This document shows positions 1 through 64,000 of a stretch of 64,000 nt of DNA, piece by piece. How positions within the stretch are numbered: position 1 is the first letter of the stretch; each line of letters opens with the position of its first letter. The position numbers and the translations under genes are program-made. The stretch comes from Aplysia californica. Taxonomy: Eukaryota. Location of the stretch: positions 2,050,317 to 2,114,316 of the forward strand of contig NW_004797308.1 in assembly GCF_000002075.1 (NCBI RefSeq). The letters are read 5' to 3'. Below the pieces are notes generated by a model. The model was not told the DNA's origin. It was given only the letters and a program-made list of their open reading frames with translations, and ran no database searches.

Positions 1-357
1 ATGTTATATGTGAAGAGAGGAATGTTGATGTGTTGCACAGGGTGTCTGTGGATCCAGGGACAGACTTGGGGGGAGGGGGGGTGGTAATTGTTTTGAAGGG
101 GTGGATGAAGTGTTTCTGTGAGTTTAGGAAAGGCTGGGTGGAGGTAAGGGTTATGTATAGGTTGGGCGGGGGAGGGGTCAGATAGTTGTTTGAATGGATA
201 GAGGGCGCTCCACATACATGTAGGTCTTGTGTCACATGAAGGTAATGGTGCATGAGGTGAAGGTTGATAGGAGTCCACTTGTAAAAGACGTTGACAGAAA
301 AGTGTACAGGACAGACTTTGTGCTCGGGTCTGACATTTTGTCGTTGTCTCCTGCCAG

Positions 358-431
358 GTGGAGCTATGTAAGCGAGTGATGAACATCTACCGACATGTGG
401 TCATGAACGTGGAGATGAACCAGCTCACTTG
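358..431 (+). CDS. RALGAPA1: RALGAPA exon ([25 protein letters not shown])
   Basis: ccag|GTG...TTG|gtaagt; phase 0-2. Confidence 0.88.
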
Positions 432-3400
432 GTAAGTTCGGGCCAGATGGGGTCGCGTACGAACATTTCCTAAAATATTCATTTTTCAAATTAAATTAGA
501 ACCAGCCCTTAAGTAAACTAGGTGCAGTGTGTTGTCAGGACTAAGTTCTCTTTTTGCTGCTATTTGTCCTTCCTAAGAAAGCTAACCTGAGTTGGCAGGT
601 GATTGGCGGGTGCTCTGGTGTGTTTTGCTCCTTCTTTCCTATCTAATATCTATTGTCTTTATTTCTCTTCTATCTTTTTTGTTGTGTTTGTTACTATCTT
701 GTAACGCCTTTTATCTTCTGCACTTATATGACCTAGTTATGTTACAAGTGCTGTGAAACACTTACAAAAACGTGGTATACTAGAACAGTATATCGACTGC
801 TTAGTCCTTCTTCTTCAATTTTTAGTATTGTTGTTGTTGTTATTATTATTATTATTATTATTATGAGAACCTTTCATTGAAGGCTTACAAGGCTCCACTC
901 TTATCACTTTACTTGGTTGAACTTTTTGATTAGATGCCAAGAAGAGTTGTGGGAAAGTTGTTGACAGGAAATCTCTGGACTTTGTTCCCTCAGGGAGCTC
1001 ATGTTGAAAGTGCTGCTGAAAATCACGTCTGGCGTCCTGAAAAAAAATCCTCCGGAAGAGAGATACCGCACCCTGGGAGGTCGTCTGGCACAGCCCATTC
1101 TGCAGGTCGGTTACGTTTGTGTTGTTGCTTGTGCTCATTTGTACTTGTGTGATTATTATGTGGCAAATGAAGAATACCTTGTTGTTTTATATGGCACACT
1201 TTTAGTAAAACTGTATGTGTCATGACGTGGTGGAATCAGGGGCTCGTCAGTTTTTGGGCATGTGGAGTTATTGCTATCATCTAAAAGCTTATTCATTTGA
1301 CTTGCTTTCAATGAATAAAATCCTCCATCGATCTTGAATAGAAGTTTAGATATTTGTGATTGAAGGAGGTGGGCTTGCCTGATTTCAGTGGTAAAATTAA
1401 TGAGAAAATGGCCGCCAAAGTTTGGTAACTTCAATAGCTTGAGAGTCCTTGAAAACTGAAAAATGAGATATTCCGTGCCTTTAATCAAAGTTTTTCAGTC
1501 CAATACACATGGACATTTTTTAATTAAATGGACTTAAAAGGTGTTGTGTGGGAAAAAAAAATTTCGATAAAAAATTACTAAACTGGTGGAAAAAATGTCG
1601 CTTCGTTTTTATTATTTTGACGAGCGCCTGATTTCACCACGATGCCTCACATATTGACTGCTTGGTTTAAGACTCTGGGGTACGCCATTTTGAAAAGTGA
1701 CGTTGAACAGAGTCTTACACTGAGCAGTGGATATACTGTCTCTAGGGACCTGATATGCCTGAAGTGTTTGTTCCCAGAGACCCTAGGTATTTTTGTTAGT
1801 TTAAAGTACAGAGTTGTCCACTTAACCAAACATGGTTAGTCTGAAAACAGCAGTAAACCAAAAGAAAATGAACTCCTTAATTATTTTTTTTTTGGGGGGG
1901 GGGGAAGGAGGGAGGAGGTTCTTCACTATTTGAGGAATCTCTAACTTTAAGCCAAAAATATGATGGCTGAACCGAAGAAAATTGGGCAGTCCTGCAGATG
2001 TTGGTTTCCACGGACTTCACTCTACTTGTCTGTCTGTCTGTGTGAGTTGTCTGTGACTGTGCCAGTGAATGAAGCCAGAAGTGTATTATGTTATGTAGAT
2101 AAATACACTTCGTCATCTGGCACAAAAAGTAAACTGACTTTGCCACGGTGCCGCTTTCAGTCCAGCTGTGCATCGGCCGAGGGGTCAGACATTTCCTGTT
2201 TCTCTCTTTTTACTCTGTGTTACCCCTACATAATATGTTTATTGAATGTGGGTAGTTGGCGGGTGCTGTAGTGTAGTTTGCTCCTTCTTTCTTATCCAAC
2301 AAACATCTGTTGTCCTTTTCTCTCCTCCTCCTTTTCTTTGTGTTTAAGTAACAGCTCTACTATTTGGCATATATATGTCCTATATGTGCTGCAAGTCCTG
2401 TAGAATTCTTATTGTCTTTTTTCTATGTACAAACATATATATTTTCTCGTATATCTTACTCTCCAGTAACACCTGGAATCTTTGGCACTTATATGACCTT
2501 ATTGTATTGCAAGTGCCGTAAAACGCTTATTAAAACCAACCCCCAGACGCTGATCGTGACGTGGACGAAGGCCAACCTGAACGTGCTGGTGACGGCCTCG
2601 CTGTGGGACGAGTTCCTGGCCGTCCTCTCCTCCCTCACCTCCTGGAAGGAGTTGATCCACGAGTGGTCGGTACGGAATTATGATAAAAATATTAATAATA
2701 ATAGTAATAAATAGCTTTGTATAGCGCATAACCCTGCTCAACAGCAAGCTCTATGGGCTTCACAATCTATACTATTACCCCAGCAGACCGGAGAGCATTC
2801 GGAAACAACCTCAACTTCCTGGGAAGCATACAGTGCAAGCAGCTGATTGAGCGCTCAAACACTAACAAATTGACAAGGTCTTTCGCTCTCTATAGCTGGG
2901 TACCCCTTCCCACCTGGGTGAAGTGAGGAAAATTCGTGTAAAGTGCATTTCCCCAAGGACACAACGTCGGGCCCCTGACAGGATTCGAACCCATGACCAT
3001 ACGGTTGCGATTCTAAGAGCCTAACCACTAGGTCACCGACGCCAAACGTGCTCATGGGTTTTTTTCTACGCTGTGTCCAAGTTTTGATGGTCTATAAATT
3101 CTTCTCTGTGTGAAATGTGCAAGAGTTAAGTTTTACACCCCTACACCCCCTCACTTTTGACAACTTTCGTTCCATTCTCTCCTCCCTCACTTCCTGGAAG
3201 GAGTTGATTCACGAGTGGTCGGTATGTGCTCACAGGTTTTTTTTCTACACTGTGTCCAAAGTTTGATGGTCTATTCTTCACCATTCATGTAAAATTGGTA
3301 AGAGTAAAGTTTAACACCCCCCAACCCCTTGCTGTTTGACGAATGCCTTTCATTTCTTACCTCCCTTACTTCTCGGAATGAGTTGATGCATGAGTTGTCG

Positions 3401-6400
3401 GTACATATACGCACTGGTTTTTGTACACGCTTTGTGGGGTTCTTTCCAAGACGTCATGTGTCCAAGACGTCATGTGTCCAAGACGTCATGTGTCCAAGAC
3501 GTCATGTGTCCAAGACGTCATGTGTCCAAGATGTCATGTGTCCAAGACGTCATGTGTCCAAGACGTCATGTGTCCAAGATGTCATGTGTCCAAGACGTCA
3601 TGTGGGTAAAAGTAAAGTTTAACAGATGTTATCATGATAGGGGCATTACACCCACACATGTGCCAGTTTGACTTCTGTTTTAGCCCTTCATCTATGTTCT
3701 ACTTGTGCTGCTGTGTGACATTTCCCAGAAAACTATGGAGACGCTGACCCGTGTGTTGGCCAGACAGGTGTACGGCCTTGACCTGAATGACCTCCCCCTG
3801 GAGAGACTGAGCGAACAGAAGGAGAAGAGGAGGAGAGGAAGAGGTAACGGGAGTCCTTGCTTAAATTTTCTCTGTGGCAAAATAGTACCGCTCACTGTAC
3901 TTCAAATAAGGTGAAACCCATTTTTCATCTTCTAGTATGATTATTTGTAAAAAATCATAATAAAAAAAAAAAGAACAGTTAAGGTTTTAGGAAAAATTTC
4001 CAACTTTAACTGTTCTTTTTCTTGTTTAAAAAATAATTTGAGTGGCTCATGTGATGCACTCAGGAGACCTGACTTTCTCATCTAAACAGTTGTGAATGTG
4101 GATAAAACTTTGTATGGAGATTTTTAAAGGGAAGCTGCACTCCTTTGTGTTTATGTCTGTTCTTTGTCTTGAGTCGAGTTGGGGAAAAAAATAATTTCGT
4201 GAAACTGTGGAAATCAATTCTTGGGGGAATGAGTAAACAAATGTCATTCTTTCTGCGTGTGCAGAATCGACCAAAGGCAAGCCCTCCTCCTCCACCACCA
4301 CCTCCACCTCGGCCAAAGCCGTCCCTCGCTTGGACAAGAGTTTTTCCCGTGGCCTGAGCGGCAGCGACGGACATCCCATCAACCCGCTGCGCAGCTCCAC
4401 CAACAGCGCCCCCTCCCCCGAGACCTCGGCCTCCTTCGACCGGGGGACCAAGTACAAGAGTGATGGTCAGTGCCCGGTCAACCTGGTCAAACTAAGCCGG
4501 ACGTTGAAGGGGTTTGGGTACCTGGTCAACCTGGTCAAACTAAGCCGGACGTTGAAGGGGTTTGGGTACCTGGTCAACCTGGTCAAACTAAGCCGGACGT
4601 TGAAGGGGTTTGGGTACCCGGTCAACCTGGTCAAACTAAGCCGGACGTTGAAGGGGTTTGGGTACCTGGTCAAACTAAGCCGGACGTTGAAGGGGTTTGG
4701 GTACCTGGTCAAACTAAGCCGGACGTTGAAGGGGTTTGGGTTCCTGGTCAACCTGGTCAAACTAAGCCAGACGTTGAAGGGGTTTGGGTACCCGGTCAAC
4801 CTGGTCAAACTAAGCCGGACGTTGAAGGGGTTTGGGTTCCTGGTCAACCTGGTCAAACTAAGCCAGACGTTGAAGGGGTTTGGGTTCCGCATTTAAAAAA
4901 TCTCAAGACGACGGTCTAAAATGGAGATATAATTTTTGTCCGAAACTGTTGTTGAATCATTTAATTAACTGGAAATATTGAAGGTTTAAGAAATAAAGCA
5001 GTAGTTTTGACGTAATACTACTTTTACTTTGGTGACTTACAATAGGCCTTTTCACTTCGCTTGGTACCATAAAAGATTGTAGATCCAAGGATGTCTGAGA
5101 ACTCTACGAGACAGTATCGTACTAATTAAGTCAAATAGATTGTAGATCCAAGGATGTCTGAGAACTCTACGAGACAGTATCATACTAGTTAAGTCAAATA
5201 GATTGTAGATCCAAGGATGTCTGAGAACTCTACGAGACGGTATCATACTAGTTAAGTCAAATAGATTGTAGATCCAAGGATGTCTGAGAGCTCTACGAGA
5301 CAGTATCGTACTAATTAAGTCAAATAGATTGTAGATCCAAGGATGTCTGAAAACTCTAAGAGACAGTATCGTACTAATTAAGTCAAATAGATTGTAGATC
5401 CAAGGATGTCTGAGAACTCTACGAGACAGTATCGTACTAATTAAGTCAAATAGATTGTAGATCCAAGGATGTCTGAGAACTCTACGAGACAGTATCGTAC
5501 TAATTAAGTCAAATAGATTATACATGTCTAGATTTAGTCCTCATAGTTTTGTGTAACAGTAATTCATTTTTGGTATTATTTTCTGTCTGTCATATTCAGT
5601 GGGCGGAAATGTTTTTCAAAACTGAAAAACAGTGAGATATTTTAAAAGTTTGTAGAAAAATTTATAAGATGTCTGGTTGTTTTCCCGTTTTTGTCTTGAT
5701 GAGAGTGTTGATATTAAGTGGAAATTGTCCAAGATGGCCGCTCAATTTTCGTGGAGAAAAATTGTCCTCTTAGACAGGAGGGCGTCTTGGTCAGGGTAAA
5801 AATACTTGGGAGGGGGGATGGGAAGTGGCTGTTTGTACAGGTGATTGTCTTATACAGGTGGCAGTTAGAGCAGGCTAGAACAGGTTCGACCGTATTTGAA
5901 CAAGGTCCATTTTTTTTTTGGTGATACTTTAGGTGCAGGTGGAAAAGTGCGCCCGGATTTGTCCAAACAAAAGTCGTTGAGCGGGGAGCCAAGCCCGTCC
6001 CACTCGCGGTGCCCGTCCACGTCCACCGAGTGTCTGGTGCGCTCCAGCAGTGAGGGGAACATCGCCGCAGACCCACACGAGCTGCTGGAGAAACTGAGAG
6101 GTTTGTCGGAGACTTGTGATGTTTCTGGGAGACTCGCGATGTCTGTGGGAGACTTGTTATGTTTCTGGGAGACTCGCAATGTCTGACCCGACTTCCTGTT
6201 TGCTGATCTGGAAATGCGGGCAGAGCGGAACATGATAGTAGAATGTCGTCCTCATGACAAGAACGGCTGACCCAGAAAGAGTTACTTGTTCACGAGAAGC
6301 AAAAAAAAACCTTGTTGGATTCACTCTGCAGCAACCTGGCAGTCGACAGGTCGGCCAACTTTAGTTCTCACGTTGTTGGAGCATTTCTAGTCAAAATTCA

Positions 6401-9400
6401 GACCTGTCTTTGACCAGGCATATAAGTTTTGGTTTGAATCTTCTATGGGTTAGCCAGTCTTGTGGTAAGGGCGACAGTAAAAACTTTTGTTGCTCCTGGG
6501 ATTTTTTTTTTTATAAAGAAAGAAAGGCAGAGGGGCAAAAAGTTGTGACAGTTTGAGACTTTTTGAGACTTTGCCAAGAACAAATGAAGGGGACCAGTTT
6601 GTTCAATCAGTTTCTTCTTTCCCCTACTATCAAGTGTAGTAATCTTGTTATTACAGCAGTGTTGCTGGCAACTGAGTCGGCCATGGAGCGGTTGTCACTG
6701 AAAGAGAAAGTTTTGAGTCAGCAGTTATCAGAGATATCGCTTTTATACTGTTCATGACTTTAGATTTGATTTGATCTCCTTTATCTCTTGTGATGCTTTT
6801 TGGTCGGCATTAATGTGAAAATGTACAAGTTGTGGTTTGTTTTGATTCCTTTACTGGAAGCAGCATTTCACAACCTCAGTGCTTTCTTGTTGTATCACCT
6901 TTTTTTTAACTGTGAAAATGTGACTTCTTCTTAAGCTCACTTTTTGTTATGATGAACTGTTTTCACTGTTATTAAAAATGGAGATAGGACAAGAAAGCAC
7001 CGAGGTCGCGATTTCTGGATTGCTCGTAGGGCCAACAACTAACTGCATGGTTAGTGAATCCGGTCCCTAGCTCTAGCTAGATCTGTACAGTGTTGTGTGG
7101 TTCTAGAGGTTCAGCTCATGATATTCCTGCTACATGTACGTGTACAGTGTCTGTGATGTTTTTTGTGTTTGTGGTAGAGGGAAGCTAATCTCCTAGTTGT
7201 GTATTGGCTACCGACTTGTCATGTATCATTAACATTGGAGCAAACAGCCCAAGAAGAGATCTGTGGTGTACGTCTCATGTCTGAGGGAGGGCAGCGTCGG
7301 GGAATTGAGAGCTCTGGTCTTGAGTCTGCTCATGATGGTTCGACAACAGGTCCCAATATGTGCCAGAGCTGGCAGGGAACAGAAGTAAATGCCAAGAAAA
7401 GGAGGCTGGGGGGGGNNNNNNNNNNNNNNNNNNNNNNNNNNNNNNNNNNNNNNNNNNNNNNNNNNNNNNNNNNNNNNNNNNNNNNNNNNNNNNNNNNNNN
7501 NNNNNNNNNNNNNNNGGGGTTTGGTTTTCTTCGGGCTGTGAAATGGCATTGGAATTCTGTTGTTGTTGTTGTTATCGATCCAGCAACAGCTGGGCTCTCG
7601 CCCTTCTGTCCAATGTCATGTAGTGATGAGTGCAGGTTTGCTTTGTAATTCTAAAGAGGGAAACTTTGGCTTTAATTTGTTTCTATTTGTGTGACATTGA
7701 TGTGTACAAAGCACCCAAGTGGGTGGTTGGCGGGTGCTCTGGTGTGGTTGGCTCCTTTATTTCTATCAAACATCTATCATCCTTATCTCCCCCTCCTTCT
7801 TTTTTTATGTTTGTTACTCTTTTGTAACACCTCTAATCTTCTGGCGCTCATATGACCTTATGCAGTTGCGAGCGCCGTAAAATCTCTACTAAAACTAAAA
7901 CTCAAAGCACCCAAATGTTACTCTTTTTTTGGTTATTGCTGCTTGTTGTTAACGACTGTGACTGTTGTGTGTGTGTTTTCTTCTTCTTCTTCTTCTTTTG
8001 TTGGTGTCACTTGCCTATGAGTATTTTACTCCTGGAGTGTGCAGACGTGGAGCAGAGTTTGTACTTGTTTTGTTTGGTCACTTTTATTGTTGCAAAAACT
8101 TGGAATTCTTTTTTCCCCCCAGCACTGACTGATGATAGTCTTACTATGTGTGCTGTGGAATCTTGCTTTGGGTATTTGGGGGGTGGGGGGTGGGGGGGAG
8201 AACTCGTTTGTTTGAAATTTCATTGATTTCTTTATTCTCTTATGTAATTCCGCTGCGAAGCATAGTGCAGGGAGGTTGTTTTGTTTTGTGTTGATTGCAC
8301 TCATGTTTTGTTTGGATAACTTGTGTAGATCGTCAGGTTTGTTCTTCTTTCTTCCCCTACAGTCATTTTGGGGGGGGTGAGGGGGCTGGGACGTGTCCTA
8401 CTCACAGACTGTACATTTTCTTTGTCTGACTCTTTTTTTGTGTCTTTGATCAATGTTTTTCAGTAAAATTTGCACAGAAATGTGTTTTTAAATGGATGCG
8501 AAAGGTGTTTACCCCCCCCCCCCCAAAAAAAAAAAATCGATACGACTTGCTCTTTATGTGGAAAAATGAAAGTTCCTTCGATTTCATAATTTTGCTGAGC
8601 GCCTGATTTCCCCAGGATGCCTCACCTTTTGTTTGCCCGACCCCCAGACCCGAGACATAGACACAGCCTTGAGAGTCCCCCAGACCCTGGACATAGACAC
8701 AGCCTTGAGAGACCCCCAGACCCGAGACATAGACACAGCCTTGAGAGACCCCCAGACCCGAGACATAGACACAGCCTTGAGAGACCCCCAGACCCGAGAC
8801 ATAGACACAGCCTTGAGAGACCCCCAGACCCTAGACATAGACACAGCCTTGAGAGTCCCTGTGACCCTAGACATAGACACAGCCTTGAGAGTCCCTGTGA
8901 CCCGAGACATAGACACAGCCTTGAGAGTCCCTGTGACCCTAGACATAGACACAGCTTTGAGAGTCCCTGTGACCCTAGACATAGACACAGCCTTGAGAGT
9001 CCCTGTGACCCTAGACATAGACACAGCCTTGAGAGTCCCTGTGACCCGAGACATAGACACAGCCTTGAGAGTCCCTGTGACCCTAGACATAGACACAGCC
9101 TTGAGAGTCCCTGTGACCCTAGACATAGACACAGCCTTGAGAGTCCCTGTGACCCTAGACATAGACACAGCCTTGAGAGTCCCTGTGACCCGAGACATAG
9201 ACACAGCCTTGAGAGTCCCTGTGACCTTAGACATAGACACAGCCTTGTGAGTCCCTGTGACCCGAGACATAGACACAGCCTTGAGAGTCCCTGTGACCCG
9301 AGACATAGACACAGCCTTGAGAGTCCCTGTGACCCTAGACATAGATACAGCCTTGAGAGTCCCTGTGACCCGAGACATAGATACAGCCTTGAGAGTCCCT

Positions 9401-12400
9401 GTGACCCGAGACATAGACACAGCCTTGAGAGTCCCTGTGACCCGAGACATAGATACAGCCTTGAGAGTCCCTGTGACCTTTGACCTATCCCTGGTGCATG
9501 TTTTTGTTTTCCTCTAACTGTTGCCCTTGATGCATGCCTCCTTGCAGCCTCCAATAGCCCCTGTGCCCCGGACGATGGGGACGAACAGACGGAGACGGAC
9601 TCAGATTTGGGCAAATCCGCAGCAAATGATCCGGGCGGTGTTGTCAGGTCCTCAGGTAATGCCACGACTCCTAGCTCGGTGCATGTGTGAGTCGATCCGC
9701 GTGTTTGAAACAAGTGCTATGTAAAGTATTGCAACACGTGTGAGTTTTTTCCCACGTCGTTGACACAAGTGCTATGTAACATATTACTACACCTGTGTGA
9801 GTTTATCCACGTGTTTGAGACGAGTGTCTAGCCACGTAAAGTGCTATGTAAAGTATTGCTACACATGTGTGAGTTTATCCTCGTCGTTGAGACAAGTGCT
9901 ATGTAACGTATAGCTACACATCGTTACGTATTACATGCCATGTAAAGTATTGCTACACCTGTGTGAGTTTATCCTCGTCGTTGAGACAAGTGCCCTGTAA
10001 AGTATTGCTACACCTGTGTGAGTTTATCCTCGTCGTTGAGACAAATGCTATGTAAAGTATTGCTACACCTGTGTGAGTCTATCCACGTGTTTGAGACAAG
10101 TGCTATGTAAAATATTGCTACACCTGTGTGAGTCTATCCATGTGTTTGAGACAAGTGCCATGTAAAGTATTTCTACAGGCCACGTGTGATGGTCAAGTCA
10201 ATGTATTGAGTGGGAGATTTCTCTCTCAGATTCACAGCTGTCAACCAGTAAATGAAAAAAACAGTTCGTACGGTTTTGAAGGTCTGACTTTGCCCGTCTG
10301 TTATCTAGTGTCACTCCTCTTGGAGTTGCTGATGCTCGGGAAAAAATGTCAAGAATAGATTTGCGAATGATAATGAGAATGAGTACCAAAAATCAATCAG
10401 AAAGGTGGTTTGAGCGCTGCAGGTCTGCTTGGAATAGCCTGCGTATGTTGAATGCTGAAAAGTGTGTGTGAAAGTTTTGAAGGGAGATTACTTGGCCAGT
10501 GTCGACCACGTGGGTAGAGTCTGGGATGTTTGTATGTTTTTTTGGGGTTGGGTTAAAAAAGTTGGCAGCTGTGTTTCTAGAGTGTGGATATTTTCCGACT
10601 ATGTTTGCAGGAATGTAAATAACCACAGCTCTGTCTGCGCTCCGTGCTCACAGCGTGGTTTGTGTGGTCGGTGATCACGCTTAAGAGTGCCCCGCACAAT
10701 GCCACATACAGTTTGTGCACTCATTGACTTGTTCATCATGTTTTTCCGTCTTTCTTTCCCTATGCTTGAGATTTTTTCACATTTCTCCGAGCTCAAAAAT
10801 TGCTCACGCTGTAGATTTTTTAAAAACAAGGATACTGTCAGCGACCGACTTTTGCAAGAACGTTTTACTTTTTTAATCTTGTCTGTCGTTTTAATTGCAT
10901 GTTAGGGTCTGATAGTTTTGTTCTGCGTGTTCTCCGTGATTGTCAAGAGTGAATCCTCCTTAGCTGAGTGGTCATTCTTGTGTGTTTTTGAATACTTTGC
11001 CTTGGGTTCGTTGAACGTGCTAGTTTTTGCAACCCTAGCATGGCCCACGGGGATGGAATGGCATGAGTTGATGTGTGTTTTGGAAATATTTTGTTTTGGT
11101 GTGGTGAAATTTTTGTGTAATGTTCTTACTGTCATTTTTAGTTTACAGATGTACAACTTTGTTCAGCCTTTATGAGTTTCATGCAATGTTTGATCAAACC
11201 TGGGTGAAGATCGCGAACTATGTAATGAAGTGGGAAGATTTCCGTCTCTCGCTGCTTTGGAGGTCCCTTTTTTCTGTTTGAAGCCCAAGTATAAATTTAC
11301 CCCCCCCCCCCCCCCCCCGGGGCAGTGCCACTGACTGAAGTGTCTTTAGGCCATTCCCGAAGGGGGGAGATATCTCGTTCAAGCATAGTAGAATTGTAAA
11401 TGGGCTGACTCATGTCACGCTCATAACTGTGCCTGATCTACAACAGGGAACTGCTGCTTTTTCTTTCCTGATCCTTACTATTGTCATTTTCCTCTACTTC
11501 TTTTGTATGTTTGTCACTCCTTTGTGACCGGCTATTTTGGGGTGCCTTGATAGTCGAAGCAGACCTTGTGCTGCTGAAGCTAGAGAGGTGAGCAGTCTAA
11601 GTCTGATTCCCTGTAAAGACTTCTCTGTTGACACCCACCCCTTGGCGCTCATATGACCTTATGCAGTTGCGAGCGCCGTAAAACCCTCTACTATTAAAAA
11701 TAAATAAATGAAAAAGTATAAATTTCCCCCGGAGATTAGAGGTGTTACAAGAGAGTAACAAACACAAAAAAGGAGGAGGAGAGATAAAGACGATAGATGA
11801 TTTATAGGAAAGAAGAAGCAAACCACACCGGTGCACCCGCCAACCACCCACTGATGTGTGTGTGTGTCCAGGTGTGTGATGTAGGCATGTTGTGACTGCG
11901 TGTACACTCTGTGCGTGTGTGTATGCGTCCCCAGGTGCTAGCGCAGCGGTGGAGGACGTGGAAGTGGCAGAGATCACGACCACGTGCACGGCCGAGCTGA
12001 GCAGCATGATGGGGCCACACTCGGTCGTACGACAGTCCAGCCTGGAGGAGGGATTTGACCGCTCAGACCACGACATGACCAGAGGTAGGGACACCTGGCT
12101 ACTTGTGTGGGTTTTTTTGACCGATCGGACCACGACATGACCAGAGGTAGGGACACCTGGCTACTTGTGTGGTTTTTTTTGACCGATCGGACCACGACAT
12201 GACCAGAGGTAGGGACACCTGGCTACTTGTTATGTTGTTTGGGTTCCTCTGAAGGAAAAATGAGACAAGTATTGCAGTCGAATGTTATTTAAATAATCTT
12301 ATATTGTTATCATCATCAACACCCTCGTCATCATTATTATTTTTATTATTATTGTTATTGTTGTTAGTATTATTATTATCATTAGTTGGTATCATGTTGG

Positions 12401-12767
12401 ACTATGTAGAAGGTGGCTCTGGTTCGAATCCCAGACTGGGTGTTTTTGAACTCGGGTCATTTTGAAGAGTTTTCACAGTTAACACTTCTAATCTCCGGCA
12501 CTTATAATATGACCTTATTGTGTTGCAAGTGCTGTAAAACTCTTACTTAAACAATACATTTGTTGTGGCCAGGCACAGGGTCAAGGACATCGTCGGCCTG
12601 CTCCATGCACTCGGCACGGTCCAAGTCTGGCAGCCGCTCCCCGTCCCCGCCCCTGCTCAACTCAACGGACAATCACAAGGACAGCCCCACCCCGGACAGA
12701 GACTCGCTGCACATCGACATCACGGGGCCGGAGGATGCCAACAGTAACAGAGGTCTGTGTGTGTGTC

Positions 12768-12807
<40 letters not shown>

Positions 12808-12984
12808 TGTCCTGTTGTCTGTGTGTGTCTCATCGGACAGAGACTCGCTGCACATCGACATCACGGGGCCGGAGGATGCCAACAGTAACAGAGGTCTGTG
12901 TGTGTGTCTCAGTGTGTCGCGTTGTCTGTGTGTGTGTCTCATCAACGGGCTAGAGGATGTCAACAGTAACAGAGGTCTGTTGTC

Positions 12985-13070
<86 letters not shown>

Positions 13071-16000
13071 TGTTGTCTGTGTGTGACTCATCGGACAGAG
13101 ACTCCCTGCACATCGACATCATGGGGCAGGAGGACGCCAACAGTAACAGAGGTCTGTTGTTTTGTTTGTGTGTGTGTGTGTTTCAGTGTGTGTGTGTGTG
13201 TGTGTGTGTGTCTCGGTGTGTCGAGTTTTCTGTGTGTGTGTGTCTCACAGTGTGTCACGTTGTCTGTGTGTGTCTCAGTCTGTCACCTTGTCTGTGTGTG
13301 TGTGTGTCTCATATGGCACTTGATGATATTAAAATTTATTTTATTATGCAATGGTTTTCAGTCAGATGTGTTTTCATGTCACGTCCAGGTTTAGAAGTGT
13401 CCGTGGACTCCCTGGATGAGCTGAAGAGCATCATGGCGGGCGGGAAGGTGCTGGGCTGGACGCCGGACGTGGCCGTGGTTCTGTGGCAGAGGATGCTGGG
13501 AAGTCTGGGCGACGTCAACAAGATGGAGGACCCAGACATACACTTCTCCGTCTTTGACGAGCTGGCTGAGCTCATGGACACGCTGTGTCGGGTCAGTTCG
13601 CGTGTCGCGTGTGTGTCTTGTGTGTGTCTGGTCAATCCGTGTGTTGTGTGTCTTGTGTGTGTGTCAAGACACATATATATATATATATATATACAACTCC
13701 ACGTGAGACACACGACACGCGCAATGATCCGACACATTAAATGTTCCACAGAAATAGAACCAAGAGTTTTGTGGGTGGTTGGCCGGTGCTCTAGTGTGGT
13801 TTGCTCTTTCTTTCCTATCAAACATGTATGGTCCTTATTTCTCCTCCTCCTTTTTTGTGTAATGTTACTCTCTTGTAACACATTCCTAATCTATTCTTCA
13901 GGACTTATATGACCTTATTGTGTTGCAAGTGCAGTAAAACTCTTACTAAAACTAGTTAACCAAAAGGTTTGACGATTGTCTTGTCGTGTTTCCTTTGCAG
14001 ATGAGGGACAACCTCGGGGTGACCCCGGACAACATCAATTTTAATACTAATTTTATGATTTTTAGTCGATTTAGTCATTTTTAATTAATGAAAATACCTT
14101 TCGCAGTCTTTATTTGTAAAAATAAATACATTTTATAGGCAAAAAACCACATCAATTTCTATTGTATTCATATTTACGAAGTCCTAATGCATGAACTGCT
14201 GGGAGTTAATGAACTATATTTAGATTTGTTGTGAAAACACAATGTACTGTTTATGTGTTACTGTTGTATTGGTAAAACGCTCAGTGCCTGTGTTTTTTAA
14301 CACTTTACCATAACAAGGAAACAGAGTGAAAAACCCTTGGCTCCACATACCACTGAGGTGAATCACAAGAAAATTAGGGTAGCTCAGAAATATGTTTATT
14401 TCTTTATAACCAGAGCATGTAACGACATGAAATTTTCAGGATGGTCATAAAAGATAACAAGCTATCGGGCTGCGAAAAAAAAAATCTTGTTACATAACAA
14501 TGGCGGCTATTTTGAAAATGATAATAAGCAGTTTACCAAAACATACCCCAAAAATTGCCTTCAGACCCATCTACATAGGACCCAAACACACCAAATAAGA
14601 CACATAATACACCAGAATGTTGATTTGACCATCCATTTCCAATAATATCCAGAAAAAATTATGAAAAGACACATTTAGCAGTTGACGAGAGGCATTGTAA
14701 AAAGGTACCAGAGTGACCGAAACGGAGGTCAATTTCAGAGGAAGAGGGTGTGTCAGCAAAGAGCATTTTTTTCAGTAACGAGTAAATAAAAGTCAATAAA
14801 ATTACACACACATTTAGACAATTGAACAAACTTTTAGATGACGCAAAGAAAATTATTATCTCATGAACATGGCGGCCATTTTGAATAATAATTAGCTATT
14901 TTTCAACAAAAAAAAGCAAAAAAATTAGTTTTACACTCAAAATATAATGTTCAAATACACTAACCATTCAATATCATTTGCAAAAATGTTCATTTGAATA
15001 TCCTTTTTCAAAATAAACAACAAAAAAATTATGAAAAGACTCATTTAGCAGTTGACGAGAGGCATTGTAAAAAGGTACCAAAAGTGACGAGAACGGAGGT
15101 CAATTTCAGAGGAAAAGGGTGTGTCAGCAAAGAGCATTTTTCTCAGTAACGAGTAAATGAAAGTCAATAACATTACACACACAATTAGAAAATTGGAAGT
15201 AGGAATCAAAAGAGACAATACCCTTGAATCAGGGCACAGGGCAAGAATTATGGAATTAGAATATATTGTCATGTTGTGACATGGTAAAAGTTTAGATGTG
15301 TGGTGACTGCGGTGTTTGTTGTGACTTGATCATGCATGTGACATGTGACTGCTTTGGAGTAATGTACAAAATATAAAAAAAACCCAACTCACTGCGACAT
15401 TTATAATCCAGAGAATAATTCACACACAGCACAGAGAATATTACACATCCAGCTGCTGCCGCGCCTGCTTTATGTCAGCGGCAGTATGAAAGATCTTGAA
15501 ACACTCTCTGTCCACACATAGAGCAGTGTTACACTGTGGGCAGTAGTGCCGAGTCTGTGACCGCTTCTTGATCGACGCACACACTTTGCATACTGGGCGA
15601 TGCTTCGGGTCGGCATACTTGATAGGAAAATGGCCGAATGCTGCTGCGGAGAGTCTGTCGACAGTTGGATTTTGCTGAGCTCTCGACTTCCCTCGGCGAA
15701 CTGCCATATACGGCTTCACGAGAGCGTCAACCACAGCACACCTAAAGTCTTTCACACTCACCGAACTTTCACTCTGTTGTAAGATGTGTGCGTTCACCAA
15801 GCAAGCGTCTTTGATGTAGTGCCACAGGGCCAGGTACCACTTATAATTCCTGTGGGGATAAGAATAATTTTTGTGGAGCTGATCAAAATGATCAACTCCA
15901 CCCATGAAAGTATTATAGTTATCAGCCAGAACTGGCTTCTCTACCCTCCTGAATCCTGTGGCTTCCTTTGCAGAACGAATTCTCTTGTCAACAGTGTTGT

Positions 16001-19000
16001 TGGTGTGCACAGTGCTGAGCAGACAGACACGCTTGGTGTCATGCCAGGCCACCGCGACCATGTCACCTGACCTCTGAAAAACAGGATCGTCACCTTTCTT
16101 TAGTGGCAGGGCAGTTTTCTTGAGACCGGCAGGAAACCCCCTCCTGTTCTCCATCACCGTTTCCACAGCTCCTGTTCCTCTCTCCTGTAGACTAAAAAAA
16201 AGCGATGGCGACGAATAAAAATTGTCCATATAGAGGACATGCCCACTGTCCATGTAGTCCCTCATGAGAGTCTCAACTAAATGTTGGGTAAACGATTTAC
16301 CTTGGGGAACGGGGAAATGGTCCTTGCCGGTGTACACAACCAGATCTAGACAGTAGTAGTTAGTGGAGTCGCAGAGGTTGAAGCACTTGAAACCCCGCTT
16401 CGTGGGCTTATCCGGCATGTACTGCCGAAAATGGCACCTACCCTTGAAGCGGGCCATACTTTCGTCGATGCTGAGCTTCTTGTGGGGGTAGTCGCACGCT
16501 GAAAATCTGGGTATGATGAGTTCCAGCAGTCTCCTGATCTTCTGAAGAGGGTCGTAACCGTCTGTCCCTCGAGGAATGTGTTGACGAACATCGCTAGGAC
16601 AAAAAAGGGAAAAAAAAAGAAACAATAGGATAAGTAGTTGATATAGGAAAAATAACACACCTGGAAATACCTGAAGAACTTTGATTTGAATTAGATTCAG
16701 TATGATAGTATGACGCTAATCTCTTCTGTGTGTTTCTCCCTGCTAGAACTCAGGGATAGTCCACTACTCTGCTTCTTCAACCTGCAGTGTAATGACTTTT
16801 ACAAATATTTACCCTTTTTACTAGATCTACTTTGTCGGGTCCATTGCCTTCACGCAAGAATTTATTTTGAATTTTACCAGATATCGGCCGAAGTATTATG
16901 ATAATGATTACTATTAGAAAGAATCAATCTAGATCTAAGTCACACTATTCACACAAAGGTCAGCCTAAAATATACTAGATCTAGAATTTATTTTGTAGTG
17001 ATAAGGGCTTAGGACAGCATTCAGCATGACTAAAAGAAGAAAGTTTTTGTCAGGCCACACGATCAACATTCGCTTGATCGCTTTGATCAAAATAACTAGA
17101 ATGTTCTTGATAAAAATAAGCTAGATTCTAGATCTAGATCTAGTCTATAGCTTCCCAACACAATCCCAAAGGTGGCAAAGGTAGTTATTTACCTGAAGTG
17201 GAAAAACGCTGACAGCATCTTGAAACGGTGACGTGACATCACCTCACGAAAGTTCACGTCCACCAACCAGAACGAACTCCAGTAGTCGTCGAGACTTGGT
17301 TTGGGGTTCAACCCCATGGCGATTTGCAGACCAATGTACGCCTTCATTTCATCTGCATTTGTTTCAGTCCACCTCTTCTTATAAAAATTTCCCTCCGGCA
17401 GTTGTTCAAGGCAGTGGGCTGCGTACTCGTTAGTCTCCTGGACAAGAAGTCCGATTACATCAGTTGTGATGAACAAAAAGAAAAAGTTTATGGCACTGAA
17501 GCCGGTCAAATCAACGGTAGAGCCTGACCTGTGCTCGAAGTTAGGGATCCAGTCACTAACGTATGGATCCCTGTCATCGTAGAGATGCCAATCAGAGGGA
17601 ACTGTGTCCTGTTGAGTGACTGTAGCTGTAGGTCGAAGTCTAGATCTAGGCCTAGCACTCGTCGTCGCCTGACCGTCCTCGTGGGGCGCTGATGTAGACA
17701 AACCAGGGCCTCGGCTTGTCAATCCAGATCTAGAATCTACACTAGATGATGATGAAGGGCGATCTTGCTCACTATTCCACGAAATATCGCTTACATCGTC
17801 AGGAATAGAGTCTCCAGAGTCACTATCTTGGCAGAACACAGCACCGCTGTTCGGCGTAGTTGGGGCGCTCATGTTGGACGTGTTTTCACTTCGACAAACG
17901 AGCAAGAAAGTGACGAACCGACGCTTTGTTTCCCGCAAAATTGTTCACAAAGGACTCGGAAGTAAACAGAAATAATAAGGAGTGCGCATGTCTCAAAAGG
18001 GGAGCTACTATAATGAACTTGTGGTCACTACTCTGTTACTAAGGTACACATCGCCGATCGGCGGGATGAGACCCGAGACGAACTACTTCCGGCTCGCCGA
18101 TCGGCGGGATGAGACGGAAAAGTGTTTATCAAGGTTGAGCGCCACTGAAATATTGTTTATTATTATCATTGGTAGTAGATGTTCCGCAGAAATATAACCA
18201 TAAGGTTTGACGATTGTCTTGCTGTGTTTTTCCCATGCAGATGAGCGACAATCTCGGGGTGACCCAGGACAACATGTCCTCCCCTCCCCCGCCTGAGCTC
18301 ATACCCCCGCTACATATCTTCTCCTCCTGGCTGTTCCAGGTAAGCTGTGGGTGGTTGGCGGGTGCTCTGCTGTGGTTTGTTCCTTCTTACCTATTGAACA
18401 TCTGTCGTCTTTATCTCCCCTCTTTCTTTTTTGTGTTTGTTACTCTCTTGCAACACCTCTCGTCTTCGGTACTTATATGACCTTATTGTGTTGCAAGTGC
18501 CGTAAAGCACTTACTAAAACAAAGACATATACTGTCCATCTCTTTACTTCTTCCTTTCTTTGTATGTTGTTACTCTCTTGTAAGACCTCTTGTCTTTGAT
18601 ACTTCTGTGACCTAATTATTTTTCAAGGGCTGCAAAACTCTTACTTAGGCTGAAATTGTATGCCAGTGTTACCCAAATTTCCCACATGATGAATAAGATT
18701 TCTTTCTCTCTTTCTTTCTTTCTTTCTTTTTCTCTTATTTATTTATTTATTTATTAGTTTATTTATCTATTTGCTTATTTGTTTATTAGTTTATTAATTA
18801 ATTTATGTATTTATTTATTTACTGATTTACTCACTCATTTAGTCAACGCCTCTCTCCCCGCAGTGCCTGACCCTGAGCAACAAGTTCAAGCACGGCAAGC
18901 TGATGGCCTACCAGCTGATCTGTCAGATGATGCTGCGGAGACACGAGGTCATGCCCTCCCAGCAGCTGCTCTCTCACTTCTACCTGGTGCTGCACACGGG

Positions 19001-20788
19001 GCTGGTCTCTGCTGATCAGGTGAGTCACACACCACACACACAACACACATACAACACACAACACGGGGCTGGTCTCTGCCGATCAGGTGAGTCACACACG
19101 CTGCGTCAGCAACACACGCACCACACACAACACAGACACACACACTACACACACACAGGGCTTGTCTCTGCCGATCAGGTGAGTCACACACCACATACAA
19201 AACACAACACACAACACGGGGCTGGTCTCTGCCGATCAGGTGAGTCACACATCACACACACAACACATACACAACACACAACACGGGGCTGAGTCATACA
19301 TCAAACACACCACACACACACACACGGGGCTGGTCTCAGCCGATCAGGTGAGTCACACACCACATACACAAAACACACCACACACATACACACCACACAC
19401 ACGTGGCTGGTCTCTGCTGATCAGGTGAGTCACACACCACATACACAACACACACCACACACATACACACCACTCACAGGGCTGGTCTCTGCTGATCAGG
19501 TGAGTCACACACCACATACACCACACACACCACACACATACACACCACACACACGTGGCTGGTCTCTGCTGATCAGGTGAGTCACACACCACATACACCA
19601 CACACACCACATACACAACACACACCACACACATACACACACACAACACATACACACACACAACACACAAACACCAGACACACAGGGCTGGTCTCTGCCG
19701 ATCAGGTGAGTCATACATTACACACACACCACACACATACACACACACAACACATCCACACCACTCACAGGGCTGTTCTCTGCCGATCAGGTGAGTCATA
19801 CATTACACACACACCACACACATACACACACACAACACATCCACACCACTCACAGGGCTGGTCTCTGCTGATCAGGTGAGTCACACACCACACACACAAC
19901 ACACACCACACACATACAACACACACAGGGCTGGTCTCTGCTGATCAGGTGAGTCACACATGCTGCGTCAGCAACACACGCACAATACACACCACACACA
20001 TACACACACACAACACATCGCACCACACACGGGGCTGGTCTCTGCTGATCAGGTGAGTCACACATGACACACACCACACACCACACACACCACACACACA
20101 CCACCCAAACGGGAGCTGGTCTCTGTCGACCAGGTGAGTCACACACACACACACCGCACACACACACACACACAACTCACACAACACACCACACACACAA
20201 CACATAACACACACACCACACATACACACCACACGCAGGGCTGGTCTCTGCTGATTGGATAAGTCACATACACTGCCAACAACATAATGCTGAAACAGCC
20301 ACAACACTGAAATTCAAATAAGATCTTCACCTCCTACATTATCGCCGCTATCATCGTCAAAGACGTCGTTTACTCATGGCAGCAAACTTTGTCTTTTGTT
20401 TCGACTTGACGAAGAGAAAGAAAACTTTCAGTAATGTTTAGTACAAGTAATATTATGATGCCCACATTTTCTCCAAAATTCAGTTTCGACTCTTATTTGA
20501 ACATTAAAAGGAAAAGGAATATAGCACCAAACAAAAAGTATTATGTTGAATTTGCAGCTGAGAAGCTGGAGCCATCCATGGTGGGATAACAAATCTGTTG
20601 GAGTAGGTTTAATCTTTAGAAAGTTTTCCTTCATTTTGTTTTGTTTTGTTTTTCAGGATATTGTGAACGTTCTAGTCCGGGACTGCGGTCCCAAATTTTT
20701 CTCCCTGTGTCTCCCCGGCTGTCTGTTGTTGACCCTGGACTTCATCAAAGCTGCAGGCAGCATCATCTCTGCCGTGGACTACAAGGAG
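358..20788 (+). CDS. RALGAPA1: Ral GTPase-activating protein alpha subunit (RALGAPA1/2-like), partial gene; 13 coding exons seen, N- and C-terminal parts outside the window or lost at the gap
   Basis: Phase-compatible AG/GT exons at 358-431, 994-1105, 2547-2669, 3729-3843, 4265-4465, 5933-6100, 9548-9655, 11935-12084, 12573-12752, 13389-13591, 18241-18339, 18864-19019, 20657-20788. The joined peptide has [103 protein letters not shown] and DNLG..PELIPPL, recognised from memory as RalGAP-alpha motifs. Confidence 0.92.
994..1105 (+). CDS. RALGAPA1: RALGAPA exon ([11 protein letters not shown]...[12 protein letters not shown])
   Basis: ctcag|G...CAG|gtcgg; phase 2-0. Confidence 0.88.
2547..2669 (+). 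CDS. RALGAPA1: RALGAPA exon ([13 protein letters not shown]...ELIHEWS)
   Basis: cccag|ACG...TCG|gtacg; 41 codons. Confidence 0.9.
2676..3043 (-). mobile_element. tRNA-derived SINE with CORE-like central block and L2-like tail
   Basis: Minus strand: A-box-like GGTGACCTAGTGG, B-box GGTTCGAATCC, GTGTCCTTGGGGAAA, tail TATGCGCTATACAA followed by (TAT)n. Related copies at 20821-20952, ~44255-44410 and ~56935-57050. Confidence 0.75.
3446..3603. repeat. Minisatellite, 16-bp unit CCAAGACGTCATGTGT, about 10 copies
   Basis: Direct inspection. Confidence 0.95.
3729..3843 (+). CDS. RALGAPA1: RALGAPA exon ([13 protein letters not shown]...EKRRRGR)
   Basis: cccag|AAA...GAG|gtaac; phase 0-1. Confidence 0.9.
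4265..4465 (+). CDS. RALGAPA1: RALGAPA exon (STKGKPSS...[10 protein letters not shown]...KYKSD)
   Basis: gcag|AA...ATG|gtcagt; phase 1-1; DKSFSRG motif. Confidence 0.82.
4473..4888. repeat. Minisatellite, 48-bp unit (with 39-bp variants), about 9 copies, starting just after a donor
   Basis: GGTCAACCTGGTCAAACTAAGCCGGACGTTGAAGGGGTTTGGGTACC(T/C). Confidence 0.95.
5074..5523. repeat. Minisatellite, 63-bp unit, 7 copies
   Basis: AGATTGTAGATCCAAGGATGTCTGAGAACTCTACGAGACAGTATCGTACTAATTAAGTCAAAT. Confidence 0.95.
5933..6100 (+). CDS. RALGAPA1: RALGAPA exon ([16 protein letters not shown]...RSSSEGNI...EKLR)
   Basis: ttag|GT...GAG|gtttgt; phase 1-1; GC-rich coding-like island. Confidence 0.75.
7718..7902 (+). 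repeat. Dispersed ~180-bp element family A (representative copy); others at ~596-770, 2247-2537, 11725-11851(-), 12478-12552, 13771-13954, 18346-18650, 23730-23902, 38825-38996, 43480-43643, 53021-53198
   Basis: Shared GTGGGTGGTTGGCGGGTGCTCTGGTGTGG head, pyrimidine-rich body, stem-loop tail and TAAAAC end. Confidence 0.85.
8639..9480. repeat. Minisatellite, 33-bp unit, about 25 copies
   Basis: GACCC(G/T)AGACATAGACACAGCCTTGAGAGTCCCTGT; source of the spurious repetitive ORFs at 8584-9713. Confidence 0.95.
9548..9655 (+). CDS. RALGAPA1: Probable RALGAPA exon, low complexity, possibly alternative ([21 protein letters not shown]...)
   Basis: cttgcag|CC...CAG|gtaatg; 108 nt, phase 1-1, open frame; no recognisable conserved motif. 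Confidence 0.55.
9683..10175. repeat. Degenerate minisatellite, ~57-bp unit, about 8 copies
   Basis: GAGACAAGTGCTATGTAAAGTATTGCTACACCTGTGTGAGTTTATCC. Confidence 0.9.
11320..11700 (+). repeat. Dispersed ~380-bp element family B; others at ~24800-25165(-), 33122-33285 (partial), 52140-52510
   Basis: Shared GGCAGTGCC.CTGACTG..CATTCCCAAAGGGGG..GATAGTCGAAGCAGAC..CACCCCTTGGCGCTC body and the same stem-loop tail as family A. Confidence 0.85.
11935..12084 (+). CDS. RALGAPA1: Probable RALGAPA exon ([12 protein letters not shown]...[18 protein letters not shown])
   Basis: cccag|GT...GAG|gtaggg; 150 nt, phase 1-1. Confidence 0.7.
12573..12752 (+). CDS. RALGAPA1: RALGAPA exon (TGSRTSS...SRSPSP...[15 protein letters not shown]...NSNR)
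   Basis: ggccag|GC...GAG|gtctgt; 180 nt, phase 1-1. Confidence 0.8.
12987..13068. repeat. (GT)n microsatellite
   Basis: Direct inspection. Confidence 0.95.
13389..13591 (+). CDS. RALGAPA1: RALGAPA exon ([33 protein letters not shown]...)
   Basis: tccag|GT...CGG|gtcagt; phase 1-0; strongly conserved RalGAP-alpha motif. Confidence 0.92.
14036..18124 (-). mobile_element. piggyBac-family DNA transposon in a RALGAPA intron; only one candidate end recognisable
   Basis: Contains the transposase gene. Right end has two TCGCCGATCGGCGGGATGAGAC repeats and ends ...GGAAAAGTG|TTTA (degenerate TTAA?); no matching left TIR seen; internal ~170-bp direct repeat at 14655-14825 / 15025-15195. Confidence 0.75.
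15441..17872 (-). CDS. piggyBac (PGBD4-like) transposase, 2 exons (17872-17193 and 16593-15441), 610 aa
   Basis: GT-AG intron 17192-16594 joins FHF-S-DVRQ in frame; DDD motifs [14 protein letters not shown] and MGGVDHFDQ; C-terminal Cys-rich domain CKVC..HYCPQC..LC..CFKIFH. Confidence 0.88.
18241..18339 (+). CDS. RALGAPA1: RALGAPA exon ([33 protein letters not shown])
   Basis: atgcag|ATG...CAG|gtaagc; 33 codons. Confidence 0.88.
18864..19019 (+). CDS. RALGAPA1: RALGAPA exon ([20 protein letters not shown]...[10 protein letters not shown])
   Basis: ccgcag|TGC...CAG|gtgagt; 52 codons. Confidence 0.9.
18993..20270 (+). repeat. Tandem array of RALGAPA exon end plus donor (GGCTGGTCTCTGC(T/C)GATCAG|GTGAGTCAC) interspersed with CA-rich tracts
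   Basis: About 13 extra near-perfect copies plus 2 degenerate ones. Confidence 0.95.
20657..20788 (+). CDS. RALGAPA1: RALGAPA exon ([21 protein letters not shown]...DYKE)
   Basis: tttcag|GAT...GAG|gtcagt; 44 codons. Confidence 0.9.
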
Positions 20789-20820
20789 GTCAGTTACCTC
20801 ATGGGAGGATGATAGTTTGT

Positions 20821-20952
20821 GGCCACGGTGGTCTAGTGGGTAGGCTGCTAGGCTTGCAAGGGAAAAATTGTGGGTTTGAAACTTGTCAAGGGCATGAGCT
20901 TGTGTCCTTGGGAAATGCGCTGTTCATGAATTTTTCTTACTTAACCCAGGTG
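20821..20952 (+). mobile_element. tRNA-derived SINE, 5' part (same family as 2676-3043)
   Basis: GGTGGTCTAGTGG..GGTTTGAAAC..GTGTCCTTGGGAAATG..ACCCAGGTG. Confidence 0.6.
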
Positions 20953-20982
20953 GGAGCGGATATCTGTTTGTGTTTGGGGTGG

Positions 20983-21082
20983 NNNNNNNNNNNNNNNNNN
21001 NNNNNNNNNNNNNNNNNNNNNNNNNNNNNNNNNNNNNNNNNNNNNNNNNNNNNNNNNNNNNNNNNNNNNNNNNNNNNNNNNN
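20983..21082. other. Assembly gap (100 N, probably of unknown true size); other gaps at 7416-7515, 44516-44761, 54081-54497
   Basis: Runs of N. Confidence 1.
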
Positions 21083-22489
21083 ACCCGTCAACCACACACT
21101 TCTTAACATGAACTTACGAATCGAATCGGGATGTGAATGTCAAAAGAAGTAACAAGAAACACACCTGAGCTCATACAGAGTAATATTTCTGATACAGCTG
21201 TTTAAACAACTTATTCAATTATTCGATCAAGGAAAGCATTTCTCACAGTATGTACCAGAAACTAGATTTTCAAAGTAGCTGTATGCCAAATTTATCTGTT
21301 CCATTTGAAAGGCCTATATCCACTGAGCATTTTGGTACCATTCTTTAACCTCTCAGTCAATTTTTAAGAAATTGGTAGTTGTTTAAAATTTGACTAAATT
21401 TGTTAAAGTCAGTCACTGGCTGCAACCCCATGTTTGACAGACAATAAAAAGAGTACCAAGAGCACTAAACATCTCCACAGTAACAGAGTACAATCACTAT
21501 AACAAATATATGGAGCCTAATTTTTTTCAAGACTGAGATCATTACAAACTCAGTATTTTATTGACTCAAACACATTGATCTGTCGTTATTTCAACAACAA
21601 AAACGAGCGTTGACCCCGCTGGCGCCGCAGCGGGCGAGTCGGCTGTATACTGTAGTGTACCCCGCGTGCTGTGTCACATGCTTTCTGAGTCTTGCGGAAG
21701 GATTGATGAAATAATTCCAAGCTGATTACTTTATTCTAATAGGAAATGAGCTGATCTTTTAATTGACAATTTTTTAAGCCGGTATATTACATATTTTGTG
21801 TAAAAAGTGATCTCTAAACATTTTGACAGTATTTTTAAAAGCTTTCTATTTAGACGTCAAAGGCCAAATATATACCACGGGAAAGCCCGTTTAAAGCTCT
21901 AAAGTTCTCTCCAATGAAAAGACGGTATTTAATCATCCCGTGTTCCGCGAAGCATTTGAATGCACGCGAGTAAATTTTTCAACCGGTCGACCACGCATTC
22001 CAACCGCGAGGGGCTTTGCTTTTGTTGGCGATTCTCCAGCTCCTAATAATCGGACATAAAAACTACTTACACCATTGTAACGAGGAAAAGCTGAACTTTT
22101 ACAAGGTGTACGGCATTTGGTGTTTAAGAGCGAAAGAGCAAAGAAACAGCGATCGGAATTACCCCGATTTCACCGATACCACGCAGTCGGAAGGCCGCGA
22201 GGCCGTGTTTATGCTACCTACTTATAGTTTTGAGTGGACCAGAAACACATTGTTAGAATAAAGGCGGAGCTTCACAAAGGTGACAAAGGCAGACATTAAC
22301 AAATGAGGGATTGTGATTCTAAATGCAGTACACTCACATGTATAAAATTTACACCATTTAGGGTTCTGAAGCACGTTGGGAAAAATAGCACAAAGCTCAT
22401 CACTTAAAACATATCAACCCCCCCAAAAAAACAAACAAACAAAACCATGGTCCCCCATCCCCTGTGTCTGTAGAAGCAGCAGACGATAC

Positions 22490-22747
22490 CTGTTTCCTGA
22501 ACGCCACAGCAGCACCAACAGGAGGAATCTGAGCAGTGGGCATGGGGGGGAATGGGGCAGGCTTGGGTTCAGCGGGAAGAGGCGCCTCCCCGCGCAGCTG
22601 CCGCTCCAGTTCAGCGGCGGTCAGCACCTGAGGCTTCTGGTGCTCTCGGGCTAGCATGCTGTGCTCAATCTCTGCCAAAGTGGGGACCTCCGGGGGCAAA
22701 GGCATTGACGGTGCTGGGATGGGCGTGGACCTCGCATCTTGAAACAC
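22490..22747 (-). CDS. PATL1: PATL1 exon (VFQDARST...VPTLAEIEHSM...VLTAAELERQL...FRKQ)
   Basis: cttag|GTG...CAG|gtatc; 86 codons, Pro-rich. Confidence 0.82.
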
Positions 22748-25700
22748 CTAAGGGCACCATGGAAAGAAAGGGCAAAAAAGTGTTAACTCTTTACGATGTT
22801 TATTGTTTGTTTAATGTTAGTCTGGATGAGATAGAGAAACGCAGTAATAATGGCCACCAAGAATAGGAAAAAGGCAGAGACAGAAAGAAACATGGTTTAT
22901 TTGATCAAAATGAAAAGTGGTCAAAATGCATAGTTACATGGACTGTTAGATTAGAGTATGCAGGTTTAAAATTAGGTTCCATGGTGCAATCAAACCTACC
23001 TGTCTACCCCCCCCCTCCAATGAAAGCTACCTTTAACACACAAAAAAACCCAAAAAAGACAACTCCCTCAACTCGCATTAAATAGCTACATGTGTACCAG
23101 TCCTGATAAGAATTATGTCCCGTGACATACTGGCTCGAGTGGCCATTGTTTGAGGGAGGGGGTCTGGACAAAGAGAACTACCCTAAAAATATAAGACATA
23201 AACCAGCAAAGAATCTTTTGACACATATAAAAAACTTCAGTCTTCTTTCAGACCACTGGAGCTTCCTTCCGAGTGGTGATATTGACACAACATTCAATGC
23301 TTTGTCTCACCCCTGGGAAATCCCTGAGGGCAGCTTGCTTAGCGGAGGCAAAGAGGGCCTGGAGGGTGTTGTTCACCGGCTTCTGGAATGGGTTGTCCGC
23401 AGAAGGTGAGCCCCAGATATTCTTCCCTGCTGATGATGCCTGGAGAGAAAAAAAAAATCACAGACAATCAAACAAATGGAGGTTTAAGGCATGGATTAAG
23501 CATACTTTCCCCTTCATGCTGCTCCTCCTTACAAGCACTAGATTTGATGTTTTCTACAAGATGCCTTACTTCTTACACTGGTACATACAACTTGGGATAT
23601 AAGAAAATGGAGCAACCTTAATGGTAAATATCATCATAGAGAGCTGTGAGACATTCATGTCCTGCTGTCAAGTTGTCCTCTTGTGAACCTCATTATTTAT
23701 GGTCCCTGTTCTCTTGTACACAGAAAACCATGGGTGGTTGGCGGGTACTTTGGTGTGGCTTGCTCCGTCTTTTTGGCTAAACATCTACCGTCCTTAGGTC
23801 TCCTTCTTTTTTGTGTTTGTTACTCTCTTGTCACACTTCTAATCTTCGGCATTTATACGACCTAATTGTGTTGCAAGTCCTGTAAAACATTTCCTAAAAC
23901 TGACCCCCCCCCCCCTAAGAAAACCATGCACATCAAACATGCATGTGCTCATGCTATTACTATGCTGATTACTTTGAGGTGCGTGCATGTATGTGTGTGT
24001 GTCTGTATTTGAGCTTCTGATAATAATCGAAACTTCTGAATTTGCTACTCTTTCTTTTATTCAAACATCTTGAGCATTTTAACTCTCAAAAGTTCTTGGG
24101 TTTTGGCTCGTTTTTTAAGGTAAAGAGGTTGGACGTAGAAGAAAAAATCCTACAAATTCCTGTGAAGGTCAACACAATAAGTGTTGTATATCAATAGAAA
24201 GGTTATGGAAGGGACTGATATGATACAAGAATTATTTGAGTATGATTTTTCATTTGCAGATGTGACCTACTTACTTGGTGTTTAAAAATAGAAGAAAAAA
24301 AAAAGATTTTTTCCCCTCCTCTTTACATAGGCAAAGAAAGAAAAAACGATTCCAATTCTAGTTTTTATATTCAGGAACATTCAATTCTACAAAATATACA
24401 AAAAATTAAGAGTAATTTCAGGCCAATTAGTGGAGACGACAGCCATTTAGTACCATGACCTAGTTGCTCAAATTTGAAATACAAACAGTCTGATAGCATA
24501 AAAAACTATTATAAATTTGTGAAGGCTCTTATGACTGAGGTACTTTACCTAAAAGTAATGCATATTGGGTAGGTATTGATTTTAGACACAAATCAGAGAT
24601 TTCACTCAACTTATTGTCATATTTGACCTACTTTTGAGATTTCTATACATAGAAATATAGATTATTTCACTAATATTGCTAGAGGAGCCTCTCTTTGGCT
24701 CTCAGACATCGCAATTCGAGCTGCATACATTTATCTGTCCTCTGGGTTCATAAATATAGCCTATATATAGATGAATTCTTTGTTCTAGCTTTTTTTTTAT
24801 AATAGAGGGTTTTACGGTGCTCCCAACTGCATAAGGTCATATGAGCGCCAAGGGGTGGGTGTCAACATAGAAGCCTTTACAGGGAAGACTTAGACTGCTC
24901 ACCTCTCTAGCTTCAACAGCACAAGGTCTGCTACGACTATCAAGGCACCCAGAAATAGCAGGTCACAAGAGAGTGACAAACATACAAATGAAGTAGACGG
25001 AAAATAGTAAGGATCAGGAAAGAAAAGGCAGCAGTAACCTGTTGTAGATCAGGCTGTTATGAGCGTGTCATGAGTCAGCCCATTTACAATTCTACTATGC
25101 TTGAACGAGAAATGTCCCCCCTTTGGGAATGGCCTAAAGACACTACAGTCAGCGGCACTGCCCTGGGGGGTAGTTCTTGCTTTGATCTTTGTATCAAAGA
25201 AAGTAATTCAAGATGGCGGACAGATGAGAATGATTTCGGTAAAATGCAACACCCATTTAAGTATGAAAAACTTATTTTTTTCCCAATTTTTTGGGGGGGT
25301 AATTCACCAGAATCAAGTCTACACTCTGTGTAGAAGCACCAAAATGGATAAATTAGACAAAAATATGAGATTTATAGCCTTCCAAAACCATTTAACATTT
25401 TTGTTCGATTTTTAAAGGAAAGAACTGTTAAAAGTTAAGAGGAATGATAGGTTATATAAGACTGGGGATGAAGCTCTTCCTCCTTGTTCTAGATGACAGC
25501 AGCTTGACAGTTAGTCCGATGTAGCGCACAAACAGTGCAGTCTACTTCATATCTGAGAGACTGCCAAAGAGCTTTCTTTCAAGAGGAGTCACATAAGGAT
25601 GAAGTAAAAAGATACTATTTTCAGTTCTTGAGAACTCATTACATCATATACTTCAAAACTAATTATAGGCGTAAAATATTTAAATCAAATTGTACTTTAT

Positions 25701-28700
25701 CCTTCCCGAACAGGATTGACCAAGGACAAATATTCAACTTTTGGTCCTCAGATGGCTTTTCCATGCATATTGAGCTCAAGGGCCAAATTTGGTTTGCCAA
25801 CATCTGGGGTTCTTCTCACAGGCATACACACCATAGACACATTTCAGCCTCAGTAACAAATGTATTAACGGTAGTGAAAAAGCCAACATGCAACACACAC
25901 CAAGCCCTCCAATTCCATGTATCCGGGCGGGGAGTTGGGGCCGAAGAGCTCATCGAGATGAGACTGTCTCTGGGCCTGTGAGAGGGAGGAAGACACGGTT
26001 AGCACAAACTGGCATTCCACTTGTTTCAGCAGAGAGGAGGAGGAAAAATTCGGGGAAAGTACTGCTATACATAACACAAGATTAATAGAGTGAAAGAAAC
26101 ACACAATACAATTTATGAAATGGTGCTCGTTATATTTTCTGCAAATAATGACAAAAGAATAACTAAGTTGTTAATAGAAACAGTGAAATAAGATACAAGT
26201 TAAATTTTCCTTTAATTTTAGAAAGAGAACATTTTTCCAGCATGCTACACTAATTTACAGGTGTCAATCGTACTTAAACAGGTTTTTTTTTAACCCTTAA
26301 AGGAAAACAATTATCTTTAAAAAAGAAAAGAAAACAAACGATGATCAGCTAGAATTAAATACGAATGGGTGCCCCCCACCATGCCTGAAAATGTGTCTCC
26401 TTGTTAGCCTTTACAGTAGCAAAGTTTTCACGCTTGCAACAAACGAGCTCCATGCAAAATCATCATCATCACACACACACACAAGCACACATGCATGTAT
26501 GACCACTGAAAGCAACAAAGCTATGTCAGAAGAGCACACACTAGCACAACTTTCAAACGCGTTCACACAGTTTTAAGAAACCAGCTCAAGGAAAACTCAA
26601 ACATGTCAAGTGCCAAAAAAAAAAAGCCAAAAAAAAAGCGGGAAGCACATGCAAACTACTCACCCCGGGGATGGGTTGTCCAAAGGCGGTAAACGCTTTG
26701 CTGTCATGGTCCTCCACAACTAGACGTCGTATAGAGCGCTCAAGCTCATCCTATTAAAAGTAAACAAAACAATCAGTTTTTAAAAAACGGGGGGGGGGGG
26801 GGTTTCATTTTAGAACTCTCACATCTCATGATACTTAAAAAAGGGAGTTCAATAACAACTAAGCAAAGATATCGCAGAAATGTGTATTAACTAACAATGG
26901 AAAAAGGAGAGCAAGAAAGAGTCTCAAAACATATACAACCTTTGCAAGCTTCTTGCTAGTTCTGCATTCACTATCACTATTAACAAAGTGTAGCGAGCAT
27001 ATGAGTTGGTACTTGTGACCTACTGAAGTTTCAAATTTTTCAGTTAATACCAGTATTACACAGGGTTCTGTTGCTTCAAATGAGCCTGTCTTTCCAAAAC
27101 GGAGAACATGAAAAAACATTTGACTGGTCAGTAGAATTGAAGTGTACAACTTTTTCAGGTTATGGGTAAAAAGTAATTGCTGGACCATTGAAAGGCCATC
27201 TTGCTGATGCAAGGAAATTTTTTTGTGACTTTGTGGTGTTTTTCTTATCTCCTAAAGCAGGGCAAAAGGGAATTGTTTATTTTTCTTGTGACAGTGACCA
27301 TAATATATAGATTCACATATACCTGTTACACATTCAAGCAGCAGAGCAAATCACTTGTACTTGTACATAAACGCACTTATTAACACTTTGTCATTATATT
27401 TTGGGGAAAATCCAAAGAAACTGGTTGGTAAACACCGCCAATCGGCGAGATGAAGAAGCAAAGTGTTAAGACTCGAATCAGGTCAAAAAGTGAACTGGTT
27501 GAGTCTTACCTCCTGGATGGTGCTGGTTGTGGTGGACAGCCCTCGGTCCATGGTGACAAAGCCAGAGTCCCTTGTGTGGTTCTCCTCCCGTGGACTGTCG
27601 AAGAAACTGGAGCCCTCCAGCTCCTTTGCCAGCCGCTTGTGCTCATCTTCCCAGTCGTAATCAGCTGGTGGTGATATTTTTTTAGTTAAGAATTTAAGCA
27701 AAGAGAAGCACAGACACCGACACAAACAATGGTCATTCTGGGCCAAGAAAAAAAAAAGAAAAAAAGAATAGGACCTGTGAATAACACCTTCCAACTACCC
27801 TCATCTTTTATTAAGAGAAGCAGTTTGCTGATATACCAGTCGTTTAAGGGTACAAAAAAAAAAGCAAGATTGACTTCATGAGTACAAAAGTAGGACTTAC
27901 CAGGGACACCATTCAACCACCCACATAATCTGCAGGTGGCACGGCGTCCGAAATTCCGTCTCAGCGATCTTTTAGTTAGTCCGGGCCCCCCGCGGTAGGC
28001 CATAAATTAGCGGCAGGTGACCTGCAATTTCACGCGTCAAGTCGGGGATTGACCGGGGTCAACTCGTGCACAGCGCTGTCCTATCTTGTCCTTATCAGAA
28101 CGCGTTTCTTCCCCTAATTTCATGAGCCGTAAAATGATGCTCACTGTACCCCTAGAACCTATTTCTTCACCAATTCCGCTTCGTCTACGTCTTCTTGATA
28201 TCTTGTGAAAGTTTCAACAGTTTTCATTGATTCGTTTGGGAATAATAACAGTTTTAAATTGTGAGTGTTAAGTGATTGGAAGCGCCGATAATAATGTTAT
28301 CTCTTCAAATTTAATTACAAATCATTCGAGAATGGAACGATGGTCTTTATTTCTGTTTGCACGGTGTGATAGCCATCAAATCATATTTTCTAATGATGTG
28401 AATTTTGTTTTTCCAGCACTTTGCAGTGACTGGCTATCAGTTAGTGAATTGTGTTCCTAAGTAAAAATCGTTAAACTGCAATGGGCCAGTCACACATATG
28501 AGAGGCATAGAGTCTCTGAATGGACTTTGTCGGGTGTGTTGGTGTTTAAATTTAACTGTCAAACAAAAAAAAAGTGCAGAAAGCCCCGATTATGTAAGAC
28601 AATGGCAGGAGATATTCTCTTGATTTATGGGATTGATGTGAGGGACGAAAATGAACAGTCGTATTCCGCTAACATTTGTGTCAAGTGTTTTACCGCGATT

Positions 28701-31700
28701 TCAACTATCAAAGGGAGATAGGGTGTTACGTCATGTCAATTTATGCCGCAAAAAAGCAGTTGACACTAGTAGGAACATGTGGTGTGCGTTTGACAATAGC
28801 AGAAATATGAATTCCTTCTCCGTTTTGTTGGTACCGCTTAGGTGGCTGCATACAAAGATCAATTTCAAGCTAACATCGTAAAACACCCCAAACATACCTC
28901 CCTCCATCCCCATGTATGCAAGGAACTAACAAACACAATTTGTACAGAAACAAGAAAATACTCCGTCGAAACTGCAAAAATTGAGGAGGCAAAAGGAATG
29001 GAAGCAATATTCAATCTTCTCAATGAAAGATTTAGCCATGTTCACACTGCAATATCAAATCTCAAACCAGTCGAACGATTTTCAGTTCCACAAATCTTCT
29101 TAGCAATCGACAATTACATGTCCGCATTCAGACGCTATTTCCCCGCAAAGTTATCCCAAAGCCACACATATCATAACAACACTGTATTCCACACATACAA
29201 CAACACATGTTTGCTCTCGGGCTTTTAGGAGAACAGGACACAGAAAGCAGTCACCAAGTGATCTCAAAACTGGAAGCCAGAGTATGAAGGATCCCAAACC
29301 AGATAGACATAATGCGTTTTTATTTTTGTGTCGCATCTCCTGCAAATAGCTCCCTCATTGCGTGCTGCTGGATATGTTTAGAAAGAAAAATTGTATAAAT
29401 GTATACTTTTATTCTGTACATGTTCATTTCGTGAAAAGAAATCGGTGCTGTATATTGAAGATACGTCAGTATATCATTATTCAGGAGGATACACAATCCA
29501 TTGGATACAAAAAGTCATGAATGCAGTGAAGCGTTTTGGCTATCATGCTCATGACAAGTTCCATGTTCGTGCTGGAAACAAAATTTTGAGTGAGTCAATT
29601 TCTAAACACATTTTCCTGTCTTACGTGGCAGTTTTGTAAATATTTATCGTTAGGCTTATAAGTTATTAGCCATTCAATATGTGTTTGTTGTTTTGACTAA
29701 CTATAAATAGACATATATTTTAAGAGCAGCTAACTCAAAAACGTGAGCAGCCATGGTATTGCTATTTCGTACCAATAAAGAGGTTTAGTTGCTTTCTCTA
29801 AAGAACAAACTTGTGTTCACGTATGATATTTTTTGTTTGTGTAAGACGATAAAACATGTGTTGAAAAATTCATTTCACCGGCTACCGACGCAGGTAGCGG
29901 GAGGGCAGGTTAGTGACCTCTGGGTGACCGGCCCGCTGTGACCCGGTCACTCCATCGCCGATCCAACTAAAAGAGCGCTGTCTGTACGCCGTGGTGGGTA
30001 TGCCAAGACAAAACTAAAACACTACGTAAAATACTTCTATGGTGCTTTTTGTAAAAACTCTACTTTGAATAGCAGCAACTTAACCCCAAAATTAAGTCTA
30101 ATAAGTCAAAAAGAGGCCAACCATAAAATGAAGAATGCAACATTTCAGTTCTGCCCTGCACCCCAAATTGGTGAAAATAATTTTTTTAATCTGATGCATG
30201 AATTTATTTATTTACATGCTACATCAAGTCTCTTCCAACTTCCACAGGGAAAACACTTTCTCATTGTAATAACAAAAATGAGCAACTCCATTCAACCTTG
30301 TTTCACTAGGTAAGCAAAAGTCATTGGAGTTATTTTTCTTGCCACAGGGACAACTTCGTCCCTTAAACAGTACACAAGGCTATAGCTGAGAGGAAGATGT
30401 ATTCCTAGAAAAACAAAAACAAGCTGACCACACTCGGACTTTAACTAAGTTAAAACTTGAACTTCCTCAAGTTCATAAGTAGGGATTAAAAGCTCTGCAC
30501 CTTTACCTTAACTAAAAACTAACAGAGCAGTCATTTACACCTTAAATTATAAGAACAAGACAAATTGAATCCCACAACACTGGACAGTCCCAAGGGTAAA
30601 GAACATATATATATGCATAAATGCAAACTTTCCAAAACAAAAAAAAACAAAAATTTAACCCACGCGGCAGGTCAAGATGATGGGCACTGACCAAAAAGCC
30701 GACCTTCAAACACTCCCTACACACTTTTCTAAATCCAACAAAAGCAACCTATTCAAAGTAGACATCTGCAAAAGGTCTCTCAAATTTAGTTACAGGCTCC
30801 AGTCACATTATTATCTGCAAATCTAGTCTTGAAAAGTTCATAATTTTTTCCAGCATCAGCAAGTCCATGAGGAGCATAGCTTGAGAACACAGAGTTTGTA
30901 TTTTCCAACATGAAAACTGCATTCAAATTTAATTTCTCAAAGCTCTCAGTAAAAAAAAAAAAAAACAAGTCACAAAGAAGAATTAAATATATCAAATGAA
31001 AAAACAGCCCAACAGTACATAAAAAACAAGAAGATGCAGGACAAACAATTTAGGAAAATGACAGCGACAAAATATAAGTTACCATCTCCAAGATCACCAA
31101 AAGTTTCATCGTTCAAAATATCAAATTCCTCTTCTTCTTCAGGAGCTTGAATCAGCTGATTGATGTCCTCATCAAGCTTTCCTGCTCCAAGAGCCTGCAC
31201 CAACAAACAAAAGATAAAGAATACAACAATATAATATAGTATATATATCATGGCCTCAGACCTCGGCTCGTTCAATCATTCATGGTAGTGACATAAAAAA
31301 ATTTATTTTAAAATGTATATATAACATTAAATTAATTAACAACTGCTCATGGGAGAATCAATTTTCCATCAATAAAGGAAACACTCTGGTCTATAACCTT
31401 ACATGGCATCATAATAAACTCTGTCAAATACTATACAAGAGTGCACAGCTATAACACTTGAGATTGTTTTTGACAGAACTGTACAGATATTGTGAGAAGT
31501 CTGCCACTGCTATTTCAGCGAAAGAAGTAGTAGTACTGGACAAATGAGAACAAGTTGGGAAGTTAAATGATGATAAAACAGTTCAGAAGCCATTCTGGCA
31601 AGCAGTGAGAAAGCCAGAACAAGTGATGTGATGGAAAAAATATCTCTATGATGATTAGAGGCGGTACTTTTACTTTCTAAGAAAGAAAAGAACATTGGAG

Positions 31701-34700
31701 TGGGTTGTTGTTTTTTATGACAAGGCTGTCGTTATTCTCACCCGGGGTGAAAATAATCTCCATTTTATTCTCACGCGGGGTGAGAAAATATTATAATTAT
31801 ATTGTTATTCTCACCCCGGTTGAGAATAGAATGAATATTATTCTCACCCGGTCTGAGAATGCAATTAGGTTTTTAGGTCTACCTGGGTGTTGAGACCGAA
31901 CGATAGAAAATAATTTGTGAATTGTAAGAGAGTAACCGTTTGCGACCTGCCCCAGAGTGCTGGCAGATTTTTCTAGGCTCCCGCTGGGATTTGTTATCGT
32001 TCAATTTTTTTTAAAATCTTGAGAGTATGCACGCATGTCTTCATAAAAACCCTAGACAAGTGTAAATACATTCTAAATTCAGAAGGGAATTCACTTGCCA
32101 GAGTAGTACGATTTTAAAAATAATAGCCTTAACTGAAAGCTGTTTAATGAAATAATAGTAATAGTTTGTCATTCGTAATGATACAATTGGCATTTGTTTA
32201 CAACACAAAAAAAACATGTTTAATTGTTATCCCTAGCAGAACCCACCATTATTTTTTAAGGAAAGCAGGGCCTGGACCCTAGGCTTATTTTTTTCTTAAT
32301 TTTGATTGGTTAAACCATTCAAGAGTAAACTTTTCTATTACAGAACCAATACATTAATACTGTAGCAACAAAAGGTGACGCTATTTGGTCAAAAGATAAA
32401 GTTTTTCCCCAAATCGACAATAGTCGCCCCCCGCGCCCGAGAGCTGGCCCGCCCGTTCTCGATTTTAGTCACCTCGCATGCTCAGCGGAGTGAGAGGGGG
32501 AGGGAGGCGAGTTTTGTCGCCTGGAGCGTTCAGTGACAGGGGTCCTATGATGCCCGAAACGAAAAAAGTGGGCGAGAATAGTAGGCTGTCGTTATTACGG
32601 TTATTCTCAATAGTATGAAATTTTATTCTCACCCCGTAATCACTGTGTTATGTCAATATTAATATAGAAGAGACCTCCTACCCAACCCTCTATTTCTATT
32701 CTATTGTATCATAGTGGTCGCTCGTTTTATGGTATTCCTCCCCACAACACTATACTACAGTAAAGGCCCTTCACGCATGATGATTTTTCTTTTGTGACTG
32801 CCAGCACATTTTATGATTTTAGTCTAGATTTCACCTAGAATCTAGATCTAGGCTGGATCTTAAATAAATAGGAAGTAGCTAATCTCAACCTGTGTGAGAA
32901 TAAAAATACGATTGACCTCTCATCCCGGGTGAGACTTGCCAGCCAACATTGGCTGGCAAGTCTCACCCGGTGTGAAGCAAGACATGTTTTTCATTATAAT
33001 TTCTGAATACTGTCTAGATCTATCGGAGCGGATGATCAAACTGACAAAAAACGAAGAAAAAAAATATGATAGTACAAAAGTAAACTAATTTGGTCGTCTA
33101 TAAAGATGCTATGCCCCTCTCCGGCAGTGGTACTGACTGTGTTTAAGTGTCTTTAGGTCATTCCCAAAGGGGGGACATTAACATGTTCTTATGAATAGTA
33201 GAATTGTAAATTGCAGCTTTTTCTTTTCTCATCCTTACTAACGTCATTTCTCCTCTACTTCTTTGTACGTTTTGTCACTCCCTTGGCTTCATCCTTTCAT
33301 TCTGCCATACTGCGAGGACAGGGAGGAAGCATTTTTCTCATTGAATTCAATTTCTAGAGCTAGAGGTTTTTAAATGTCAGGAGTCAGAATATTCAGATAC
33401 TTCAGTTGTGGTTGGGGCAACGTTCCCGCACTATACTTCATTTGAAAATACCTTCAAAAGGTACTGCGAGAAAACAAGACTGCTCCACTTTGGCAGTAAC
33501 CTATTTGACATTTAGTCTCCCAGCAAAAACTAAAATCCTTCACGTAAAAAAAAAAATCCCTCCACGCCCCCTCCCTCCCCCCGTTCACACCTTACACACA
33601 CACTGACACACACACACACACAGGCCACTCCATTTGCGTAAAGGCCTATTATCAACAAATCTCTAGAACGCAAACCGTTTGGAGAAATAAAGTTGAAGTT
33701 TATTTTCCCGAACGTTCGGAGAAATAGAACCGGCCTTAAAATATTTTATCTGCCCGAAGGATTAGAAACTATGGATTTTATGTTACAATCCGGGCACCCC
33801 ACCCTTTGGGCAAAAACAAAGTGACTGAACTGAAAATTCTCTTTCATCCTTGATAGGGCCTCATTAAAATAACTCTCCAGCTTTCAGAGTAGAATCTGGG
33901 CCACAGGCTCCTTCATCAACAACCAATGTTAACTCTTCCGGGGGAAGAGCTTAGGCCTAGATCTACACGCTGTTTTGCTCAGTTGATGAAGAAAAAGCTG
34001 TCTCAAGGACTAGATTCTAGATATAGGCCTACTTTTAGCAAAATGCCGCCGTCACTGTGGTGTCAACGAAAGTAAGGGAGGTTGCTTTAAGTTTGACACA
34101 GTTTGTACGCCCCTCTTTTGGGGTCAGATTTTTAAACAACATTTTTTACGATTTTTGGGGGGCTCCAGTGCCCGAAAACTAAAAAAAAACCTGATGCCCG
34201 ACCCGGCAGTTCTCTCTAATCTTGATCTGTGGATGCTAGATCTAATCTAGATCTAGATCTAGAATCTAAATCTCGGAACAAATTGCATGATCTTTTCATA
34301 GTGTGCATCATAGATGTAGGAAGTACTATGGGCGCTTTTTCGGTAGTTCCAACCCCGCAATTGTTATTCACGGGTTCAGGCCCTAAGAGTAGGGGGGTTT
34401 CAGGGGGGCATGTTTTGCAGTTGTAAGGTTTGATATCTTAGTAAGACTCTTAGTCTTAGCTCGCCGCGAATCAAATGTAGATCTAGATTCTATAGATCTA
34501 CGAAGTGGCTATTCTCATCCGGGGTGAGAATAGAAAAACGATCTACCTCTCACCCCGGGTGAGACTTGCCAGCGTAGGCTATTCTCACCCGGTGCGAAAC
34601 AAGACCTGCTTTTCCTCATTTTGGAATACTGTCTATCGGTGTGGATGATAAAATTGATAAAAGCCAAGAAAAAATTACGTTATAGCACAAAAGTAAGCTA

Positions 34701-35699
34701 ATTTGATCGTCTTCAAAGATGCTATGGCTATTTCACTGTTCGAATCGAGCCGAACTACGCGGGTCGCCATTTTGTTTTGCCCGGAAGTTCTCGCAAGATC
34801 TACTCCTCCCCTCTCTCTCTCTCTGAATACTGTCTATCGGTGTGGACGATCAAATTGACCAAAACAAAGTTAAAAAATGATGTTAAAACACAAAAGTAAA
34901 TTAATTTGGTTTGTCTACAAAGATGCTACGGCTATTTAACTTTTCGAATCAAGCCGAACTACGCGGGTCGCCATTTTGTTTTGACTGGAAGTTCTCGCGC
35001 TACTCCTCTCTCTGTCTCTTTCTCTCTCTCTCTCTCCACTGCCCACATACAAAATTGTACGCTTTTAGTTTTAGTAGGCTACAGTTGTAATGGAACGTTT
35101 GTTCACGGCACAGAATTCTACAATTTTTCTGTTATCACAGTGTAGGCTAGAATTCTGTGGTTTAGGGTGAACGCAAAATTTGTTGGCCTAGATCTACTAG
35201 GCTATAACGGTGAACGCGCACCGGGTGAGAATAGCCAAAAGACTAGCCTGCCCCGGGTGAGAATAGAGGTGGCCATAGATCTAGATTCTTTCTAGACCTC
35301 TAGATCTAGATTCTAGATCTAGATGATCTAGATTTAGATGTAGATTTCTAGGTCAGGCTCAAATAAGGGGGGTGGGAACTAGCCTACCAAAAAAGCACCG
35401 TACTATGACCCTATGACCATAGAGTATGCACCTCCTACAGATCTATGGTGTGCATGCAAAGTGCAGTTGGGCAAGGCAATGTTATTGTTATCGAAATAAC
35501 GTCAGTGTGAAATTTGATGGTATTTGTCATTGATAAAACGAACACACGTTGAAGATTAGATAAATAAAACATGAAATGACACATATGTAACAACGGAAGC
35601 CATAAGTTAGAGAAGTATGCTTTAAATAATCATAATTAGGCCAAGTAAACTGATTTCACTTACGGAAAACATCCTATCGGCGTCGCGCGACAATGCCAT
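22490..35699 (-). CDS. PATL1: Protein PAT1 homolog 1 (mRNA decapping activator), N-terminal part, 7 exons; the rest is missing toward the gap
   Basis: Minus-strand exons 35699-35664, 31194-31083, 27664-27510, 26750-26664, 25975-25901, 23439-23311, 22747-22490, all phase-compatible. Motifs LDED..EEEFDILNDETFG (Pat1 N-terminal DDX6-binding region), DYDWEDEHKRLA and the TLAEIE / LTAAELERQL helices. Confidence 0.85.
23311..23439 (-). CDS. PATL1: PATL1 exon (ASSAGKNIWGSPS...RDFPG)
   Basis: tccag|GCA...GGG|gtgaga; 43 codons. Confidence 0.78.
25901..25975 (-). CDS. PATL1: PATL1 exon (AQRQSHLDELFGPNSPPGYMELEGL)
   Basis: cacag|GCC...TTG|gtgtgt; 25 codons. Confidence 0.72.
26664..26750 (-). CDS. PATL1: PATL1 exon (DELERSIRRLVVEDHD...GQPIPG)
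   Basis: aatag|GAT...GGG|gtgagt; 29 codons. Confidence 0.78.
27510..27664 (-). CDS. PATL1: PATL1 exon (DYDWEDEHKRLAKELE...STIQE)
   Basis: caccag|CT...GAG|gtaaga; phase 1-0. Confidence 0.85.
27940..29993 (+). mobile_element. Internally deleted Chapaev-type (CMC; RAG1-N-terminus-related) DNA transposon in a PATL1 intron
   Basis: CACGGCGT...ACGCCGTG termini, 4-bp TSD GTGG (27936-27939 / 29994-29997), second TIR block CAGCG(A/C)TCTTTTAGTT, degraded transposase inside. Confidence 0.8.
28481..29290 (+). pseudogene. Degraded Chapaev-type transposase: N-terminal Chapa/RAG1-like Zn motif fused by deletion to the C-terminal catalytic-E region
   Basis: With frameshifts: H.ESLNGLCRVC..YGIDVRDE..ANICVKCF (H-x7-CRxC..D..CxxC), then KVIPKPHI..QHCIPHIQQH..LGLLGEQDTESSHQ. 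Confidence 0.72.
31083..31194 (-). CDS. PATL1: PATL1 exon (ALGAGKLDEDINQLIQAPEEEEEFDILNDETFGDLGD)
   Basis: gtgcag|GCT...G|gtaac; NDETFG motif. Confidence 0.88.
35664..35699 (-). CDS. PATL1: Probable PATL1 first coding exon (MALSRDADRMFS)
   Basis: ATG in aaacATGG context, 12 codons, then a consensus donor TCC|GTAAGT; phase 0 matches the next exon; CpG-rich promoter context. Confidence 0.6.
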
Positions 35700-47215: not shown

Positions 47216-50152
47216 GGGAGATACACCTGATAAGACTGGCGGCACGAAAAAATTCACCTAAAATTCATTTTTTTATATTTTCAATTACTTTTTTCTACCG
47301 TGTCCCTTTTTAAAAAAAATTGCAGGTGAGATACCAAGCTTTAAAATGAGAATACGTGCTTTTGAATATAACGTCAAAGAAGGTGGCAAAATGCAAAACC
47401 ATGAACAAGTTGAAATTTCACGATAAGAAAAGATAACAAAATTGCGCACATGATTCTGAACATAATTGTAGGAATTTCAAAACAACAAAAATAAATTAAG
47501 TAAATGAGGTACCAATGCATCTTTTGTCTGTTTTAGATTTTCAATATACTTATTGTAAAAAAAATATATCAGCCCCAAAATGTCAGCAATTTTTTTTCTT
47601 AAAATTTTATGATATCAAGAGTGATGAAAAATAAAGTATGCAGAATATCAAAAATCTAAAACAGACAAATGGTGGCAAAAACAATAAAATAGAAATGCTG
47701 AAAATTTGAAGGAAATCGGTTAAGAAATAAGGGAGATATCGTGCGCGCAGCCTCTAAAACTGTTGATTTTAGGAGAAAATCGACAACCAAAAATTTGCAC
47801 TAACCTTTTATTTATACGAATGAGCCCCCCTTGCATAAGTTCCATCTTCTTTTGCCTCGTCTGCTGCTTTCTTTTCTCTCCTCTTCTGCCTGCTATACTC
47901 CAAAGATGCTTCTGTTGTGCGGATTTCTGCCCTTTTTGTCCTCTGCGAATCCTCACTTGCAAAGAACTGTCGTGCTAATGTCCCACGAGGAATGTCGAGG
48001 CGCTCCAAGACTTTCGATAAACTTTTCATACCGTCATTGAACGTTATTGTGGCAAGGCCAACGGCTGTTCTCACTGCCTTAGCCCCATGGTACTGGTTTT
48101 TTGGGCGAATCTTCCATATTTTCTGATTGACAGATTCATTTGCATTTTGTGTATAGCTATCAAGGCACCTGTTGAGAAGATCTGGGTGGGTTAGGTCCTT
48201 GAAAATTGGTTTGCATATTTCCAAGACTGCTTCAGGAAGGCTGCTTTTGTGATCATATGGTCTTCCATCTTTTTTTGCCTGAAATTACTTACACCACTTG
48301 ATATTACAGAGCTGGTGACGGGGGCTTTTATTAGTTGACAGTTTGTGGAAGTATATTATTGCCAATATGCTTTCACGCATTCCAACAGAGTTGTGCTTGT
48401 TGTCACGGATCGCGTTCCCAAAGTACGTTTGTATTTGGTCGATCTGCTTGTCTGTCAGTCTACCTGCACCACCAATACTCTTTCTGTCTTTCAGCTTTTT
48501 ACCAGAATAACTTGACTTGAGTTTTCGAAGTCTCGTTCCCATTCGTTTTTGAACATGGCCGACACATTCAATTTTCTCGACTGCCTTTTCCCCATATGGT
48601 TTTGACTCCGACACAGTTTTGAAAGAATTGGTGTCACCATCCCCAATGTACCGGGTATACCGTAAGTTGCTCTTTTCAACTGATCTTGAAAAAATTTCAA
48701 CCCCAGACTTAGCTTCCATGGAGCCAGACGACCCGTCATGTGACGCCTCATAAACAGAAGGGTGGCTTCTTAACCAAGTTTCGTATTCGACCGACTGGGT
48801 TTCTTTTCTCTTTGACCAATAGTCACAACTCTTACAAACCTTTGATCTTACAGCGGTATCTAATACTTTTCCTGTTACACAACCGATTGCATTGACTACT
48901 CCTATATTTGAGGAAAAGCCCCGACTCATGCATGTCCCATCGACAGAAGTATCGGTGTCTCGCGGTGTCTTCAGCTTCATCACTGTTGGTGAGCGAAAAC
49001 TCGATAGCAGCAGCTTTTGTCATGCTCTCATTTTGAATGTTATCTACAGCTTCACCAAGACTGCTTTTTATTTTCTGATACGATGGCTTTGTCACTGGTG
49101 GAGGCAAGTTCATAATGCCACAAAAAGTCTGCAGGGCAGTTAGGCCGCATCCAATGTACCGCATTGCAAGAGCAATCCGTCTATTTATCGAGTGATTGAT
49201 AAGTCCACTAGACCCACTTGACCACCTTTTAGCTGCCACAGAAGGGTCAGAAAAGAATGGCTCAGAAACTTTGCATTTTCCGTTCTCACAAATGAAATGA
49301 AAGACACTCCCCAACCCACTTCGCTTTTCTTCAACGAGCCGTGCTGTACTATGACAATGTCGGCAGACAAGATCCGATTCTATTTGGTTTCTGAGAATGT
49401 CAAAGTCAATAATTCTGTAACCAGAGTCATTTTCTAGATTTAGATCTAAATCTTCCCCCTCAGAATCAGAATTATCACTACTAGATCTAGAGCAGTCTTT
49501 ATCACCGCCATAGAGGCCTTCTAACTTGATCTTTGATCTGCTGTAGGTTGGAGAAGTTGGAGCATGATTTCTATTTTGATCTGGAGTCTGTAGGCCTACG
49601 TTGTTGTTGTTGTTGTTAGAACTACTAATAGAGTCAGACCCATTTGATCTGGAAACATCTTCTTCCCCCACTTCAGATAACCTTTTTTTCGATGCAAACT
49701 GGTTGTTACTTTTGAAGAAGCCTTTCCTCTTCTTAGGTCTGGTTCCACTGGGCCTAGGCATTTTCAACTTCACAAGAACTCAAAGCAAGACACTCTCTCT
49801 TTTTGTTCTCACGATAACAAGTGTTACGTTTCACTTCCCAATGTTTACAATGTTGAATTTCCGCCTTAAAAGGGAGTAGTTCATTATTTGGAACAGTTTT
49901 TGACAATGCAAATAGCGCAGCTTTCCCCAACAAAATCAAAACAAACTCGTTGCTAGGGTAAACAAAGTAAACATCACATCAACTGGTTACACCTAGGTTC
50001 AGAAAAAACATTGTAAAATAAAAACTAATCAACTGATTCTAAAAATTTAAAAACCAAAATAAACTAGAATAATAGCCGCTCCCTAATAACTAGAAATGAA
50101 CCATTAGTTCGTGATTCGGTAATTTCGCATTTTGTCAGGTGTATCTCCCTCC
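47216..50152 (-). mobile_element. Kolobok-like (Mutator-like DDE domain) DNA transposon
   Basis: 15-bp TIR GGGAGATACACCTGA at 47216-47230 and its reverse complement at 50135-50149; right end ...CTCC|TTAA; a TTAA lies 8 bp outside the left TIR. Confidence 0.75.
47808..49761 (-). pseudogene. Frameshifted DDE transposase (Kolobok/Mutator-like)
   Basis: Three ORF pieces (48832-49761, 48285-48983, 47808-48224) with CRHC..C, SVDGT..RG, HDGSSGSME, YIGDGD, ECVGHVQKRMGTRLR, GRLTD and TQNANES motifs. Confidence 0.85.
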
Positions 50153-53100
50153 TTAACAGTTAAAGCTCAAGGAGGTTGATTGGCATTTTTCCAATGTTCA
50201 AATTTTGGTGTCAGAGTTGACTCAAGTTTTGTTTTACCGTCTGTGTTAACATAGATAATATGTAATAATGTAGTTGGTGATACAAAATTTGTCAGGGAAT
50301 GGTGGTAGTCAGTGAGGAGTCTGATGTCAAAACCAAAACATTGGCCAAATGTGCGATGAGTTTCTTGTGCACATATAAGTGTACAGTATTTTATGGTATA
50401 AGATCAGGTGTTCTGGTGAAACGTGAGGAAAAATGATGTATACTCGTGACTAGGCGGATGCTTGGACGGATAATAGCATCTGTTATTTGGGCATTATTAT
50501 TTGTTTATTACTATTGTTTCAGACTGTCACATGTAATTTATGGCGCTCATATGACCTTATGTAGTTGCGAGCGCTGTAAAACCTCTACTAAAACTAAAAA
50601 ACATGTGACTTTGAAGAATGTTCTGCTTGCTTCCCTTCCCTTCATTTCATGCATTTTTCTCAGCTCAGACTGGCATATGACACAGACATTGTAACTATGG
50701 AAAGGCTATTACTCTGTCTGTCAGCAAATTTATTTTTAAAAGTTAGGCTCAGTCTTGTTTTCTTTGAGCTTTGGAATAGCTGTTGTTGAGTCAAATAGGC
50801 ATCGTTTTAGTTCATTTGATTTGAAGAGAGCAACAAAGAGGTGTATCTCTGGATGCAAAATCATGTAATGCAGTCAGCGCTGCCACTGCAACGTTGTCAT
50901 GTCATGAGTGGATTAACTGTCTCACACAGTTAGTTCCAATAATTCACTTGGACCAGAGTAGAGAACATTGTCCAAGTCCAATCTTTTGCCAGATAAAAGG
51001 AGAGAATTTGTACAAACTTGCAAAATCAAATCTAGAGTGTGTGACTATGACATCAGAATGGGGTGGAGTGTAATGGGCTCTCTGGTTTGGTGTGCTTTGT
51101 GTATTTCTCTCATTATGACGGCTATTGTCCTTGTCTGGTCCCGAAAAAACATACCATGATTTTCATTAGTTTTTTAAAAAATGGTATTATTTCTTCTTTT
51201 TTTTTTTATTGTTGGTGAAATGGCTTAACTCTTCACAGTTTGTCACTTGCAAAAGATCTTAGTTTGATCTTAGTTTGATTCTCTGGTGGGGAAGTTATTT
51301 TGTCAAGTGTATCTGTCTTTGTGTGCTGGGATGCTGTATCCCTCTCAGCCCTTGTCAGCCCTTGAAGTAGTGTGGTACCCCCCCCCCTCCCCATCTTGAA
51401 TGGTACAAATTGGGTTGATGGGAGCTTAAAACTTCAACACACCCACCTGCGTGGTCAAAATGCTGCCATTATCATTCCAACACTCCAGTTCACTGCGACT
51501 CAACTCGGTTATGGTCAATTAAAATTATATTTGACCCAGGGCAGCCCAGGCTCAAGCTATCCTCTTTACATCCCACCACCAGCTCCTGTGGTGTAGCGGT
51601 TAGGTTCTGTGCTGTCACACATAGGAGACGCGAGTTTTTCCGTGAAGCAAAGTTTTTTTTTTTAATGCACTACTAAAAATATCTCGATCTGTCTGCTGGG
51701 ATATTGTATCCCTCTCAACCTGGATTGGCCTTGACAGGCAGAGTTAACGTAGCTTACCTTCTAAACGATCAATATAGTCACTGGGAGTACAGAACAGAAG
51801 GGTTAATGGGGGGGGGGGAGGAGTTCAAATTAGACACCATACCCCACAACTTGCCTTGCAAGTCTGCCTGACCACTGTAGTGCCTGAAATAGTGTGTTGT
51901 TTTCGGTCTTGCAGTTGACAGGTGAACTGTTCTCAAATGTCATGAGAATGTTTGTGCTCAAACTACTCTAAGTGAAATTTTGTTCACCTGTGTTCTCCGT
52001 AGGTTGCAGTCAAATGTGAGGTTTGTTGCTGAAGAAATGTAGGTCTCCCCAACTGAAAAACATACAAATAGTGTACCTCTTTTTCCTGCAAAAACTAGTT
52101 AGGCCTACTGTTCTGAGTTGGTGGTTGGAAGGTACCACTGGTAGGTATTCCCAAAGGGGGGACATTAACATGTTCTTATGCTCAGTAGAATTGTAAATGG
52201 GCTCATTCATCAATGAAATGCTCATACCTGTATCTGTACTGCATGCAGAGAACTGCTGCTTTTTCTTTCCTTATCCTTACTATTGTCATTTTTCCTCTAC
52301 TTCTTTTGTATGTCATGTTTGTCTCGCTCTTGTGACTCGCTGTTTCCGGGGTGCCTTGATAGTCGAAGCAGACTTTGAGCTGTTGAAGCTAGAGAGGTGA
52401 GCAGAGTAAGCCTGATGCCCTGTAAGGACTTCTCTGTTGACATCCACCCCTTGGCACTCATATGACCTAATGCAGCTGTGAGCTCCGTAAAACCTCTACT
52501 AAAACTAAATAAAAAACCACTAGTAAGTCCAATTTCTTTTTTTTTCACACTGTTGTTTCTGTCTGTCTATCTGTCTTATTTTTTCCCCTGTACTTAATGA
52601 CCATTATTGTGTTGGATATGCTTCTCTTTGCTCAAGCAAACTAGCCAGTGTTTGCTGTGCAGGTTAGTGTCAGAGCAGGTTCCTTTAAGTGCATAATAGT
52701 CACGAGACCTCATGATTTATGCTTTATGTGAAAAATCCTCAGTCATTGATTTGAGGAAAGACTATGCCGTCTTCTTCAGGTAATTGCTGTGGCATAATCG
52801 TATACACATTAGAAGGACTGGTATAGGTGGAGGCCAGTTTTGCTGTGTTATTTTCATTCTATAGCAAAACAGTTCAGTATATATATGTATAATTCTCATG
52901 GATTAATTTCTGTCTTGACCTCTATGGTAACATTTAGATCAGCATGACAAAGATGAGTGGTCATAGTGTGTGAGTTCATTGTCCATATTTGTTGTGTTTT
53001 TTTGTGCTTTCTCTTTGTTTTGTGGGTGATTGGCAGGTGCTCTGGTGTGGTTTGCTTCCTCTTTCCTATCAAACATCTATCGTCCTTATCTCCCCTTCTT

Positions 53101-54596
53101 CTTTTTTATGTTTGTTACTCTCTTGTAACACCTAATTTTCTGGCACTCATATGAGCGTATGCAGTTTTGAGTGCCGTAAAACCTCTACTAAAACTAACTC
53201 TCTTTGTTTTGGGGGGATTTTTTAATTTTTACCATGTCATTGTTTTAAAAAGGCAGATAGTTTAATTGCTTCCACTTTTATTCTACTTTTCAAATGGTAC
53301 TGCCAGTTTCTTATTCTTTCTTAATCTTCATTCTTCTGTCTCCTTGCTATATTATTATGGTCCAGTTTCTTTTGCCACTCATTCTTCATTCTCATTTTTT
53401 TGTGTCCTGTATGGGGTGTTATGTGAATGACATTTGACAGGCTTGTTTTGAGCCTTTTAAATTTTTAGAAAAGTTGTGTGCTTTAATTTATTATTGGCGT
53501 ATGTGTCGAACATTGAAGTATTACTGCAAAAATGTATGTTTGCTACTGACATACATGTATGGGTTTAGGCTTCAGTTTTCTGGAACAAACCTGCGTAGAG
53601 AAGCACCCTTCCCCCTTCCCCTACCCCCTAAATTTCTGTGCTGGACATAAGTCAAATTTAAGTTATTACTGTACCTGTATATATATTATTCTTATGTTTG
53701 TTTTTAGTCATTCTCCATTAAGATATGATTGTAAATCCTAGATTTTACAGCATTAATAATTGTTAGGCGTAGTGGGTTTCAAAACAGCATCACTCATTGT
53801 CAGCGATATAATGTTTGGCATATTGTGACAGTGGTGCGTACATAAAGTTGCGCTAAGGGTCTTTTTTTAAAGCAGGCTCTGTTGTTGTTCGGGGAAGCCT
53901 TGGATCGGTTGTAAAAAGTATGAAGACTTCTCAGTGTAAGACTCCATCGTACCTCATGGTTTTAGATGGTGTATGGCAGAGCTTTGCTCTAGGATGTCAA
54001 TGAGAGCGTAATCATGACTGTTTACCTTCATTCCTTCTCTCATTTTTATTGATTACTTCATAGGGGGTGGGAGGGGAGGGNNNNNNNNNNNNNNNNNNNN
54101 NNNNNNNNNNNNNNNNNNNNNNNNNNNNNNNNNNNNNNNNNNNNNNNNNNNNNNNNNNNNNNNNNNNNNNNNNNNNNNNNNNNNNNNNNNNNNNNNNNNN
54201 NNNNNNNNNNNNNNNNNNNNNNNNNNNNNNNNNNNNNNNNNNNNNNNNNNNNNNNNNNNNNNNNNNNNNNNNNNNNNNNNNNNNNNNNNNNNNNNNNNNN
54301 NNNNNNNNNNNNNNNNNNNNNNNNNNNNNNNNNNNNNNNNNNNNNNNNNNNNNNNNNNNNNNNNNNNNNNNNNNNNNNNNNNNNNNNNNNNNNNNNNNNN
54401 NNNNNNNNNNNNNNNNNNNNNNNNNNNNNNNNNNNNNNNNNNNNNNNNNNNNNNNNNNNNNNNNNNNNNNNNNNNNNNNNNNNNNNNNNNNNNNNNNTCT
54501 ATATTACACAAGATGGTCAGCTTTCGTGCAATAAAAAAAATAAAAAATGAAATCCATAAATAGAATCTAACTCTTTCCCTGGCTATTTTTAATCTA

Positions 54597-55426
54597 CGAT
54601 GGGCGTACCAAAAGTTTTTACCTGTTAGTGTGTGGCCTTGAAAAAACCTTAAGAATAGAAGACCCTCTCTTTGTCAGAAATTCAGCCTTCTACCTCTTCT
54701 TTGATCTCGTCATCACTTTCAAAATGCCTTCCCTTTAAATTCTATTTCAGTTTGGGGAATTTTAAAAAGTTGGACAAGGCTACATCTGGAAAATTTAGTG
54801 GATGTGGCCAAATTTCATAGCCACTTTCTTGCACAGTTTCTGCAGCTTTTCTTGAATTGTGAGCTGGCGCTTTTTTGTGAAGCAGTAAAATGTCTATTCG
54901 GATCTTTCCTCTTGTAATTTTTTTTTTAGCTGGTTAGAATAATGGTCTCCGGTGATCGTATATCCATTTTTAAGATAGTCTGAGTCATAATCACTCCTTA
55001 ACGTTTCAATAAAACTGATAGCATCACATTTCCACTTGATGGCTGCACTTTTGCCTTCTTTGGTGTTGGAGACGAGGGCGGTTTCCACTTCATTGATGCA
55101 GATTTTGACTCAGGATCATAGTGTTGGACACATGTTACACATCCATGGTTACAGGTCTTTCAAAAAATTTACTTGTAGTTGCTTGCCTTGCAAGAACAAA
55201 AACTTCATTACTGCCCTGTGCTCAATTTTCTCCATGTTTATGTTGAAACTGGTGAACAACATACCCCCATTCACTTACAGTGCCCTGGTGTTAAAACCAG
55301 TGATTGGAAATTCCCTCCAGAATTTCCGTGCCTTCCTGGAAGATAACTGTTGACTTTGACCCCAAATTTAAGTTTTCTACTTTTATTTCTTCATGGTCGG
55401 GTAAAAAACTTTTGGTATGCCCCTCG
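54597..55426 (-). mobile_element. Internally deleted mariner relic
   Basis: TA-flanked TIRs CGATGGGCGTACCAAAAGTTTTTACC / GGTAAAAAACTTTTGGTATGCCCCTCG; minus-strand remnants MEKIEHRAVMKFLFL, DYLKNGYTITGDHY and HPLNFPDVALSNF (degenerate YSPDLAPSD). Confidence 0.8.
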
Positions 55427-57969
55427 TATACCATACAATTCTCAAGAAAGAAGTAAATTTTTAAAATCTAACTGCAAAATGTAAAATAAAAGAGGGGAAA
55501 GGATTTTTTGACCCGTTTGTCCTTCTTTGACTCTAGATCTTCATGTGTGCTTTTAGTTTTGTGGTTGAAGAAAAATATCTTTAGCTGTAAGAGTAGGGTA
55601 GTGGCCAAAATATGCCTCTCTTATTTTGCCTTGTACAAGTGTTTTATGCCGCTGTCCTCAATCCAGTCACGTTGAACCTGGATCTGTTGTCTCTCACGAT
55701 TGTAACCCATGTATGTATATTTGTAAGTAATGTAAATCCTTGAAGGGGAGGGGGATTTTTCACCTTTTGTCATTTTACGTCTACTGTTTGAGAACGCAGA
55801 AACCTGTATTGTTCATGTATTGTGACTATATTGAGAATTTGACGCTTGCTTTGGCGAATTAAATTCATTGTGCCTTCTGAAGCTGAGTGTATTGCCTTTG
55901 TTTAAAGATATGTTCACTTGTGTTTTGTAGTACCTATTATTATTTTTTCTAAAGGAGAAAATATAGATTAATGATTAAACAAACATTTACTGGGATGTAG
56001 ATAAATTTTTAATGAGTTATTCCACCTCAGTGGAGGGTAAAACTTTTTCCTGGTTTCTTGTCTTAGTCACCCTGGTTCTCGGTGATGAAATGGATAGGCT
56101 CTGCACTTTACTTAGCAGAAGAGGTGAGTTCAGTTGCCAGGCGAGGAAGTGTCTGCTCCCTCAAGTGTTTTCTTCACTGTATGGGTTGGCTCTGACAGGC
56201 AGGATTGCAGCAGCCCACCTTCTAAATGACGTAAATTGTGTTAATGGGGGCGTTAATATTATTATTAATATTAATAATCAATTTAGAGAGATGTGTGCAA
56301 ATGCAAGTCTACGGTGAAGTTTTGCTTACTTTAAAGTTTGTCTAAAAGTTGAATCTGCCCATATCAACAGTCATTGTACCTATCTACAAAGAACAGAACT
56401 GGGATTGAGCCTTTGCCTAAAAAAAGCCTCAGTGGGTCAGTTGTAGCATGTTATTGAAAAGTCCTTGACCCTCATGACCCGTTGATCTTCTTCCAGGCTA
56501 TAATTTTGTCAGAAATTTGACTATGATGAGAGCAATATGGGGCCCAGGAATTTAAATTCTACTTTTCAATTTAGATACACTTCTGGAAAAATCTGCATTG
56601 TATTGAGACATAAAAATAACTTCATAGGGTTAAAAAAAATCCTTTATTAGAAGCTTGGACCTGAGGGTGTGGCTTTCGAGTGGAAACATACAAAACATAG
56701 ACCACATCTCTGTATCTCAGTACAATAACCCATTTGATTATAATTATGATAATAATTATGAAAATAATTGCATTTACACATAGCACATATATATAATATA
56801 TGTATGCTCTATGCCCTTTACAACTATTATTACCATCAAACATGACTTGGAAATATTCTTGGCTTCTGCAAAGCATTCAGTGCAAGTAGCCAATGAAGCC
56901 CTAAAACATTATCAAGCTGATAAAATCTTTTGCTGTGTTTCACGCAGTACTCATTCCCACCTGGGTGGAGTGTGGAAAATTTGTGTAAAGAGCCTTTCCC
57001 ATGGACACGAGGGGCTCCTGATGGAATTCAAACCCACAACCTTACGGACATCCACATTGACACGATTTTGATGATTAATTCACAAGGCGAACTACTTCAA
57101 CCCTATCATAGAGAGTGGTCAACTCAAGCTGAATGGGATGTATGGAGATATGTGTTAAGTAAAACTCCCTTGCAAGGGAATCAAACTGATATGATCTTCC
57201 ACATGGAACAGCGAAGAGCCTAATCATTACACTTACACTTCAAATACCTGTAGTAAAAAACAAAAGTTCCCATATCAAGAAAACAACAAATAAAATAACT
57301 CATGTCAACACAAATATGCTCTCGGGCCGTTTTATTATGAAACTTGTACATGTAATAATATGTTCACAATGAAAAGTTTGAATAGGTCACCAATGGAATG
57401 ATAGAACACAACATATCATCGCATAAACGTGCTATACATGAACATGGGCCTTGATTACACAAGAGCCTTAACACTTCTGGATCATACTAATGTACAATTG
57501 AGCTTCACGAATTCTCCACAGTTGTCTTCCAGACATATTCAGAGCAACAGCCTTAATTAATCTGTATTATCCATGTCAATGACAACGTAATTATTACAGC
57601 AACAATCATCTGGGCCATTTTTTTTTTGCATTCCAATTGGAAACTTGCCATTCACATTCAGACTTTCAGTTTAATAAAGAAAAACCAGAGATAAAGATTT
57701 ATCCCAAATAAATAAACAATAATAATGCCACTACTCTCAGGGAGTTGAACTTTTAGAAATTTAATTAAGAAAAGTGTCAAAGACAAATAAATCATTAACA
57801 AGCTCCCCAGTAGGTCTGACAGAACTTTAAAACTCGGAACAAGTCGAAAAAATCAAATTTCTCATTAAGTTCGTTTTACTCTATCATATTTAATTACTGG
57901 AAAGGCATCAATCAACTTCTCTTTGCTCAAGCAACCAACAAGAAAAGGAGATACATGTACAACATTAGC

Positions 57970-57971
<2 letters not shown>

Positions 57972-58030
<59 letters not shown>
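57972..58030. repeat. (AC)n microsatellite
   Basis: Direct inspection. Confidence 0.95.
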
Positions 58031-58032
<2 letters not shown>

Positions 58033-59959
58033 GGTTTTGGCAATTGCCAAAATCCCACCACTTTGGGTTGCTTTAGTGCTAACACTAACAGGAAACTGCA
58101 TGTGTACACGTAAATCACTTTGCAGCTGGCTTTGTCAAACTCTACACAGACAGCCCAAGAAACTAAATATTACTGTACAGCTCCAGTCTCCCTCTTTCTA
58201 AACTATATAACGAAGTGCAACAGCTAGTCTCAATAGACAGACATAAAAAAGAAAAATCTTGCATTTTCGTTTCAGTAATGAAGCCACACATGTTTAGGAA
58301 TCTAGATAATAAAATTTATCATAGCTCTTTTTAATTGTTTATAATTTTCCTGATAAGAAATCACTTTCTTCAGCCAGCAAGAAATTACATTGCAATATTA
58401 CATGCTTTTCGCCCTGAGATGTTTGAGGCTTCCTGACCCACACTGACAGGCACAAAAACAGAGAGTGATATTGGTGAACACAAAATTCTAGTAACAATGT
58501 AAGTGAAGTAAGGCAGGCGGAGAAACACTCCAGTAGCAGACCTTGTACAGAGGAATAAACAGCAGATTCAGAGTGAAAAACGACGGCAACATCACCAGCA
58601 TATATTCCCAGCACAGAGTAGTAAGTAGCAAAAAGTACAAAATTAAGAATCAGCGACAAACCAAGCATTTATACTGTACCTGGTTATAACAGAAAATTGA
58701 CACAAATACATATACTTGAAGTATATCAATCACAATGTTAGCTTAACTTAAGGCTGGAGTCTCTGACTTTGGGTTTCAGAGGGGACATTGGATGCGACCA
58801 TTCAAAGTGTTAAAAAGGCTTCTGCAACATGACATTACACCAAAACTCCAAGAGAGTTACATCAAGGGTTTAATGACAAAAGTGGTTATCTTCAGAATTC
58901 AAACTCACTTTTTTTCTCTCTAGATCGCTAGTGCAGGAGGTTTCATTTGGTTTCTCAAAACTTGCTGTAAATAATGAGTTTTCATATAAACTGCTTTGAC
59001 TCAGTTTTTTCTTGAAAAGCCTACATGATTGTGATTCATACAATCAGACTTTTCAAAATTGTTCCTGTGTTTGGGCATATCGCAATCATCAGTTTTCAGC
59101 AAGACTTTCATTTCAAATGAGGCAACATCATGCAATATGCCCAATAGTTCTACTTCAGCACAGTCACATTGAGAATACGCCCCAAAAACCAAAACCAAGC
59201 ATGGCATATAGCGTATCTGACACTTCAGAAAAGCAACATAACAGCAATGAACAATCTTGAGTAAAAAAATGACTCAACTCACATAAATAGATTGTAGCAA
59301 ACTAAAAACTGGAATAGATGTGCGTAACTATTTCTTCCCCATCTTAAGCTGTCAAATTTATTCTCATATTCACATCTGGTGAAGAACACAGCCCACTTAC
59401 ACCCACTGACATCCTGAACACCCTTTGGGATGCAGCCACTGAGGGCGTGCAAATCTTTGTCCAGAAGGACAATATCGGAAGGCAGGAATTTAGGGAGTAT
59501 GGAAATGAATCTTTTTTTCCCCAGCAGAACCCAACAGAGCCCCTCTAAATAAAAAAAGAGGTCAAGGACTTTGAGGGTCTCAACATTCTTGGCCAATTTG
59601 CTGAAATTTCTGCCTTCTGCCTGAGGGGGGGAGGGGGGGGGGTTCTGATGTTTGGTAAGAGTTTTACCACTTCAGCAGCAACATAACTTCAAATGAGCAC
59701 AGTATCTACTATGTTGGAGGGCTCCTTCATTTAGAAAATTAAACCTTGATTTGAATCCATTTCTGTTGATACATTTTTTTTCTTATCTTCTCCCATTGAG
59801 GCATGTTTTATATGTAAATCTCACCTCCTATATCTTCCGATAGCCCCTAATAATAAAATGTAGCTGTTATGTTAAGCTGCTAATACCTTTCAAAATATTA
59901 GGGAGTAAAGCAGGTCTAGGGGTTTAACATCTTTACCAACTCTATTAGGTTATCTAAGA

Positions 59960-60136
59960 GCCGAAACTTCCAAATTTTAACATCTGTCCTCCGTCCTCTG
60001 ACAGGACCAAGCCAAATGGGTTGAGAACCTTGACAACTCCACAAAAACAACCCAAGTTCAAGAAAGCCCAGTCTGGGATTCGAACCAGGGCCATCTGCTC
60101 CATGGTCCGGCATGCTACCAACTGACTAACGAAGCA
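59960..60136 (-). mobile_element. tRNA-derived SINE, third family (partial copy at ~12380-12475 +)
   Basis: TAGTCAGTTGGTAGCATG..GGTTCGAATCCCAGACTGGG shared between the two loci. Confidence 0.6.
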
Positions 60137-63100
60137 CCTAAATTCAGAAAGGACTAAAGCAACACTACATCGTATCATTCTCCTAGAAGAAAAATGTACA
60201 CGCCACAGATAAACGTGTTGGTATGAGATTTATTGTGAAATAAATGATTTCCATCAACCCTCTACTGCGTTTTTAAAGTATGGCTGAGAGTTTCAGAATT
60301 CTCCCATCTTGCTGTGCTCTGACTTATCAAAGTAACCAACTCTCCACTTATTTCTCCTTATTTGTCCACAAAAAATTAAAAGGGTTTGAAATATATGGCC
60401 TTAAAAGACAAGATTCTGTTATGTTTTTTGGTTTTATTTCGTTTTTTAAAAGGGGGGGGGGGGTTCACAGCATCAGTAGTGATTTCAAATACCATACCAT
60501 CAAAATTACAAAGTTGTTGACACACACACAGAGACGTTTACACACGCGCGCTAATCACTATAGCCACAACCATAGATGTTACAGACATATTCAGAAAGAG
60601 GGGGATAGATACTGCAAAGTCATATGATAAAGCCAGCTTTTGAAAAGCAAATTTGAATAAATTCATGAAAAATGACACACCACAGTTTCGATGCTTCAAG
60701 GCACTTGAAGAAGCAAACAATCTTAAATGTCAACAACAGGGCTATCATCATATTTTGTGGGCAGGACTGTAATAACCAGTATCATAAACAATAATCAATA
60801 ATAACAACAGATCAAACAGTGACAATCTTGAACATCACAAAAGTCAGTCAAAGTTTTATTTTATGGACAAAGCAAAGACCACAATGAAAAAAAGACCGAA
60901 GTAAGAAACTCAAAATTCTTGAATTACTGTCATTAGCACGTCTACTGCTTTCATAGATTACTCTAAAAACTGGGCAAAACGAACAACTGGTTCAATCTAG
61001 AATTAAAGACCCCATTTAAAAAAAACAGAACAACAGGAAAATGACCCAAAGCAGAGTGAGTTTTGAACTGAAAATTCAATTTTCTGTAAGCCTCAAAATA
61101 TTACTATGATTATTTTTCCATTGTGTTCTTCAGATGAAGGCGTGAGATTATGCAGTAATGTTAGTCTTAAACCATGGGAATTATGACAGAGAATGAACAT
61201 GTTTTTTTTAAATGACTACACACACCCATACACATACACACACACACACTCGTTCATCATCGCATTCACACATGCACACATTCAGTCATGCACACAAGTA
61301 TGTACGCACACACGCTCACACATATACACATATACACACACACACGCGCGCGCGCGCACAAACATATTATATTCACTTGATTTCTCTTGCCAGCAAGAGT
61401 AAAGAGTAGCCCTTCGCCAAAACATTCACAACATGGGCCATCATAAATGGTTATGTTATTTAACATAGTTTTGAGGGAAAACTGTAATAACAATTTCTTA
61501 AATTCCTGTCTTCTCCTGAAAAAGGGCATATCCATTCTTTCTTAACTACTTGAACATTAGATTTATGATGTGGTAGGATGGTCATTCTAGTGATAAATAC
61601 CATTTTGAATTTTGGCTAACTCTTTGATGCATGTCTGACTGATGCCCTTATCATAGCAGGTTGAAAAAACTCACCAAATCACATTGGGGGAAAACTACTC
61701 ACATTTGGGAACAAATGGCTCCCTAAATATCCTCAAACTTTGCATACCTAACAGAAAAAGTTCTAAATAATTTAATAAATCAAGATGGAATAAGGTTATT
61801 GAGCAACAATTATTTACATCCCCAATTTTCAAAAGTACCAGTACAAGTCTTATTGCACAATCAAACCAGCATGGAGGAAAAACAATCAGTCTTTAACCCT
61901 TCCAATCCTGGCTCTCTCAGCTTCACAGAACCTCTGCACCTGAGCTTCCCCACAGATTGCTGCAAGATTTTGCACCACCCACACTGATAATGTAGGTATT
62001 TCTTCACCCCTATTGACACATTAGATCATTTAGGAGGTGGGCTTCAACTTTGCCCATTATTGTTCATTGAATGAAGGGGGGAAAAAAGCATTTTCCAGAC
62101 AAGACTGACATTGCTCAGGACTTTATAATAAGTGTAGCAGCACATAAACAAAAAATAAAAAATAATTTTCACTAATCATTACACATACTTTTACCGACAG
62201 GCAATAAAACATCTTCACATACAAACAATGATTTGTATCATAACAAAAATTGACATATATGATTCTTTAAAAAGTAATGTAAGAGTCAACAACAAAATGT
62301 ATGTAACACGTCTCCAGCGTATATTTTGGTCTTTACGTCAGCATTTTGGCTAGGCAAAAAGTCTTGCACCTGGTGTCAAGGTGAGAAGCCACAGCCTATA
62401 CCTGAGTAACCACCAGACACAGTTGATTAATTCAATGAGGACGCACAGTTTTAGGGCACTTGGAAAAAACAGAGGCATGGCTTCCTTCTTCATACTTAGT
62501 TTTAAATTCTTTTCTTATTACCTGAAACTTTAAAAGGCAGGCACCAACCTGCATACTATGAAATAAGCAAATTCATGTTTCTTACGAGCATAAGATAGTT
62601 TGAAATGTGCAGCAAACAATGCCTTTGGTCAACTGCCGATCATATGTACAAGTGCGCTAGGTCCTTCTCAAACAGTTAACACACAGCATATTGACGAACG
62701 AAGTCATTGCAGCCTAGTGCTTTATGTTGCGGGTGACAGTATAATAATTAATACAATGCTCAGGGGAAGAGGTTACACATTAAAAAATGGAAAATTTAAT
62801 TTAGGCACGGTAATCTATAACTGTGTATATATTATATTATGTCAAAACATATTTACTTTTCTTTTATAAGCAAAGCAGATACAGAAAAATTCAGGCCCCA
62901 TAATCACAGAAAGAGAACTAAATTAGTAAAAAAGTACAAGTAAATTTGAACTTGTGAATGATTAACCCTGACTTGATTTCTCCTCTCTCACAGCGGTGGG
63001 TCAATCAGCATACATATATAGAACAATGCCGCACTGATTCATATATTCACAGGTGCTGGATGTTAAACACACATTTGCAGCAAAGATTATTATCTTGCAA

Positions 63101-64000
63101 ACACACTTATTTCAAATTTTTTTAAAAGGAGTAATTGATTTTCACAGACGTTGCTCTTGTCACCTTCAGAATACATATGTTATTACAAAAAGCTACAGGA
63201 AAAAATCATAATAAAGGGCTTTGTGTTATAATTGGTTATCTCCAATATTTGAAATTCCATTTTTTTCCCTTCAGATCCCTAGCGTGATCTTTAATCTTTG
63301 CTGCATTAAAATATTTTGTTGCAAAATGTGCTAATAACAATTATTCTATATTGCTCCGTTTCAGTTTTTCTTTTTTCCAGCATACAGATCAAGAACCGAA
63401 TCATCAGCTTCTTCTATGTCTTTCATTATTTATAGAATGCATTTCTCATATGGCCCTTCAAGAGCAGATTTAAAAAATGTTCATCTTCAACTCAATACAT
63501 TCCCCAAAATGTATGCATATGAGAAATACAACTTCATTCCAGCAGCTAGGTGAGATCTGCTGCCAATATTTGAGCAGAGGGAACATATCACATCGGTAAG
63601 TAGTTCTTGCTTCTTTAACCCTTTCTTGTTTAGCCTGGCTGCAACAAGCCAGAAAAAAGTGCTCCAGTCCAACCCGTCCAAAAAAAGCCAGGCGACACTC
63701 TCTCTCCAACGGGATTCCCTCAATGGTAAGCTTCACTTTGATGATAAAGATAAATTACAGACAATTGGCTATAATTTCTTCTTTTCAATTTAGCAAAAAA
63801 ACCCGTCAGAACCAGTATCAGAAGTCAGCCTGGTTCTTTAGGAAATTGCTACGTACACTGGTAGTTGAGCGACTGGGCGGCCACTTTTAGCAAAGAACGC
63901 AAACAGAAAAGGGTTAATGTGTGTAAAAAAAGTCTTAGCTTTACATACATTCAAGTACACTAATTCTTTTCTGAGATAACAGATATTATTTTGAAAGAAA

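What the first reader, a model, noticed from the sequence alone, without database searches (positions are those of the whole stretch)
27936..29997. Chapaev/RAG1-related transposon with bipartite, asymmetric (RSS-like) terminal repeats
Seen: the left end reads CACGGCGT-[14 bp CCGAAATTCCGTCT]-CAGCGATCTTTTAGTT; the right end (reverse complement) reads CACGGCGT-[5 bp ACAGA]-CAGCGCTCTTTTAGTT; both are flanked by a 4-bp GTGG duplication. The two ends therefore share a terminal CAC 8-mer and an inner 16-mer (15/16 identical), separated by unrelated spacers that differ by 9 bp, close to one helical turn. Established: V(D)J RSSs are a CAC heptamer and a nonamer with 12/23 spacers; Chapaev transposases (CAC ends, 4-bp TSD) carry an N-terminal Zn motif shared with the RAG1 non-core region; RAG1-N-related elements are known from molluscs. 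Inference: this family may pair unequal ends in a 12/23-like way, and this copy was still transposed after the asymmetry arose (TSD intact).
Basis: partly seen in the sequence, partly recalled or inferred. Interest (0 to 1): 0.8.

Follow-up and report, generated by a model that had tools for sequence, protein, structure and literature searches.

The report
Chapaev transposon with unequal RSS-like ends
This is a gutted copy of a known cut-and-paste jumping gene (Chapaev group) whose full-length relatives encode an enzyme folded like RAG1, and whose two ends carry an inner signal about one DNA turn further in at one end than at the other, a layout also seen in related elements of other snails and a sponge.

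Summary
A 2,054-bp element lies at window 27940-29993, flanked by a GTGG duplication. Both ends start with CACGGCGT and carry an inner TTTTAGTT word, 22 nt further in on the left and 13 nt on the right.

It is one of at least 40 copies, 90-99% identical. 24 of 27 full copies have their own perfect 4-bp duplication. It is an internal-deletion derivative of a 3.8-kb element.

Full-length relatives encode a transposase of about 900 aa:
- The predicted core superposes on the RAG1 core (Z 25, about 455 residues, rmsd 3.4 A), ahead of HzTransib.

The unequal spacing is not private to this copy. It recurs in a second Aplysia family (about 240 copies or more), in five other elements (Littorina, Haliotis and three copies from two unnamed assemblies) and in a sponge element, with transposases 27-57% identical. 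The TTAG core of the inner word starts 22-24 nt from one tip and 32-34 nt from the other.

Pairing of unlike ends, as in the 12/23 rule, remains an untested inference. Asymmetric ends are already published for Transib and RAG-like transposons; I found no report for Chapaev. Two earlier notes of this scan recorded the same layout on other copies.

The parts
27936..27939 (+). left copy of the 4-bp target-site duplication (GTGG)
   Evidence: 24 of 27 family copies have their own perfect 4-bp TSD
27940..27947 (+). left tip, CACGGCGT (heptamer-like CAC end)
   Evidence: every genomic match begins here
27948..27969 (+). long spacer, 22 nt, between the tip 8-mer and the inner TTTTAGTT word
   Evidence: the long side is 22-24 nt in the other families
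   Evidence: longest word shared by the two ends, reached by 1 of 500 shuffles
27940..28839 (+). 5' part of the element, homologous to positions 1-883 of the 3.8-kb relative L031 (83% identity)
28498..28721 (+). frameshifted remnant of the N-terminal zinc (Chapa / RAG1-NZD-like) domain
   Evidence: one search lists the ORFs; 72% identical to the L031 N-terminal ORF; a profile that includes that ORF matches mouse RAG1 NZD 21wb_A at E 2.4e-8
28840..28900 (.). deletion junction: about 1.86 kb of the transposase gene (L031 element 884-2745) is missing
28901..29993 (+). 3' part of the element, homologous to L031 element 2746-3808 (89% identity)
28842..29228 (+). remnant ORF of the transposase C-terminal region
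   Evidence: 72% identical to residues 353-439 of the 514-aa L031 ORF
28018..28061 (.). subterminal TGACC/GGTCA half-sites, left side; function unknown
29914..29949 (.). subterminal TGACC/GGTCA half-sites, right side; function unknown
29965..29972 (-). inner word of the right end (AACTAAAA on the + strand)
29973..29985 (-). short spacer, 13 nt
   Evidence: 13 nt in six of the seven other elements with both ends read, 14 nt in Haliotis and 12 nt in the sponge
29986..29993 (-). right tip, ACGCCGTG (reverse complement of CACGGCGT)
29994..29997 (+). right copy of the 4-bp target-site duplication (GTGG)

Best explanation
Window 27940-29993 is a non-autonomous, internally deleted copy of a Chapaev-group DNA transposon. 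The genome is probably Aplysia californica. The copy was moved in trans by a transposase of about 900 aa. [quoted passage not shown]

Each end is bipartite: a CAC tip where cleavage occurs, and an inner (C/T)TTTAG(T/C)T word. The inner word lies about one helical turn (9-11 bp) further from the tip at one end than at the other.

Shown here: the anatomy, the copy family, the 4-bp TSDs, the deletion, the domain homology, the fold, and conservation of the long/short geometry across families.

Inferred: the inner word is a transposase-binding site, read by the helical module, and the unequal spacing makes the enzyme synapse one long with one short end, as RAG does with 12- and 23-RSS. Also inferred: cleavage proceeds by nick and hairpin as in RAG and Transib, with a 4-bp staggered integration.
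For: Anatomy and copies:
- The coordinates are as described.
- There are at least 40 copies at 90-99% identity, all ending at the CAC...GTG tips.
- 24 of 27 full copies have perfect, all-different 4-bp TSDs without a consensus.
- All 79 ends found by pattern have spacer 14 or 5 and no other length; the reversed control found none.
- The copy is a deletion derivative of a 3.8-kb element.

Protein:
- Pfam DUF1280 matches the core.
- The N-terminal profile matches mouse RAG1 NZD 21wb_A at E 2.4e-8 and RAG1 residues 100-223 at E 5e-5. RAG1_imp_bd is hit by 6 of 11 members and zf-AD by 5 of 11.
- The AlphaFold2 model of P0007 has pLDDT above 80 from residue 205.
- The listed Foldseek hits with E <= 0.001 (49 in all) are RAG1, BbRAGL or HzTransib; the best is E 2.8e-16.
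- VIA-align gives Z 25, with model 324-888 on RAG1 459-1005, rmsd 3.3-3.5 A over about 455 residues. HzTransib scores 22.6, P element 11.5 and Hermes 7.5.
- Invariant or near-invariant D439, D510, C529, C532, H818, H823, E840 and E844 in 48 homologs.

Geometry, as the 0-based start of TTAG, long end / short end:
- window copy 32/23; L031 32/23
- second Aplysia family 33/23, with 475 right ends and at least 20 left/right pairs about 1.59 kb apart
- L042 33/23; L050 34/23; Littorina 33/23; Haliotis 33/24; L049 33/23
- sponge Ephydatia 33/22, where a shared 13-mer was reached by 0 of 500 shuffles
- A test that does not presuppose the motif (longest word shared by the two ends) picks the TTAG word in 6 of 9 elements, with offset differences of 9, 9, 10, 11, 10 and -11.
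Against: - No experiment shows that unlike ends must pair. All copies of a family inherit their ends by descent, so the absence of long/long or short/short elements says nothing.
- In Haliotis and L049 the shared inner word is only a 6-mer, and other chance-level 7-mers are longer.
- The candidate sea-urchin element has the word only at its long end. No ends were found for L052.
- The module in the place of the nonamer-binding domain matches the RAG1 NBD only weakly when folded alone: Foldseek finds nothing significant, and VIA-align gives Z 4.0, rank 2 of 48,161 chains.
- The inner word is T-rich on the strand where the RSS nonamer is A-rich, so there is no sequence homology to the nonamer.
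- Ends outside Aplysia come from single copies. They are defined by tip identity plus TSD, not by copy alignment.
- A sequence profile of the core does not detect RAG1; the relation is visible only at fold level.
Confidence: 0.7

Rival explanations
1. The ends are truly asymmetric and conserved, but not for a pairing rule. Each end is bound independently, and the different spacing only marks left versus right. It might set the order of cleavage or the orientation of the complex, as is thought for piggyBac and the P element.
For: The geometry is conserved, but nothing here addresses synapsis. From my own knowledge, piggyBac and P element ends also have unequal spacers without a strict RAG-type rule.
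Against: The enzyme has the RAG1 fold. The length difference is 9-11 bp, one helical turn, the value that RAG and RAG-like transposons use (PMC10462144, PMC9435367).
Confidence: 0.2
2. The extra 9-11 bp at one end serve expression of the element, for example a promoter or leader element at the 5' end, and have nothing to do with the transposase.
For: In all gastropod elements with a gene, the long end lies upstream of the transposase gene.
Against: In the sponge element the long end lies downstream of the gene. The extra sequence is not conserved between families, only its length is. Non-autonomous families without a gene keep it in hundreds of copies.
Confidence: 0.05
3. The asymmetry is a neutral indel that the transposase tolerates, and the cross-family pattern comes from ends wrongly called on single copies.
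For: Within the window's lineage the difference does read as one 9-bp indel. Ends outside Aplysia rest on single copies. A tip match with one mismatch plus a TSD is expected about 0.4 times per locus by chance (my estimate).
Against: Two independent multi-copy Aplysia families show it. Four single-copy calls have 11-13 nt of tip identity plus a TSD. The short-side offset is 22-24 in all nine elements, although the spacer sequences cannot be aligned.
Confidence: 0.05

Closest known systems
Chapaev DNA transposons (Kapitonov and Jurka 2007; placed in the CMC group, or in the Transib superfamily by PMC4411706), including N-RAG-TP of Aplysia californica (cited in PMC8355894)
   Same: CAC...GTG tips and a 3-4-bp TSD (PMC4079192). 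An N-terminal Chapa zinc domain related to the RAG1 N-terminus (PMC4411706; preprint 10.64898/2026.01.24.700457). A DDE core with CxxC and HxxxxH motifs. All of these were met here.
   Different: I found no paper that describes unequal spacing of an inner word in Chapaev ends.
Transib and RAG-like (RAGL-A/B, ProtoRAG, AanRAGL) transposons, and the V(D)J RSS 12/23 pair
   Same: The transposase has the same fold (Z 22-25). The tips are CAC heptamer-like. A second conserved element sits further in, with a length asymmetry of about 10 bp. This is reported for several Transib families (PMC1131882), for subgroup I Transibs and AanRAGL with 4/13-bp spacers (PMC9435367), and for PflRAGL-A (PMC10462144).
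   Different: The TSD is 4 bp, not 5 bp. The inner word is T-rich (TTTAGTT), not an A-rich nonamer. There is no RAG2-like partner gene in the elements seen. The core is not detectable by sequence profile. The Chapa domain is present, which Transib lacks. The NBD-like module has a conserved (K/A)PRK rather than GRPR/K, and its match is weak.
piggyBac and P element ends (from my own knowledge, not tested here)
   Same: Bipartite ends in which a terminal repeat and an internal binding site are separated by different spacers at the two ends.
   Different: Those enzymes have unrelated or only distantly related folds (P element Z 11.5). Their spacer differences are not one helical turn.

Membership tests
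Chapaev group of DNA transposons | 5'-CAC ... GTG-3' termini | tested here: met
   all copies
Chapaev group of DNA transposons | target-site duplication of 3-4 bp (PMC4079192) | tested here: met
   4 bp, perfect in 24 of 27 copies, no consensus
Chapaev group of DNA transposons | N-terminal Chapa zinc domain related to the RAG1 N-terminus | tested here: met
   The profile of 11 N-termini, including the cognate L031 ORF, matches 21wb_A (mouse RAG1 NZD) at E 2.4e-8. The window keeps a frameshifted remnant.
Chapaev group of DNA transposons | DDE transposase with CxxC and H(3-4)H motifs | tested here: met
   Conserved D439, D510, C529, C532, H818, H823 and E840/E844 in 48 relatives. The window copy itself has lost this region.
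Chapaev group of DNA transposons | groups with Repbase Chapaev references in a transposase tree | not testable with these tools
   No Repbase or RepeatPeps sequences were at hand.
Chapaev3 subgroup | 3-bp TWA target-site duplication between A and T (PMC4079192) | tested here: not met
   The TSD is 4 bp and of varied sequence.
Transib superfamily in the narrow sense | 5-bp target-site duplication | tested here: not met
   4 bp
Transib / RAG1 fold | core superposes on the RAG1 and HzTransib catalytic core | tested here: met
   Z 25 to RAG1 and Z 22.6 to HzTransib over 400-460 residues at rmsd about 3.5 A; Foldseek E 2.8e-16
RSS-type (12/23) recombination signals | CAC heptamer-like tip plus a second conserved element further in | tested here: met
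RSS-type (12/23) recombination signals | the two signals differ in spacer length by about one helical turn | tested here: met
   The difference is 9-11 bp in nine elements with transposases 27-57% identical.
RSS-type (12/23) recombination signals | efficient reaction only between unlike signals | not testable with these tools
   This needs a cleavage or transposition assay.
RSS-type (12/23) recombination signals | nonamer-binding domain with a GRPR/K motif in the enzyme | tested here: inconclusive
   In the whole model, residues 259-323 align to RAG1 391-459. Folded alone, RAG1 NBD 3gnb_A is rank 2 of 48,161 chains but only Z 4.0, and Foldseek finds nothing significant. The conserved motif is (K/A)PRK.
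N-RAG-TP (Panchin and Moroz 2008) | sequence identity with the published element | not testable with these tools
   The paper and its sequence are not in the library; it is known here only through PMC8355894.

The most novel reading that the evidence does not exclude
A 12/23-type geometry is ancestral to the whole RAG1-fold transposase superfamily and predates the split of Chapaev from Transib and RAG-like elements. The geometry consists of a CAC tip plus an inner word placed one helical turn further in at one end, read by a dimeric helical module in front of the core. Chapaev elements from sponge to gastropods would still use it with a 4-bp stagger. The 12/23 rule would then be an inherited transposon synapsis device, far older than the RAG2 partnership.
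Probability: 0.3. Interest if true: 0.8.

Novelty: new variant of a known kind. Interest (0 to 1): 0.6.

Why it matters
How and when the 12/23 rule arose is an open question in the evolution of V(D)J recombination. Recent papers (PMC9435367, PMC10462144) argue that asymmetric ends were already present in Transib and early RAG-like transposons. Chapaev is the nearest outgroup that shares both the RAG1-like core fold and the RAG1 N-terminal zinc domain.

A conserved long/short layout in Chapaev ends, from a sponge to sea slugs, would extend that argument one branch deeper. It also offers a simple single-protein system without RAG2, with hundreds of recent copies and apparently intact transposase genes in the same genome. 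In such a system the need for unlike ends can be tested directly.

The copy in the window is itself an ordinary dead element.

Tried and rejected
The ends of those families are unknown.
- The P0011 contigs stop before the element ends.
- The Plakobranchus locus L043 has a 4.3-kb gap; only a candidate long end was seen.
- P0114, the relative with the Pfam RAG1_imp_bd hit, gave no DNA. P0038 is not on record.
- L052 (Chapa + RING + core) gave no convincing ends.
- The Lytechinus candidate (9 kb) has the inner word at one end only, so I do not count it.
- A sequence profile of the core finds no RAG1 in the PDB.
- Foldseek on the isolated NBD-like module finds nothing significant.
- I looked for an empty-site allele in four public runs. 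Contigs reach into the element from the left flank in two runs (X1, X5) and from the right flank in three (X1, X5, X8). None skips the element, so no insertion polymorphism was seen.
- My first TSD script, which used a fuzzy match with indels, overran the tips and gave false mismatches. One search replaces it.
- Chapaev3 membership was rejected on TSD length and sequence.
Full report
**Observation**

- Left side: GTGG at 27936-27939, CACGGCGT at 27940-27947, a 14-nt stretch, then the 16-mer at 27962-27977.
- Right side: the reverse complement of the 16-mer (15 of 16 identical) at 29965-29980, TCTGT, ACGCCGTG at 29986-29993, and GTGG at 29994-29997.
- The conserved heart of the 16-mer is TTTTAGTT. 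It lies 22 nt from the tip 8-mer on the left and 13 nt on the right.

**A real, recently active family**

- A DNA search of the window's own genome (927,310,431 bases in 4,332 contigs) returned 42 matches. Thirty-nine are near-full-length copies at 90-100% identity. Nearly all begin at query base 5 and end at base 2058, the CAC and GTG tips.
- The genome is probably Aplysia californica. The size and contig count fit my memory of that assembly, and an Aplysia protein is among the homologs. I did not verify this.
- Of 27 full copies read, 24 have a perfect 4-bp duplication. Each is different and there is no consensus.
- A genome-wide pattern of tip 8-mer, 0-30 free bases, then the 16-mer found 79 ends and none in the reversed control. 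Only two spacer lengths occur: 14 with the A variant of the 16-mer, and 5 with the C variant.
- Sister subfamilies of 1.2-3.8 kb keep the 14/5 layout. Their short spacers (ACAAA, CCAAA, CCGAA) grade into the first 5 nt of the long spacer. Within this lineage the difference is therefore a 9-bp indel, not two unrelated spacers.

**What this copy is**

- One relative, L031 (G000 C19, 3,808 bp, TSD CTTA), still carries the gene in three frameshifted pieces of 145, 278 and 514 aa. The run of N in that locus lies outside the element.
- The window copy aligns to it over element positions 1-900 (83% identity) and 962-2054 (89% identity). About 1.86 kb of the gene is missing.
- What remains is a frameshifted piece of the N-terminal zinc domain (28498-28721, 72% identical to L031) and a C-terminal piece (28842-29228, 72% identical).
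- No intact cognate transposase was found. The next best loci are only 41-56% identical, although some have open frames of 906-941 aa.

**The enzyme**

- The 514-aa piece hits only Pfam DUF1280. It has 118 homologs, mostly from molluscs (Plakobranchus, Haliotis, Littorina), plus echinoderms, a sea anemone and a sponge.
- Full-length homologs are about 830-900 aa. Some carry the Pfam RAG1_imp_bd domain, and one has a RING finger in front of the core.
[quoted passage not shown] Taken singly, 6 of 11 hit RAG1_imp_bd and 5 of 11 hit zf-AD. This agrees with the preprint 10.64898/2026.01.24.700457 on Chapa domains.
- An AlphaFold2 model of the 888-aa P0007, built on 48 homologs, is confident from residue 205 onward.
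- The listed Foldseek hits with E <= 0.001 (49 in all) are RAG1, amphioxus RAGL or HzTransib; the best is E 2.8e-16.
- VIA-align gives Z 25 to RAG1: model 324-888 on RAG1 459-1005, about 455 residues at rmsd 3.3-3.5 A. HzTransib scores 22.6, P element transposase 11.5 and Hermes 7.5.
- The alignment shows conserved D439, D510, C529-x2-C532, H818-x4-H823 and E840/E844. From my knowledge of RAG1 (D600, D708, C727/C730, H937/H942, E962), the order is the same, and the second D lies 19 residues before the first Cys in both.
- A sequence profile of the core does not find RAG1, so the relation is visible at fold level only.

**An NBD-like module?**

- With RAG1 chains that include the nonamer-binding domain, the alignment extends to model 259-323 on RAG1 391-459.
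- Folded alone (pLDDT 90), this three-helix module gives no significant Foldseek hit.
- In the Foldseek-independent search, the RAG1 nonamer-binding domain crystal structure 3gnb_A ranks second of 48,161 chains, but only at Z 4.0. Model residues 59-116 align to RAG1 393-456.
- The residue aligned to RAG1 R393 is the near-invariant arginine of a (K/A)PRK motif.
- I rate this as suggestive, not shown.

**Is the asymmetry a family trait or a private indel?**

I located element ends in other families using only tip identity plus a 4-bp TSD around the gene, and then asked where the inner word lies. The table gives the 0-based start of the TTAG core at each end.

| Element | Long end | Short end | Notes |
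|---|---|---|---|
| Window copy | 32 | 23 | |
| L031 | 32 | 23 | same lineage as the window copy |
| Second Aplysia family (about 1.59 kb) | 33 | 23 | 374 pattern matches at the tip 8-mer, mostly its long ends; 475 right-end matches; at least 20 left/right pairs by coordinates |
| L042, an unnamed ENA assembly | 33 | 23 | transposase P0007, 52% identical; TSD ATTA |
| L050, same assembly | 34 | 23 | TSD AATG |
| Littorina saxatilis L048 | 33 | 23 | 37% identical; 13-nt identical tips; TSD TACG |
| Haliotis asinina L051 | 33 | 24 | 38% identical; 12-nt identical tips; TSD AGAT |
| L049, another unnamed ENA assembly | 33 | 23 | 38% identical; TSD AACA |
| Sponge Ephydatia muelleri L054 | 33 | 22 | 27% identical; TSD CCTA; shared 13-mer at offsets 15 and 26 |

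- In the gastropod elements the long end lies upstream of the gene. In the sponge it lies downstream.
- A test that does not presuppose the motif takes the longest word shared by the two ends beyond position 13. It picks the TTAG word in 6 of 9 elements, with offset differences of 9, 9, 10, 11, 10 and -11. It is beaten by 0-8 of 500 shuffles in five of them and by 58 of 500 in L050.
- In Haliotis and L049 the shared word is only a 6-mer.
- The sea-urchin candidate has it at one end only and is not counted.
- Spacer sequences cannot be aligned between families. Only the lengths are kept: 12-14 nt and 22-24 nt between the 8-mers.
- If the inner element is taken as a 9-10-mer ending in TTTAGTT and the tip as a heptamer, these are close to 12 and 21-23. 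This count depends on where one draws the motif borders.

**Comparison with what is known**

- Chapaev elements are defined by CAC...GTG tips, 3-4-bp TSDs and a DDE enzyme of the CMC type (PMC4079192). They carry the Chapa domain shared with RAG1, and Kapitonov and Koonin place them inside the Transib superfamily (PMC4411706).
- An Aplysia element with a RAG1-N-like sequence, N-RAG-TP, is on record (cited in PMC8355894).
- Chapaev3 is excluded by its 3-bp TWA duplication.
- Asymmetric ends are already published for several Transib families (5' end like RSS12, 3' end like RSS23; PMC1131882), for subgroup I Transibs and an algal RAGL (PMC9435367), and for hemichordate RAGL-A with a 10-bp asymmetry and a GRPR/K nonamer-binding domain (PMC10462144).
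- My searches (readings) found no statement of such asymmetry for Chapaev.
- Two earlier notes of this scan, on other copies of the same 2-kb family, recorded the long/short layout and the RAG1-like fold. I re-derived both here. They are not independent evidence.

**Mechanism and rivals**

The best reading is that the inner word is a second transposase-binding site. On this reading the one-turn offset lets a dimeric enzyme tell the ends apart and prefer a long/short pair, as RAG does. That step is inference. The rivals are:
- asymmetry without a pairing rule
- an expression function of the extra bases, which the flipped sponge element and the gene-less families argue against
- a neutral indel combined with miscalled ends, which two multi-copy families and the constant short side argue against

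**Other checks**

Contigs from public runs reach into the element from the left flank in two runs and from the right flank in three, covering three samples. None skips it, so no presence/absence polymorphism was seen.

**Verdict**

The copy itself is an ordinary dead Chapaev element of a known kind. The notable result is that its unequal ends are a conserved property of a broad Chapaev clade whose enzyme has the RAG1 fold.

Noticed in passing
G000 genome-wide; one right end in L014 at position 477 (C31:490203-490231): A second abundant non-autonomous Chapaev family of about 1.59 kb. Its right end has 475 matches at 3 or fewer mismatches. At least 20 left/right pairs can be read from the coordinate lists. 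It has the same long/short layout (33/23).
   Followed up: partly
G000 C880:260986-263763, C379:97318-100098, C1039:201466-204183: Open frames of 906-941 aa, about 50% identical to P0008 and without stops in the matched parts. They may be intact, possibly active, autonomous Chapaev transposase genes.
   Followed up: no
window 28018-28061 and 29914-29949: Clusters of TGACC/GGTCA half-sites, partly palindromic (TGACCGGGGTCA), lie 80-120 nt inside the left tip and 45-80 nt inside the right tip. They may be further protein-binding sites.
   Followed up: no
window 27300-27521: Summed contig depth is 1,600-50,000 here against about 3-59 in the unique flank 27522-27854 in the public runs. An unrelated high-copy repeat therefore lies just upstream of the insertion.
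   Followed up: no
L042 5685-6035 and L052 3877-4929: Gene callers split the N-terminal zinc domain from the transposase. The L042 piece hits Pfam zf-AD. The L052 piece hits RAG1_imp_bd (faint) plus RING fingers, so that relative has a Chapa-RING-core architecture like the N-terminal half of RAG1.
   Followed up: partly
L054 5504-10089 (Ephydatia muelleri): In the sponge element the short end lies upstream of the gene and the long end downstream. This is the reverse of all gastropod elements seen, and the same orientation that PMC1131882 reports for some Transib families.
   Followed up: partly
L031 731-3426: The only close autonomous relative of the window's family has two frameshifts splitting the gene into 145, 278 and 514 aa. 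Copies up to 99% identical to the window copy nevertheless exist. The source of the transposase for the recent burst is unexplained; it may be cross-mobilisation or an unassembled master copy.
   Followed up: partly
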